Below are positions 1 to 64,000 of a DNA stretch of 64,000 nucleotides, piece after piece. Position numbers and translations under genes: made by a program. Position 1 is the first letter of the stretch. Each line of letters begins with the position of its first letter. Source of the DNA: Candidatus Versatilivorator sp. (lineage in GTDB: Bacteria > Acidobacteriota > Terriglobia > Versatilivoradales > Versatilivoraceae). Location: the NCBI GenBank assembly GCA_965207735.1, contig OZ242296.1:2368001-2432000 (forward strand), given 5' to 3'. Under the pieces are notes generated by a model. That model searched no databases. It worked only from the letters and a program-made list of their open reading frames with translations, and had not been told where the DNA came from.

Positions 1-23
1 CGGGGTGCGCCGGGCGCTCAAGG

Positions 24-1037
24 TCATGAAACAGCGCGTTTCTTCAGTTGCTCCCTGATGTGATCCACCACAACCTTACCATGAAATCGACCGTTCTCGA
101 TGAAGACCTCGTTGGTGAACATGCCCGCGACCACCACGCCGGCCAGGTAGACTCCGGCAATGTTGCTCTCGTAACTGTTCTTGTCGATCAGGGGCCGCTG
201 ATCTTCAGGATCCAGGCGAACCCCGATGGAATGGAAGAACTCCAGGTCGGGGCGATAACCGGTCATGGCAAACACGAAGTCGTTGTCCAGAGAGACCGTC
301 TCCCCGGAGCGGTGGCGCAATTCCAGGGTCCGCCGGGTGATCTCCACCACGGCGGTGTCGAACCGGGCCTGAATCTCCCCGGCCTTGATGCGGTTTTCGA
401 TATCGGGCTTGATCCAGTACTTGATGCTCGAGCTCAGTCGGCTCCCCCGGTGGATGAGCGTGACCCGAGCTCCGGAGCGGTAGAGATCCAGGGCGGCCAC
501 GGCGGCCGAATTCTTGCCCCCGATCACCGCCACATCCATCCCATAGTAGGGGTGAGCTTCCCTGTAGTAGTGGGTCACCTTGGGCAGATCTTCTCCGGGG
601 ACGTTCAGGAAATTTGGAATGTCGTAGTACCCGGTGGCCAGAACGATCTTGCGCGCCCGGTAACAGCGGCTCTGCCGATCCCGGGTTTCCGTCCTGACCT
701 GGAAATTGTCGTCCCGGCCTTCCACGGCCAGAACGCTTTCGTAGAGATGCAGCTTCAGCCGGTAGGTATCGGCCACCCGCCGGTAGTACTTCAAGGCCTC
801 CAGCCGAGTCGGCTTCTGGTAGGGAGTCACAAAGGGCAGGCCGCCGATTTCCAGCAGTTCCGGAGTGGTGAAGAAGGTCATCTGCAGCGGGAAATTCTTG
901 ATCGAATTGACAATGCACCCCTTCTCGATCACCAGGTAATCCAGTCCCCGCGTTTCCGCCTCGATGGCACAGGCCAACCCCGTGGGACCGGCCCCGATAA
1001 TGATGAGGTCGTGGATTGGCGAGAGGTTGGGAATCAT
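24..1037 (-). CDS. ypdA: YpdA-family FAD-dependent (putative bacillithiol disulfide) reductase
   Basis: GAGPTG FAD motif, EKGCIVNSI..FP..MTFF, ATGYYD, GGKNSA and C-terminal FIENGRFHG; no CxxC. Confidence 0.85.
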   Translation of the reverse strand: MIPNLSPIHDLIIIGAGPTGLACAIEAETRGLDYLVIEKGCIVNSIKNFPLQMTFFTTPELLEIGGLPFVTPYQKPTRLEALKYYRRVADTYRLKLHLYESVLAVEGRDDNFQVRTETRDRQSRCYRARKIVLATGYYDIPNFLNVPGEDLPKVTHYYREAHPYYGMDVAVIGGKNSAAVAALDLYRSGARVTLIHRGSRLSSSIKYWIKPDIENRIKAGEIQARFDTAVVEITRRTLELRHRSGETVSLDNDFVFAMTGYRPDLEFFHSIGVRLDPEDQRPLIDKNSYESNIAGVYLAGVVVAGMFTNEVFIENGRFHGKVVVDHIREQLKKRAVS

Positions 1038-1126
1038 GAGCTTCCAACTGGCCCTGACAGGCCGGGATCCGGCGGAAGGGACCGGCGGAGTGAGACCGGG
1101 AAAGGGGTCGGCGCCCCCGGGCGCGC

Positions 1127-2131
1127 CTAGCCTTCGACCAGCCGCGTTTCCCGGCCGGTCCGGGCTGAACGCCGCAGGGCCTCGATCACCGCCATGTTAC
1201 CCAGTGCATCCTCCAAGGGCAAGGACAACGGCCGCCCCTCCAATACGGAGCGGCTGAAATGGTCGACCTGCAGTCGATAGACATCACCGCCGTCTTGGAT
1301 CGGCACCTCACGGGTCTCGCCCTCCACTTCCATCTGCAAGGCGCTGTGGTCGGAGTCGGGCTTGAAAGGCATCGGGACCAGCAGGCGTCCTCGGGAGCCG
1401 ACGATCTCCAGTTGAAAGTCTCGGGCGGTCTGGAAGCTGCCGCTGAACAGGCCCAGGCACCCGCCCGGAAAGACCATCATCCCTCCGAATGTCAGGTCCA
1501 CGCCGCTCTCGGGTTCACCCAGGCTCCGACCCAGCACCGTCAGGGGCTCTTCGTTGGTCAGGTAGCGCATCACGTGGATGCAGTAGCAGCCCACGTCCAT
1601 CAGGGCGCCCCCGCCGGGGCTCGGCTTGAGCCGAACGTTGGGCCGGCTGAAGTCGAGCGGAAATCCCAGGGAGGAGCGAATCAGGCGGAGCTCGCCCACG
1701 CTTCCCTGGCTGACAAGTTCCTTGACCCTGGCGGTCTGGGGGTGAAAGCGGTAGGCGAAGGCTTCCATCAGCGATCGGCCGCACTCCCTGGAAACCGCAA
1801 CCATTCTCCGGCACTCGTCCATGTCCTCCGCCAGAGGCTTCTCGCAGAGAACGTGCTTACCCGCCTCCAGGGCGCGGATGGTCCAATCGCAGTGGAGCCA
1901 GTTGGGAAGAGCGTTGTAAACCACCTCCACCGCGGGATCTTCCAAGACGGCCCGATAGCTCCAATAGCTCCTGGAGAAACCGTGACGACGGGCGAATCCA
2001 TGGGCCTTTTCCAAAGTCCGACTGGCGATTGCATAGGGGACGGCCCAGCCGGAATTTCCGATGGCGGGGGCCACCACCTCGGAAATCTGTCCCACTCCGA
2101 GAACGGCCCAGTTGAGAGTTTTCTTGGACAT
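1127..2131 (-). CDS. Gfo/Idh/MocA family oxidoreductase
   Basis: N-terminal Rossmann fold, AGKHVLCEKP, GGGALMDVGCY. Confidence 0.9.
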   Translation of the reverse strand: MSKKTLNWAVLGVGQISEVVAPAIGNSGWAVPYAIASRTLEKAHGFARRHGFSRSYWSYRAVLEDPAVEVVYNALPNWLHCDWTIRALEAGKHVLCEKPLAEDMDECRRMVAVSRECGRSLMEAFAYRFHPQTARVKELVSQGSVGELRLIRSSLGFPLDFSRPNVRLKPSPGGGALMDVGCYCIHVMRYLTNEEPLTVLGRSLGEPESGVDLTFGGMMVFPGGCLGLFSGSFQTARDFQLEIVGSRGRLLVPMPFKPDSDHSALQMEVEGETREVPIQDGGDVYRLQVDHFSRSVLEGRPLSLPLEDALGNMAVIEALRRSARTGRETRLVEG

Positions 2132-2139
2132 AGCTTAGA

Positions 2140-2584
2140 GGAAATGAGGAATGATGAATGATGAATGACTAGTGGTCAGCGCAGCCCCGCCCTGCCGAGT
2201 TGATCGTTCGTGGGGAAACGGACCGATTGCTCATGAAGACAAACCACGAATGGAAACGAAACACTAAAACACGGATAGACCTGATTCAACAACAAGCGGC
2301 AGCCAAATGCTTGTGCAGCCTCTTGGTGGTCCTGCACATAAGTATCAATACGTATGGCGGCTGCTCTACTGAAGTTCACCATGGATTACCCATGGAACCT
2401 CCTGGCGCAACTCGATGTGGCAGCCAAGTATAGGTGGCAATACTTATGCGGCAGTGTACTTAGTGGCCCTTCGCATTCCTTCGTGGATAACTCTTTTCCA
2501 AATGCCTAATTCATCGACCGAACAACACTTCACTCATCACTCCTGACCCCTTACTCCTCATTCATCATTCATCATTCATCATTC
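2140..2584. repeat. Composite intergenic element (family C) bounded by inverted (ATGAATG)n/(CATTCAT)n heptamer arrays, copy 1
   Basis: Heptamer arrays at about 2150-2168 and 2558-2584. The core aligns by eye with 6601-6897 (shared acggatagacctg, aaccacgaatgga, taactcttttcc, catcgaccgaa). Confidence 0.85.
2332..2454. mobile_element. About 123-bp MITE-like insert nested in family C copy 1
   Basis: Absent from copy 2; ends CTGCACATAAGTAT and ATACTTATGCGGCAG are imperfect inverted repeats. Confidence 0.65.
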
Positions 2585-3857
2585 TAATCCGGACGCTGTG
2601 GGCGTGGGCATCCAGCTTCTCGGCCAGGGCGAACCGTTCGATGGCCCGATGATGCTTGTTCAGTGCGGCCCGGGTGTACTTGACCAGGTTGGTCCGCTTC
2701 ACGAAGTCATAGACGCCCAGGGGCGAGGCGAAACGGGCGCTGCCTCCGGTCGGCAGGACGTGATTGGGGCCCGCAAAGTAGTCGCCCACCGCTTCGCAGG
2801 AATCGGAACCGAAGAAGATGGCTCCGCAGGCCTCCACTTGCCGAGCCAGAGACTCGGCTTCCCGGGTCAGCAACTCCAGGTGCTCGGGAGCGACGCGGTT
2901 GACGATCCCGACAGCCTCCCGGGGTTCATTCACGACCAGAATCGCTCCATAGCGTTCCAGCGCCTTGCGAATGGTTCCCTGGCGGCTCAGTTCCAGGATC
3001 TGACGCTCGAGGCTGGCCCGGACGGCTTCGGCCAGATTCCTGGAACATACGATGGCCAGCGCCACCGCCGCTTCATCGTGCTCGGCCTGGGCCATCAGAT
3101 CGGCGGCCACAAAGTCGGGATGAGCCGATTCGTCGGCAACCACCACCACTTCCGAAGGGCCGGCAATCTTGTCGATATCCACCAGCCCGTAGACCTGCCT
3201 CTTGGCCGCCGATACGTAGGCGTTGCCGGGACCCACGATCTTGTCGACCCTGGGCACGCTTTCGGTCCCATAGGCCAGGGCGGCGATCGCCTGGGCGCCC
3301 CCCACCCCGTAGACTTCTTCCAGGCCCAGCTCGGCCAGAGCCGCCGCCACCACCGGGTTGGCCCGGAACCGGGCATAGGGGGTGGCCACCACAATGCGGC
3401 CCACCCCGGCGATCTGGGCCGGGACAGCGTTCATGAGCAGGCTGGAAGGATAGGCCGCGGCTCCCCCCGGCACATAGAGACCCACACTCGACAGGGGCGT
3501 GATTCGCTGCCCCAGCCTGACCCCATCCGAGGCTTCGAACTCCCAGGACTGCTGCCGCTGCCGGCGGTGAAAGTCGGCAATGTTCTCCCGGGCCTGGCGC
3601 AGGACTTCCCGCAACTCGGGATCCACCCGGTTGGCCAGGGAGCGAATCTCCCCGGGGTCGATCCTCAGCAAGTCGGGTTCGAAACCCTCCAGCCGCAGGG
3701 TCCACTCCCTGAGGGCGGCGTCTCCCTTTTTCCGCACCGAAGCCAGGATGGCGGCAACGTCCGACTCCAGGTCCCCGTCGGCCTGCGCTCCCCGCGAACT
3801 CACTTTTTCCAGGTAGGCGCCGGCCTCGGGACCGGGCCACTGGTAAATCGGAATCAT
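2565..3857 (-). CDS. hisD: Histidinol dehydrogenase
   Basis: GLYVPGG, VDKIVGPGNAYV, IAGPSE, APEHLEL, GDYFAGPNHVLPT. Confidence 0.97.
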   Translation of the reverse strand: MIPIYQWPGPEAGAYLEKVSSRGAQADGDLESDVAAILASVRKKGDAALREWTLRLEGFEPDLLRIDPGEIRSLANRVDPELREVLRQARENIADFHRRQRQQSWEFEASDGVRLGQRITPLSSVGLYVPGGAAAYPSSLLMNAVPAQIAGVGRIVVATPYARFRANPVVAAALAELGLEEVYGVGGAQAIAALAYGTESVPRVDKIVGPGNAYVSAAKRQVYGLVDIDKIAGPSEVVVVADESAHPDFVAADLMAQAEHDEAAVALAIVCSRNLAEAVRASLERQILELSRQGTIRKALERYGAILVVNEPREAVGIVNRVAPEHLELLTREAESLARQVEACGAIFFGSDSCEAVGDYFAGPNHVLPTGGSARFASPLGVYDFVKRTNLVKYTRAALNKHHRAIERFALAEKLDAHAHSVRIRMMNDE

Positions 3858-3889
3858 GGGTTCAAACCCGTACTTCTCGCCAATGCCGG

Positions 3890-4552
3890 CTAGCCTTGAG
3901 GGACGGCCTCCGAGAGCCGTTGGATGAGGCGGCTTACCGCCCGGCGTTTTACCTGGTAGCTGGCCCGGTTGACGATCAGCCGGGCCGAGACGTCGCAGAT
4001 CGGCTCGATGACTTCCAGCCCGTTTTCGGCCAGAGTGCGCCCGGTGGCCACCAGATCGACGACCCGTTCCGAGAGTCCCAGCCTGGGAGCCAGTTCAACG
4101 CTGCCGGAGAGGTAGATGATCTCCACCGGGATGCCCTGACGGGTAAAGTGATCGGTGGTGATCCGGGGGTACTTGGTAGCGATGCGAACGGCAGACAGCT
4201 CACGGTAGTTCTTCCGCGCCGTGCTCCTGGGGCCGGCGACCGCCATGACGCATCGGCCGATGCCGAGATCCAGGGGTTGATGCACGTCGGCCTCGGATTC
4301 CAGCAACACGTCCCATCCGGCGACACCCAGGTCGGCGACGCCATACTCCACGTAGGTCGGGACGTCCACCGGTTTCACCATAAAGAACTGGAAGCACCCG
4401 CTCCTGTCCTGAAAGATGAGCTTTCTGGAACCCGCCTCGGAAGCGTCCACCTCCACCCCGGCCCGGCCCAGCAACTCCAGGGTCGCTTCCTGAAGCCTGC
4501 CCTTGGAAAGGGCCACTGAAAGGACTTCCTCGGATTTCAACGCATTGCTCAT
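3890..4552 (-). CDS. hisG: ATP phosphoribosyltransferase, short form
   Basis: ALSKGRL, DVPTYVEYGVADLGVAG, IATKYP, GSVELAP; no C-terminal regulatory domain, consistent with adjacent hisZ. Confidence 0.96.
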   Translation of the reverse strand: MSNALKSEEVLSVALSKGRLQEATLELLGRAGVEVDASEAGSRKLIFQDRSGCFQFFMVKPVDVPTYVEYGVADLGVAGWDVLLESEADVHQPLDLGIGRCVMAVAGPRSTARKNYRELSAVRIATKYPRITTDHFTRQGIPVEIIYLSGSVELAPRLGLSERVVDLVATGRTLAENGLEVIEPICDVSARLIVNRASYQVKRRAVSRLIQRLSEAVPQG

Positions 4553-5532
4553 CGCAGTTTCAGCGGCAGCGCCATCAGCCGTTCCAGGAAGAAGGTAAAC
4601 CCGACCGAAGGGAGATCGCAGCCGAAGTTCTTCAACAGGTTGTCGTAACGGCCGCCGCTGCCCACCTCGAATCCCAACCCGGGCACGTAGATCTTGAAGA
4701 TGATGCCGGTATAGTAGTCGAGACCCCTCACTTCGCTCAGGTCGATGGTCAGGTGTTCGGCCAGCTTGCGCCGCCGCAACTCGGCGTAGAGCCCCGTCAG
4801 ATTGTCCAGGGCCGACAGGGATTTCTCATTGGAGACCAGCCGCCGGGCGGCGTCGATGGTTTCAGAGTTACCGGTCAGGTGAAGCAGTGCGTGCAACACC
4901 TCGCGCTGCCGGGGGGACAGCTGCAGGCGTTCCATCTCGGCCTGAAGTCCCACCGGATCTTTCAGATCGATGAGCCTCCTGATTCTCGAGAGGTCCTGAG
5001 CCGAGAGGCCGAATCTTTCCACCAGGCCGGCGAAGAAGCCCATCTCGCCCAGGTTGAATTGAAAGCGGTCGATCCCGACCCGCTGCAGGGCTTCCATGGC
5101 CACCTGGATGACCTCGGCGTCGCAGGCGATCCTCTCACCGCCGATGTTCTCGATTCCAAGCTGGAAGGACTCGCGCTGCCTGCCGCCCCTGGGAGCTTCG
5201 TAGCGCAGGACGTCGCCGCAATAGCATAGCCGCAGGGGCTTGGGCCGATCCTGCAGGCGGGTGGCCACGGTCTTGGCCACCAGGGAGGTAAATTCGGGTC
5301 GCAGAGCCAACAGGTTGCCCTCCCGGTCGACGAAGCGATAGAGCGCCTCCTCCAACTCGGCCCCCATGCCCTTGGAGAAGACATCGTAGTAGTCGAAAAT
5401 GGGCGGGATGATCTCCTCGTACTTCCAACGGCTGAAGATGGTGAAAACGAGCCGCTCCAGTCGACGGCGGCGTTTCACCGCCGGTCCGAACAGCACCTGA
5501 GTGCCCAGCGGAACCTGAGTCAAGGTCTTCAT
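4549..5532 (-). CDS. hisZ: ATP phosphoribosyltransferase regulatory subunit
   Basis: HisRS-like motifs LRPEFT, RGLDYYTG, GGRYDNL; overlaps hisG start. Confidence 0.93.
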   Translation of the reverse strand: MKTLTQVPLGTQVLFGPAVKRRRRLERLVFTIFSRWKYEEIIPPIFDYYDVFSKGMGAELEEALYRFVDREGNLLALRPEFTSLVAKTVATRLQDRPKPLRLCYCGDVLRYEAPRGGRQRESFQLGIENIGGERIACDAEVIQVAMEALQRVGIDRFQFNLGEMGFFAGLVERFGLSAQDLSRIRRLIDLKDPVGLQAEMERLQLSPRQREVLHALLHLTGNSETIDAARRLVSNEKSLSALDNLTGLYAELRRRKLAEHLTIDLSEVRGLDYYTGIIFKIYVPGLGFEVGSGGRYDNLLKNFGCDLPSVGFTFFLERLMALPLKLR

Positions 5533-5578
5533 CGTGTTGGTTGCCGCGGATCGCAGCCGGCTTGAGAAGCGCCGGCCC

Positions 5579-6499
5579 TCAACTCCCGCGGATGCTCCTT
5601 CCCTGGTTGTCTATCTTCAGCTCGAGCGGACGGCAAGCGACTCCGTGGCGATCGAAAATGGACTGGACTTGCCCGAACACCTCCCGGCCGTCCCCTTGGA
5701 TGAAGGCTGCCACGCTGGGCCCGGCGCCGCTCAGGCTGATCCCCAGCAGACCGGGAATCTCCCTGCCGTTGAGCGCCAGGACCTCCTGCAGTCCCGGAAT
5801 CAGAGGAGCCCGGTAGGGTTGATGCACCTTGTCGCGGAGCGATTCCCTCAGGAACCGGAACTGCCCCGCCATCAAGGCCGCTACCGTCAGCGCGCTGCGC
5901 TGCAGGTTGAAGATGACATCGCTCATCTTGAGCTGGTCGGGTACGACAGCCCTGGCCTCGCTGGTAGGCAACCGGATGTCGGGAACCACCAGCAGGATCT
6001 TCAGCGCCTCCGTGACCCGGGTCCGAAAGAAGTCCACCCTGCCCCCTTCGTCGACGCAGCTCACGGTGAAACCCCCGAAACGGGCCGCGGTCAGGTTGTC
6101 CGGATGAGCCTCGAACTCCAGGGCATAGCGGAAAAACTTCTCCTGAGAAAGCTCCTCCCCCGCCAGGGCTTCGTAGGCTCCCAGCGCGGCCACGATGGCC
6201 GCCGCGCTGCTCCCCAGCCCGCGGGCAAGCGGTATCCGGTTCTGCACCTCCAGCCTCAGGGGAGGCAGGGGCCGCCCTTCGCCCTGGAACACCCGTCGGA
6301 TCACCTTCCACATCAGGTTCTCGCGGACACTGAGCAATTCCCGGGCCCCTTCCCCCTCCATGTGGATTTCCGGGGAGCCGCTGCCGGACTCCCGCACCCC
6401 GACCTGGAGGTAGAGACCCAACGCCAGTCCCAGAGCGTCGAACCCCGCCCCCAGATTGGTGGAACTGGCCGGAACCTGAATGGAGTAGGCAGCACCCAC
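5579..6499 (-). CDS. thrB: Homoserine kinase (start moved to GTG 6499; the longer ORF runs into a repeat)
   Basis: VPASSTNLGAGFDALG, PLARGLGSSAAA GHMP motif, HPDN, SGAGPS. Confidence 0.95.
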   Translation of the reverse strand: MGAAYSIQVPASSTNLGAGFDALGLALGLYLQVGVRESGSGSPEIHMEGEGARELLSVRENLMWKVIRRVFQGEGRPLPPLRLEVQNRIPLARGLGSSAAAIVAALGAYEALAGEELSQEKFFRYALEFEAHPDNLTAARFGGFTVSCVDEGGRVDFFRTRVTEALKILLVVPDIRLPTSEARAVVPDQLKMSDVIFNLQRSALTVAALMAGQFRFLRESLRDKVHQPYRAPLIPGLQEVLALNGREIPGLLGISLSGAGPSVAAFIQGDGREVFGQVQSIFDRHGVACRPLELKIDNQGRSIRGS

Positions 6500-6517
6500 G
6501 GTAAACGGTCCTCGTTC

Positions 6518-6897
6518 GAAACACCCCTGTTTCAGACAGTGGAGAGTGGAGAGTGGAAAGTGGAGAGTGATGAATGATGAATGATGAATGATGAATGGAG
6601 AGTGGTCAGTGGAATCCCGCCCCGCTGAGTGGATCGTTCGAGGGGAAGAGGCCGATTGTTTATGAAGGCGAACCACGAATGGACACGAATCAACACGAAA
6701 AAGCCAAGGCACGGATAGACCTGCTTCATCGACAAACGGCACCCAAATGCTTTTGCAGCTCCTTCGTGCCCCTTCGTATTCCTTCGCGTCCCTTCGTGAT
6801 TAACTCTTTTCCCCATCCTTAACCCATCGACCGAATAACTCTTCACTCTCCACTGTTCACTCTCCACTTCTTATTCCTCATTCATCATTCATCATTC
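6518..6897. repeat. Family C composite element, copy 2, with (AGTGGAG)n and (ATGAATG)n arrays and their inverted counterparts
   Basis: Arrays at 6538-6605 and 6845-6897; core homologous to 2171-2584; preceded by hairpin GAAACA-CCCC-TGTTTC. Confidence 0.85.
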
Positions 6898-8390
6898 CCC
6901 GACAATTGCCTCAGGGCGACTTCCCGCATCTCCTGCAGGGGCGCCTCGCGTCCGGTCCACAGATAGCACTGCCTGGCGGCTTGCCCGACAAACATGTCCA
7001 GGCCGCTCACCACCCGGGACTGTTTTCGGGCTTCCCCAAGCAGCCGGGTCTCCAGGGGATTGTAGACCATATCGAACACCGTGCCGTACCTCAGCCCCTC
7101 CCCGGCCACCGGACTCTCATGGATAGAGGGAGACATGCCCACGGGGGTGGCGTTGATCAAGAGATCGCCGCTGTAACGGCTGGAACGGTCCAGGGAATCC
7201 GCCTCGAACCCAAAGTCTCCAGCCAGAGCCTCCGCTTTGGACTCGTTGCGGGCCAGGACGGTGACGCGCCAATGGGCTTCCTTCAACACGGCGGCCGCAG
7301 AGCGGGCGGCTCCGCCGGCTCCCAGCAGGACGGCCACGCCCGGTGAGCCATGCAGGCAGCCGCGCAAGGCGTGGCGAACGCCGTCCAGGTCGGTATTGTA
7401 AGCCCACAGGCCGTTTTCCCGCCGGACCAGGGTGTTGGCCGCCCCGCTTGCTTCCACGCTGGGGTGCCGTTCGTCCACGTACCGCAGCACGCCGACCTTG
7501 TGTGGAAGGGTGACGCTGAGCCCGCCGAAGCGTTCCAGATAGGGCGCGAACGCCTCCAGGCTGGGCGTGGGCAGAGGCAGGTAACGACAGTTCAGCCCGA
7601 GCTGCCGGAAGGCGTGATTGTGCACCTGGGGAGACAGGGAGTGACCGATGGGATGGCCGATCACGCCAAATAAAAGAGTGTCGGAATCGATGCCGTTCAA
7701 GCCGTAGACGCCTTTCAGGTCCCGAGAGGTGAACTGTCCCGGGGCCGTCTCCTGTCCCGCGCGTGCGGATGCGTAGGTCAGCATGGCTCCCCGGCTGGGA
7801 GCCACCAGTCGGGAATAGGCACCCAGGTCCCCCATGGCCACCGCAATGATGGGAATATTCTGCCGCCTGGCTCGCGATACCAGCTCCAGCAGGCGAAAAT
7901 TGTCGGCAAAACCGGCCGCCAGGGTAGCGATCTTCACCACGTCGGCCTTCACCGCCAGTATCCGCCGGAAAATGGACTGGAGATCCGAGGGAGTTTCCCG
8001 GAAGTTGTGGTAGGACCCGATCAACCGCCAGGACCCGGCCCTGATCTTTGTCAGCCGTGGGGAATCTACGGCCTCCAGCGTCTCCACCTCTATATCCAGA
8101 AAGGAGAACCCGGCCCCGCCGATCTTCCCCAACATCTCCAACTGTTCGACTGCGCCGCCTGCGAACCGCCCCCCAAACGGTATTCTGCGAAGCGTCCCGA
8201 TTACCGGCACACCCGCCAGAGATACCCAGCGCCGCATCCGTTCCAGGGTCAGTAAAGAGGGATCCAGAAAGTCGAGCCGAAACTCAATCAAGTCCGAATC
8301 CTGGCGGCTCCTCAAAACGGCCGCTTCGAAGTCACCGGGGGCGCACTCCCGGATAACGGTGCATATTTTTCCGTTGGGAGATGGGGACAT
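6885..8390 (-). CDS. aroE: Bifunctional type I 3-dehydroquinate dehydratase / shikimate dehydrogenase
   Basis: N-half: IEFRLD, SYHNF, VVKIAT, TAPGQ. C-half: GHPIGHSLSP, SVTLPHK, NTD, GAGGAA, INATPVGM, DMVYNP. Confidence 0.93.
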   Translation of the reverse strand: MSPSPNGKICTVIRECAPGDFEAAVLRSRQDSDLIEFRLDFLDPSLLTLERMRRWVSLAGVPVIGTLRRIPFGGRFAGGAVEQLEMLGKIGGAGFSFLDIEVETLEAVDSPRLTKIRAGSWRLIGSYHNFRETPSDLQSIFRRILAVKADVVKIATLAAGFADNFRLLELVSRARRQNIPIIAVAMGDLGAYSRLVAPSRGAMLTYASARAGQETAPGQFTSRDLKGVYGLNGIDSDTLLFGVIGHPIGHSLSPQVHNHAFRQLGLNCRYLPLPTPSLEAFAPYLERFGGLSVTLPHKVGVLRYVDERHPSVEASGAANTLVRRENGLWAYNTDLDGVRHALRGCLHGSPGVAVLLGAGGAARSAAAVLKEAHWRVTVLARNESKAEALAGDFGFEADSLDRSSRYSGDLLINATPVGMSPSIHESPVAGEGLRYGTVFDMVYNPLETRLLGEARKQSRVVSGLDMFVGQAARQCYLWTGREAPLQEMREVALRQLSGNDE

Positions 8391-8478
8391 TGGTGGTGGC
8401 GCGGGAATGGCGCTTGTCGGGACCGAATGGGCAGCGGCGTTCAGCTTGCTCCGATACGGGAACGGCGGTTAATTCACG

Positions 8479-8508
8479 AGTCTAGCATAAGCCTTTTCCC
8501 GGCGCCAA
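8479..8508 (-). promoter_or_regulatory. Putative sigma70 promoter for aroDE
   Basis: TTGGCG-18 bp-TAGACT with extended TGn on the minus strand. Confidence 0.4.
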
Positions 8509-8554
8509 GTTGACCGGCTCCCCTGGGCTCCCCGGGGTCGGTTCCCCCGGGCGT

Positions 8555-9118
8555 TCATCGGACCGGACCTCCTTCCTCTCGAAAGACCGTCGCGGTGAAC
8601 CTCTCGACCGTGGCGCCGTTCTTCCAGGCCTGGGGAGACAGGCCCGCCTTCAGGCAGGTCTGTTCCAGAAACTGCTCCGGGGTCCAACCACGCTCGACCG
8701 CCACCTTGGGCAGCAACAGGCCACGGCGATCCCCCTGGCTGACCAGCAGGCCATGGGTCCCCACCAGGATGTCGGCAGCGCCGGCGGCCTGGTCGAGCCC
8801 CGAGAGTACCGAGAGTTCGATTTCGGTGTCGGGAAGGTCCGTCAGGCTCAAGGGCCGAAACCTCGCGTCCTCGACCGCGGCAGAGACGGCGCACTCCGCC
8901 ACGGCCCGGCAGAGGGGCGTCAAGGGCCGGACGTAGCCGACACACCCGCGCAGACGCCCCCTGAGGTAGAGTGTGACGAATGCGCCCCGTTTCTGCAGAA
9001 GTTCCCGAGCAGACGGTAGATCGGTCGCGGGCCGCACTCCCGACCGCAGGTAGGCATCAATCGTCGAGCGGGCGGCCTTGAGGAGATAGTCCCGCGCGGA
9101 ATTATTGAGTGGGTACAT
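8555..9118 (-). CDS. AMMECR1-domain protein (AmmeMemoRadiSam protein A)
   Basis: GAFVTL, LRGCVG, DARF, ELSVLS, GLLLPKVA, CLKAGL. Confidence 0.92.
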   Translation of the reverse strand: MYPLNNSARDYLLKAARSTIDAYLRSGVRPATDLPSARELLQKRGAFVTLYLRGRLRGCVGYVRPLTPLCRAVAECAVSAAVEDARFRPLSLTDLPDTEIELSVLSGLDQAAGAADILVGTHGLLVSQGDRRGLLLPKVAVERGWTPEQFLEQTCLKAGLSPQAWKNGATVERFTATVFREEGGPVR

Positions 9119-9725
9119 CGCCCCGGCTTTTCTTCAGAAGGACGGACTTTTCACTGCGGCTCGCCTGACTGCGGATGCCGACCGCCTTCCAGAACTTGCG
9201 GAAATAGTCGACGGCCGAGACCAGGGCGAGGATGACCGTCAGCCAGAGCGCGGCCAGGCTGAGCGGCTTCAACCAGAAGACAAGATTGCTCAGAATGATG
9301 AGGGTGACGGCCAGCACCTGCGAGACCATCTTGATTTTCCCCAGCTCCGAGGCATCGATATTGAATCCCCGGTTGGCCGCGATGCTGCGGAGACCGGTGA
9401 TGGCCAGTTCCCGCCCGATAATGATGACCACCATCCAGGCAGGCGCCCAACCGAGCTCCACCAGAGAAATGAATGCGGCCGAGATCAGCAACTTGTCTGC
9501 AATCGGGTCCAGGAGTATGCCGAGCGTGGTCACCTGCCGGCGCCGGCGGGCCAGGTAGCCGTCGAAGTAGTCGGTGATGGAAGCACCGAGAAAGATCACG
9601 GTGGCCAGGATGACGGAGAGGCTTTCGACCTGCCGTCCCGGATTGTAAACGCGGGTGAGAAGGACAACCACCAGCAGCGGGACTGCAAAGATACGGGACA
9701 GGGTCAGCAGATTTGGAAGATTCAT
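9102..9725 (-). CDS. pgsA: CDP-diacylglycerol--glycerol-3-phosphate 3-phosphatidyltransferase
   Basis: MNLPNLLTLSRI and DYFDGYLAR..G.LLDPIADK CDP-alcohol phosphotransferase motif. Confidence 0.95.
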   Translation of the reverse strand: MNLPNLLTLSRIFAVPLLVVVLLTRVYNPGRQVESLSVILATVIFLGASITDYFDGYLARRRRQVTTLGILLDPIADKLLISAAFISLVELGWAPAWMVVIIIGRELAITGLRSIAANRGFNIDASELGKIKMVSQVLAVTLIILSNLVFWLKPLSLAALWLTVILALVSAVDYFRKFWKAVGIRSQASRSEKSVLLKKSRGDVPTQ

Positions 9726-9779
9726 GGAAAGAGTCTGATTTCTTTTAAGGCGGAATTCAACCGGAAAACAACTGCCTCG

Positions 9780-12700
9780 CTAGAAGCGTATGACACCGCG
9801 AACCCGAACCCCATTGTACGACTTGCCCGCGGGGCGGATCCGGCGTTCGGTTTCCAGGCTCATGGTGGCCGAGCGCCCCACGGCCATCCGGCCGCCCATC
9901 CGGTATCGCCGGCCCTGCCCTCGGGCCAGGCCCACCGCTCCGTAGGGAGTCAGCACTCCCCGTCCCTGCAGGGCCGAAATTCCGTAGCCGAACCGCGTAT
10001 CCAGGCGGGTTGCCGGGGCGTCCAGCATGGCCGGGTCGGCGGCGCTGATCTCCCAGAGGCGCTGCATGCCGTTGGTGGTGTCTCCCCAGGAGGGCGCCAC
10101 GGTCACCGAGGGGCCGTAGTGGGCGGAACGAGGAGCATAGCGAATCCTGGCGCCGAAGCCCCACTCCTGCCGCGCGCCCTGGTGAAGGGCCAGCCAACGG
10201 CCGTAGCCTTCTGAACTCCACCCCGTCGCCGGATTCCGGTAGCGCAGGCCACCGCCGAGTTCGAGGCCGGCACCGGTCTCTCCGTCACCGCCGTCGTGGC
10301 GCACGCCCACCTCTCCCCATGGCGTGAGCGAACCGCCGCCGGCAAACCGGTAATCGTGGCTGGCCTCGGTGCTCAAGCGCAGCCGGCTCAGGCCGGCCGT
10401 CATCGCTGTGAACAGTCCTCCGTCCCCCTCGGCGTCAAGCCGCGCCACTGCCGCCTCGCCCTTCATCCTCAGCTTGGTCGACTCTTTGGCCAGGATGAGG
10501 CCGCTGACGCCTACCAAGCCGGAGTCCAGCGTCGCCCCGCTGGTCCGGGGATCACCGACGACGTCGTCGGTGATGGTAATTTCCCCCCGGGCGTGACCGA
10601 CCGTCGCCCAAACGTCCAGGTCGGGCGAGGGCGACCAGGCCAGGTAGGGATGGACACCCGTCATGCCCACGTCGTAGACGCCGCCCCCCGCGCCCGCCCC
10701 GGCCGCGCGGTAGTCGAACTCCCCTGTAGAACGGGAAATGGACAGCCCGGCCAGCAGGTTGGAACCAATCCTCACGTCGGCCCCCACGTGCACGCCCACG
10801 ATCCCGCCGTTCCAGTTGACGGCGCCCTCCCGGCCGCCTCCCGACAGGTTGTTGTAATTTCCGCAGCCCCAGGCGGCGAAACGTCCGGAACCGCCGTCGT
10901 CATCACTGGAGGGAATCAGAAATGAGGGATCGCCCAGCACCTGTTCCAGGGGCAGCGGCTCGCCGCCTGTCCGGGTCCACCCGCTGGAAGTCGGCACCAG
11001 GTAGGGCGCCAGGTGGATAATCGGTTCCTCCGCCCCGGGGGGGGTGATGCCCGAGATCACCTGATCCATGCGACACCTGACAGCGCTGAAAGCCAGAGCC
11101 CGTCCGATCTCCGGAAGGACAGTACGGTTCACCAGTTCAATGCGCCGCTCCGCGTCGTCGGTGATGGTTCCCGCCCCCGTATCGTCGTCCAGGGTGATCC
11201 CCACCGGGTCGCTCAATTCCAGGCTGAACTGCTCGGTGGCCTCCACCACGTCGTCAGCCAGCGTGGTCACCGTGATGACGCTGCTGGTTTCCCCCGGCTG
11301 GAAGCTCAGGGTGCCCGAGGCTGCGGTAAAGTCCGAGCCCGCCAGCGCCGTCCCGTCTACCGTGCGGTAGCTGACCGTCACCACCCGCCCGCTGGAGGCG
11401 TCCAGTTGCACCGGGAACTCGGCCGTTTCGCCTTCACTCACGGATGGCGCATCCTCGATCGTCAACCCCGGCGGTTCGTCGTTGTCGGTGATCCTCGCGG
11501 TTGCCGTCCCGTCCGACACCGTGGCCCCCACGGCTTCGCCCAACTCCACCGTGAAGCTCTCTTCCGCCTCCGAAACCGCGTCGTCCAGAGTCGCCACCAC
11601 AATGGTGTGCGTCGTCTCCCCTGGTTGGAAAGTGACTGTCCCCGTGTTCGCCGTGTAATCCGAACCAGCCTCGGCGGTCCCGTCCACCGTGCGGTAGCTG
11701 ACTGTCACCACCCGCCCGCTCTCCGCGCTCAGCCGTACCAGGAACTCCGCCGTATCCCCTTCGACTACCGCTGGCGCATCCTCGATCGTCAACCCCGGCA
11801 GTTCGTCGTTGTCGCTGACCGTCCCCGTTGCCGTCGCATCCGACAGCGTCGCCCCCACGGCTTCGCTCAGCTCCACCGTGAATTTTTCTTCGGATTCCGA
11901 GATCGCATCGTCCAACACGGCCACCGAGATGGTCAGCACCGTCTCACCCGGCTCGAAGCGTAGCGTCCCCGAGGTGTCCGTGTAGTCCGAATCTGCTACC
12001 GCCGTCCCGTCCACCGTGCGGTACTTGACCGTTATCACCCGACCGCTCACGGCGCTCAGGCGTACCGGGAACTCTGCCGTACCCCCTTCGACTACCGCCG
12101 GCGCATCCTCGATGGTCAGCGCAGGCAGTTCGTCGTTGTCGGTGATCGTGCCTTCGCCGGTGTCGTCGTCCAACCTGGCCCCCTTCGGATTGCTCAAGAC
12201 CACGGTGAAGCCTTCCTCTGTCTCCGGAACCGAGTCGTCCAGAACTGCCACCGAGATGGTCCGAGCGGTCTCGCCCGGCTCAAAGCTCAGCCTTCCCGAG
12301 ACCGCCGTGTAATCCGTGCCCGCCTCCGCCGTGTCGTCCGCCGTGGCATAGTCCACCGTCACCACATGCCCCCTGGCTGAACTGAGCCGCACCATGAACT
12401 CGGCCGTACCCCCCTCCAACACCGGCGGCGCATCCTCGATGGTCAGCGCCGGAAGCCCGATTGCGGCGTCTATGATGGTCCCCTCTCCGGTATCGTCGTT
12501 CAGACTTGCCCCGGAGGGGTTGCTCAGCGTTACCGTGAAGCGTTCCTCTGCCTCCTGCTCACTATCCTCCAGGGTCGGCACCGAGATGGTCTGGCTGGTT
12601 TCTCCCACCGCAAAGGTCAGCGTCCCCGTCGCCGCCGTGTAATCCGTGCCCGCCTCCGCCGTGTCGTCCGCCGTGGCATAGTCCACCGTCACCGTCTCCG

Positions 12701-15700
12701 TGGCGGCCGGGCTCAACCTCACCTCGAACCGGGCCGTCTCCCCTTCCTCGACCAACGCGTTTCCGATGGACAACTCGGGTATGGCGGGGCCGCCGTCGTT
12801 GTCCGTGATCGTCCCTTCTCCCGCGTCGTCGTTCAGCGTAGCCCCCGAGGGGTTGCTCAGGGTCACCGTGAAACGTTCGTCCGACTCCTGCTCGCTGTCG
12901 TCCAGGGTCGGCACCGAGATGGTCTGGCTGGTTTCTCCCGCTGTAAAGGTCAGCGTCCCCATCGTCGCCGTGAAATCCGTGCCCGCTTCCGCCGTGTCGT
13001 CCGCCGTGGCATAGTCCACCGTCACCGTCTCTGCGGCGGACGGGCTCAACCTCACCTCGAACCGGGCTGTCTCCCCCTCCTCGACCAACGCGTTTCCGAT
13101 GGACAACTCGGGTATGGCGGGGCCGCCGTCGTTGTCCGTGATCGTCCCTTCTCCCGCGTCGTCGTTCAGCGTAGCCCCCGAGGGGTTGCTCAGGGTCACC
13201 GTGAAACGTTCGTCCGACTCCTGCTCGCTGTCGTCCAGGGTCGGCACCGAGATGGTCTGGCTGGTTTCTCCCGCTGTAAAGGTCAGCGTCCCCATCGTCG
13301 CCGTGAAATCCGTGCCCGCTTCCGCCGTGTCGTCCGCCGTGGCATAGTCCACCGTCACCGTCTCTGCGGCGGACGGGCTCAACCTCACCTCGAACCGGGC
13401 TGTCTCCCCCTCCTCGACCAACACGTTTCCGATGGACAACTCGGGCAGGCCGTCGTTGTCCGTGATCGTCCCTTCTCCCGTATCGTCGTTCAGTGAAGCC
13501 CCCGAGGGGTTGCTCAAGGATACCGTGAAGCGTTCCTCCGACTCCTGTTCACTATCGTCCAGTGTCGGCACCAGGATGGTGTGGGTTGTCTCCCCGGGAG
13601 TGAACGTCAGCATGCCCGAGGTCGAGGTATAGTCGGTCCCCGCCTCCGCCGTCCCGTCCATTGTCTCGAAGTCCACCGTCACCGCCACACTGCTCTCACC
13701 GCTCAGTCGCACCACGAACTCCGACGTGCCCCCTTCGACCACCGGGGGCGCGTCGTCGATCGCCAGCACCACCGGATGGTCGTTGTCGGTGATGGTCCCC
13801 TCCCCGGTGTCGGCGCTCAGGTTCGCCCCCGAGGGGTTGCTCAGGGTCACCGTGAAGTGTTCCTCCGACTCCTGTTCACTGTCGTCCAGCGTCGTCACCA
13901 GGATAGTCTGAGTTGTTTCCCCGGGAGTGAACGTCAGCATGCCCGAGGTCGAGGTATAGTCGGTCCCCGCCTCCGCCGTGTCGTCCGCGGTGGCATAGTC
14001 CACCGTCACCGTCTCTGTGGCGGCCGGGCTCAACCTCACCTCGAACCGGGCCGTTTCACCCTCCCGGACCAACGTGTTTCCGATGGACAGCTCCGGCATG
14101 GTGGGGCCGCCGTCGTTGTCCGTGATCGTTCCTTCCCCCATGTCGTCGTTCAGCATGGCTCCCGAGGGGTTGCTCAAGGTCACCATGAAGCGTTCGTCCG
14201 ACTCCTGCTCACTATCGTCCAGCGTCGGCACCGAGATAGTCTGGACTGACTGTCCCAGCGTGAAGGTCAGCGTGCCCGACGTCTCTGCGTAATCCGTGCC
14301 TGCCACGGCCGTATCGTCGGCCGTGGCGTAAGACACCGTCACCGTCTCCCGGCTGGTCGGAGTCAACCTCACCTCGAACTGGGCCGTTTCCCCTTCTTCG
14401 ACCAAGGCGTTTCCGATGGAGAGCTTCGGCAGTTCATCGTCCGTTATGGTCCCCGCCCCGACGGCGTCACCCAGTCCCACGCCGACGGAGTTGCTTAAAA
14501 CCACCGTGAAGCCTTCCTCCGACTCCGGAACGGTGTCGTCCAATGTCGGCACCGAGATGGTCTGTTGGGTTACTCCCACCCCGAAGGAAAGAGTGCCCGA
14601 GGTCGCCGTGTAGTCGGAACCCGCTTTCGCCGTCCCGTCCACCGTCTCGTAGTCCACCAACACCGTCACGCCAACCACCAGGTTCAGAGTCACCAGGAAC
14701 TCCGCCGTGCCCCCCTCCTGAACCGACGCATCTCCGATGGACAGGTTGATCGGAATGAGGCCACCACCGTCACCACCACCGTCACCACCACCGTCACCGC
14801 CACCGTCACCGCCGCCATCGCCGCCGCCATCGCCGTCGTCGTCGATGATGGTCCCTTCTCCGGTGGCGTCGTTCAGCGTGGCTCCACCGGTGGGGCTGCT
14901 CAGGTTCACCATGAAGCGTTCCTCGGATTCCTGCTCGCTGTCGTTGATGGTCGGCACCGGGATCGTCATCGTCGTCTGTCCCGCCGTGAAGGTCAGCGTC
15001 CCCATCGTCGAGGTGTAGTCGTCGGGCTCCGTGGCCGTGTCGTCCGAGGTGGCATAGGCCACCGTCACCGTCTGGTTGGCGGCCGGCAACAATCTCACCT
15101 CGAACTGGGCCGTGCCTCCCTCCTGCACGGAGGCGTTTCCGATGGAGAGCTCGGGCGTGGCAGGGCCTCCGTCGTTGTCGGTGATGGTCCCTTCTCCCAT
15201 GGTCTGGTTCAGCCTGGCCCCCGTGGGATTGCTCAGGGTCACCCTGAAGCGCTCGTCCGACTCCTGCTGATTGTCGTCTATGGTCGGCACCGAGATGGTC
15301 ATCATCGTCTGCCCCGGCGTAAAGGTCAGCGTCCCCGATGTCGAGGTGTAGTCGTCGGGCTCCGTGGCCGTGTCGTCCGAGGTGGCATAGGCCACCGTCA
15401 CCGTCCGGTCGCTGGCCGGGCTCAGCCTCACGTCGAACCGGGCCGTGCCCCCTTCCACAACCGGGGCGCGGGCGTTTCCTATGGAGAGCTCCGGCAGGTC
15501 GTCGTCCGCAATGATCCCCTCGGCGGTGGCGTCAGCCAGTTTGGCCCCGACGGGATTGCGCAGGGTCACCCTGAAGCGTTCCTCCGGCTCGTGGAATTCG
15601 TCCTCCACCGTTGGCACGTCTATGTACTCGACAGTCTGTCCCGAAGTGAAGGTCAGAGTTCCCGTTTGCGCCGTGTAGTCGTCGTCCGCCACCGCGGTGC

Positions 15701-16370
15701 CGTCCGCCGTGGCGAACTCCACCGTCACATCCTCGTCTCGCGAGGTGCTCATCCTAACCTCGAACCGGGCCGTGTCCCCTTCCACAACCGGGACATCCGC
15801 GATCGACAGGCTGGGCAGGAAGGCATCGCCGTCGTCGTCGATGACCCGGACGGTCACCTTGGCGATCCCATGCAGCCGCGGCGGACAGTTGGAGTCCTCA
15901 TCCCACACCTCGTGGGTGAACTCTATGACCTCATTCTCCTTGTCGGCGTCCTCAACCGCTTCGATCGAGATCCTTCGCGGCCGGGTTGCCGCATTGGGGT
16001 TCTGCGTGTTGTCCACATCGATTTCCCAGCCGATCGACGGCGTCCACTTGATGCCGTTGTAGCCTTCGGGGTCGTCATGGTTATCGGGACGCTTCGATCC
16101 GTCGGCGTGCACGAAGCACCACCATCCGTCGGCGGCCGGTTGCCTGGTCAACCACAAGCTGTAGCTACCCTTTTCCCCTTCCACGATTTCCACGACCTGG
16201 TGCGACACCGCCACCGTCCCATCCCACGTGTGGATCGGGGCATCGTCCTGGGCCTGGACCGGCAGAGCCGCCATGCTTGCCAACAGCACCGACAACGGGA
16301 TGGCGACAGCGGCCAGACGCCGGCCTCGGGAGTGCAGAGACCGGCGCTGTTTTCGGGTGTGCTTCAGCAT
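9780..16370 (-). CDS. Giant Calx-beta repeat surface protein with C-terminal autotransporter-like beta-barrel (2196 aa)
   Basis: Signal peptide ending AQA, 14 counted Calx-beta units (LSI..VxEG..A.F.V.L....DY....GTLTF..G....E.F.V.LS), barrel with LTPWGEVGVRHDGGDGETGAG and terminal Phe. Confidence 0.88.
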   Translation of the reverse strand: MLKHTRKQRRSLHSRGRRLAAVAIPLSVLLASMAALPVQAQDDAPIHTWDGTVAVSHQVVEIVEGEKGSYSLWLTRQPAADGWWCFVHADGSKRPDNHDDPEGYNGIKWTPSIGWEIDVDNTQNPNAATRPRRISIEAVEDADKENEVIEFTHEVWDEDSNCPPRLHGIAKVTVRVIDDDGDAFLPSLSIADVPVVEGDTARFEVRMSTSRDEDVTVEFATADGTAVADDDYTAQTGTLTFTSGQTVEYIDVPTVEDEFHEPEERFRVTLRNPVGAKLADATAEGIIADDDLPELSIGNARAPVVEGGTARFDVRLSPASDRTVTVAYATSDDTATEPDDYTSTSGTLTFTPGQTMMTISVPTIDDNQQESDERFRVTLSNPTGARLNQTMGEGTITDNDGGPATPELSIGNASVQEGGTAQFEVRLLPAANQTVTVAYATSDDTATEPDDYTSTMGTLTFTAGQTTMTIPVPTINDSEQESEERFMVNLSSPTGGATLNDATGEGTIIDDDGDGGGDGGGDGGGDGGGDGGGDGGGLIPINLSIGDASVQEGGTAEFLVTLNLVVGVTVLVDYETVDGTAKAGSDYTATSGTLSFGVGVTQQTISVPTLDDTVPESEEGFTVVLSNSVGVGLGDAVGAGTITDDELPKLSIGNALVEEGETAQFEVRLTPTSRETVTVSYATADDTAVAGTDYAETSGTLTFTLGQSVQTISVPTLDDSEQESDERFMVTLSNPSGAMLNDDMGEGTITDNDGGPTMPELSIGNTLVREGETARFEVRLSPAATETVTVDYATADDTAEAGTDYTSTSGMLTFTPGETTQTILVTTLDDSEQESEEHFTVTLSNPSGANLSADTGEGTITDNDHPVVLAIDDAPPVVEGGTSEFVVRLSGESSVAVTVDFETMDGTAEAGTDYTSTSGMLTFTPGETTHTILVPTLDDSEQESEERFTVSLSNPSGASLNDDTGEGTITDNDGLPELSIGNVLVEEGETARFEVRLSPSAAETVTVDYATADDTAEAGTDFTATMGTLTFTAGETSQTISVPTLDDSEQESDERFTVTLSNPSGATLNDDAGEGTITDNDGGPAIPELSIGNALVEEGETARFEVRLSPSAAETVTVDYATADDTAEAGTDFTATMGTLTFTAGETSQTISVPTLDDSEQESDERFTVTLSNPSGATLNDDAGEGTITDNDGGPAIPELSIGNALVEEGETARFEVRLSPAATETVTVDYATADDTAEAGTDYTAATGTLTFAVGETSQTISVPTLEDSEQEAEERFTVTLSNPSGASLNDDTGEGTIIDAAIGLPALTIEDAPPVLEGGTAEFMVRLSSARGHVVTVDYATADDTAEAGTDYTAVSGRLSFEPGETARTISVAVLDDSVPETEEGFTVVLSNPKGARLDDDTGEGTITDNDELPALTIEDAPAVVEGGTAEFPVRLSAVSGRVITVKYRTVDGTAVADSDYTDTSGTLRFEPGETVLTISVAVLDDAISESEEKFTVELSEAVGATLSDATATGTVSDNDELPGLTIEDAPAVVEGDTAEFLVRLSAESGRVVTVSYRTVDGTAEAGSDYTANTGTVTFQPGETTHTIVVATLDDAVSEAEESFTVELGEAVGATVSDGTATARITDNDEPPGLTIEDAPSVSEGETAEFPVQLDASSGRVVTVSYRTVDGTALAGSDFTAASGTLSFQPGETSSVITVTTLADDVVEATEQFSLELSDPVGITLDDDTGAGTITDDAERRIELVNRTVLPEIGRALAFSAVRCRMDQVISGITPPGAEEPIIHLAPYLVPTSSGWTRTGGEPLPLEQVLGDPSFLIPSSDDDGGSGRFAAWGCGNYNNLSGGGREGAVNWNGGIVGVHVGADVRIGSNLLAGLSISRSTGEFDYRAAGAGAGGGVYDVGMTGVHPYLAWSPSPDLDVWATVGHARGEITITDDVVGDPRTSGATLDSGLVGVSGLILAKESTKLRMKGEAAVARLDAEGDGGLFTAMTAGLSRLRLSTEASHDYRFAGGGSLTPWGEVGVRHDGGDGETGAGLELGGGLRYRNPATGWSSEGYGRWLALHQGARQEWGFGARIRYAPRSAHYGPSVTVAPSWGDTTNGMQRLWEISAADPAMLDAPATRLDTRFGYGISALQGRGVLTPYGAVGLARGQGRRYRMGGRMAVGRSATMSLETERRIRPAGKSYNGVRVRGVIRF
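12711..13440. repeat. Near-identical 333-bp tandem duplication of a Calx-beta unit
   Basis: Sequence from 12711 recurs at 13044 and 13377; protein repeats 8-10 are almost identical. Confidence 0.9.
14761..14845. repeat. 12-bp tandem repeat encoding a (GGGD)n linker
   Basis: ccaccaccgtca-like units; protein DDDGDGGGDGGGDGGGDGGGDGGGDGGG. Confidence 0.9.
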
Positions 16371-16500
16371 CGTGTCTTTCTCAAGACGGCGGCGGGAGTG
16401 CGGCCTCTACCGATTCCACGGGACAGGCAGCGGGCGGGTGCAGGTGCGTCCCGGCGGGCCCCTTCCCCGTCAGGGCGCAGGGCGACACCGGATCGCAGCC

Positions 16501-16588
16501 GTGACTGCGCTCTTCGGTCGCGAGCACTCATTGAACAAGGAAAAACTGCCTGCGTCACTGCCACGCCCCCGGCGAGAAATGCGGGCTA
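16501..16588 (-). mobile_element. Diverged left-end fragment of MITE family A
   Basis: cgctcttcggtcgcgagcac and gcccccggcgagaaatgcgggcta match the reverse complement of 58926-59013. Confidence 0.75.
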
Positions 16589-16729
16589 CGGAGTGTGCAC
16601 CGTCCAACGAATCATACAATATATTCGGGAGGGATACGCAGCCAAGGGGTGGAGGATGGTGGATTTTTCGGCAGGCGCGCAAGCGCAAGCTGTCCAATGA
16701 CTCCATGTCGGGCGCCGCCCTCGCCAGGG

Positions 16730-17071
16730 TCAGAGCATCCCCAGTTGCAGCTTGGCGGCTTCCGACATCTTGGCCGGAGTCCAGGGCGGGTCCCACACCA
16801 GCTCAACCTGGGCGGAGGACACGCCCTCGGCCCCGGCGACCCTGGATTCGACCTCTCCCGGCAGGGTGCCGGCCACCGGACAGGCGGGAGAGGTGAGGGT
16901 CATTTGAATCTTGACGGCATGGGAGGGGTCGATATCGATCTCGTAGATGAGTCCGATCTCGTAGATGTTGACGGGAATTTCGGGGTCGTAAACCGTTTGC
17001 AGCGCCTCGATGATCCGCTGTCTCAACTCTTCCGAAGGAGCGGACTCGAGTGGGGGGGAGTCGGTGGTCAT
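16730..17071 (-). CDS. sufT: DUF59 Fe-S cluster assembly factor
   Basis: VYDPEIPVNIYEIGLIY, MTLTSPACP, LVWDPPW. Confidence 0.93.
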   Translation of the reverse strand: MTTDSPPLESAPSEELRQRIIEALQTVYDPEIPVNIYEIGLIYEIDIDPSHAVKIQMTLTSPACPVAGTLPGEVESRVAGAEGVSSAQVELVWDPPWTPAKMSEAAKLQLGML

Positions 17072-17084
17072 GGTTGCATCCTCA

Positions 17085-17195
17085 AATTTTGGATTTTCGA
17101 TTGCAGATTCTTGATTTGAGGCAAAATCAGATGTCCTTGCTCCCCAATCAACAATCGGAAATCTGCAATCAACAATTCATTGCTTGTCGGTCTGA
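17085..17195. repeat. Family E heptamer inverted array element between sufU and sufT
   Basis: gattttc/gattgca-type units facing caatcaa/caatcgg/aaatctg units; similar to 21091, 46690 and 61697. Confidence 0.8.
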
Positions 17196-17234
17196 CCCAC
17201 AGCCTCGGCAGGCGTCCGGCACCTTCACTGTCGC

Positions 17235-17681
17235 TTACTCGGTGGTGACCGGTAGCTGCCGGCTGTCCAGGGCAGCCTTGACCGTATGCCAGGCCAGGGT
17301 GGCGCACTTGACCCGGACCGGAAAGGCGGCCACCCCGGCAAAAGCCACCAGCTTCCCGAGGTCTTCCGGCGGCTCGAGTAGCCGGCCGGTCACCAAGTCC
17401 TGGAACTGGCTAAAAACCGTCTGGAGGAGACCGGCTTCCCTACCCTTCAGCAACTCGGTCATCATGGAGGCGGAGGCGGTGGAGATGGCGCAACCCTTGC
17501 CCTGGAAACGAATATCCCTGACGATGTCGCCGTCCAGCTCCAGGGAGACTGCCACGCGATCCCCGCAGAGCGGATTGTGGCCCTCGGCCCTGTGGGTGGC
17601 ATGTTCCAGGCCCCCGAAATTGCGCGGCCGCCGGGTGTGGTCCAGGATAACCTCCTGGTAGAGGTCCATCAACTCGGACAT
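17235..17681 (-). CDS. sufU: SUF-system NifU-family sulfur transfer protein
   Basis: LYQEVILDH, NPLCGD, GCAISTASAS, RVKCATLAW. Confidence 0.95.
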   Translation of the reverse strand: MSELMDLYQEVILDHTRRPRNFGGLEHATHRAEGHNPLCGDRVAVSLELDGDIVRDIRFQGKGCAISTASASMMTELLKGREAGLLQTVFSQFQDLVTGRLLEPPEDLGKLVAFAGVAAFPVRVKCATLAWHTVKAALDSRQLPVTTE

Positions 17682-18949
17682 GAGCCAAAGATCTCCCTGA
17701 CCTTGCGGACGCCGTCCGCCAGCCGGTCCACCTCCGCGTGAGAGTTGTAGAGTCCGAAGGAGGCGCGAGCCGTGGCCGGCAGGCCCAGGCGCTCCATCAG
17801 CGGCTGGGCGCAGTGATGGCCCGCGCGAATGGCGATCCCCTCCTGGTCCAGAATGGTCCCGACATCATGGGGGTGGGCCCCCTCGACCACGAAGGAGAGC
17901 ACGCCCGCCTTGCGTCCGGCTCGACCGACGATGCGAACGCCCGGGACCGAGGCGAGCGCTTCGGTGGCGTGAGACAACAGCTCACCTTCGTGAGCGGCAA
18001 TGCCCTCCAGTCCGACGGCGCCCAGGTAATCCAGGGCGGCGCCCAGTCCGATGACCCCGACGATATCGGGCGTCCCCGCCTCGAACCGATAGGGGATCTC
18101 CTTGTAGCTGGTGCGCTCGAAGGAGACCGAACGAATCATCTCGCCTCCGCACTGGTAGGGCGGCATGGCTTCCAGCAGGGACGCTTTTCCGTAGAGAACG
18201 CCCACTCCGGTGGGACCGTAGACCTTGTGCCCCGAAAAGGCGTAGAAATCGCAGTCGAGCGCCTGAACGTCCAGTTGGAGGTGAGGAGCGGCCTGGGCTC
18301 CGTCCACCAGCACCGGGATCTCCCGTCGATGGGCCATCCGAACCATTTCGGCCACGGGGTTGACGGTTCCCAAGGCATTGGAGACGTGGGCGATGGCCAC
18401 CAGGCGGGTTCGAGAGCCGAGAGCCCGTTCAAAGGCCTCCAGTGGGACTTCGCCGTTGTCGTCGATGGGCGCCACCCGCAGGACCCCGCCCTTTTCCTCG
18501 CAGATCCTCTGCCAGGGCACGATGTTGGAGTGGTGCTCCAGGGTCGAGACCAGAATTTCGTCTCCCGCCTCGAGCCTCTGGCGGGCCAGGGTGCCGGCCA
18601 CCAGGTTGATGGCCTCGGTGGTTCCCCTGACGAAGACGACCTCCCGGGACTCCCGAGCATTGATGAAACGCTGCACTTTGCAGCGAACTTCTTCGTAGGC
18701 CTCGGTGGCTTCCAGGCTGAGCGCGTAGAGGCCCCGGTGAATGTTGGCATAGCCTTCTCGATAGAAGGCATTCATGGCTTCGATCACCGGAATCGGCTTC
18801 TGCGTGGAAGCGGCACTGTCGAGATAGACCAGCGGTTTACCGGCTGTTCGGCCGGAAAGGATGGGGAAATCGCGGCGCAGCCGGTCGACGTCCAGCGGCG
18901 GCGCGGCCGTCTGGACCGCTGGGGTGGTTGCCCTCCTCATCCGGATCAC
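17669..18949 (-). CDS. sufS: Cysteine desulfurase, SufS group
   Basis: YLDSAASTQKP, EHHSNIVPW, SGHKVYGPTG, RAGHHCAQP. Confidence 0.97.
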   Translation of the reverse strand: MIRMRRATTPAVQTAAPPLDVDRLRRDFPILSGRTAGKPLVYLDSAASTQKPIPVIEAMNAFYREGYANIHRGLYALSLEATEAYEEVRCKVQRFINARESREVVFVRGTTEAINLVAGTLARQRLEAGDEILVSTLEHHSNIVPWQRICEEKGGVLRVAPIDDNGEVPLEAFERALGSRTRLVAIAHVSNALGTVNPVAEMVRMAHRREIPVLVDGAQAAPHLQLDVQALDCDFYAFSGHKVYGPTGVGVLYGKASLLEAMPPYQCGGEMIRSVSFERTSYKEIPYRFEAGTPDIVGVIGLGAALDYLGAVGLEGIAAHEGELLSHATEALASVPGVRIVGRAGRKAGVLSFVVEGAHPHDVGTILDQEGIAIRAGHHCAQPLMERLGLPATARASFGLYNSHAEVDRLADGVRKVREIFGSCPS

Positions 18950-20292
18950 TCCTTGGATCCCTTCTCCGCCAGGCGGTGAAAAAGCGTCTTCTCCAGCCGG
19001 GCGCGAATGGGCTCGATTCGGATCTGGGAGGCAACGTCGTTGGCAAAGGCAAAGGTCAGGAGCTGGCGGGCGGCCTCACGGCCGATCCCGCGCGACTGCA
19101 GATAGAAGACGGCCTCGGCGTCCAATTGCCCGATGGTGGCCCCGTGGGTGCATTTCACGTCGTCGGCATAGATCTCCAACTGAGGATTGGTGTTGACCAG
19201 GGCCTCCTCGGAGAGCAGCAGATTCTGGTTGGTCTGCTTCGAATCGGTCTTCTGGGCGTGGGGTCGCACGATGATCCGGCCGTTGAAGACCCCGCTGGAC
19301 CGGTCGTCCAGGATGCCCTTGTAGAACTCGAAGCTGTTGCAATGGGGCTTGGCGTGTTCGATGGAGGTGTGGTTGTCCACGTGCTGTTTGCCGGTGGTGA
19401 GGGAGAAGCCGTTCAAGGTGGCTTCGGCGCCCTCGCCATCCAGGATCGCGTTGACGTGGTTGCGAACCAGGGCTCCTCCCAGGGAGATGGAATGGGAGGA
19501 CACGGTGGCGCTGCGTCCGAGCTGGAACTGCAGGGTGGCGATGTGGAAGGCCCTGAGGCTTTCCTGTTGCAGCTTGTAGTGCTCGACCACCGCCCCCTCC
19601 CGGGCCACCACCTCGGTCACCGTGTTGGTGAAATAAAGGGAGTCGGGCGCGCCCGAGTACGTTTCCACGATGCGGGCCTGACTGTTGGCGCCGGCCAGCA
19701 CCAGGCAGCGGGGATGGGAAACCAGCGGCTCCCCTTCCCCTCCCGAGTAAAAGTGCAAGTGAATCGGCTGCTCCACCACGGTGTTCCTGGGAAGATGGAC
19801 CAGAGCGATATCCTGCAGGAAGGCCGTATTCAGGGCAGTGAAGGCCTCATCCCCCTCGCCGGCATAGCAACCCAGCGCTTGCTGAACGGAAGGCCCCTGG
19901 CCGTTGAGGAACTCCGCCAGGCCCTGAACCCGAACGCCTGGTGGAAGGTCGCCAAAGGACGAGTGTTCCCGGGAAAAGCGCGCATTAAGGAACACCAGGC
20001 GGCAGGCCGAGGAGTCGTCTCCGGTCAGGGAGTCCAGGTCGGCCGGGGCCGGCCGGGAGTCCGAGTCGCCGGCATGAGCAAAAGCGGTCCGCAGCAGCGG
20101 CGAGAGGCTGGTAAAACGCCAGGCCTCATCATGGGTGGTCGGGAACCCAAGTCGGGTGAAGCGCCCGATTGCCTCCTGGCGCTTCTCTGTCAGCCAGGGC
20201 GGATCCCGGTCCGCCCGGCGGCGCGCCAAGGAGGCGAATTGCGACAGATAGCTTTCCTGCTCGGGGGCCAATTCAGCCGGTTTTCGATTCAT
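18946..20292 (-). CDS. sufD: Fe-S cluster assembly protein SufD
   Basis: FPTTHDEAWRFT, AQKTD, PQLEIYADDVKCTHGATIGQ, FYLQSRGI. Confidence 0.95.
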   Translation of the reverse strand: MNRKPAELAPEQESYLSQFASLARRRADRDPPWLTEKRQEAIGRFTRLGFPTTHDEAWRFTSLSPLLRTAFAHAGDSDSRPAPADLDSLTGDDSSACRLVFLNARFSREHSSFGDLPPGVRVQGLAEFLNGQGPSVQQALGCYAGEGDEAFTALNTAFLQDIALVHLPRNTVVEQPIHLHFYSGGEGEPLVSHPRCLVLAGANSQARIVETYSGAPDSLYFTNTVTEVVAREGAVVEHYKLQQESLRAFHIATLQFQLGRSATVSSHSISLGGALVRNHVNAILDGEGAEATLNGFSLTTGKQHVDNHTSIEHAKPHCNSFEFYKGILDDRSSGVFNGRIIVRPHAQKTDSKQTNQNLLLSEEALVNTNPQLEIYADDVKCTHGATIGQLDAEAVFYLQSRGIGREAARQLLTFAFANDVASQIRIEPIRARLEKTLFHRLAEKGSKE

Positions 20293-20306
20293 GGTGGTCT
20301 CTCGGA

Positions 20307-21071
20307 CTAGCTCCCCGGCGTCACGGCAACCTGAGATTCGATCCAACCGTAACCCCTGGCTTCCAGTTCGAGGGCCAGATCCTTGTCCCCCGACTTGACG
20401 ATCTCTCCGCCCGAAAGCACATGCACGCGATCGGGCACGATGTAGTTCAGCAACCGCTGGTAGTGGGTGATGACCACGATGGCGCGGTCGGGTTGGCGCA
20501 GGGCGTTGACGCCGTCGGCAACCGTCTTGAGAGCATCGATGTCGAGTCCCGAGTCGGTTTCATCCAGGATGGCCAGGATCGGATCGAGCACCGCCATCTG
20601 AAAAATCTCGTTTCTCTTCTTCTCGCCGCCCGAGAAACCCTCGTTGACGGAACGGCTGATGAAGCTCTGGTCCAGGTTCACCAGCTTGATCTTCTCCCGA
20701 ACCACCTTCATGAATTCCATGGCGTCCAACTCGTCCTGGCCCCGGTGCTTGCGGACGGCGTTCACGGCGGCTTTCAGGAAATAGACATTGCTCACTCCGG
20801 GGATCTCGACCGGATACTGAAAGGCCATGAAGACGCCTTCACAGGCGCGCTCCTCGGGCTCCATCTCCAACAGGTCCCGTCCCCGATAGAAAACCCGGCC
20901 CTGGGTGACTTCGAAACTTTCCCGGCCCGCCAACACCTGGGCCAGGGTGCTCTTGCCCGATCCGTTGGGACCCATGATGGCGTGCACTTCCCCCGCCGCC
21001 ACTTCCAGGTTCACCCCTCTCAGGATGGGCTTCCCCTCCACTTCAGCGTGTAAATTTTCAATCTTCAGCAC
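20307..21071 (-). CDS. sufC: Fe-S cluster assembly ATPase SufC
   Basis: GPNGSGKST, FQYPVEIPGV, GFSGGEKKRNE, LDETDSGLDID. Confidence 0.97.
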   Translation of the reverse strand: MLKIENLHAEVEGKPILRGVNLEVAAGEVHAIMGPNGSGKSTLAQVLAGRESFEVTQGRVFYRGRDLLEMEPEERACEGVFMAFQYPVEIPGVSNVYFLKAAVNAVRKHRGQDELDAMEFMKVVREKIKLVNLDQSFISRSVNEGFSGGEKKRNEIFQMAVLDPILAILDETDSGLDIDALKTVADGVNALRQPDRAIVVITHYQRLLNYIVPDRVHVLSGGEIVKSGDKDLALELEARGYGWIESQVAVTPGS

Positions 21072-21090
21072 TGCGCTCCCTTTCCTCGCT

Positions 21091-21240
21091 TGAATTTCTT
21101 GATTCGAAACAGCGGAATTTCGGATTGTAGACTTCTGATGATTTCAGAATCCTCGATCTCAATCGGGACAACCGAATGGGATTCAAATCCAAAATCTCAA
21201 ATCTACAATCAACAATTCATTTCCTGTCGGTTTGAGGCAC
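21091..21240. repeat. Family E heptamer inverted array element between sufB and sufC
   Basis: ggattgtagactt... facing aaatccaaaatctcaaatctacaatcaacaattcatt; tail ...tgtcggt.tga shared with the 17085 copy. Confidence 0.8.
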
Positions 21241-21279
21241 GGCCGCGGCGGCCGGTCTCTCTTCCGGCGCGTTAGCCGG

Positions 21280-22728
21280 TTACCCAACGCTGCCTTCCAG
21301 GCTCACGCCCAGCAGCTTGCGTGCCTCAACCGCAAACTCCATGGGCAGCTCGCGAAAGACCTCCTTGCAGAAACCGTTCACGATCATGGAGACGGCATCT
21401 TCGGCCGAAATGCCCCGCTGCTTGCAGTAGAAAATCTGGTCCTCTCCGATCTTCGAAGTCGAGGCTTCATGCTCCATCTGTGCCGTACTGTTCTTGACCT
21501 CGATGTAGGGAAAGGTGTGGGCGCCGCAGGCATCCCCCATGAGCATGGAGTCGCACTGGGAATAGTTGCGGGCCCCGGAGGCGTTCTTGAGAATCTTTAC
21601 TGCCCCCCGGTAGGTGTTCTGGCCATGGCCCGCCGAAATCCCCTTGGAGACGATGGTGCTCCGGGTGTCCCGGCCGATATGGATCATCTTGGTTCCGGTG
21701 TCGGCCTGCTGGAAATTGTTGGTCACTGCCACCGAGTAGAACTCGCCGATGGAGCGGTTCCCCTGCAGGAGACAGCTGGGATACTTCCAGGTGATGGACG
21801 AGCCCGTCTCCACCTGGGTCCAGGAGATCTTGGAATCCTCTCCCCGGCACTTGCCCCGCTTGGTGACGAAGTTGTAGATGCCTCCCTTGCCCTGCTTGTC
21901 CCCGGGATACCAGTTCTGCACGGTCGAGTACTTGATCTGAGCCCGGTCCAGGGCCACCAGCTCGACCACCGCCGCGTGGAGCTGGTTCTCATCCCTGCGG
22001 GGCGCCGTGCAGCCCTCCAGGTAGCTCACGGTGCTGTCGTCGTCGGCAATGATCAGGGTGCGTTCGAACTGCCCGGTGTCCTTGGCGTTGATGCGGAAGT
22101 AGGTGGAGAGCTCCATGGGGCAGCGCACCCCCTTGGGGATGTAGCAGAACGACCCGTCGCTGAAGACTGCCGAGTTGAGGGTGGCGAAGAAGTTGTCCGT
22201 ATAGGGAACCACCGACCCCAGGTACCGCTTCACCAGCTCCGGGTGGTTCTGCACGGCATCCGAGAAGGAACAGAAGATGATGCCCAGCTCCGCCAGCTTC
22301 TCGCGGAAGGTGGTGGCCACCGACACGCTGTCGAAGACGGCATCCACGGCCACGCCGCTCAGGCGCTCCTGCTCCTGCAGGGAAATCCCCAGCTTCTCGT
22401 AGGTCCGCAGCAGCTCGGGATCGACCTCCTCCAGGCTCTTGGGGCCTTCCTTGCCGCTCTTGGGGGCGGCGTAGTAAATGATGTCCTGGTAATCGATCGG
22501 CGGGTAGCGGACGTTGTGCCAGGCCGGCTCTTTCATGGTGAGCCAGTGCCTGTAGGCCCGCAGCCGCCACTCCAGCATGAAGGAGGGCTCCTTCTTTCTG
22601 GCCGAGATGGTGCGGATGACCTCTTCGTTCAGCCCCCTGGGAATGGCATCGGCCTCGATGTCGGTGACGAACCCGTACTTGTATTCCTGGTTGGCCAGTT
22701 CTTGAATGGTTTCGTTGGCTGAGGGCAT
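21280..22728 (-). CDS. sufB: Fe-S cluster assembly protein SufB
   Basis: [41 protein letters not shown]; AAGGAG upstream of ATG 22728. Confidence 0.97.
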
Positions 22729-22796
22729 GTTGACTCCTTGAGCGTCATCGGCGCTCCTCGACCGACCGGGAAACGAAAGGTCGGCACGGACAGCGC

Positions 22797-23309
22797 TCAA
22801 GCGCTGGGATCTCCCTGCAGCTGAACCAGCTGCAGGGGGTTCTCTTCCCTTTCCGTTTGGCTGCGAGTCGGGTGCTTTTCCGGATTCGAGCTCGGCGGCG
22901 CCAGGCCGTGGAGGCTCATCTTGGCCACCGTCATCCGTCTCAGCATCAGCACCACGCTGTCACTGAGCAACTGGAGAGGACTCTTGATGGTGCACTTCTC
23001 GAACTGCAGGCAGTAGCCCGTCTCCGAAACGCAACTCGTCATGGAGAAGGGCCCTTCGATGGATTCGATCACCTCGGCTGCGTTGATCAGATGGGCGGGC
23101 CGACCCAGGGCGTACCCCCCGCGGGTCCCCTGGTGCGACACCACGATCCCGCTCTGCGCCATCCTTTGAAGCACCTTGGCCATCAGGTGGGGCGGGATGT
23201 TGTAGGATCGGGCGATTTCGCGCGCGCTCCAAGCGACCCGGCCCGAACCCTGGGCCAGGTGGATAAGGGCCATCAGCGCGTAGTCTGTTTTTTTGGAAAG
23301 TCTTAACAT
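22797..23309 (-). CDS. Rrf2-family regulator of the suf operon (IscR/SufR-like, three Cys)
   Basis: [38 protein letters not shown]; first gene of the suf operon. Confidence 0.9.
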
Positions 23310-23322
23310 GGACCGCCCATAT

Positions 23323-23381
23323 CGGACCAATTTGGTCCGGTTTAGTGTCTCAATTATCCAGACTCCGCCGACGGAAGTCAA
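23323..23381 (-). promoter_or_regulatory. suf promoter and palindromic operator
   Basis: TTGACT-17 bp-GATAAT on the minus strand, followed by perfect palindrome CGGACCAA-N-TTGGTCCG (23323-23339) before the Rrf2 ATG. Confidence 0.7.
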
Positions 23382-23484
23382 GACCGATTTCGTCAGAGCC
23401 TGTGGATTCGGGCATAGGGGGAGTCTGTATTTCTCACCGAGGGGCGATTGGTTGGCGCCGACCCTGGGCTGGAGCCGGCGTCTG

Positions 23485-23886
23485 CCCCCCTCCGCATCAG
23501 CCTTCGCCTGTAACTTGGGCTGTGCGAACCCGCTACGGCGCACAAGATCTCGCCTGTGGCTCGCCTTGTGCGAACCCCCCTCCGCATCAGCCTTCGCCAT
23601 TCGGCTCGGCGACTCCCCCTCAAGGGGGGAGTGATACTTGAGTTTCTTGAACGACGTTTTGCCAATTTGGGGAGCAGACGCCCGGAGATAATCAATTGAA
23701 AATCCTATACACCGGCAGTGTCGTGGGTTACGGGAGAGCCGCGTATGCGGCGGTTGGCGTGGGTCGTCCGAAGAAACGTCCCCTGCAAGCCATCCTTATA
23801 GAGCAGCGAAGCTGCGGCCTCGTGTAGCCCCGGGCGGAAGCCCGGGGTCGTATGAGCTCTGCGCCAACCCAGCCGCGTATGCGGCG
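23485..23886. repeat. Composite REP-like element (family B hairpin ACTCCCCCTCAAGGGGGGAGT plus family D with GTAG-footed hairpin), copy 1
   Basis: 23582-23886 aligns with 30672-30982; cccctccgcatcagccttcgcc arms are repeated; GTAG-CCCCGGGC-GGAA-GCCCGGGG at 23824-23847. Confidence 0.88.
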
Positions 23887-24156
23887 AATACGAAGCCGGG
23901 TCCCCGGCACGCGCGGCCCATTCAAACCACCCATAACACTCCACCGTCTACCACGGCTCCCGCCGGACTGTTGCTCCCGGAGCACGCAAACGGTTGGAGT
24001 GTTGCACCCAGGTCACAGGATCCGGCTGCGGCACGGACCGGAAACAGATTGCAAGACCTGCACTATCAATGACTTAACAATAATCCCCCTCTCTTTGGCA
24101 AGAGACTTGCTGGGAATTCCTTGCGTACCTGCTCCGGTCAGAAAAAATCCGCCCCT

Positions 24157-25077
24157 ATGGAATCCCAACACACCTTGGCTGCCCCCATCGAGTTCTCAGG
24201 CCTGGGCTTGCACACTGGAGAGTCGGTGCAGGTAAGAGTCTTGCCTGCTCCTCCCGACACCGGACTGGTGTTTCGCCGGGTTGACCTGGACGACTTCGAG
24301 ATCGAGGCAGTGGTGCAAAACGTGGCCCGGGTGGCCTACGCCACCACCTTGATGAAGCAGGGAGTCCTGATTTCCACCGTGGAGCACCTTCTCTCATCGC
24401 TCTACATCTTCGGTGTGGACAATGCCCTGATAGAGATCGACAACCTGGAAGTCCCCATTCTGGACGGAAGCGCCCTGGAGTTCGTGAAAGAGATCACCCG
24501 CACCGGCCTCCAGCAGCAGTCCGCTCGGCGCCGGTATCTGCGAGTGGAAAAATCCCTGGAGATTCGAGACCGCGACCGCACCATCGCCGTTCATCCGGCC
24601 GACTGCTTTCAGATCAGCTATACCATCGACTTCGACCATCCCATGATCGGTCGCCAGAGCTTCGACTTCGAGGCCTCTCCCGAGGTCTTCTCCAAGGCGG
24701 TGGCACCGGCACGCACTTTCGGATTCTACCGGGAAGTGGAAGAGTTGAAGAAAAAGGGCCTGGTCCGCGGAGGCTCGCTGGACAACGCCATTGTCCTGAC
24801 CGACCGGGGAATCCTGAACGGTATTCTGAGGTTCGAGGATGAATTTGTCCGCCACAAGGTGCTGGACGGCATTGGCGATCTGGCATTGATCGGCAGGCCG
24901 CTACTGGCCCGCGTGGTGGCCCACAAGGCGGGTCACGCCCTGCACACCCACCTGGTGACCCGCATTCTGAGCGATCCCTCCTGCTACAGCGAAACGAATC
25001 ATCCGCCGTCGCGCGGATGCGGCAGCAACGTTGACCTCCCGCCGCAGAGACAGTGCGTTTCGGCACCCGGCAGCTGA
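24157..25077 (+). CDS. lpxC: UDP-3-O-acyl-N-acetylglucosamine deacetylase
   Basis: QHTL..GLGLHTG, STVEHLLS, PILDGSA, APARTFGF, HKVLDGIGDL. Confidence 0.97.
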   Translation: MESQHTLAAPIEFSGLGLHTGESVQVRVLPAPPDTGLVFRRVDLDDFEIEAVVQNVARVAYATTLMKQGVLISTVEHLLSSLYIFGVDNALIEIDNLEVPILDGSALEFVKEITRTGLQQQSARRRYLRVEKSLEIRDRDRTIAVHPADCFQISYTIDFDHPMIGRQSFDFEASPEVFSKAVAPARTFGFYREVEELKKKGLVRGGSLDNAIVLTDRGILNGILRFEDEFVRHKVLDGIGDLALIGRPLLARVVAHKAGHALHTHLVTRILSDPSCYSETNHPPSRGCGSNVDLPPQRQCVSAPGS

Positions 25078-25136
25078 TACGCAGCCTACGGAGGTGGGTG
25101 AGAGGGGATATTCGCTTACGGAGCGCCGTGTTTGCT

Positions 25137-25536
25137 CCCCTCCGGATCGACTGCGGGCTGCGCCCTTTGGTAGTCACGCACGGGACGCCGCGTTGGCCCC
25201 CCTCCGGATCGACTGCGGGCTGCGCCCTTGTCTCTCCGACTCCCCCTCAAGGGGGGGAGTGATACTTGAGGCCTGCACATGGCTTCTTGCCCGATTGCTG
25301 GGCAGGATGTAAACCATGTTCCCGGTCTAATGTATAAACTCCATTCCCTCTACATAACACGGATATCACTCCCCCCTTGAGGGGGAGTCGCAGAAGCCGA
25401 GCCGAATGGCGAAGGCTGATGCGGAGGGGGGCAGACGCGGCGTCTCCGAACGGCAGCGCCGAATGGCGAAGGCTGATGCGGAGGGGGGTTCGCACAAGGC
25501 GAGCCAAAGGCGAGATCTTGTGCGCGGAGGGGGGTG
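25137..25536. repeat. Inverted pair of family B hairpin elements with duplicated arms
   Basis: Hairpin at 25238-25263 and its reverse complement at 25365-25389; 31-bp direct repeat at 25137 and 25199; 25400-25535 is reverse-complementary to 23485-23610. Confidence 0.88.
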
Positions 25537-25578
25537 AATGCCACGCAGCCAAGGTGCGGCGGCATCGTGGTCCGAACC

Positions 25579-25608
25579 TTGCCTGCCTCCCGGGCACTCC
25601 TCTATACT
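25579..25608 (+). promoter_or_regulatory. Putative serS promoter (possibly leaderless mRNA)
   Basis: TTGCCT-18 bp-TATACT ending 8 nt before the ATG; no Shine-Dalgarno sequence. Confidence 0.5.
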
Positions 25609-25616
25609 GCAGCCCA

Positions 25617-26909
25617 ATGCTAGATCCGACCTACATCCGAAAAAACCCCGAGCTGGTGCGTCGAAAGCTGGTCCAGCGCCACACCCCGGCACCGCTGAAG
25701 GAGGTGGAGGACTTCGATCGGCAGCGACGCCAGTTGCTGCAGGAGACCGAGCAGCTCAAATATCGCCGCAACCGGAACAACCAGGACATCACCGCGCTGA
25801 AGAAGGCGGGAGAGGACGCCGCCGGCAAGATTGCCGAAATGAAGGAATTGTCGCTTCGGATCAAGCAGTTGGACGAAAAACTGCGGTCCTGCGAGGAAGA
25901 GCTCAAGAGCCTGCAGCTGGCCCTGCCCAACCTCCCCGACGACAGCGTCCCAGTGGGCGCCGACGCCTCCGAGAACGTCGAGGTCCGGACCCACGGCCAG
26001 AAGCCCGACTTTGACTTTCAACCCCGCGCCCACTGGGACCTGGGCACCAGCCTGGGCATTCTGAACCTGGAACGGGCCGCCAAGATCGCCGGGGCCCGGT
26101 TCAGCCTCTACACGGGAGCGGGGGCTCGCCTGGAAAGGGCCTTGATCAACTTCATGCTGGACGTTCACACCCGGGAACACGGCTACCTGGAGGTGCTGCC
26201 CCCCTTCATGGCCAATTCGACCAGCATGACGGGGACGGGTCAGCTCCCCAAGTTCTCCGGCGATCTATTCAAGTTGGAAGGTACGGACTACTGGCTGGTT
26301 CCCACGGCCGAGGTCCCGGTCACCAACATTTATGCGCGAGAAACCCTGCGGGCGGACCAACTGCCGATTCGGCTGACGGCCTATACTCCCTGCTTCCGCA
26401 GCGAAGCCGGCGCCCACGGCAAGGATACTCGGGGACTCATCCGCCAGCACCAGTTCAACAAGGTGGAGCTGGTCAACTTCACCCGGCCCGAGGACTCCTA
26501 TGCCGAGCTGGAAAACCTGACTCGGAGCGCTGAAGAAATCCTCCGCCGCCTCCAGATCCACTACCGCGTGGTCACCCTCTGCACGGGCGATCTGGGATTT
26601 TCCGCGGCCAAGACCTATGACCTGGAGGTCTGGCTTCCGGGCCAGCAGGCCTACCGGGAAATTTCCTCCTGCAGCAACTTCGTGGACTTCCAGGCCCGGC
26701 GGGCCAACATCCGTTTCCGGCGGGAACGCGGGGTCAAACCGGAATTCGTGCACACGCTCAACGGATCGGGTCTGGCCGTGGGACGCACCTGGGTCGCACT
26801 GCTCGAAAACCATCAGCAAGCGGACGGCAGCGTCCTCATACCTCCCGGCCTCAGGCCCTACCTGAACGGATTGGAAAGGATCGTCCCCGGCCAGCCCGGC
26901 CTGGATTGA
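25617..26909 (+). CDS. serS: Serine--tRNA ligase
   Basis: [56 protein letters not shown]. Confidence 0.98.
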
Positions 26910-27097
26910 CCCGCATCCAGATCGTCTCCCTGGTAAAGATGGGACTGTCGGAGGCGATCGTTCTCAAGAAGATCGAGACGTCGATGTGCGAGTTCGATGT
27001 TTCGCCCGAGGCCCTGGTCGGCCTGACCAAGTCGGGAGTCGGCGAAGCAGTGATCCTTTCCATGATGGAGGTTCAGCAGCCGGACAACGGCCGGTAG
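26906..27097 (+). CDS. Small hypothetical helical protein (63 aa)
   Basis: Start overlaps serS stop (TTGA); internal duplication [11 protein letters not shown] / [11 protein letters not shown]. Confidence 0.55.
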
Positions 27098-27162
27098 CCG
27101 TACAGGACCATCCCAGGTTCCGACTTCACGGCGGACAACCTGAGAGTTCGATGGCGGCCGGA

Positions 27163-27675
27163 TCACTCCACCAGCACCAGCGGATCCCCCGCGTTGACCG
27201 CCTGGCCCTCCGCCACCCGAACGGCCTGAACCCTGCCCGACTTGGGAGACCCCAGCTCGTTCTGCATTTTCATGGCTTCCACCACCACCAGTCCCTGTCC
27301 CTGGCTTACTGCTTCTCCCTCGGCCGTCAGGATCCTGACCACCTTCCCGGGCATGGGAGCCGACACGGCTACGGGTCCGGAGGCTTGGGTCCCGCCCGAG
27401 GTCGAGGGGCCGTCCCGGCGCGGGTCGACCAGGCCCACCTGGAAGCTTTCTCCGTCCACGACGACCTGAAATCCGCCGGCATGCGGACTCACGCTGACGT
27501 CGTGGGAGCGTCCCCCCAGAATCAGGGAAAAAGCGGCGTCCGACATCTGTGAGACGTCGACTTCAAGAGACTTGCCCCCGAACTCCACCCAGGCCCGACG
27601 GCCGGATCGTTTCAGGCGCAACACTCGGCGCCGCCCGTCCAGCACCAGCTCGTAAGTGGCCTCGACCTGCTCCAC
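27163..27675 (-). CDS. Biotin carboxyl carrier protein (probable GTG start)
   Basis: APMPGKVV, VVVEAMKMQNE biotin-lysine motif; GGAGG upstream of 27675. Confidence 0.9.
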   Translation of the reverse strand: MEQVEATYELVLDGRRRVLRLKRSGRRAWVEFGGKSLEVDVSQMSDAAFSLILGGRSHDVSVSPHAGGFQVVVDGESFQVGLVDPRRDGPSTSGGTQASGPVAVSAPMPGKVVRILTAEGEAVSQGQGLVVVEAMKMQNELGSPKSGRVQAVRVAEGQAVNAGDPLVLVE

Positions 27676-27704
27676 CGGGCGCCTCCTCCTCTTCTGCTCG
27701 CAGA

Positions 27705-29201
27705 CTATCTCCGCAGCCCGTTCCAGCGTCCCCACAGCTTCCACGGGCTCTCCCGCGGGTCCCCGCGGCCGGCGTCGGAAGCTCGAGCATGGCTGGCATA
27801 GAGGGCGGCGCCAATGGCCGCCACCTCCCGCAACTCTTCCCGGCCAGGCGAGGACTGGTCGGGGCGATAGAACTTTTCGATGAAGTCGGTGCTGAGTTCC
27901 GCCGACAGGAATTTCGGGTGGGCCAGGATGGTCCGGAAAAAGGGAATGGTCGTCTTGATTCCCGAAATCCGGTACTCGCCCAGGGCCCGGTCCATGCGGC
28001 TGATGGCCTCGGAGCGGGTTTCCGCCCAGGTCACCAGCTTGGACAGCATCGGATCGTAATACACGGGGACTTCCCAGCCCTGGTAGATCCCGCTGTCTTC
28101 CCGGACACCGGGCCCGGAGGGCTGGCGCAGGCTCCGGATCGGCCCCGGCGAGGGCAGGAAACCCTTCTCGGGATCCTCGGCATAGATGCGGCATTCCAGC
28201 GCGGCTCCGCGCCAGGTTACGGCCTCCTGACTCAGCCCCAGGGGTTGGCCGGCGGCAATCTGAATCTGTTTTCTGACCAGGTCCAGGCCGGTGACCATCT
28301 CGGTGACCGGGTGCTCGACCTGGAGCCGGGTATTCATCTCCAGGAAATAGAAATTCTGTTGCGAATCCACCAGGAATTCAACGGTCCCGGCATTGCGGTA
28401 GCCGCAGGCTTGAGCCATGCTGACCGCGGCCTGTCCCATGCTGTCCCGCAAGCCTTCGGTCATGACCGGCGAAGGACACTCCTCGATGACTTTCTGATGG
28501 CGCCGCTGTATGGAGCACTCCCGCTCTCCCAGGTGAACGGTGTTGCCGCGGCTGTCGGCCAGAACCTGAAACTCGATATGGCGGGGGCTCTGGAGGTATT
28601 TCTCCAGGTAGACCGACGGATCCCCGAAAGCGCTCCGGGCTTCGGAGCTGGCGTCCCGCAGGGCAGAGACCAGGCGGTCGGGGGAGGTCACCAGCCTCAT
28701 CCCCTTGCCCCCTCCACCGGCCGCCGCCTTGACCAGGATCGGGAACCCGATGTCCCGGGCCGCCCGTTCCGCTTGCGCCCCATCCCCGAGCTGCTGTCCT
28801 GTGCCCGGAACCACCGGCACCCCCGCCTGCGCGGCCAATCTTCGGGCAGCCGTCTTTTCCCCCATCAGCTCCATGGCTCTCGGTGGAGGACCGATGAAGC
28901 AGATCCCACGGTCCTGACAGCGGCGGGCAAATTCGGCGTTTTCGGCCAGAAATCCGTAACCGGGGTGGATGGCTTCCGCACCGCTGACCTCGGCCGCCTG
29001 CAGGATCCTGTCCATATTCAGATAGCTCTCCACCGAGGGAGAAGCACCCAGGCCGCGGGCCTGGTCGGCCAGGCGCACGTGCAGGGCCGCACGGTCGCAG
29101 TCGGAGTAGACCGCCACGGTTTCGATATTCATCTCGCGGGCGGTACGCATGATGCGGACAGCGATCTCACCCCGGTTGGCAATCAGAATCTTGGAAAACA
29201 T
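27705..29201 (-). CDS. accC: Biotin carboxylase subunit of acyl-CoA carboxylase
   Basis: KILIANRGEIA, HPGYGFLAEN, GGGGKGMR, ERECSIQRRHQK, EMNTRLQVEHPVTE. Confidence 0.95.
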   Translation of the reverse strand: MFSKILIANRGEIAVRIMRTAREMNIETVAVYSDCDRAALHVRLADQARGLGASPSVESYLNMDRILQAAEVSGAEAIHPGYGFLAENAEFARRCQDRGICFIGPPPRAMELMGEKTAARRLAAQAGVPVVPGTGQQLGDGAQAERAARDIGFPILVKAAAGGGGKGMRLVTSPDRLVSALRDASSEARSAFGDPSVYLEKYLQSPRHIEFQVLADSRGNTVHLGERECSIQRRHQKVIEECPSPVMTEGLRDSMGQAAVSMAQACGYRNAGTVEFLVDSQQNFYFLEMNTRLQVEHPVTEMVTGLDLVRKQIQIAAGQPLGLSQEAVTWRGAALECRIYAEDPEKGFLPSPGPIRSLRQPSGPGVREDSGIYQGWEVPVYYDPMLSKLVTWAETRSEAISRMDRALGEYRISGIKTTIPFFRTILAHPKFLSAELSTDFIEKFYRPDQSSPGREELREVAAIGAALYASHARASDAGRGDPRESPWKLWGRWNGLRR

Positions 29202-29258
29202 GGTCGCAAAGGAGTCTGTTGAACCGACCCTTCCCCCGTGTAACCTCCATCGGAGATC

Positions 29259-30386
29259 TTATTTCCGAGACAGGACACTATCCACGAATGCTTCCACCTG
29301 CCTTCGGGAGGCGGCATCCAGAGGGAAACGCCGAGCGAAGAGAGGCTCCAGCGCATCCACCTCGGAGGCCTTCCCGTCCGGCAGTTTCAGAAAGAAGCTC
29401 AGATAGGAACGGTGGACTCCCGGGAATCGAGCTTTCAGATAGAGGTGGCCGGCAACCAGTGCGGCATTCTTCCGGACCCCTGAGGTCAGGGAGTCCCGGT
29501 TCGAGGCAACGGCAGGGCCGGGAACGACCACCAGCCCGTCGGTCGAACGCCGCACGGTCTCATGCAGCAGCACGAAAAAGGAGTGCACCGCCTCCTGACG
29601 GCTCTCCGGCAGCGGGGTCAGAACGTGAAACAAGACCTCGCCGCCCTGTTCCACGGGCACGCCCAGACCCCTCCCCTTCATCACCGGGGTCAGAAATACC
29701 TTGAAATCGTTCACTCCGGACCTGGCGGCCCACGGCTCCAGGATGCTCATGCCCCGGGACTTCCAGAAGCTGGTAAACCACTCCACTCCCTGTTGATCCC
29801 ATTCACTGCGGGCCTCGCGATATATCATGTAGAAACTGGAGTGCTCCTCCTCCAGCCAACCGGCAAACCGCTTGGCGAAATCCCGCTCCTGGGGAGCCTG
29901 GAAGTGGTTTCTGAAGACCGGGATCAACCTGCGGCTGTTGCCGAACATCAAGGGCTCCTTCCTGCGTTTGCCCCTGACGCCGGACGGAACGGTCCGGGTG
30001 CGAAAGTCGTAGTCGATCAGGGCCAGGGCTTGCTTGAAGGAGGAAAGGTCATCCGCCAGGAAAGGAGCCCGGATCAGAAAGCGAAGGCGAGGGCGTTGCC
30101 GGTAACGCTGCTCCAAGCCCGCGGCCTCCCGGTCCAGCCTGGTCTCCCCCACCTCCAGGTCCCGCTTCGCCTGGCCCATCCGTCGAACGTAGTCCTCGGA
30201 GAAGAGATTGAAGCGGTCCCCCGGCAGGTTGAAGTGGGCCAGGGTGTGGTAGATCACGTCCAGGTTCGGGTCGGTCAGGATCCTGATCTGGCTGGAACCG
30301 ATGGCTGCAAGCGGTCCATGGCTGCCAATAAGCACGGCGGCCAGTGCCAGCGTTCCCAACAGGATGGAGTTCTTTCCGAGGGTCAT
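29259..30386 (-). CDS. Secreted hypothetical protein with degenerate zincin-like motif
   Basis: Long ORF with N-terminal signal-like segment and LLHETVRR; the alternative ATG at 30428 lies in a MITE end. Confidence 0.7.
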   Translation of the reverse strand: MTLGKNSILLGTLALAAVLIGSHGPLAAIGSSQIRILTDPNLDVIYHTLAHFNLPGDRFNLFSEDYVRRMGQAKRDLEVGETRLDREAAGLEQRYRQRPRLRFLIRAPFLADDLSSFKQALALIDYDFRTRTVPSGVRGKRRKEPLMFGNSRRLIPVFRNHFQAPQERDFAKRFAGWLEEEHSSFYMIYREARSEWDQQGVEWFTSFWKSRGMSILEPWAARSGVNDFKVFLTPVMKGRGLGVPVEQGGEVLFHVLTPLPESRQEAVHSFFVLLHETVRRSTDGLVVVPGPAVASNRDSLTSGVRKNAALVAGHLYLKARFPGVHRSYLSFFLKLPDGKASEVDALEPLFARRFPLDAASRRQVEAFVDSVLSRK

Positions 30387-30417
30387 CTTCAAGAGCCAAT
30401 GAGGCCGTCTCCAAGGA

Positions 30418-30560
30418 CTAGCCCGCATTTCTCACCAGGTCGCTGGTGCCATGACGACAAGTAGTTTATCTTCAGTACTTTGATTGGCTCCATGGTAAGG
30501 GCTTGCGGGTAACAGACGGCGCTGGGCATGCCCTGGCTTGTCTTTTTCCCTTCAGCGCGC
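30418..30560 (-). mobile_element. Right half of MITE family A
   Basis: ctagcccgcatttctcaccaggtcgctggtgccatgac... is the reverse complement of about 59033-59175. Confidence 0.9.
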
Positions 30561-30664
30561 CAGCACGGCGAAGCGCTGGCGCGGCTTCGCGGTTCGACTC
30601 GCCCCCCCCAGACTGACTCACGGGGTCGATTGGCCTCTTCGGCACTGTTGCGGCGCCGGCGTCG

Positions 30665-30982
30665 CCCCCCACCGCATCAGCCTTCGCCATTCGGCTCGGC
30701 TTCTGCGACTCCCCCTCAAGGGGGGAGTGATACTGAGTTTCTTGAACGACGTGTTGCGGAATTGGGGGGCGGACGCCCGGAGACAATCATTTGAAAAATC
30801 CTATCCACCGGCAGTGTCGTGGGTTAGGGGAGAGCCGCGTATGCGGCGGTTGGCGTGGGTCATCCGAGGAAACGTCCCCTGCAAGCCATCCTTTTAGAGC
30901 AGCGTAGCCGCGGCCTCGTGTAGCCCCGGGCGGAAGCCCGGGGTCGTATGAGTTCTGCGCCAACCTAGCCGCGTATGCGGCG
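30665..30982. repeat. Composite REP-like element (families B and D), copy 2
   Basis: Aligns with 23575-23886; GTAG hairpin at 30920-30943. Confidence 0.88.
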
Positions 30983-31031
30983 GATTAAAAACCGCGTCCC
31001 AAAACCGCACGGCCTCCCCAAGACCACGCCA

Positions 31032-31108
31032 GAAACACCCCTGTTTCATCTCGAATGATCCGTCCTTCGCAGGGCGGCGGCCCCACTCTCCACTCTCCAC
31101 TCTCCACT
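31032..31108. repeat. Family C remnant: GAAACACCCCTGTTTCA hairpin and (CACTCTC)n array
   Basis: The 17-mer is identical to 6518-6534; heptamer array 31084-31108 abuts the carboxyltransferase stop. Confidence 0.7.
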
Positions 31109-32678
31109 AAAGCGGTATGTTCCCGTGCTTCTTCGGCGGGGTGGTGTCTCTCTTGTTTTCCAACATGGCCAGGGCACGGATCAACTTTCGACGGGTTTCA
31201 CGCGGGGGGATCACCTCGTCGACAAAGCCCATCCCCGCCGCAACGTAGGGATTGGCGAACTTCTCCCGGAATTCCTCGACCCGCCGGTCCGTTTCCGCTT
31301 TCAGATCCTGGGCCGCCGCCAGTTCCTTGCGATAGACGATCTGGACCGCGCCGGCGGGTCCCATCACGGCGATCTCGGCGGTTGGATAGGCATAATTGAC
31401 GTCGGTACGGAGATGCTTGGAGGCCATCACGCAGTAGGCGCCCCCGTACGCCTTCCGGGTGATCACCGTGATCTTGGGGACGGTCGCCTCGGCAAAGGCA
31501 TAGATCAACTTGGCTCCATGCTTGATAATCCCCCCGAATTCCTGAGAGGTTCCGGGGAGAAACCCGGGGACGTCTTCGAAGCAGATGAGAGGGATATTGA
31601 AGGCATCGCAAAAACGAACGAACCGGGCGGCCTTGATGGAGGCATCGATGTCCAAGCACCCTGCCAGAACCGTCGGCTGGTTGGCCACCATCCCTACCGG
31701 GCGGCCTCCCAACCGGGCAAATCCAACCACGATGTTGCGAGCGAAAAGCGCCTGGACTTCCAGGAAGCCTCCGTCATCCACCACCGCGCCGATGATCTCC
31801 TTGACGTCGTAGGGCTGATTGGACTCGGCCGGAATCAGGCTGTCGAGCCTCTCCTCGGAGCGGTCCAGGGGATCCCGGGTCTCTTTGCGAGGAGGGCTCT
31901 CCATGTTGTTGGAGGGCAGATAGGAGAGCAGTTCCCTGATGAAACGGCAACATTCCCGATCGTCTTCCACAGCGAAATGGGCCACGCCGCTACGGGAATT
32001 GTGGGTCATGGCCCCTCCCAGGTCTTCCTTCGAGACCTCCTCGTGGGTCACCACCTTGATCACCTCGGGGCCGGTGATGAACATGTAGCTGCTCTGCTTG
32101 ACCATGACCACAAAATCGGTGATGGCGGGTGAGTAAACCGCCCCTCCGGCGCACGGACCCATGATGGCCGAGATCTGGGGAACCACCCCCGATGCCAGAG
32201 TATTGCGCAGGAAGATGTCGGCATAGCCGGCCAGCGAGACCACGCCCTCCTGGATTCGGGCGCCCCCGGAGTCGTTGAGACCGATGATGGGGGCTCCGGC
32301 CTTCATCGCCAATTCCATGACCTTGCAGATCTTGGCCGCGTTGGTCTCCGAAAGGGAACCGCCGAAGACGGTAAAGTCCTGGGCAAAGACGTATACCAGC
32401 CGCCCATCGATGCGGCCGTAGCCCGAGACCACGCCATCCCCCGGGATCTCCTGGCCTCTCATCCCGAAATCCTGGCAGCGGTGCTTCACGAACTTGTCCA
32501 TCTCCTCGAAGGACCCCTCGTCCAGCAGGAGATCGATGCGCTCTCGCGCACTCATCTTGCCCGCGGCGTGCTGCCGCTGCAGGCGCTTTTCTCCTCCGCC
32601 GGACTCGGCCAGCCGATTGAGTTCCTGCAGGTCTTCCAATGGGGACTTCCCGGGAGTGGGGGTTGGATGGGTGGACAC
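31107..32678 (-). CDS. pccB: Acyl-CoA (propionyl/methylmalonyl-CoA) carboxyltransferase beta subunit
   Basis: [47 protein letters not shown]. Confidence 0.92.
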
Positions 32679-32708
32679 GAGGCAGTTCCCTGGTTCGATC
32701 GAAGGCAG

Positions 32709-33821
32709 CTATTCTACCGTATCGCTCACCACATTCGAAAAACCGCTTTGGTTGCCAGCCCGGTCCACGGCCGTGACCCGATAAGAATAGACGCTGCCCT
32801 TCTGAAGGTCACGGTCCGTATAGGAGGTCCTTTGGGTGAGGGTGGCCGTGAGGCGTTGGAAGTCGCCCCGGTCTTGACTCCGGAAAACATGGTAGCCCGC
32901 CAGATCGGTCTGGTTGTTGGGAAACCAGGCCAGACTCAGGTACTCGCGGCCGACGACCAGGGTGAGTTGCCGCGGAGGGACGGGTGGATATTGATCCCGG
33001 TACCGCAGGGAAGCCTCCTCGGAATCCCGGCTTTCCACCCGACCTCGAGCCGTTTCCAGCACCGCCCGGACTCGGTAGGCGTAGGTCTCACCCAAGCGGG
33101 CCGACCGATCCCGATAGGAGGTCTCGGCAATCGGGGTCGAATTGAGAGGACTCCCGGTGGGACTTCTCTCGGCCGAGGTGCGGAAGAGATTGAATTCCAC
33201 TCCGGGGGCCACCGGGGACCCGTCGATGCTGCTGCCGGGAGGCGCCCAGGAAATCTCCACAAACTCTTCGGTCGGATTCAGGTTCGGCCTGCCCGGGGGA
33301 TGCGGGACCGGCTGCAGCCACAAGGTGGCGATGTTGGAGTATCCCGCGGTCTGTCCCTTGCGATTGAAGACCTTGACGGCATAACTGAACTCCCGCCCCA
33401 ACATCTCGGAAGGATCCCGGTCCTCCAGGAGGTCGCGGATGCTTTTCTTCTCTTCCCGCCCCGGGGAAGGCTCGGTCTTCAGGACCCGCCAGAGATCCGA
33501 ATCCGCCACGCCTGGGGCGGCCCCCGAATCCGAGGAGGGTTTCCGGATGGCCCGATAGATCTCGACCGAGGCCAGCGTGGTGGCCGAGCTGCCGTCGGTG
33601 TTCAAGCGGGGCAAGGTCCAACTGAGGAGAACCTCCCCGCCCTGCTGCCGGACCGCCAGGTCCACGATCGGACGGGGAATGCGTATCAACGGTGGCAGCG
33701 GCTCGCCAATTTTCCCGCAAGCCGCTGTCAGGAGAAGAAAGAGGAAACTCCCCAAGCGGAGATATGGGCCGGCAAGTGTTCTAGCCAGTTCCAGTCGAAA
33801 CAACGTTGAGGGACGAGTCAA
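32709..33821 (-). CDS. Fibronectin type III domain lipoprotein
   Basis: Lipobox LTAAC-GKIGEPLPP; three FN3-like units (LSW...Y.Y.V.AV). Confidence 0.85.
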   Translation of the reverse strand: MTRPSTLFRLELARTLAGPYLRLGSFLFLLLTAACGKIGEPLPPLIRIPRPIVDLAVRQQGGEVLLSWTLPRLNTDGSSATTLASVEIYRAIRKPSSDSGAAPGVADSDLWRVLKTEPSPGREEKKSIRDLLEDRDPSEMLGREFSYAVKVFNRKGQTAGYSNIATLWLQPVPHPPGRPNLNPTEEFVEISWAPPGSSIDGSPVAPGVEFNLFRTSAERSPTGSPLNSTPIAETSYRDRSARLGETYAYRVRAVLETARGRVESRDSEEASLRYRDQYPPVPPRQLTLVVGREYLSLAWFPNNQTDLAGYHVFRSQDRGDFQRLTATLTQRTSYTDRDLQKGSVYSYRVTAVDRAGNQSGFSNVVSDTVE

Positions 33822-33887
33822 GATTTGCGGATTGTGAATTGGTATGGGAGCCTTCCGCCCCCCTACCGCCTCGTGAGTTACAGGGAT

Positions 33888-34128
33888 AATTTACATCGAT
33901 GGACAGGACATACGGGATTGCCTTTGCCAGTCCGGCGTCCTGTGATCCTGGGCATCATTTGAATGAATTATTTACATCGATGGACAGGATGCACAGGATT
34001 TTTTCAGGAAACGGCCGGCTTGTAATCCTGAGCTCCACGAATCCGCACCGGAATATTGCCCGAGCCGGCTTCTTGTGCAGCAAGCTCTCGTCCTGTTCAT
34101 CCTGTTCATCCTGTTCATCGATGTTAAT
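33888..34128. repeat. Family F nonamer inverted element
   Basis: tttacatcgatggacagga at 33890 and 33971; inverted end (tcctgttca)x3-tcgatgttaa at 34091-34127. Confidence 0.8.
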
Positions 34129-34199
34129 TGTCCTTTGATCCTTCGCGCCCCTTGGTGGGTTGAGAGCCGACGTTTCCTGCCATTCGCGAGAAATACAGC

Positions 34200-35606
34200 C
34201 TAAAGGATGTATCGGGTCAGGTCCTGGTCATCCACGATCGAGGCCAGCATCTTCTGTACGTATTCCTCGTCAATGGTGACGTCTTTCCGCTTCAGATCCG
34301 GCCCCTCGAAGGAGATCTCGTCCAGGAGTCTTTCCATGATGGTTTGCAGCCGCCGGGCTCCGATGTTTTCGGTCCGCTCGTTGACCAGGGCGGCAAAACT
34401 GGCAATGCTGCGAGTCGCGTCTTCCGTGAAGCGGAGCTTGATTCCCTCGGTTTTCATCAGGCCGATGTACTGTTTGATCAGAGCGCTCTTGGGTTCGGTC
34501 AGGATGCGCACGAAGTCCTCGACAGTGAGCGTATCCAACTCCACCCGGATGGGGAACCGGCCCTGCAGCTCCGGAATGAGGTCGGACGGCTTGCTGACGT
34601 GAAAGGCGCCCGCCGCCACAAACAGGATGTGGTCGGTCCGCACGATACCGTAGCGGGTGTTTACGGTGGTCCCTTCCACGATGGGGAGAATATCCCTCTG
34701 CACGCCCTCGCGGCTGACGTCGGGACCGTGCCCCCCCTCGCGCCCCGCGATCTTGTCGATCTCGTCGAGAAAGATGATGCCGTTCTGCTCCACCCGCTCC
34801 ACCGCCAGGCGAGTCACCTGGTCCATATCGATCAGTTTCTGCTCCTCCTCCTGAATGAGATGGTCCATGGCGTCGGCAACCGGCATCTTCCGCGTCTTGG
34901 TCTTCTGCCCGAAGATGCCCGGCAGAATGTCCTTGACGTTGATATCCATCTCCTCGATGCCGGAACTGGAAATGATCTCGAAGGCCGGCATGCTTCTCTC
35001 GCGGGTCTCCACCTCCACCAGGCGCTCATCCAGCTTTCCGCCGCGCAACTGTTCACGGAGCTTCTCTCTTGTCTTGGTGAAGGTCTCCTGAGCCCTGGCC
35101 TTCTCCTCGGCAGAGGCCGAATTGCGGGCCGACTGCGGAACGGGGGGAAGCAGCAGGTCGAGGACCCGCTCCTCCGCATTCTGCTCCGCCTTGTCAGCCA
35201 CATCCTCCAGCTTTTCCTCACGTACCAGGTCGATGGCGATTTCCACCAGGTCGCGGATCATGGACTCGACGTCACGACCGACGTAACCCACCTCGGTAAA
35301 CTTGGAGGCTTCCACTTTCAGAAAGGGAGAATTGGCCAGCTTCGACAAGCGCCGGGCGATCTCGGTCTTGCCGACGCCGGTGGAGCCGATCATGATGATA
35401 TTCTTGGGCACGACCTCCTCGGCCATGTCCTCGGGGAGCTTTTGCCGTCGAATGCGGTTGCGTAGCGCGATGGCCACCGCCCGCTTGGCGGCTTTCTGTC
35501 CGACCACATGCTTGTCCAGGTGGACCACGATCTGCCTGGGAGTCAGCTCATCCAACGCTTCCACCTGTTCCTCCTGTTCCACCGCTCCCGGCAAGTAAAT
35601 GACCAT
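34200..35606 (-). CDS. hslU: ATP-dependent protease ATPase subunit HslU
   Basis: [45 protein letters not shown]. Confidence 0.98.
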
Positions 35607-35613
35607 TTTCCCC

Positions 35614-36141
35614 TCACAGCTCCTCGAGGGTCGTCGAGGCGTTGGTGTAGATGCAAATGTCGGCGGCAATCTTTAGGGCTTCGGCGGCAATCTCCGCGGC
35701 GGACAGATCGGAGTGCCTGACCAGGGCTTGAGCAGCAGCCAGGGCGATAGGTCCGCCCGAACCGATGGCCGCGATGGCATCGTCGGGCTCAATCAGATCG
35801 CCGTTGCCACTTACCAGGAAAATCCGTTCCTTGTCGGCCACCAGCAGCAGTGCCTGCAGGTGGCGCAGGACCCGGTCGGTCCGCCATTCCTTGGCCAACT
35901 CCACGGCCGCCCGGGCCAAATTGCCCCGAAACTCCTCCAATTTGGCCTCGAAACGGGTAAACAAGGCAAAGGCGTCGGCCGTGGACCCGGCGAATCCGGC
36001 CAGAACCTGCCCATTGTAGAGGCGGCGGAGCTTCCGGGCTCCCTGCTTGATCACCGTCTCCCCGAGGGTGACCTGGCCATCGGCAGCCAGAGCTGTACGC
36101 CCACTTCTTCGTATGCAAACGACGGTGGTGCCTTTTATCAA
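35614..36141 (-). CDS. hslV: ATP-dependent protease subunit HslV
   Basis: [34 protein letters not shown]. Confidence 0.97.
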
Positions 36142-36164
36142 TTTTGCTCCAAAAAATGCCCGGC

Positions 36165-37013
36165 CTACTTTGGGGGGGAGGAAAACAGGGTGTCCGACAG
36201 GTCGGCGTTGATCTGCGCGGAGGAAAGCTGCGTCTCCAAAGCCTTGTATCCGTTGGAATTCAATACGACGGTGAACGGAATCCTGACTCCGTCGATCTCG
36301 TGGTAGTTGTGAAAGAATTTCTCGTCATCAGTGGCCCAGCGCTTACCGCGGGGAGGGGAATCATACTCCATCCTCACCGGCAGGAAGGTGCGGGAGTTGA
36401 CGAAGATCCTGACCTTGTCTCCCGAACCATCCAAAAGCTGAACCCCGTCCAACTGCTCCAGGTGGGTCCGGGACTTTCCGAGGTAGCGGAACTTCATGTC
36501 CTTCTCCCGAAGCCGGAACCTGAGAATATGATCCAGGTCGTGCTTCATGTCGATGCGGAAGTTGTGAAGCTCTTCCTCGGTCTGGGCCTTGACATTCTTG
36601 TATTCGATCTTCCAGCCCTGCTCGCCGTCGTTGATCAGGACGATCCGGGCTTTCTTGCCGAACTCCACCCGCCGTTTCCAGGGGGGCGCCATCAGCGTTC
36701 GAAATTGGTTGGAGCCCCGCATAACGTCCCGGCGATATTGGTAGAACTTCCCTTTCCGGACGATGTTTTGCACCGTCAGGTAGGCCTCCCCTCCGAGAGC
36801 CTCCACGGTCTTGTGCAGTATCTGCCTGGCTCTTTCCTCCGAGCGGCGCAGGAAATCGGATTGACCCGGCAACGAACCCGGCGCCGCCAGCAGGAAGAGG
36901 AGAGCCGTCCCAATAGGGGCCCCGGCGCGCCACAACACCAACATTCGAGATTGCTTAGGACTCATGAAAAAAGTGTAGCCAATGCCCGGAACCCAGTCAA
37001 ACCTCAAATCCAC
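36165..37013 (-). CDS. Exported hypothetical protein, LolA-like/lipoprotein-sorting fold suspected
   Basis: Signal-like segment, [26 protein letters not shown] and terminal LSDTLF pattern. Confidence 0.7.
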
Positions 37014-37244
37014 TCTGAGTGTACGACACCGTCCCCTCGGTTGAGTAATGGAAAACTACCAAGCACAGCCGGAAACGGATAGGGTATTGCATGGCGTTTC
37101 TTCACCAGACTTGCGTGAGTCGGCGAAGCATTGACTCCAGTTGAAACGCGAGATAAACCCCCGATTGATTCAGGGTGACGAAGGACAGCATCGTTTTTGG
37201 CCGCGGGATGTCTCGTGGATGCTCCATGTGATGGGAAGCGCTCG

Positions 37245-40200
37245 ATGAAAAAACTTCACCGCTCCGATACGGAAGAACCGGCACCCAACCCATCGCCCCA
37301 CCGCTCAAGAACCGCCATCTCGCGTCACCGGAGAGGGCTTAATCGGGTCTGGACCACACTGCTGGTGTTGACTCTACCGACCACTGCGGCCGCACAAGGA
37401 ATCTGTGACCGCACTCCGGAAGTGCAGAACGTGCTGATGAACGTCACCGGGGTGAGACCCTGTGGCGAAGTGACAGCAAGGCATCTGAGCGTTGTGAGAA
37501 CGCTCTCGATTTCAGCCAGTGGCCGGTTAAGTCTCCAAGCGCACGACTTCGAAGGGCTCACTGGCCTGAAAACGTTAGCGTTTGGGGGCCCCTCCGTGAG
37601 CCTTCCTCGGGGGGTCTTGGACGCACTGGCCGGCTTGGAGTCTCTTTACCTGAACTTTGGGAACGTCGAGACACGCCGCTGGCCGGAGGGGATCTTCCAG
37701 GGACTAGGCCAACTGAAACGCCTGGAATTGTCTCTCAGACATCCAGGCAACTTACCGGCTGGTGTATTCGACGGACTCGGCAGCCTGGAGTATTTGGATC
37801 TGAATTTCAATCATCAGGCCAGCTTACCGGCTGGCGTGTTCGTCGGACTCGGCGGCCTGAAGCACCTTGATCTGTCCCACAACTACCTGACGGGTTTACC
37901 GGTGGGGATCTTCCGAGACCTCGGCAGCTTGGTTACCCTGAACCTGTCTTCAAATCAGTTGACCTACTTGTCGGAGGGAATTTTTGACGGACTCGTGAGC
38001 CTGGAAAATCTGAACCTGTCGACAAACTCTCTGATCGGCTTATCCGCGAAGGTCTTCGACGGTCTCAGCAGCCTCAAGGGATTGGGCCTTCACTTCACTG
38101 ACCTGACTCGTCTACCGGAGGGAATCTTCGACGATGTGCTCGATACCCTGGGCGGCCCCTACACGTTTGCCGGATCAACCGGTGAAGGACAACTTCGGTT
38201 GGATCAGCGATTGTGGTCTACTCTTGCCTTCCCTTGGACCGAGCAGATCGTTTCCGCAGGAGAGGCCGTCAAGGTAACTGTCGTCTTGAGCCGGCCCTTG
38301 CCGGTGGCCGTTCGCGTCCCTTACGCCCTGGGAGGGACTGCGCCCTTGGAAGCCTACACGGATCTGTCGCCTTCTCCCTCCCACGGACTGCTGTTTCTGG
38401 CCGGAGAGACCCGCAAGGAAATAACTTTCACCCTCCAGCAGCGTGCCAGGCCGGGTGACACGATAGTCTTCACCCTGGGTAAGGAAATCAGACTGCGTCG
38501 CTCCGACGGCACAGGACCCGAAACTTTCTTGCTGGGAGGTATGTTCTATCTTCGAGATACCGCACACACCGTCTCTGTGGACAAGCCAGTTCAACCGGGT
38601 GTCTGCGACCGCACGCCCGAAGTTCGGGACCAGTTGATGCAGATTGCCGGGGTGTCGAACTGCAAGGAAGTGGCTGCTACGCATCTAGCTGGAGTGACAG
38701 AACTGAATCTCAGGCAATCCCATGTCGGCAGCCTCCTGACCCACGACTTCAGGGGACTTGTCAACCTCGAAAATTTAAGCCTGGCTTACTGCTCCCTGGC
38801 CAACCTCCCAAAGGGGGTTTTCGATGGGCTGAGCAATCTGAAACGACTGGAACTGGAGGCGAACCAACTGATCTATCTGCCGGAGGGGTCTTTCGACGGG
38901 CTCGGTAACCTGGAGTATCTAAACTTGTGGCAAAACGATTTGACGCACTTACCGGAGCGGATCTTCGACGGGCTCAGTAGCCTGAAATGGCTGGGGTTGC
39001 GTGAAAACCAACTGAGCCGCCTGCCGGAGGGAACCTTCGACGAGGTCCTGGATACCCTGGGCGGCCCTTACGCTTTCAGTGGAGAAACCTTTCAAGGCGA
39101 CCTCGTCCTGGAGCCTGCCCTGAAGGCCACCCTGAACTTCTCGTCCGATGAGCAGGTAGTCTCCGAAGAAGACACCGTCACGGTGACGGTTGTTTTGGGC
39201 AAGCCATTGCCCGTCGCCGTTCGCGCCCCTTATGCCGTTAGCGGGAGCGAGGCATCTGAACTATTCACGGACCTGTCGCCCTCGCCCTCCGACGGGCTGC
39301 TGTTTCCGGCGGGGGAAACCCACCGGGAAATCACTCTGGCACTCAATAAGACCGCCCGTCAGCCCGGCGCCATAGTCCTGACCTTGGGAGGACTCTCCGA
39401 GATCGAACTGCTTCGGTCCGACGGAACGGGAGCCGAGGCTCCCTACCTGGAGAGCGGGGTGCTGATCGACGACGCATTCGAAGGAAGTACACATACAGTC
39501 ATTGTGACCGCTCCGGCCGCTCAAGGAATCTGCAACCGGTCTCCGCAAGTGCGCGACCACCTGTTATTGAACACCGGTATTTCAGGGGTGTCGAACTGCT
39601 GGGAAGTCACCGCGGCACATCTGGCCGGGGTGAGAGGCCTGACTTTTTCCTCATTCAGCGGCATCACGGAGTTCCAATCGGATGACTTCAGGGGGCTCAG
39701 CGGCCTGATCGAGCTGTCGCTGCAAGAAATTCCACTGACGAGTCTACCGGTGGGGATCTTCGACGAATTGATCAGTCTGAAGAAACTGAATCTGTTTCGT
39801 AACTCCCTGACGAGTTTGCCGGAAGGGATCTTCGACAGCCTCGTCAGCCTGGAATACCTGGACCTGGCCGGCAACTCTCTGACCGGTCTACCCGAGGGGG
39901 TCTTCGACCGACTCGGACGTGTGAAAGAATTGAAACTGAATGGCAACCCTCTGACGAGCTTACCGGTGAGGATTTTTAGCGGACTCGGCAGTCTGGAGTA
40001 TCTTGGCCTGAATGAAACCTTTCTGACCAGCCTTTCGGACGGGATTTTCGACGGATTGAGCCGCCTGGAATCTCTGGATCTGTGGACAAACTCCCTGACA
40101 GCCTTACCGGTCGGCATCTTCGAAGAGTTGAGCAATCTGAAAACAATACAACTGGTGAACGGTCCCCTGACACACCTACCCGCACGCATTTTCGAAGGGC

Positions 40201-43200
40201 TGAATCGCCTGGAATTTCTAAACCTGGCACACAACTCCTTGATGAACTTACCTGAGGGGGTCTTCAGCGGGCTGAGCAGCCTGGAGCATCTGGACCTTTC
40301 CGGCAACTCCCTAACCAACTTGCGGAAACGAATCTTCGGCGAACTCACTGAACTGAAACGGCTGAACCTGACTCGCACCTCCCTGACCGATTTACCCGAA
40401 GGCGTTTTCGACGACGTGCTCGATACGTTGGGCAGGCCTTACCGGTTCGGCAGACAAGACAATCAGGGAGGTCTACTGTTGGACCCCGACCTGCAGGCCA
40501 CACTTGCCTTCCTATGGCCCGAGCAGACGGCCATGGCAGGAGACGAGGTCAGTGTGACTGTGTCCTTGACCCGTCCATTGCCGGTCTCGCTTCGCGTCCC
40601 CTATACATTGCATGTAGCCGGCGGCAGCGGGGCGACCGACACCATGACCGAGCTGTCTCCCTCGCCGCCCGACCAGTTGCTGATTCCAGCCGGAGAAACC
40701 CGCGGCGATATCACTTTGACCCTCGAGGGGAACATCAGGCCGGGCGACACCGTCGTTTTGAGCCTGGGCGAACTCACCGAAATCGGACTGCGCCGATCCG
40801 ACGGCGAGGGGAGCGACGCTCCCTATCTGTGGACCGCAGCTCTGCTGCGCATGCCGATTACAAGAGGTCCACATTTGGTCATCCTGGCCAGCGCGGCCGC
40901 GCAGGGAGGCTGCGACCGAACAGAGCCCGTCCGTGACAGGCTGATGGAGATTGCCGGAGTTGCGGACTGCGAAGAAGTCACTGCACAGCATCTGGCCGGC
41001 GTGAGAGAGCTGGACCTGACCCGAGCCGGCATCAGCAAACTCCACTCTCGCGACTTCCACGGCCTGGTCAATCTCGAACATCTGAACCTCAACGGAAACT
41101 CCTTGGCCCTATTCCCGAAGGGGATCTTTGATGAGCTGCGTCGTCTGGAGTCCCTGAACCTGTCCGGCAATCCCCTGGAATCCTTGCCGGAGGAGCTTTT
41201 CCGCGGGCTCGGCAGCCTGAAAGTGCTGACAATTTCCCAGGAAGTCCATCCCAATCGCCTATTGACCCACTTGCCGGAACGTCTCCTAGCGGGACTCGGG
41301 AGCCTGCAGATTCTGGACCTGTCTCGCAATGCCCTGAAACGATTGCCGGAGCAGATCTTCAAAGGGCTCGCCAAGCTGGAATATCTGGATCTTTCCGGTA
41401 ATGTCCTGGCTGACTTGCCAGCGGGAATCTTCAGAGGGCTCAGCCAAATGAAACACCTCGACCTGTCTGGCAACCAGTCAAGTAGGCACGTTCTGAACCG
41501 CCTGCCGAAGGGAATCTTCGACGACCCGCTCGAAACCCTGGGCGGTCCTTACAGGCTGGATGGAGAGATCCATCAGGGACAACTCCGCTCAAGCCTGAGG
41601 ACCACGCTCGATTTCGCTGCCTCCGGACAGACAGCACGGCAGGGGGGCGTCGTCAAAGCCGCGGTCACCTTGAACCGGGTGTTGCCGGTGGCCGTCCGCG
41701 TTCCTTATTCCATCGGCGGCACGGCGACGGCTGACGCCTACACCGGCCTTTCGCCTTCGCCCTCCGACGGCTTGCTCTTTCCCGCGGGAGAGGTAAGACG
41801 CGACATCGTCTTCACTCTCTTGAAGGACACCCCCAGCCAAGGGGAAACCATCACGTTGACTCTTGCCAAGCCCGCTCAAGTCCGGCTGCGTCCTTCCGAG
41901 GGGACAGGGATTGACGCTCCCTATCTGGGCTTGGATACCTTTACGCACCCCGACCGTATCGACGAAAAACCCACCCATGTCGTCACTATTTCCGAGGCGG
42001 GCTCGGGTGACCCGGATCAAGGGCGGGCCCTGTTTGTCCCGGTCATTCTGACCGCGGCCGGACGCAACAACTCCTTCTTTACCTCGGAACTGACCGTGAC
42101 CAACCGGGGTTCCGAGCCGGCACTCCTCAACTACAGCTACACGGCGGATGCAGGCGGGGGAAGCGGCACGGCCACCGACAGGCTCGACGCAGGTCGGCAG
42201 AAGATCGAGATCGACGCCATCGACTATCTCAGGAGGCTGGGGATTCCCATTCCCGCAACCGGCAATCGGATCGGGACTCTGAGAGTGGACGTGTCGGGGT
42301 CTTTCGGAGTGGGAGTCATGGCCAGGACCGCCACCGCCGTACCCGAGGGCCGCGCCGGACTGGCCTATCCGGGGGTTCCGGGGGAGGAGGGGTTCCAGCA
42401 AGCAGTCTATTTGTGCGGCCTCAGGCAGAACAGCCGCGACCGTTCCAACGTGGCCTTCCAGCACATGGGGGCTCCGGGAGAGGGGGCGATCACGCTGCGG
42501 ACGACGGTGTATTCGGGGGAGGCATCCGACGCCAGCCCCCGGGTGCTTGAAGATGTCAGGCTCGAGCCGGGAGGGTTCCACCAGTACTCGGGCCTGCTGG
42601 GCAGGGTGGAGAACGGCTACGTGAGGGTGGAGCGGGTGGAGGGAGAGGCGCCCTTCTACGCCTACGGAGTGATCAACGACCAGGTGAACTCGGACGGGTC
42701 GTTCATCTTTCCGGTGACGGCCGGATCCCTGGAGGGGAAGACGAGTCAGACTTTGCCGGTCATCGTGGAGACCAGCGAGTTCAGGAGCGAGCTGACGGTG
42801 ACGAACTTCTCGGAGGAGCCCCGGACCCTGGATTTCGAGTTTGTGGGCGAGCAAGTCGGGACCAACGACAGGACGGCTGCCTTCAGCATGGAGTTGGAAT
42901 CCGGCCAGCAGGAGATCGTCCCCGAGGTTGTAGAGGAGCTGCGGCGCCAGGGAGTGGCGGGGCTGGGGGCGACCCGGGGTTTCTACGCGGGTCCGGTGTT
43001 CGTCACGGCGGAAGAGGGAGACCTGAGCGGGATCGTGATCGGAGCCAGGACAGGTTCAAAAGGCGGTGGTGGGCAATACAGCGTCTTCTACAACGCGGTG
43101 CCGGACGGTGAGGCATTCGCCCAAGAGGCCTGGGTGGAGGGGCTGCAGCAGAACGAGGAGAACCGGAGCAACCTGGCGCTGGTCAACACGGGAGAAGTGG

Positions 43201-43469
43201 ACAACAGCGACAGCATCTTTCATCTGGAGATCTTCGACGGAGAGACGGGGATGCTGGTGGAGACGGTGGTGACCAGGCCGATCCCGGCCCGGAGCTGGCA
43301 TCAGATCAACGGGATCCTGGGCAGAGCTTCTCCGGAGACCAGCCAGGGGTATGTCCGGATCGAGAAGGTGTCGGGTGCCAACCCGTTCCTGGCCTACGGG
43401 GTGGTCAACGACGGCGGGGCTCCGGGAGAGAGAAGCGGCGACGGAGCCTATATCCCGGCCCGCGAATAG
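37245..43469 (+). CDS. Giant modular leucine-rich repeat surface protein with Calx-beta-like spacers and duplicated C-terminal beta domain
   Basis: Four modules start GxC[DN]R[TS] (37398, 38598, 39525, 40905), each with 24-aa LRRs (LxxLPxGIFDGLxxLxxLxL); signal ends AAA-Q; start may be 37197. Confidence 0.9.
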   Translation: MKKLHRSDTEEPAPNPSPHRSRTAISRHRRGLNRVWTTLLVLTLPTTAAAQGICDRTPEVQNVLMNVTGVRPCGEVTARHLSVVRTLSISASGRLSLQAHDFEGLTGLKTLAFGGPSVSLPRGVLDALAGLESLYLNFGNVETRRWPEGIFQGLGQLKRLELSLRHPGNLPAGVFDGLGSLEYLDLNFNHQASLPAGVFVGLGGLKHLDLSHNYLTGLPVGIFRDLGSLVTLNLSSNQLTYLSEGIFDGLVSLENLNLSTNSLIGLSAKVFDGLSSLKGLGLHFTDLTRLPEGIFDDVLDTLGGPYTFAGSTGEGQLRLDQRLWSTLAFPWTEQIVSAGEAVKVTVVLSRPLPVAVRVPYALGGTAPLEAYTDLSPSPSHGLLFLAGETRKEITFTLQQRARPGDTIVFTLGKEIRLRRSDGTGPETFLLGGMFYLRDTAHTVSVDKPVQPGVCDRTPEVRDQLMQIAGVSNCKEVAATHLAGVTELNLRQSHVGSLLTHDFRGLVNLENLSLAYCSLANLPKGVFDGLSNLKRLELEANQLIYLPEGSFDGLGNLEYLNLWQNDLTHLPERIFDGLSSLKWLGLRENQLSRLPEGTFDEVLDTLGGPYAFSGETFQGDLVLEPALKATLNFSSDEQVVSEEDTVTVTVVLGKPLPVAVRAPYAVSGSEASELFTDLSPSPSDGLLFPAGETHREITLALNKTARQPGAIVLTLGGLSEIELLRSDGTGAEAPYLESGVLIDDAFEGSTHTVIVTAPAAQGICNRSPQVRDHLLLNTGISGVSNCWEVTAAHLAGVRGLTFSSFSGITEFQSDDFRGLSGLIELSLQEIPLTSLPVGIFDELISLKKLNLFRNSLTSLPEGIFDSLVSLEYLDLAGNSLTGLPEGVFDRLGRVKELKLNGNPLTSLPVRIFSGLGSLEYLGLNETFLTSLSDGIFDGLSRLESLDLWTNSLTALPVGIFEELSNLKTIQLVNGPLTHLPARIFEGLNRLEFLNLAHNSLMNLPEGVFSGLSSLEHLDLSGNSLTNLRKRIFGELTELKRLNLTRTSLTDLPEGVFDDVLDTLGRPYRFGRQDNQGGLLLDPDLQATLAFLWPEQTAMAGDEVSVTVSLTRPLPVSLRVPYTLHVAGGSGATDTMTELSPSPPDQLLIPAGETRGDITLTLEGNIRPGDTVVLSLGELTEIGLRRSDGEGSDAPYLWTAALLRMPITRGPHLVILASAAAQGGCDRTEPVRDRLMEIAGVADCEEVTAQHLAGVRELDLTRAGISKLHSRDFHGLVNLEHLNLNGNSLALFPKGIFDELRRLESLNLSGNPLESLPEELFRGLGSLKVLTISQEVHPNRLLTHLPERLLAGLGSLQILDLSRNALKRLPEQIFKGLAKLEYLDLSGNVLADLPAGIFRGLSQMKHLDLSGNQSSRHVLNRLPKGIFDDPLETLGGPYRLDGEIHQGQLRSSLRTTLDFAASGQTARQGGVVKAAVTLNRVLPVAVRVPYSIGGTATADAYTGLSPSPSDGLLFPAGEVRRDIVFTLLKDTPSQGETITLTLAKPAQVRLRPSEGTGIDAPYLGLDTFTHPDRIDEKPTHVVTISEAGSGDPDQGRALFVPVILTAAGRNNSFFTSELTVTNRGSEPALLNYSYTADAGGGSGTATDRLDAGRQKIEIDAIDYLRRLGIPIPATGNRIGTLRVDVSGSFGVGVMARTATAVPEGRAGLAYPGVPGEEGFQQAVYLCGLRQNSRDRSNVAFQHMGAPGEGAITLRTTVYSGEASDASPRVLEDVRLEPGGFHQYSGLLGRVENGYVRVERVEGEAPFYAYGVINDQVNSDGSFIFPVTAGSLEGKTSQTLPVIVETSEFRSELTVTNFSEEPRTLDFEFVGEQVGTNDRTAAFSMELESGQQEIVPEVVEELRRQGVAGLGATRGFYAGPVFVTAEEGDLSGIVIGARTGSKGGGGQYSVFYNAVPDGEAFAQEAWVEGLQQNEENRSNLALVNTGEVDNSDSIFHLEIFDGETGMLVETVVTRPIPARSWHQINGILGRASPETSQGYVRIEKVSGANPFLAYGVVNDGGAPGERSGDGAYIPARE

Positions 43470-43556
43470 GCCTTCGCTGCGACGGTTGCCCGAGGGAAGC
43501 TCTGGCTGGTAGCGTCGTGTTATTCACTTTATGGTTACCCTGCCTCAACCCGCAAT

Positions 43557-44684
43557 TCAAGCCACCACCCAGCTCCTCAGCAAGTCGTCCAACTGGCGGG
43601 TGGACAGCGGTCCGGCGTCGGCCAGGCGCTTGATTTCCTGAGTAATCTCCCTGAGCTGGGTGTCTCCGAAATGCAGTCCCAGCTCCTGCGCCCGGTTCTG
43701 AATGGCGTTCTTGCCGGTCAGACGGTGGCCGATGCTGATGGTGCGCTCCATCCCGAAATCCTGAGGATCGATGGGTTCATAGGCTCCGGGGTTGAGCATG
43801 ACCGCCTTGGTGTGCATCCCCGCCTTGTGGGTGAAGCTGGTCTCTCCGGTGATGTAGTTGTTGAAAGGAATCCGGATTCCCACGATTCCGGCGACCATCC
43901 GGTCCAGGTGATGCAGTTGATCCAACCGGTACTTGGTGACCAGTTCCCGATCATAGGAGTAGAGCCGGGCAATCAGGCCTCCCAACGGGGTGATGCCGTT
44001 GCGCTCGCCGATCCCCAGCACGCTGGTGTCGATATGGGTGGCTCCCGCCTCCAGAGCCGTAAAGCTGTTGGCGATGGCGCAGCCGCTGTCGTTGTGCCCG
44101 TGAAACTCGATGTCAGCCTTGATGCGCTTCTTCAGCTCGGACACCAGGGTATAGAGCTGCCGGGGCGTCGCAATGCCCACCGTGTCGGCCAGCCCGATCC
44201 GGTCCACGCCGAGTTCGTCCACGGCCTGGTAGACCCTGAGCAGATCCTCTTCCTCGCTTCTAAAAGTGTCTTCGCTGGAAAACCGGACCTCGCAGCCCGA
44301 CTGCTTGATAAAGTCGATCACCACTCGAGCGCTTGCGATGATCTCGTCAATCGTCTTGCCATGGCTGAAACGGCGCAGATAGGAGGAGGTTCCGAAGAGG
44401 ATGTCCACCCCGTCCACCCCCGTGGCCACCGCCTTGCGCGCATCGTCCATGTGGCAGCGCGTGTGGGTCAGGATCTTGCAGTTCAAGCCCAGGCCGGCAA
44501 TGGTCTTGCAGTCTTCAAAGGACTGGGGGGAAGCCGCCGGTGAGGTCAGCTCAATGTATTCCACCCCGAACGCGTCGAGAGCCCTGGCGATCCGAATCTT
44601 CTCTTCGATGGTGTAATGGGCCTTGGCGAACTGTTCGCCTTCCCGAAGCGTGGAGTCGATCACTGAGAAGGATTGAATGGACAT
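43557..44684 (-). CDS. Homocitrate synthase (alpha-aminoadipate lysine pathway type)
   Basis: [50 protein letters not shown]; no C-terminal LeuA regulatory domain. Confidence 0.85.
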
Positions 44685-44706
44685 GAACAGACCTCTTTCA
44701 GTGAAT

Positions 44707-44750
44707 ATCCTGCGCCATGTTCATGCCCCCTGGTGAGAAATGCGGGCTAG
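44707..44750 (-). mobile_element. Left-end fragment of MITE family A
   Basis: atcctgcgccatgttcatgccccctggtgagaaatgcgggctag is the near-exact reverse complement of 58925-58968. Confidence 0.85.
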
Positions 44751-44775
44751 CGCCCCGGGGAGAGCCACGGCCTCA

Positions 44776-45198
44776 CTAGCCGCTCCCGCCGGCCCTGTGA
44801 CTCACTTGCACCCGAATCAGGGCCCGCTGCAGGCTGGTTCTGGCCCTGAGGAAATCGATTTCGGGATCCTGGAGGCTCGACAGCCGCTTCCGCGCCCGCT
44901 CCATGGAGGCCTGGGCCCGTTCCCTATCCACTTCTTCGGCCCGCTCGGCCCTCTCGGCCAGAACGATCACCTGATCGGACAATACCTCGCAATAGCCCCA
45001 GGTCACCGCCAGATAGCCGGTGCGATCCCCCTGGCGATAGGACAGCTCGCCGATATCCAACTCCGTCATCATGGGAGCATGGCCGGGCAGAATGCCCAGG
45101 AAGCCGTTCTTGCCGGGGACCTGGGCTTCCTCCACCTCCGCCGACACAACCAGGCGTTCGGGGGAGACCACCGTGAGCTTGAAGGTCGAGTCTGCCAT
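44776..45198 (-). CDS. atpC: ATP synthase F1 epsilon
   Basis: LTVVSPER, GFLGILPGHAP; position after atpD. Confidence 0.96.
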   Translation of the reverse strand: MADSTFKLTVVSPERLVVSAEVEEAQVPGKNGFLGILPGHAPMMTELDIGELSYRQGDRTGYLAVTWGYCEVLSDQVIVLAERAERAEEVDRERAQASMERARKRLSSLQDPEIDFLRARTSLQRALIRVQVSHRAGGSG

Positions 45199-45203
45199 GG
45201 AGA

Positions 45204-46676
<1,473 letters not shown>

Positions 46677-46689
46677 TCATTCCCTTCAG

Positions 46690-46777
46690 ATCGTGAATTT
46701 CGAATTGTAGACTTGAGGCAAGATCAGTTGGCTCGATTCCCAATCGACAATCGGAAATCAGCAATCGACAATTCATT

Positions 46778-46778
<1 letters not shown>
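46690..46778. repeat. Family E heptamer inverted array element between atpG and atpD
   Basis: gaattgtagacttgaggcaagatcag...caatcgacaatcggaaatcagcaatcgacaattcatt, closely matching the 17085 copy. Confidence 0.82.
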
Positions 46779-47635
<857 letters not shown>

Positions 47636-47642
47636 GTCCCCC

Positions 47643-49734
<2,092 letters not shown>

Positions 49735-49765
49735 CCCGCAACCTCGAATGCCCTGGCCAACCCGG

Positions 49766-50398
49766 TCAGGACCGGTTGTCCTTCAGCGAACGAACAAACC
49801 TGGAAATGATTCGCTGGTTCTGATTCGGTTCCAGATCCTTTCGCAGCCGTTCCTCCGCCAGATCGACCGCCAACCGGGCCACGTGAGCCTTGAGCTCCAT
49901 TCGCGCCGATCGCTGCAACCCCTCGATCTCCCGCCTGGCCACGGCCACGACCTTTTCAGCCTCGGCATTGGAATTGTCGACGATGCGGCGCCGATCATCG
50001 TCGGACTCGCGGGCCGCCTGCTGCCTCAAGCCATCGATTTCCTCATCCAGGCGAGCCAGACGCGCCTCGATGGCGGACATTTTTGCCCCGGCTTCCTCCT
50101 GAGCCCGCTTGCCGTTGGCGAGCCCTTCCTCGATCCCTCGCGCTCTCGTCTGCAGAAACTCCCGCAGAGGCCGGCGCAAGTAGTAGGCCAGCCCCCCGAA
50201 GAGGAGAAGGAAGTTCCCCCACTTCCACACGATAGACAGAGGGCTCCCGTGATCGTCGCCCGCGGCCGCGGCGCCGTCTGCTGCCTCTTCCCCGGCGGCC
50301 GGCAGAACCAGACAAAAAGCCAGCAACACCCCGGTCAGAGCGATGAGAAAGGATCCCGGCAGGAAACAGCTAGCGCAGGATCGCCTTGACGATTCCAT
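49766..50398 (-). CDS. atpF: ATP synthase F0 subunit b (with N-terminal extension)
   Basis: Transmembrane segment WKWGNFLLLFG followed by coiled coil; operon position. Confidence 0.88.
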   Translation of the reverse strand: MESSRRSCASCFLPGSFLIALTGVLLAFCLVLPAAGEEAADGAAAAGDDHGSPLSIVWKWGNFLLLFGGLAYYLRRPLREFLQTRARGIEEGLANGKRAQEEAGAKMSAIEARLARLDEEIDGLRQQAARESDDDRRRIVDNSNAEAEKVVAVARREIEGLQRSARMELKAHVARLAVDLAEERLRKDLEPNQNQRIISRFVRSLKDNRS

Positions 50399-50792
50399 CT
50401 GCGATATTGGTCAAGTCGGATTCCAGGTCTTTCCTGGCGGAAGCGACCTGGTTCTGCAGTTCGTCTCTGGTGGACTGGACGAGCCCTTGCGCCTCCTGAC
50501 GCCCCTTGGCCAGGATGTCGGATCTCTGCTTCAGAGCTTCAGAGCGAAGGGTCTCTTGTTGGCGGTAGATCTCCAGGCGGGCAGCGTTCAAATGGTCTTG
50601 ATAAATGCGAGACTTCTCCTCGAATTCGCCAATCTTTTCATTGGCTTTTCGCTGCGCACCATGAATCGCCGCGTCCCGATCCTCTAAAATCTTGTTGATG
50701 GGGTTGAAAAATGATCGTTTTAAGATGAAATAGAGGGACAAGACCAGCAGAATAACCACGACCACGGACAGATCTGGCTGCACCAATTCCAT
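50370..50792 (-). CDS. ATP synthase F0 subunit b'
   Basis: N-terminal transmembrane segment, FFNPI..ILEDR, coiled coil. Confidence 0.88.
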   Translation of the reverse strand: MELVQPDLSVVVVILLVLSLYFILKRSFFNPINKILEDRDAAIHGAQRKANEKIGEFEEKSRIYQDHLNAARLEIYRQQETLRSEALKQRSDILAKGRQEAQGLVQSTRDELQNQVASARKDLESDLTNIADGIVKAILR

Positions 50793-50892
50793 AGTTCAGC
50801 GATTCGCAACCCCTGCCCGGCAACCGCCGGGGGCATACTAGATCCCGAGCTCCTTTTTCGACTGCCACCACCAGCCCAAAAAGCATGAGAAA

Positions 50893-50919
50893 ATTATCAC
50901 AAGTAGGCGTTGCGGTCAA
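50893..50919 (-). promoter_or_regulatory. Putative atp promoter
   Basis: TTGACC and extended -10 TGTGATAAT on the minus strand (short 15-bp spacer). Confidence 0.45.
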
Positions 50920-50989
50920 GGTCTGTTTTGCCTCAAACCATCGCCGCTAAAGAGCATAGGAGACACCCCGCCCCGGTGCCGGAGGCCCC

Positions 50990-51382
50990 GTGAAACACAC
51001 CGTCGAAGTCGCTGCCGCCGTCCTCTTCCGGCAGGGGCGCCTGCTCATCACCCAGAGGCTGCCGGACTCCCATCTTTCGGGGCTGTGGGAGCTTCCCGGC
51101 GGCAAGCGCAAGCCCGGGGAATCCATCCGGGAATGCCTGGTCCGGGAGATTCGGGAGGAACTCGACATTCGGGTGGTCGTAGGGGAGCTGTTTGAAACCA
51201 TCCAATACGAATATCCCGAGAAAACCGTTTGCCTGAAATTCTTCCGGTGCCGGTACGAGGGTGGAAACATCCGGGCCTTGGGGTGTCAACGTTTCGAATG
51301 GGTAAGGCCCGATGAGCTCGGGAACTACCGCTTTCCTCCCGCCAACAAATCTCTCATGAAGAAGCTCAGGTCGAATGGCTGA
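50990..51382 (+). CDS. mutT: MutT/NudG-like NUDIX hydrolase
   Basis: WELPGGK..PGES..ECL.REIREEL Nudix box, FPPAN. Confidence 0.85.
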   Translation: MKHTVEVAAAVLFRQGRLLITQRLPDSHLSGLWELPGGKRKPGESIRECLVREIREELDIRVVVGELFETIQYEYPEKTVCLKFFRCRYEGGNIRALGCQRFEWVRPDELGNYRFPPANKSLMKKLRSNG

Positions 51383-51408
51383 GACGAGAGACGGCCCCCA
51401 CTAAACTA

Positions 51409-51441
51409 TTGACAATCCAATGTTAGTTGGCGGATACTAAC
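51409..51441 (+). promoter_or_regulatory. Promoter with overlapping inverted repeat upstream of the TonB-like gene
   Basis: TTGACA-18 bp-GATACT; GTTAGT-N8-ACTAAC at 51422-51441. Confidence 0.55.
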
Positions 51442-51470
51442 GTGTTGGGCAGTAGTGTGCGCGGAAACGA

Positions 51471-54431
51471 GTGGCCTTGAAACCGAACTTCAGAAACCTC
51501 AGTCGATCTCGAATGCGGACTCCGGGAACCCTTCTCACCCTGGCTGTCCTGTGCCTGGCCTCTTTCCCGCCGGCCGGTCTTGGGGAGGAGAAGAAGGCCG
51601 CGGGGCAACCTGCCGCGTCAACAGCCTCTCCAGGGGCCATTGCCGGCCTGGGCCCCATCGTGCCCGCAGGGGCCCCGTCTCCGCCACCAGCCGTTCCAGT
51701 CGAACTGCGGAAGGCAATCCGGGAATACCGCGCCCAGATCCAACGCATCACATTGGACTATCCCGGCGGGGAAACCGGTGATGGTTCGCGACGCTTCTCC
51801 CGGGACTATCGCGGCAACGTCTACGAGTATTTTCGCAACGATGCGCTGGACGCCCTGCCCCACGAAGTCCGGCAGGCCAATGGAACCAAGTCCGTCTTGC
51901 GCCGAAATCAGTTCGGTTTCAACTTGACCGGACCGGTCACGTTTCCACGACTCTACGACGGCCGGGGACGGACCTTCTTCTCAATCGCCTACGAGGGCAC
52001 GCGGGAAAAGATCTCCCGGCCCTATTTGGGAGACGTTCCCACGCCGCTGCAGCGTTCGGGAGACTTTTCCGACCTGGTGGACAACGCCGGACGCCCGGTC
52101 CTGATCTACGATCCGGCCACGACCCGGTCCAACCCCGACTACGATCCGGGACAACCGGTGTCCCTGTCCAATCTCCAGTACCTGCGCGATCCCTTTCCGG
52201 GGAACCGCATACCGGCCCACCGGCTTGACCCGGTCGCCCTGAAGGCCCTGGCCTATTATCCCCACCCCAACACCAGCGTCGGCCCGTTCCTGCGCAACAA
52301 TTTCTTCGCCAACGCGACCGAAACCAACACGCCCAACGGAACGGTGTGGAAGCTTGACCACGATATCGGAACCAGGCACAAGCTCACCTGGAACGGCCGC
52401 TTCTCGAGCGGCATCGACGGCTCGGCCCCGATTTTCGCCAACCCCGCCAACCCGGGCAGCCCCCAGCGACATGTCGGTTCCAGGAGTGGAAGGTTCAGCC
52501 ACACCTTCAGCGTCTCTCCCCGGGTCGTCAACCAGTTCTCCATGTGGGCGCAGCATCGTTCCCTGGCCAGCACCCAAGAAAATCTCTACCGGACTCATTT
52601 TCCGGAACAGCTGGGGATCAGCGGGCTGGAAAGCGGCGCCTTTCCCCGATTTGATCTGGGCCACTTTGTCGATATCGGCACCCGACCCGGGGCTATGGCC
52701 CGTTACCGGATTGCGAACTATTCCGTGTCTGACGCAATCAGCCTGCGCTACAACAAACACAACCTGAAGCTGCACGGCAAGATGTACCGGCGACAGGTGA
52801 ACAGCTTCCGCTCCCGATACCCCTCGGGCCGATTCGACTTCTCCGGCGAACTGACGGGACTGCCGGGCGTCAACAACACGGGAAGCCCCGCCGCACAGTT
52901 CCTGCTGGGAATGCCCAACGGCGCCCAGCAGTCGATGGTGTTGCACCCCACCTACTTGCGGTCGGAGCAGTACGAAGTGGGAGTCAGTGACGAATATCAG
53001 ATCACTCCCAAGCTGACCTGGACGTTTCGACTGAACTTGGAACTTGACACGGCGCCGCGCGAAAAATTCGGCCGGCAGTCCAGCCTGGACTTCGAGGGTC
53101 TGAACCCCGAGAACGGGCTTCCCGGGATCCTCGTTTTCGCGGGTCGGGATGGGCAGCCCAGAACTTTTAGCCCCAACCGACTCAACTGGGAACCTGGAGT
53201 GGCCGTAGCGGTGAGCCCTTGGGGGGACCGCAGGACGGTCATTCGCGCCAACTATGGGCTCTTTTCCGATTCCCTTCCACTGCGGGCGAGCCACCTGGGC
53301 AGCGTGGGGTTCAATGCCACGCCGCAGCTCACTTCCCCCAACCGCCAGTTGGAGCCGGTATTGCTGCTCCGGCAAGGTTTCCCTCGGGTGGCCAACCCGC
53401 CGGACCTCACTTCGACTGCCGCCAACCACCTGGATGCCGCATACTTCGAGCCCCATACCGAAATGCCCGACGTCCACGAGTGGCGGCTGGAAGTCGAGAG
53501 AGACTTCTCCGACTTCGCGGTGCGGGTGGCTTACATCGGGGAACGCGGGACTCATCTCCTTATGGGTAACGACGTGAATCTCAACCCGCTCGCCCCTTCT
53601 GCCTTGGAGTTCCGAGACCGGTTGAACGACCTGGAGTTCAACCAGTCGCTGCGACCCTTTCCCCAGTTTCGCCGCATCGCCCACGGGTACGGCTACCCTG
53701 CCGGATCAAACTCCTTCCATCGTGGGTTACTCCGTGTCGACAAGCGACTTTCCAGGGGCTTGAGCTTCACCGGCTCTTATGCCTATTCCAAGGCCATCGA
53801 CAACGTGCTGAGAGGCAAGCCCCCCCAGAATTCAACCAACCTGCAAGCCGAAAAGTCGCTTTCCTCTTACGACAGAACGCACCGCTTGAGAGCCAGCTAT
53901 CTCTACGAGCTTCCCTTCGGCGAAGGCCACCGTTTCTCCAGCTCCCGCAATTGGATCAACGCCCTGGGGCGTGGGTGGACCATGAGCGGCATGAGCATCT
54001 TCCAGAGCGGCACCCCGATTCGTTTGAGACCCCTTTTCAACAACACCGGCGGAGTGGCTGAATCCCTGAGGGTCAATCTGGTTCCCGGGGTCGATCCCCA
54101 CCTGGAGAATCGCTCGGCTTTCCGATGGTTCAATCCTGCAGCTTTCGAACAACCCGAAGACTTCACCCTGGGAGATGGGCCGCGCTTTCATCCAACCTTG
54201 CGCAATCCCAACTCCTGGAACATCGACATGTCCCTGAGCAAGCGGGTGCCGGTGAGCGAGTACTGGACGTTGGAGTTGATCGGCGAGGCCTTCAATGCTC
54301 TCAACCACGCCAACCTCAACCGGCCCGACGCCTTCATCGGATCCCGCGAAAACCCCAACAGCAACGCGGGCAGGATAATTGGCTCCCGAGGCGGGCGCAT
54401 CGTCCAGCTTGGGCTCCGATTGAGCTTTTAG
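51471..54431 (+). CDS. Oar/TonB-dependent-receptor-like outer-membrane barrel apparently lacking plug and N-terminal domains
   Basis: YEYFRNDALDA, RRNQFGFNLTGP, IYDPAT..RDPFPGNRIP, EAFNALNHANL, terminal RIVQLGLRLSF; only about 100 aa precede the first barrel motif. Confidence 0.82.
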   Translation: MALKPNFRNLSRSRMRTPGTLLTLAVLCLASFPPAGLGEEKKAAGQPAASTASPGAIAGLGPIVPAGAPSPPPAVPVELRKAIREYRAQIQRITLDYPGGETGDGSRRFSRDYRGNVYEYFRNDALDALPHEVRQANGTKSVLRRNQFGFNLTGPVTFPRLYDGRGRTFFSIAYEGTREKISRPYLGDVPTPLQRSGDFSDLVDNAGRPVLIYDPATTRSNPDYDPGQPVSLSNLQYLRDPFPGNRIPAHRLDPVALKALAYYPHPNTSVGPFLRNNFFANATETNTPNGTVWKLDHDIGTRHKLTWNGRFSSGIDGSAPIFANPANPGSPQRHVGSRSGRFSHTFSVSPRVVNQFSMWAQHRSLASTQENLYRTHFPEQLGISGLESGAFPRFDLGHFVDIGTRPGAMARYRIANYSVSDAISLRYNKHNLKLHGKMYRRQVNSFRSRYPSGRFDFSGELTGLPGVNNTGSPAAQFLLGMPNGAQQSMVLHPTYLRSEQYEVGVSDEYQITPKLTWTFRLNLELDTAPREKFGRQSSLDFEGLNPENGLPGILVFAGRDGQPRTFSPNRLNWEPGVAVAVSPWGDRRTVIRANYGLFSDSLPLRASHLGSVGFNATPQLTSPNRQLEPVLLLRQGFPRVANPPDLTSTAANHLDAAYFEPHTEMPDVHEWRLEVERDFSDFAVRVAYIGERGTHLLMGNDVNLNPLAPSALEFRDRLNDLEFNQSLRPFPQFRRIAHGYGYPAGSNSFHRGLLRVDKRLSRGLSFTGSYAYSKAIDNVLRGKPPQNSTNLQAEKSLSSYDRTHRLRASYLYELPFGEGHRFSSSRNWINALGRGWTMSGMSIFQSGTPIRLRPLFNNTGGVAESLRVNLVPGVDPHLENRSAFRWFNPAAFEQPEDFTLGDGPRFHPTLRNPNSWNIDMSLSKRVPVSEYWTLELIGEAFNALNHANLNRPDAFIGSRENPNSNAGRIIGSRGGRIVQLGLRLSF

Positions 54432-54511
54432 TGACCTGTTTCAACCGCAGCTACGCCGCTCTCCCCTGAACCACAACGCTGTTAATGACGAACACTCCTC
54501 TACGGTATGCT

Positions 54512-54562
54512 CAGCGACCTGGCGAGAAATGCGGGTCAAACCCCTATTTCTCACCAGGTCGC
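54512..54562. mobile_element. Two MITE family A right ends back to back
   Basis: cagcgacctggcgagaaatgcggg...atttctcaccaggtcgc. Confidence 0.75.
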
Positions 54563-54571
54563 CTGTTTCAA

Positions 54572-55570
54572 GTGGTTTCCGGCGGTATTCCGTCAGTCAA
54601 ATGGCCGGCGGTCCTGGGTCTGTGGCTGTTGCTGTCTCCCTCCGGACTGCTTGCCGAAAGGACTCCCGCAACCGGCGGAGTTCGCTTTTGTGTTCCCTTC
54701 TGGGTGTTGAAGGACGGAGCACCGGTCCGGCCCCGGATCGGGCGCGGGGACCTTTCCATCTTCGCCGGCCCGAAGCCTTTGCAAATTACCCGGCAGGAGC
54801 AACCCGGCACCCCGACCTTTCTCTTTCTGGCCTTCGACCTGGTTGAAGACCAAGCTCCCATCAACACCGCCAAGCAGGCGCTGGCCGAAGAGGTCCGCAA
54901 GTTGGGACCGGAGTACTGGGTGGGGCTCATCGGGGTTCAGGAAACTCTCTCGGTGATCCAGGATCCCACCAAGGACAAGCCGCTCCTGTTGAAGAAAATC
55001 CTGCAAATCCGTCAGTTCGGCAAGGCCGGCCTTCTTGAATCCATCCAGGCGCTGGCCGATTTCTCCTCGTCCCTGATGCGCAAAAGCAGCGTCCGGGTGG
55101 CCGTCATTCTGGTGACCGACAGCGATGTGGCCAACTACCGGACTGAATACCGCAATCCCCAGATCAACCGCAGCGACAGCAGAGATCTCAGCCGCCGCTT
55201 CCCGGGTCGGGCGCTGCAGCAGGAAATCTCTCGCCTGTCGACGGCCATGGTACGTTTTCCCATCCCCCTGCTGGTGGTCCACGTGGCTCCCGGGCGAGAC
55301 TCGCTCAACCGCACCTACCAGGATGGCCTGGGGCAGGTGACCGGCGCCGTCGGAGGCCGGCTGTTCCTTTCCAAGTCAACCGGGGACATCCCCCGTACCC
55401 TCCAGGAAGCCTTTGAGTGGGCGGACAGTTTCTATGCCGTGGAATTCGAAGTTTCCCCGAGGCCGAGCGGCCTTTTCGAGATCGAGGCCAAGCCGGGCGC
55501 GGCTCTTTCCCCAAGCATGCGGTTGAGTCATCCGGCCCGGCTTTTCTTTCCCTCCGAAGCTCAGCCCTGA
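54572..55570 (+). CDS. Exported VWA-like domain protein with degenerate MIDAS (start uncertain; ORF opens at 54485)
   Basis: Signal-like segment, LFLAFDLVED, VIQDPT, VILVTDSD, GGRLF, FYAVEF. Confidence 0.72.
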   Translation: MVSGGIPSVKWPAVLGLWLLLSPSGLLAERTPATGGVRFCVPFWVLKDGAPVRPRIGRGDLSIFAGPKPLQITRQEQPGTPTFLFLAFDLVEDQAPINTAKQALAEEVRKLGPEYWVGLIGVQETLSVIQDPTKDKPLLLKKILQIRQFGKAGLLESIQALADFSSSLMRKSSVRVAVILVTDSDVANYRTEYRNPQINRSDSRDLSRRFPGRALQQEISRLSTAMVRFPIPLLVVHVAPGRDSLNRTYQDGLGQVTGAVGGRLFLSKSTGDIPRTLQEAFEWADSFYAVEFEVSPRPSGLFEIEAKPGAALSPSMRLSHPARLFFPSEAQP

Positions 55571-55713
55571 CGCAACAAGTCCGGGCCTCATACCTGTTTA
55601 GCCACGGGTAGCGTTTGGCTCACAACGGCCTTGGGGATTGTGCTACACTCAAGGTATCTAAGAGTCCCCTTCGGGATGTCTGACAATACCCTTCGGGAGG
55701 AGGTGGCAAAGGA

Positions 55714-56034
55714 ATGGCAGAAGGCACAGACCGCGGTTCAAGGCTGGCTTACTTTTTGGTTGGCGGCGGCATCGGGGCTATCGTCGCCCTGCTGTTTGCG
55801 CCTCGCACCGGCCAGGAAACGCGGGACATCATCGCTCAGCGGACGGCCGACAGCCGGGAACGGGTCACCTCGGCAACCCGCATGACTTCCGAGAAGGTGT
55901 CCGACTACCTGGACAAGGGCCTTGAAAAAGGCAAGGAAACCGTCAGCAGCCAAAAAGACCAGATTTCCGCGGCCATCGCGGCCGGCAAGCAGGCCTATCA
56001 GGAAGAAAAAGGCAAGTCCGAGGTAGAATCCTAG
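55714..56034 (+). CDS. YtxH-domain protein
   Basis: FLVGGGIGAIVALLFAPRTGQETR; GGAGG upstream; extended -10 TGCTACACT near 55641. Confidence 0.9.
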   Translation: MAEGTDRGSRLAYFLVGGGIGAIVALLFAPRTGQETRDIIAQRTADSRERVTSATRMTSEKVSDYLDKGLEKGKETVSSQKDQISAAIAAGKQAYQEEKGKSEVES

Positions 56035-56123
56035 CAGCTCTCGGCTAGCCACAGGCAGGGGGCCACGGATCCGGCACTCGGCCCCGCTCGCCGGACCGCA
56101 TCGTCAACTCTCGGAGAAACAGC

Positions 56124-56660
56124 GTGCAGAATCTAGTGGGCGAAAATCTGGAAAACCTGGTCGGTGTGCTACTGATCCTGGTGGTGGTCTTCATCTTCCT
56201 TCAACTGGGGACCATGGTCATGCTCCTGGCCGCGGTACGCAAGATGGGCGGGAACCTCGATCGGATGCGGGACCTGGTGGAGCAACAGGGAGCGCCGGCC
56301 ATCAAGGAACTTCGCGAAGTTCTTGGAGAAGTCAAGGACATTTTGCGAGGCGCCCGGGCAGCCACCGAGAATCTGACGGGAGCCACGGAAGCGGTGCGGA
56401 GCCAGATCCGGGACGTCAACTCGGTCATCGAGGAGACCACCAATCGGGCCCGCCAGCAGATTTCCAGGGCCGACGAAGTAGTCACCCACGCCATCAAGAG
56501 AATGGAAGCCACCTCGCAGCTTGTTCAGGAAAGCATCCTCACTCCCATAGGGGAGCTTTCGGCACTGATTCGTGGGCTGTCGAGCGGGCTCAACGCCCTG
56601 TTCGGACGCAAGCGCAACCCGGTGAATGAAGTCCACCAGGATGAGGAAATGTTCATCTGA
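56124..56660 (+). CDS. Membrane-anchored coiled-coil protein (DUF948/YoxC-like)
   Basis: N-terminal transmembrane helix plus heptad region; adjacent to YtxH gene; ends DEEMFI. Confidence 0.7.
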   Translation: MQNLVGENLENLVGVLLILVVVFIFLQLGTMVMLLAAVRKMGGNLDRMRDLVEQQGAPAIKELREVLGEVKDILRGARAATENLTGATEAVRSQIRDVNSVIEETTNRARQQISRADEVVTHAIKRMEATSQLVQESILTPIGELSALIRGLSSGLNALFGRKRNPVNEVHQDEEMFI

Positions 56661-56684
56661 TGTTGTTCCAAGGAGGAAGACGCG

Positions 56685-56918
56685 TTGTTGACCATAAGAC
56701 TGGCCCGTACCGGAAAGAAGAAACATCCATCCTTCCGGATTGTCGTCCTGGAAAAGTCGAAGCGGCGTGACGGCAGGTACATCGACCAACTCGGGCATTA
56801 CAACCCCAAGACCGATCCAGCTACCATTCATCTGAACAAGGAAAAATATGACTTCTGGGTAGCCAGGGGGGCGCAGCCTACCGAAACCGTGAAGAGCTTC
56901 GTCGGCAAGATCGGGTAA
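56685..56918 (+). CDS. rpsP: 30S ribosomal protein S16
   Basis: IRLARTGKKK.P.FRIVV, RDGRYI..LG.YNP, GAQPTETV. Confidence 0.97.
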   Translation: MLTIRLARTGKKKHPSFRIVVLEKSKRRDGRYIDQLGHYNPKTDPATIHLNKEKYDFWVARGAQPTETVKSFVGKIG

Positions 56919-56993
56919 TCCAAGGCAAGGCATCTCCAAATTCCGTGAAACGGTGGTTCTACGAGTCGACCAGGACACACCAAGGAGGTAGCC

Positions 56994-57224
56994 ATGAAGG
57001 AGCTGATCGAAGAGATTGCCAAGGCGCTGGTGGATCATCCGGATCAAGTCGTGGTGAGACCGATCGAGGGCGAGCAGACAACCGTTCTCGAGCTGAGGGT
57101 GGCTCCCAGCGATCTCGGGAAAGTGATCGGCAAGCAGGGGAGAACGGCCCGTTCGATCCGCACCATCCTGGGAGCGGCAGGCATGAAGCTCAAGAAACGG
57201 TTTACCCTCGAGATTCTGGAGTAG
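56994..57224 (+). CDS. khpA: KH-domain RNA-binding protein
   Basis: [25 protein letters not shown]. Confidence 0.95.
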
Positions 57225-57230
57225 GACCAT

Positions 57231-57749
57231 TTGTCGCGTAACGAGCTGGTAAGCGTTGCCAAGGTAATCAAGCCCCAAGGCAACAAAGGTGAGGTGGCTG
57301 CCGAGCTGCTCACCGATTTCCCCGAGAGATTTCACCACCTCAAGAAAGTCTACCTGCAGAAGAACGACCACAGCCCTTTCCCTTTGGGTCTGGAAGCATT
57401 CTGGTTCCACCGGCAGCGCATCGTCCTGAAATTCTCCGGCATCGACGATATCGGGGCTGCCGAAGGGCTGCGCGGCCACGAAGTGAGAATCGAGCGGGAG
57501 CACCTCCTGGCGCTGCCTCCGGGATCCTATTATCAATTCGACCTGATCGACTGCGTGGCCAGAGACAGTCGGGGCCGCATGCTGGGCCGGGTGACCGAGG
57601 TGCTTGAAGTTGGAGGCAACTACCTGCTCAACTTGAGGCGGGACCGGAAGGAGCTGCTGGTCCCCTTTGCCAAGGACATTGTCCGGCGAGTGGACCTGTC
57701 CAAGAAGGAGTTGATCTGCGAGCTCCCTCCAGGGCTCGAGGAACTATAG
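57231..57749 (+). CDS. rimM: Ribosome maturation factor RimM
   Basis: KPQGNKGEV, TDFPERF, YYQFDLI, LVPF, PPGL. Confidence 0.95.
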   Translation: MSRNELVSVAKVIKPQGNKGEVAAELLTDFPERFHHLKKVYLQKNDHSPFPLGLEAFWFHRQRIVLKFSGIDDIGAAEGLRGHEVRIEREHLLALPPGSYYQFDLIDCVARDSRGRMLGRVTEVLEVGGNYLLNLRRDRKELLVPFAKDIVRRVDLSKKELICELPPGLEEL

Positions 57750-57762
57750 CCCGCATTTCTCA
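57747..57762 (+). mobile_element. MITE family A terminal-repeat remnant filling the rimM-trmD spacer
   Basis: TAGCCCGCATTTCTCA is identical to 58926-58941. Confidence 0.75.
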
Positions 57763-58559
57763 TGTCTGGAACGACTCCCCTCCGATTCGATATCATCACC
57801 ATCTTTCCGGGGTTCTTCCAGGGTCCGTTCGATTTCGGCATGGTGAGGCAGGCGGTCAGAAAGAACCTGGTTTCGGTCGGGATTCACAATCTTCGGGACC
57901 AGGCCAGTGACCGCCACCTGACGGTCGATGACCGACCCTTCGGGGGAGGGGAAGGCATGGTCCTCAAACCGGATCCCCTCTTCCGAGCCGTCAACTGCGT
58001 CGCTGATCAAGACCTCTCCTTTCCCGCCCGCAGGATCGTCCTGCTCTCGGCCCAGGGCCACAGGCTGACGCAGGAAGCAGTCCGGGAACTGGCGGATTGC
58101 CGGCAGCTGATCCTGATTTGTGGCCGGTACGAAGGCGTGGACGAACGGGTCACCGACCATTTGGCCACTGACGAAATCTCCATCGGCGACTACGTTCTGA
58201 GTGGCGGGGAACTAGCCGCCTGCGTGCTGATCGAATGCATTGTAAGAATGGTTCCGGGAGTGCTCCACAATCGTTGCAGCAGCCTCAACGAATCCTTTGC
58301 CCGCGCCGTGGCAACCAGCGGCCCGGGTAAGCACATCCAGGAACCCGCAATCCTGGACCACCCTCAGTACACCCGGCCGGAAAGCTTCCAGGGCCTTGAC
58401 GTTCCCCGTCTTCTGCTGTCCGGAGATCATGGCAAGATCAAGCTCTGGAGACGAAGGAAGGCTCTAGAAAAGACTTTGAGAAACCGCCCCGATCTACTAG
58501 AATACGGCTGTTTGTCGGAGGAGGATAAACGCTTGCTGGAAACGGCATTCGAGGGGTAA
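57762..58559 (+). CDS. trmD: tRNA (guanine37-N1)-methyltransferase
   Basis: VDDRPFGGGEGM, CGRYEGVDER, SIGDYVLSGGE, PQYTRP. Confidence 0.98.
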   Translation: MSGTTPLRFDIITIFPGFFQGPFDFGMVRQAVRKNLVSVGIHNLRDQASDRHLTVDDRPFGGGEGMVLKPDPLFRAVNCVADQDLSFPARRIVLLSAQGHRLTQEAVRELADCRQLILICGRYEGVDERVTDHLATDEISIGDYVLSGGELAACVLIECIVRMVPGVLHNRCSSLNESFARAVATSGPGKHIQEPAILDHPQYTRPESFQGLDVPRLLLSGDHGKIKLWRRRKALEKTLRNRPDLLEYGCLSEEDKRLLETAFEG

Positions 58560-58580
58560 CCCGTTTCCCAGGATTGACTT

Positions 58581-58928
58581 ATGCATTCCTTGAGCGAGTT
58601 GGAACAGAGCCGGTTGCGCACGGACCATCCGGAATTTCGGGTGGGAGATACGGTCCGGGTGCACGTGAAAATCAGGGAAGGCGAGAAAGAGCGGGTGCAG
58701 GTCTTCGAAGGAGCCGTGATCGCCAGGAAGGACGGTGACCTCCGGTCTTCCTTCACCGTCAGGAAGACGTCGTTCGGCCAGGGAGTGGAACGAATCTTTC
58801 CCCTCCACTCTCCCATCATCGACAAGATCGAGCGGGTTCGAAGAGGTCGCGTGCGGAGAGCCAAACTCTACTACCTCCGCAGCCGCCGAGGAAAAGCAGC
58901 GAAAATCAAGGAACTCAGAGACTACTAG
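58581..58928 (+). CDS. rplS: 50S ribosomal protein L19
   Basis: [32 protein letters not shown]. Confidence 0.98.
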
Positions 58929-59175
58929 CCCGCATTTCTCACCAGGGGGCATGATCATGGCGCAGGATTTTTCCCTTCAGCGCGTGCTCGCGACCGAAGA
59001 GCGTAGCGGTCACTACGCGCGAGGGAGCATGTGCGCGCTGAAGGGAAAAAGACAAGCCAGGGCATGCCCAGCGCTGTCTGTTACCCGCAAGCCCTTACCA
59101 TGGAGCCAATCTAAGTACTGAAGATAAACTACTTTTAGTCATGGCACCAGCGACCTGGTGAGAAATGCGGGCTAG
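58925..59175. mobile_element. Complete MITE family A (251 bp including flanking CTAG)
   Basis: Perfect 18-bp terminal inverted repeats CCCGCATTTCTCACCAGG (58929-58946 and 59154-59171), CTAG on both sides, internal inverted repeat tttttcccttcagcgcg/cgcgctgaagggaaaaa. Confidence 0.92.
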
Positions 59176-59962
59176 CCCGGTTCGCTTCCGCCGGCAGCGA
59201 ACTCGGGACGATCCTCTGGAGCCCGCGAACATTCCAGGTTCATTCTGCGAGGCACTCCTGCCGCCTGCATCCACCCACCCTACTAACACAGTTCACTGTA
59301 ACCTCAAATTCGAAGTCCAAGCCCAAGACCTCGGTTACCGCAGGATCGCGGGGTTGGACGAGGTGGGTCGGGGAGCCCTGTTCGGCCCCGTTTGCGCCGG
59401 CGCGGTGATCATGAACCCCCAGCGCATCCCGCCCGGCATCAACGACTCCAAGACACTGAGTCCCCGGCAGCGGTCGAAGCTGGCCGATGAAATCAGAAAG
59501 ACGGCTGAAGCCTGTGCCGTCGCCTTCGTGGACTCATCCACCATAGATCGGATCAACATCCTGGAAGCCACACGACGAGCCATGCTGTTGGCTGTCCAAC
59601 AGCTGGAAGCAAGGCCGGACTTTCTGCTGTGTGACGGCAATGTGGTCGTGCCGATTTCGACGCCCCAGCAGTCCATTGTGGGGGGCGACCGGCGCTCCCT
59701 CTCCATCGCGGCCGCCTCGATCCTGGCCAAGGTCGCCAGGGACCTCTTGATCGTGGACCTGGATGCACGCTACCCGGGTTATGACCTGAGCAACAACATG
59801 GGATACGGCACCCGGAAACACCGCGAAGCCCTGAAGCGGTTGGGACCGACTCCCCTCCACCGCACCAGCTTCCGGGGTGTCTGCGGCCTGGATTCAATGG
59901 ATCCCCGCTCAGGAGGCGAAAATGTCGACCCGGAAGAAGGATTGAAGAACCGGAAGAATTGA
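59165..59962 (+). CDS. rnhB: Ribonuclease HII (start uncertain)
   Basis: AGLDEVGRG, INDSK, IDRINIL, CDGN, SIAAASILAKVARD, MGYGT..H. Confidence 0.95.
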   Translation: MRASPVRFRRQRTRDDPLEPANIPGSFCEALLPPASTHPTNTVHCNLKFEVQAQDLGYRRIAGLDEVGRGALFGPVCAGAVIMNPQRIPPGINDSKTLSPRQRSKLADEIRKTAEACAVAFVDSSTIDRINILEATRRAMLLAVQQLEARPDFLLCDGNVVVPISTPQQSIVGGDRRSLSIAAASILAKVARDLLIVDLDARYPGYDLSNNMGYGTRKHREALKRLGPTPLHRTSFRGVCGLDSMDPRSGGENVDPEEGLKNRKN

Positions 59963-59965
59963 TGA

Positions 59966-60217
59966 ATGGCTAACAAGATCCTGGTCATCGTCTTCATATT
60001 TTTTTGTTTCGAACTCGGCCTCTTCCTTGTGATCTTCCCCTGGACACCCTATTGGGAGCGCAATCTCTTTCTTCACTACCTCCCCCCGATGAAGCAGCTG
60101 GTGCTCAGCAACTATTTTCGGGGGGCCGTGTCCGGTCTGGGAATTGTCGACATCGGCATCGGCCTGTGGGAAGCCATCCATTTCAAGGCAACCCTGGCCC
60201 AACTCAACGCCAAGTAG
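59966..60217 (+). CDS. Small membrane protein
   Basis: Two hydrophobic segments, PW..YWE.N and RGAVSGLG; tightly packed between rnhB and thiE. Confidence 0.8.
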   Translation: MANKILVIVFIFFCFELGLFLVIFPWTPYWERNLFLHYLPPMKQLVLSNYFRGAVSGLGIVDIGIGLWEAIHFKATLAQLNAK

Positions 60218-60844
60218 ATGGCATGGACCTACTGCATCACGGACCGCAAGACCTCCGAGGTCCCCATCCTTCAACACATCCGTCAGATCATCCGCGCGGG
60301 AGTCGATTTTCTTCAAATTCGGGAAAAGGATCTGCCGGCTCGGGAACTCTACCGGCTCGCCCTGCAAGCACGAGCCATGGCTCGGGATCATTCCACCAGG
60401 ATCCTGATCAATGACCGTTTGGACATTGCCCTGGCGGCCGACCTGCATGGGGTGCACCTGGCGCAGACCTCCATGCCCGCCGATGCCGTTCGAGCCCGGG
60501 TCTCAAAAGAGGGATTTCTGATCGGCGTCTCCACCCACAACCGGTCGGAAGTGGACAAGGCGCTCCACCAGGGGGCCGACTATCTGGTTTTCGGCCCCGT
60601 GTTCGAGACCCCTTCCAAACGACAATACGGACCGCCGGTCACACCGGCGTCCTTGAGAGTGGCCGTGCAGCAATCGAACCAACCGGTTTTCGCTCTGGGA
60701 GGGATCGATCTTCACAATTACCTCGACTGTCTCAAGCAGGGTGCAGCGGGGATTGCCGGCATTCGGCTATTTCAACGGCCCGACCCTGGTCTCGGCGACC
60801 TGGTTTCGGCCATATCATCGCGCGAGGCAGGCCCCTACGGTTGA
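60218..60844 (+). CDS. thiE: Thiamine phosphate synthase family protein
   Basis: QIREKD, INDRLD, GVHL, GVSTH, GPVFETPSK, ALGGI. Confidence 0.88.
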   Translation: MAWTYCITDRKTSEVPILQHIRQIIRAGVDFLQIREKDLPARELYRLALQARAMARDHSTRILINDRLDIALAADLHGVHLAQTSMPADAVRARVSKEGFLIGVSTHNRSEVDKALHQGADYLVFGPVFETPSKRQYGPPVTPASLRVAVQQSNQPVFALGGIDLHNYLDCLKQGAAGIAGIRLFQRPDPGLGDLVSAISSREAGPYG

Positions 60845-60898
60845 GACAGGCTCTGCTCTATTCGCGGGGTTACACCAGACTGAAGGAGGAGATCAACC

Positions 60899-61675
60899 AT
60901 GAACCCATCCGCTCAGAACCAGCACACCAGCAGCACGCCCCCCCTCAGCGGCAGTCGGTTGGAGGAACTCACGCGGTTCGATTCGCCGACCATCGCCAAC
61001 GTCATCGAGCTGTTCAACCTGCGCTCCCGAGTCGCCGGCTTCAGCAACTCCTCTCTGAAGGCGATCTATCCGGAGCTGCCTCCGGTCGTCGGCTACGCCG
61101 TCACCGCGACCTACCGCTCCGGCTATCCGGCCGAACAAGGAGATTCCTACGTGGGAATGGGACAGCTGATCCAGGACGCCGTTTCCCTGCCCACACCCAG
61201 GATCATGGTGGTTCAGGACATGGACGAGACGCCCCGAGCCGCCACCTACGGCGAAGTGATGGTCACCGCCTTTCAAACTTTCGGATTCACCGGGATCATC
61301 ACCAGTGGAGCGGGACGGGACATCGAACAGGTCCGGGAGCTGAGATTCCCCTGCTGGGCTTCTTCCATCGTCGTCTCCCACGGCTACTGCCGGTTTCTCG
61401 ATTTCCATCTGCCGGTGGTCGTGGGAGGACTGCAGGTGCACCCGGGGGACTTGATCCACGCCGACGGCAACGGAGTGGTTTCGATTCCCAACCGCGTTGC
61501 GCCCTTCCTGTTGGACTATTGCCAACCCTTCATTCAAGCGGAGCAAAACGTGCTGGACTACCTGAACTCAGCTACGGCGACTCCGGCAGGATACGCGGAA
61601 GCCATGAAGAAGATGAGATCCGATGTCGACGCTCTGAGGGAGGAAGCGCAGGCAAGACTCAGGGAAGGCGATTGA
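60899..61675 (+). CDS. RraA/HMG aldolase-like protein
   Basis: VGYAVT, GEVM, GAGRD, V.PGDLIHADGNGVV.IP. Confidence 0.88.
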   Translation: MNPSAQNQHTSSTPPLSGSRLEELTRFDSPTIANVIELFNLRSRVAGFSNSSLKAIYPELPPVVGYAVTATYRSGYPAEQGDSYVGMGQLIQDAVSLPTPRIMVVQDMDETPRAATYGEVMVTAFQTFGFTGIITSGAGRDIEQVRELRFPCWASSIVVSHGYCRFLDFHLPVVVGGLQVHPGDLIHADGNGVVSIPNRVAPFLLDYCQPFIQAEQNVLDYLNSATATPAGYAEAMKKMRSDVDALREEAQARLREGD

Positions 61676-61696
61676 TTGAAGAGTTTTGCACGAAGG

Positions 61697-61820
61697 GACG
61701 GATTGGATTGTGGATTGTAGATTGTGGATTGTAGATTGTGGATTGTGGATTGGATTTGTGGCGGCATCAGTCGTCATAGTTCCCCAATCTACAATCTGAA
61801 ATCGACAATCGACAATTCGT
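61697..61820. repeat. Family E heptamer inverted array between convergent genes
   Basis: (GATTGTG/GATTGTA)x6 facing caatctacaatctgaaatcgacaatcgacaattc. Confidence 0.85.
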
Positions 61821-63034
61821 TACGCAGCCTCACGCCCGGCAACCGCGGACGAGTTGAGAATTTCGATGGCTTTTTTCAGTTGCAGGTCTTCATCTTCCGG
61901 CCCGGAATCGGCTCCACCGGGATCCTTTCCGGAGGTGGGCCGGATCGGGGTCTGCCTGACCTCGTGGTCGGGAGCGATGCCCCGGGCCTGGATCACCTGA
62001 CCCGATTGAGAGTAGTACTTGTAGACGGAAAGCAGCACGGCCGCGCCTCCGGGAAGGGCAAAGAGTTGTTGTACGGAAGCCTTGCCGAAGCTGCGGTCTC
62101 CCACGATGTCCCCTCTCAGGTTTTCCTTGATGGCCGAGGACACAATCTCGGCCGCCGAGGCGCTCCCGGAGTTCTGCAGCACTGCCAGCGGCAGCCTTGA
62201 GACAAACCTCTCCGGGTCGGCCACGAACTCCTTCCTGGGAGACTTCTGGCCCTCCGAATAGGCGATCACACCGTGGTCCAGGAACAGATTGGCCACCCCG
62301 ACCCCCTCCTCAAAGGCCTCACCCCCGCAATTGCGGAGATCCAGGACGAGCTTCCTGGCCCCCTGGGCCTCCAGCCTCTTCAGCTTTTCTCGCGTCTCGG
62401 CGCTCACTCCATCCACAAAGCGGGGAATTCTCAGGTAGCCAATGTGGTCTTTCAGCAGGCGCCCCCGGACTGAAGGAGGCCCACGTCGCTCCCTCGACAC
62501 CGACAGCAGCACCGGCTCGGATCGTCCAATCCTGCGGATCTTGAGTTCCACCTTGGACTCGGCATCGCCCGAAAGCAGGTACCCGGCCTGAACCAGGCCG
62601 ATGTTTCGGGTAGTGACTCCATCGATGGACTCAATGATATCCCCCGGCTTCACGCCCGACTTTTCCGCCGCGCTCCCTTCGATGGGGTGAATGACCTTGA
62701 TATACCCCAGCGACCTTTCCTTGGACAGTTCCAGCCCGATGTCCCCGTCTCCGCTGGTCCTGCTCGTCCGGTACCGCTGGTATTCCTCCGCGGTCAGATA
62801 GGTACTGTAGGGGTCCAGAGACTCCAGCAGGCCCAGTAGGGCCCCGTGCATGACCTTGGAAAGATTGGGATCCTCTACGTAAACCCCCTGGATCTTGGCA
62901 AGCACCTCCATGAAGATGTTGAGTGGCGCATAGGATTGGCCGCCGCCGTCTCTCCCCAGCAAACCTCCTACCACGGAATAGAACACGAGCACGGTTGAAA
63001 CCAGAATCACCAGGAACTTGTTGCGATAGCTCAT
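61820..63034 (-). CDS. ctpA: Carboxyl-terminal processing protease (S41A, PDZ)
   Basis: LDPYSTY, PDZ segment, IGYLRI, LVLDLRN, SASAAEI, SFGKASVQ, GIAPD. Confidence 0.92.
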   Translation of the reverse strand: MSYRNKFLVILVSTVLVFYSVVGGLLGRDGGGQSYAPLNIFMEVLAKIQGVYVEDPNLSKVMHGALLGLLESLDPYSTYLTAEEYQRYRTSRTSGDGDIGLELSKERSLGYIKVIHPIEGSAAEKSGVKPGDIIESIDGVTTRNIGLVQAGYLLSGDAESKVELKIRRIGRSEPVLLSVSRERRGPPSVRGRLLKDHIGYLRIPRFVDGVSAETREKLKRLEAQGARKLVLDLRNCGGEAFEEGVGVANLFLDHGVIAYSEGQKSPRKEFVADPERFVSRLPLAVLQNSGSASAAEIVSSAIKENLRGDIVGDRSFGKASVQQLFALPGGAAVLLSVYKYYSQSGQVIQARGIAPDHEVRQTPIRPTSGKDPGGADSGPEDEDLQLKKAIEILNSSAVAGREAA

Positions 63035-63121
63035 TTTGCCTCCAGGCTGCACGGCCCCATGACTGGAATTATACTGGAAAAGCACCGGGCACTGCAGGAT
63101 TCCACGCGGCTCGAACTCGAC

Positions 63122-63208
63122 CTAAGGCCGCATTTCTCACCAGGGGGCATCATCATGGCGGAGGATTTTTCCCTTCAGCGTGTGCTCGCGACCGAAGAGC
63201 GTAGCGGT
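63122..63208 (+). mobile_element. Left part of MITE family A
   Basis: ccgcatttctcaccagggggcatcatcatggcggaggatttttcccttcagcgtgtgctcgcgaccgaagagcgtagcggt matches 58930-59010. Confidence 0.9.
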
Positions 63209-63218
63209 TGCCGATGGG

Positions 63219-63773
63219 TCAAGCCGCCGTCAACGTCTTGAGGAAGGCGATCATGGCGGGATCCATCCAGTCCCGGTCTCCGATCACCTTGCACAGGATG
63301 ACGCCTTGCTTGTCCACGATGTAGGTCTCGGGAACCATGTGGGTGCCGTAGAGTTCGGCGACTTTTTGCTCGAAGTCGGAATAGATTCCGAAACCGAAGG
63401 ACTGTTGCTCGAGAAAGGCGTCCACCGGTTCCCAGGAAGCATCCACGCTGAGGGCCAGGATCTTCAATCGGGTCTCGTCGATCTCCTTGCGGAGAGCCTC
63501 CATGGAAGGCATTTCCTCGAGACAGGGAGGACACCAGGTCGCCCAGAAATTGACCAGGACCACCTTGCCCCTGAAGTCACTCAGCCGGTGCACCTGTCCG
63601 CCCCGGTCCTGAACGGCGAACTCGGGCGCCGGCCGGTCGAGAGCCACCATTCCGGGCAGGCAGGGGGAGCGGGAACCGGAACAGGCCGCCGCCAGCGCAA
63701 GACAGACCAGGGCCAGCAACGCCAATCCGGCCGGGAACCGACCTTCGGCGACTCCACCGGGACTCTCAGCCAT
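63219..63773 (-). CDS. TlpA/ResA-family thioredoxin-like protein (possible lipoprotein)
   Basis: GKVVLVNFWATWCPPCLEEMP, VPETYIVD; LAAAC. Confidence 0.92.
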   Translation of the reverse strand: MAESPGGVAEGRFPAGLALLALVCLALAAACSGSRSPCLPGMVALDRPAPEFAVQDRGGQVHRLSDFRGKVVLVNFWATWCPPCLEEMPSMEALRKEIDETRLKILALSVDASWEPVDAFLEQQSFGFGIYSDFEQKVAELYGTHMVPETYIVDKQGVILCKVIGDRDWMDPAMIAFLKTLTAA

Positions 63774-63827
63774 GAGCGTTCTCCAATGCGGGCTATTGTC
63801 TCAGGAAACCGGGCAGGATCTACCGGC

Positions 63828-64000
63828 TCACACCTGGTTCAACCAGTGACCCAGCTTCTCCTTCTTGGTCTTCAGGTAATTCCGGGTAGTGGCTCGGGGA
63901 GAAATCTCGATGGGGATCCTCTCCAGGACCTGGACTCCGGCATCTTCCAATGCCTTCAGCTTGCCGGGATTGTTGGAGAGCAGCCGCACCCGGGAAATGC
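63828..64000 (-). CDS. ribA: GTP cyclohydrolase II C-terminus (partial, runs off the window)
   Basis: Manual translation ISRVRLLSNNPGKLKALEDAGVQVLERIPIEISPRATTRNYLKTKKEKLGHWLNQV*. Confidence 0.9.
   Translation of the reverse strand, partial: ISRVRLLSNNPGKLKALEDAGVQVLERIPIEISPRATTRNYLKTKKEKLGHWLNQV

Follow-up and report, generated by a model that had tools for sequence, protein, structure and literature searches.

The DNA analyzed here (the window: 64,000 nucleotides, positions 2,368,001 to 2,432,000 of contig OZ242296.1 of Candidatus Versatilivorator sp.) carries on its + strand a gene for a plug-stripped, Oar-type β-barrel protein (51471..54431, +; 986 aa from the GTG at 51471, or 972 aa from the ATG at 51513) followed by a gene for an exported protein with a VWA core set within a β-sandwich (54572..55570, +). 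The confirmed open frames run from 51471 to 54431 (+, 986 aa) and from 54485 to 55570 (+). For the VWA gene, GTG 54572 is the most likely start: the resulting 332 aa is the length of most close homologs, and the alternative start at 54485 runs through a dispersed repeat. The genes around the pair here are ATP synthase, MutT-like and ribosomal genes, and the neighbors differ by lineage. Rfam has no match within 50700-56200.

An earlier note, made from this DNA alone, assigned the barrel gene a TTGACA promoter of its own, and conservation bears this out. The σ70-type sequence TTGACA-18-GATACT (51409..51438, +; 10/12 consensus) is found once where 0.8 matches are expected by chance; TTGACA and ATACT are invariant in all 11 aligned close relatives, although the DNA upstream differs. 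The inverted repeat that was also read at the promoter (6-bp arms at 51422-51427 and 51436-51441) retains both arms in only 2 of the 11 relatives and is probably a chance occurrence. A REP-like hairpin with 23-nt arms lies between the two genes (54514..54562, no strand assigned); it has 35 blastn matches in the genome (self matches included), is missing from the intergenic DNA of most relatives, and is no part of the barrel-VWA system.

The only Pfam domain in the barrel protein is PF25183 (OMP_b-brl_4), which spans residues 111-979 and matches profile positions 7-838 of 838 (E 1.8e-167, 560 bits). The AlphaFold2 model (pLDDT 86.6) has 22 membrane strands, as counted from the strand list; the barrel, of TonB-receptor type (51801..54428, +), is intact to its terminal Phe, as had been claimed. 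Its best Foldseek match is YddB (6ofr, E 3.6e-20), and VIA-align superimposes it on PirA (5fp2) with Z 24.8 and an rmsd of 3.7 over 423 aligned residues. (VIA-align also extended its alignment with solved receptors into their plugs, from model residue 24 on; that overlap was left unused, because pLDDT there is below 30 and the ranges are given as end points only.) A PDB sequence search with the barrel profile gave no match, and matches in the ESM Atlas are to Acidobacteriota clusters only.

What precedes the barrel is unusual for a receptor of this type. The scan for Plug and CarboxypepD_reg that the earlier note proposed found neither in the barrel protein at E ≤ 1. The absent Plug match proves little on its own, since PF07715 also misses most Oar-type plugs of this genome, and it was rejected as proof of plug loss. 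The case for loss is built instead on N-terminal length and a custom Oar-plug profile. Residues before strand 1 number 23-192 (median 101) in the family, versus 229-296 in 13 canonical paralogs of the genome; in the barrel protein about 70 residues, half of them disordered, separate the signal peptide from strand 1. The custom profile, which detects 6 unrelated canonical receptors within the fetched loci, has no match better than E 0.6 among 120 barrel homologs. PF13620 (CarboxypepD_reg) likewise matches neither the barrel protein nor 4 scanned homologs, while canonical controls score 77 and 74 bits, and the barrel gene is not among the genome's 49 PF13620 matches. A crude TonB-box-like pattern is found in none of 119 family N-termini versus 7 of the 13 canonical paralogs. 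The short N-terminus is a natural and conserved condition: all 119 homologs that could be scored, among the 120 matches listed (244 were found), share it, and no full-length N-terminus occurs among them.

The barrel had been described as plug-less, preceded only by a linker and a short helix. This is right in that the extension (NTE), the TonB box and most of the plug are gone, and wrong in the strict sense, in that about 35 plug residues survive. The full globular plug (about 125 residues) is absent and its C-terminal motif alone is left. In the AlphaFold2 model strand 1 is preceded by a disordered linker and by a single helix (pLDDT 62-73) at residues 63-81 in the numbering of the 972-aa form. 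The helix is present as described, and its identity can be corrected: it matches the C-terminal plug motif (profile P=0.0011), which lies 28-36 residues from strand 1 in 117 homologs versus 36 in 4 canonical receptors. By this match the helix is a conserved remnant of that motif. The vestige (51696..51800, +) consists of the amphipathic helix, with the pattern A-I-x-E-Y/F-R-x-Q, and a Gly/Ser/Arg spacer up to strand 1. The segment in front of it (51471..51695, +) holds a signal peptide, recognized by inspection, and an unconserved linker judged disordered from its Ala/Pro/Ser-rich composition and pLDDT below 50. The proposed dN/dS analysis finds purifying selection on the barrel (0.17), the vestige (0.10) and the VWA gene (0.14); in the signal peptide/linker region dN/dS is 0.99 and 0.52.

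The model of the VWA protein (pLDDT 88.2) has the Rossmann-type VWA fold; Foldseek matches it to ArnAB (8s05, E 3.7e-11) and also to ITIH1, Sec23/24 and integrin β. By sequence, a PDB search with the VWA profile returns Sec23 only (E 0.056), and the match to TIGR03436 is weak (23.2 bits against a cut-off of 81.25; E 4e-5), the gene not being among the genome's 16 TIGR03436 matches. An intact MIDAS comprises DxSxS, T and D. Replacement of DxSxS by DLVED had been noted here (54836..54850, +), and it extends across the family as D-x-V-x-D/E: in an alignment of 103 homologs the first D is present in 103, V occupies the first Ser position in 102, and D or E the second in 97. Ala replaces the MIDAS Thr in 102 of 103, and both MIDAS Asp residues are retained in all 103. 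The protein lacks an intact MIDAS, though it may have a non-canonical metal site. A loop after β-4 of the VWA core (55118..55204, +; residues 174-201) has 10 invariant columns among the 103 sequences; it has the lowest pLDDT of the core (65-68), yet is its most conserved part.

Linkage of the two genes, which the earlier note had proposed as a check, is conserved: the VWA gene follows the barrel gene in 28 of 29 genomes, at 74 of 80 genome loci, and at 65 of 80 metagenome loci (14 others being too short to tell). The pair is single copy; of 301 phylum genomes, 5 hold the barrel gene, and the same 5 hold the VWA gene. Five genomes in which no barrel gene was seen at the VWA locus all have a barrel orthologue, both genes being kept though unlinked. 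In 2 genomes (G001 and G021) a frameshift splits the VWA gene in two, and in one (G010), which is 93% complete and in which the barrel match stops at residue 769, the VWA gene was not found. In a quick tree, with outgroups drawn from this genome and a few loci only, the plug-stripped barrels form one clade (SH-aLRT 100) among plug-bearing barrels. No fusion of barrel and VWA was found at E ≤ 1e-10 among 7,994 longer proteins, a weak test. Covariation between the proteins by mutual information (103 gene pairs, Neff 52) was dominated by phylogeny and rejected as uninformative. An apparent covariation of helix and strand 1 vanished in mean-field DCA (214 barrels, Neff 81), which placed adjacent strands in only 5 of its top 60 pairs.

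Related VWA genes are found in another setting. A sister clade (support 100/100) has four members, two of which follow an intact, plug-bearing receptor, in operons (G072 and G087) with the order GWxTD gene, plugged Oar receptor, sister VWA gene. These VWA proteins resemble those of the pair in their degenerate MIDAS, in having the loop's first half, and in being encoded directly downstream of an Oar-type barrel; the differences are that the receptor keeps its extension and plug, that the GWxTD gene lies upstream, and that the last 17 residues of the invariant loop are absent (from 4 of 4 sister proteins). The tree does not firmly join the sister receptors to the plug-stripped barrel as its nearest relatives. 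Judged from the sequences of these two genomes, of one lineage, plug loss and gain of the VWA loop coincide, and this lends indirect support to plugging in trans by the VWA protein. Since its sisters adjoin plug-bearing receptors, the VWA protein was not in origin a replacement for the plug, and pairing of VWA and barrel needs no empty lumen.

Several Acidobacteria lineages, then, keep a two-gene unit: a barrel stripped of its energy-coupling parts and of the greater part of its plug, with an exported VWA protein encoded alongside. The reading that we prefer, with a probability of roughly 0.4, is of a pore that works without TonB and is closed in trans, the VWA loop and the plug vestige together forming the stopper. 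An old internal deletion removed about three quarters of the plug, along with the periplasmic extension and TonB box; what it left is the signal peptide, a flexible linker, some 35 residues of plug and the complete barrel. Both genes are under purifying selection, co-transcribed by their layout, and retained together. TonB-ExbBD-driven transport is probably absent because the TonB box is missing, and the barrel would not be energized in the usual way. The VWA protein, with a signal peptide and no lipobox, is likely soluble and periplasmic, and likely docks on the barrel. Its core would be too big for the 35-40 Å lumen; only the 28-residue loop would enter, folding upon binding and stoppering the pore beside the leftover plug helix. 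The pair would then work as a channel that opens when the partner shifts or lets go, the seating of LptE in LptD and of the Plug protein in SprA being parallels. A bare ungated pore, one of the options originally raised, is less likely because the vestige is under purifying selection. Somewhat more doubtful is the wider evolutionary proposition that the receptor's gate was handed to a neighbor: the plug would have been cut to a vestige as a metal-free VWA protein gained a lumen-filling loop, yielding a channel gated in trans, of an undescribed class, while an operon resembling the plugged ancestor would survive in a sister lineage. Against a stopper in trans stands the account, in passages of 10.1101/2025.11.13.688124, of Bacteroides transporters, plug-less and lid-less, that are viable and functional without one.

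The same source supplies precedents for a self-gated passive channel, in which vestige and long extracellular loops would constrict the pore and let a small solute pass by facilitated diffusion, much as in the Type S transporters of Bacteroides, with the VWA protein serving as a periplasmic receiver or chaperone outside the lumen: passages of it describe natural reduced-plug transporters that import short fructans, and a plug deletion that raised affinity for small sugars. Strong conservation of the helix and of loop 1 (dN/dS 0.10 and 0.06) would fit, as would VWA sisters beside plugged receptors. We regard this as unlikely, in view of the absence, in the lineages compared, of a conserved neighboring gene for catabolism or for a binding protein, of a family-specific invariant loop left unexplained, and of the probable insufficiency of about 20 ordered residues in a lumen built for about 125. 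Also to be considered is an envelope scaffold or sensor without any transport role: the barrel would do no more than anchor the VWA protein at the outer membrane, within the large set of exported VWA and GWxTD proteins of Acidobacteria. The conserved, housekeeping-like promoter, single copy, the 16 TIGR03436 VWA matches in the genome, the GWxTD-receptor-VWA order of the sister operons and the poor conservation of many lumen-facing positions favor it; a patchy range (7 of 401 phylum genomes), which argues against a core envelope role, and retention of all 22 strands and the large loops make it improbable.

Operons of a barrel and its cargo are familiar from two-partner and type 11 secretion, and the pair could be an export pore with a surface lid, the barrel exporting a VWA protein that stays bound on its outer face. 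The strict one-to-one gene pairing is suggestive, as is the presence of the protein-binding receptors TbpA and FusA among top Foldseek matches, and the conserved VWA loop might serve to target or anchor the protein. PopC is a protein exported by Oar. Passages of PMC6434023 describe protein secretion by Oar, which speaks for this reading, and its requirement for plug and TonB box, which speaks against it. The VWA gene is single-copy and slowly evolving (dN/dS 0.14), probably unlike most surface cargo, and 116 of 120 VWA homologs have no lipobox-like motif. The lid arrangement is accordingly rated improbable, though a shade less so than the scaffold; protein export by the barrel as such is neither supported nor excluded by the data. 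Far less credible is a split receptor, with extension, TonB box and plug supplied by another gene and the VWA protein an ordinary accessory. The plug and barrel of FhuA can reportedly be reconstituted from separate chains, but a search of 14,935 ORFs of at least 100 aa in this complete genome found no stand-alone plug (all 16 proteins matched have at least 788 aa), every one of the 18 PF07715 matches falls in a frame of at least 762 aa, and the pair has no third conserved neighbor across the loci compared. The possibility of recent deletion, pseudogene or misassembly, for which nothing was found, is effectively refuted by purifying selection, the conserved promoter, and the same architecture in 119 homologs from several sources, down to about 40% identity.

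The nearest known relative is the Oar subclass (Myxococcus xanthus Oar; PF25183), which shares the barrel family, 22 strands, signal peptide, terminal Phe and, as the vestige, the plug C-terminal motif at its canonical distance from strand 1. The protein described here differs in being without the CarboxypepD_reg extension, TonB box and most of the plug, and in its fixed VWA partner. Oar variants without a plug are described, in passages of PMC6434023, as unstable or inactive. The Type S fructan transporters of Bacteroides also have a small plug-like remnant missed by Pfam, and share with this barrel a reduced plug and the lack of a conserved SusD-like lid neighbor; passages of the paper place them at about 770 aa, beside glycoside hydrolases and with no partner protein (10.1101/2025.11.13.688124), whereas barrels of the present family are of 920-1080 aa and Oar type, with long loops, no conserved enzyme neighbor and a dedicated VWA partner. 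The supplementary tables of that paper, by their legends, cover Bacteroidota. The VWA protein resembles acidobacterial TIGR03436 proteins, which it weakly matches, in being exported and in having its core in a β-sandwich; it differs in forming its own clade (100/100), in replacement of the MIDAS Ser, Ser and Thr, and in the invariant 28-residue loop. In LptD-LptE and SprA-Plug a large barrel is closed by a separate protein. The closing proposed here would be analogous to these and to SusC-SusD; barrels or partners are unrelated, and contact is demonstrated there, while the present proposal draws on genes and models. SusD is described, in passages of PMC7782687, as a surface lipoprotein lid over a plugged, TonB-driven barrel; the partner here has a VWA rather than a SusD fold, and a lipobox-like pattern occurs in 4 of its 120 homologs.

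In the literature searched, from which subscription journals are mostly absent, no description of the barrel-VWA pair was found, nor any paper on the roles of Acidobacteria's many exported VWA proteins. [quoted passage not shown] A stable natural barrel that parted with both long ago and has a fixed partner would show how such a pore is sealed in the absence of TonB, and the pair is a ready two-protein test system. If the proposed mechanism is true, it would assign a first concrete job to a member of the large group of VWA proteins that Acidobacteria export.

The plug-stripped Oar-type barrel is encoded by a 986-codon open frame at 51471-54431 (+), and is followed in the same direction by a second open frame, for the exported VWA partner, that ends at 55570 (+). 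(Barrel residues are numbered in the 972-aa form starting at ATG 51513 and VWA residues in the frame from 54599; GTG 54572 is the likely start of the VWA gene.) The two are flanked by a MutT-like and a YtxH-like gene, with the ATP synthase operon adjoining. PF25183 is the sole Pfam family in the barrel protein (residues 111-979, profile positions 7-838 of 838). As the earlier note suggested, the barrel was modelled alone: the AlphaFold2 model, for which 117 sequences were aligned, reaches a mean pLDDT of 86.6 and shows 22 membrane strands (counted in the strand list), preceded by a disordered linker and one helix of moderate confidence, and falls among TonB-dependent receptors (Foldseek, YddB, E 3.6e-20; VIA-align, PirA, Z 24.8, rmsd 3.7, 423 aligned). 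Elsewhere in the window, 37197-43469 (+) encodes a 2,090-aa exported-looking protein in which repeated beta-rich units separate several leucine-rich repeat blocks; its C-terminal region is distinct.

PF07715 fails on most Oar-type plugs of the source genome, so that Pfam alone cannot decide plug absence; N-terminal length can. The barrel starts at residue 229-296 in 13 canonical paralogs. Family homologs have 23-192 residues before it, with a median of 101 (119 of the 120 listed, from 244 found in all; the remaining one lacks the motif). A custom plug profile made from the 13 paralogs gave nothing better than E 0.6 in the family; as a positive control, it recognised six unrelated canonical receptors in the retrieved loci, and later a further two. 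A crude TonB-box pattern was found in none of 119 family N-termini and in 7 of the 13 from canonical paralogs. In a tree of limited outgroups, the family members group as a single clade (SH-aLRT 100) amid plug-bearing barrels. Selection is purifying: pairwise counts pooled over close orthologues (10 and 9) give a dN/dS of 0.17 in the barrel, 0.10 in the helix, 0.06 from strand 1 to strand 2 and 0.14 in the VWA gene. Short N-termini, a single clade and purifying selection together imply an old, maintained deletion rather than damage, and the claim of a barrel without a plug domain holds to that extent. Four Oar-like paralogs (G000:C1 3787951, 3838327, 1823423 and 5123124) form a clade of their own with shorter, divergent plugs; one tree puts this clade closest to the plug-stripped family (96), and the other does not resolve its place.

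The description of the protein as plug-less with a short helix needs amendment: most of the plug is gone, but the helix matches the plug's C-terminal motif. In an alignment with plugged receptors, the family motif A-I/L/V-x-E-F/Y-R-x-Q coincides with the last motif conserved in the plug, A-I/V-x-E-F-x-V; the profile-profile match is modest (P=0.0011, 18 columns, probability 21%). When 14 canonical plugs were scanned with a matrix of the helix, this motif was the top-scoring site in 10, and in six of them at most 3 of 300 shuffles scored as high. Motif and strand 1 lie 28-36 residues apart in 117 homologs versus 36 in the four canonical receptors measured. Sequence comparison thus points to the helix as a plug vestige. 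Besides the extension and TonB box, the deletion would have taken some 90 residues of the plug, sparing the remainder now modelled as helix.

The VWA protein, which scores far under the TIGR03436 cut-off, is modelled as a VWA core within a beta-sandwich (pLDDT 88.2; best fold matches ArnAB, ITIH1, Sec23/24 and integrin beta). Its MIDAS was described as degenerate, and so it is throughout 103 aligned homologs: both MIDAS aspartates are invariant, the first Ser position is Val in 102, the second Asp or Glu in 97, and the Thr position is Ala in 102. The 28 residues behind beta-4 form a loop in which ten columns are invariant and model confidence is the lowest of the core. Its strict spacing pattern is matched by 142 of 159 ORFs spanning it, and the 11 non-matches whose loop could be read are full-length point variants. 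A lipobox-like pattern is rare (4 of 120 homologs), which suggests a soluble, exported protein. A REP-like hairpin (54514-54562; about 35 related genome sites) precedes the gene; the strong GGAGG ribosome site found before the VWA start in relatives is missing there.

The pair is real and conserved, in line with the proposed VWA linkage. The VWA gene comes after the barrel in 28 of the 29 genomes that have a barrel orthologue, in 74 of 80 genome loci (a set overlapping the 29) and in 65 of 80 metagenome loci (14 are too short and one has no VWA gene). The six genome-locus exceptions comprise one beginning at a contig edge, one weak unrelated match and four related Blastocatellia loci in which the gene has moved; in each of the five genomes tested, the barrel orthologue lies elsewhere. 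Of 301 genomes sampled evenly across the phylum, five have the barrel gene and the same five have the VWA gene; a larger sample added two, each with the pair. Related loci come from Terriglobia (closest, Candidatus Versatilivorator), Blastocatellia and Bryobacterales; because kin are not independent, these counts measure stability, not many origins. No third gene conserved across lineages was found beside the pair. Against coupling, the VWA gene was not found in G010, and lies in two frames behind an intact barrel in G001 (C1:4625767-4626724) and G021 (C524:3732-4669), for which sequencing error and decay are alternatives. G394 has two tandem plug-stripped barrels and, on the far side of a contig break, a single VWA gene whose loop is variant (L271:5357-11737; L272:1-1294). 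Six loci (L119, L124, L129, L130, L132, L134) have between the genes an opposite-strand exported protein of 235-260 aa, which resembles a small outer-membrane barrel, perhaps a DUF2490-like one; L123 and L136 have instead what is presumably a small antitoxin/ParE-like pair.

G072 and G087 contain four weaker VWA matches that have the degenerate MIDAS and the loop's first half; the loop's final 17 residues are missing in all four. They are sister to the partner family (100/100 versus the source genome's 16 ordinary VWA matches). Two lie directly downstream of an intact receptor of the Oar type, which has both extension and plug and is preceded by a GWxTD gene (L232:4152-10142 in G072, where Pfam confirms it; L234:2525-7116 in G087). 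VWA-receptor pairing thus exists with plugged barrels, and this operon looks like the plugged counterpart of the plug-stripped system. The barrel tree does not resolve its receptors as nearest relatives. The loop extension appears to go with plug loss, as judged from one lineage (2 of 10 genomes of that class). Among 14 VWA positions checked, the sole close pair of this kind was an ordinary TIGR03436 gene just upstream of an 867-aa CarboxypepD_reg receptor (L230, G000:C1:567412-571542, -).

The favored reading, at a probability of about 0.4, is a TonB-independent pore in which the VWA protein would act as stopper from the periplasmic side, its loop closing the lumen jointly with the plug vestige. 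Architecture, conservation and coupling of the pair are observed; where the VWA protein sits, its contact with the barrel and the gating are inferences. Oar engineered without plug and extension did not accumulate (PMC6434023), which suggests that a natural version needs a filler. On the other hand, plug-less Bacteroides transporters function without one (10.1101/2025.11.13.688124), and this keeps alive a self-gated channel, a possible but distinctly weaker candidate. Export of the VWA protein to form a surface lid is unlikely, and a purely scaffolding role slightly more so. Provision of the plug by a third gene, of which the complete source genome has none, is very improbable.

Literature listings yielded no description of such a plug-stripped barrel-VWA pair, and the available portions of PMC7782687 (SusCD) and PMC11658791 (a review) do not mention one. 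The barrel descends from the Oar subclass but is not a member, three defining features failing; its plug reduction resembles that of Type S transporters. LptD-LptE and SprA-Plug offer comparisons for the proposed stopper, and the working mode of the pair would be similar to theirs if contact between barrel and VWA protein were established.
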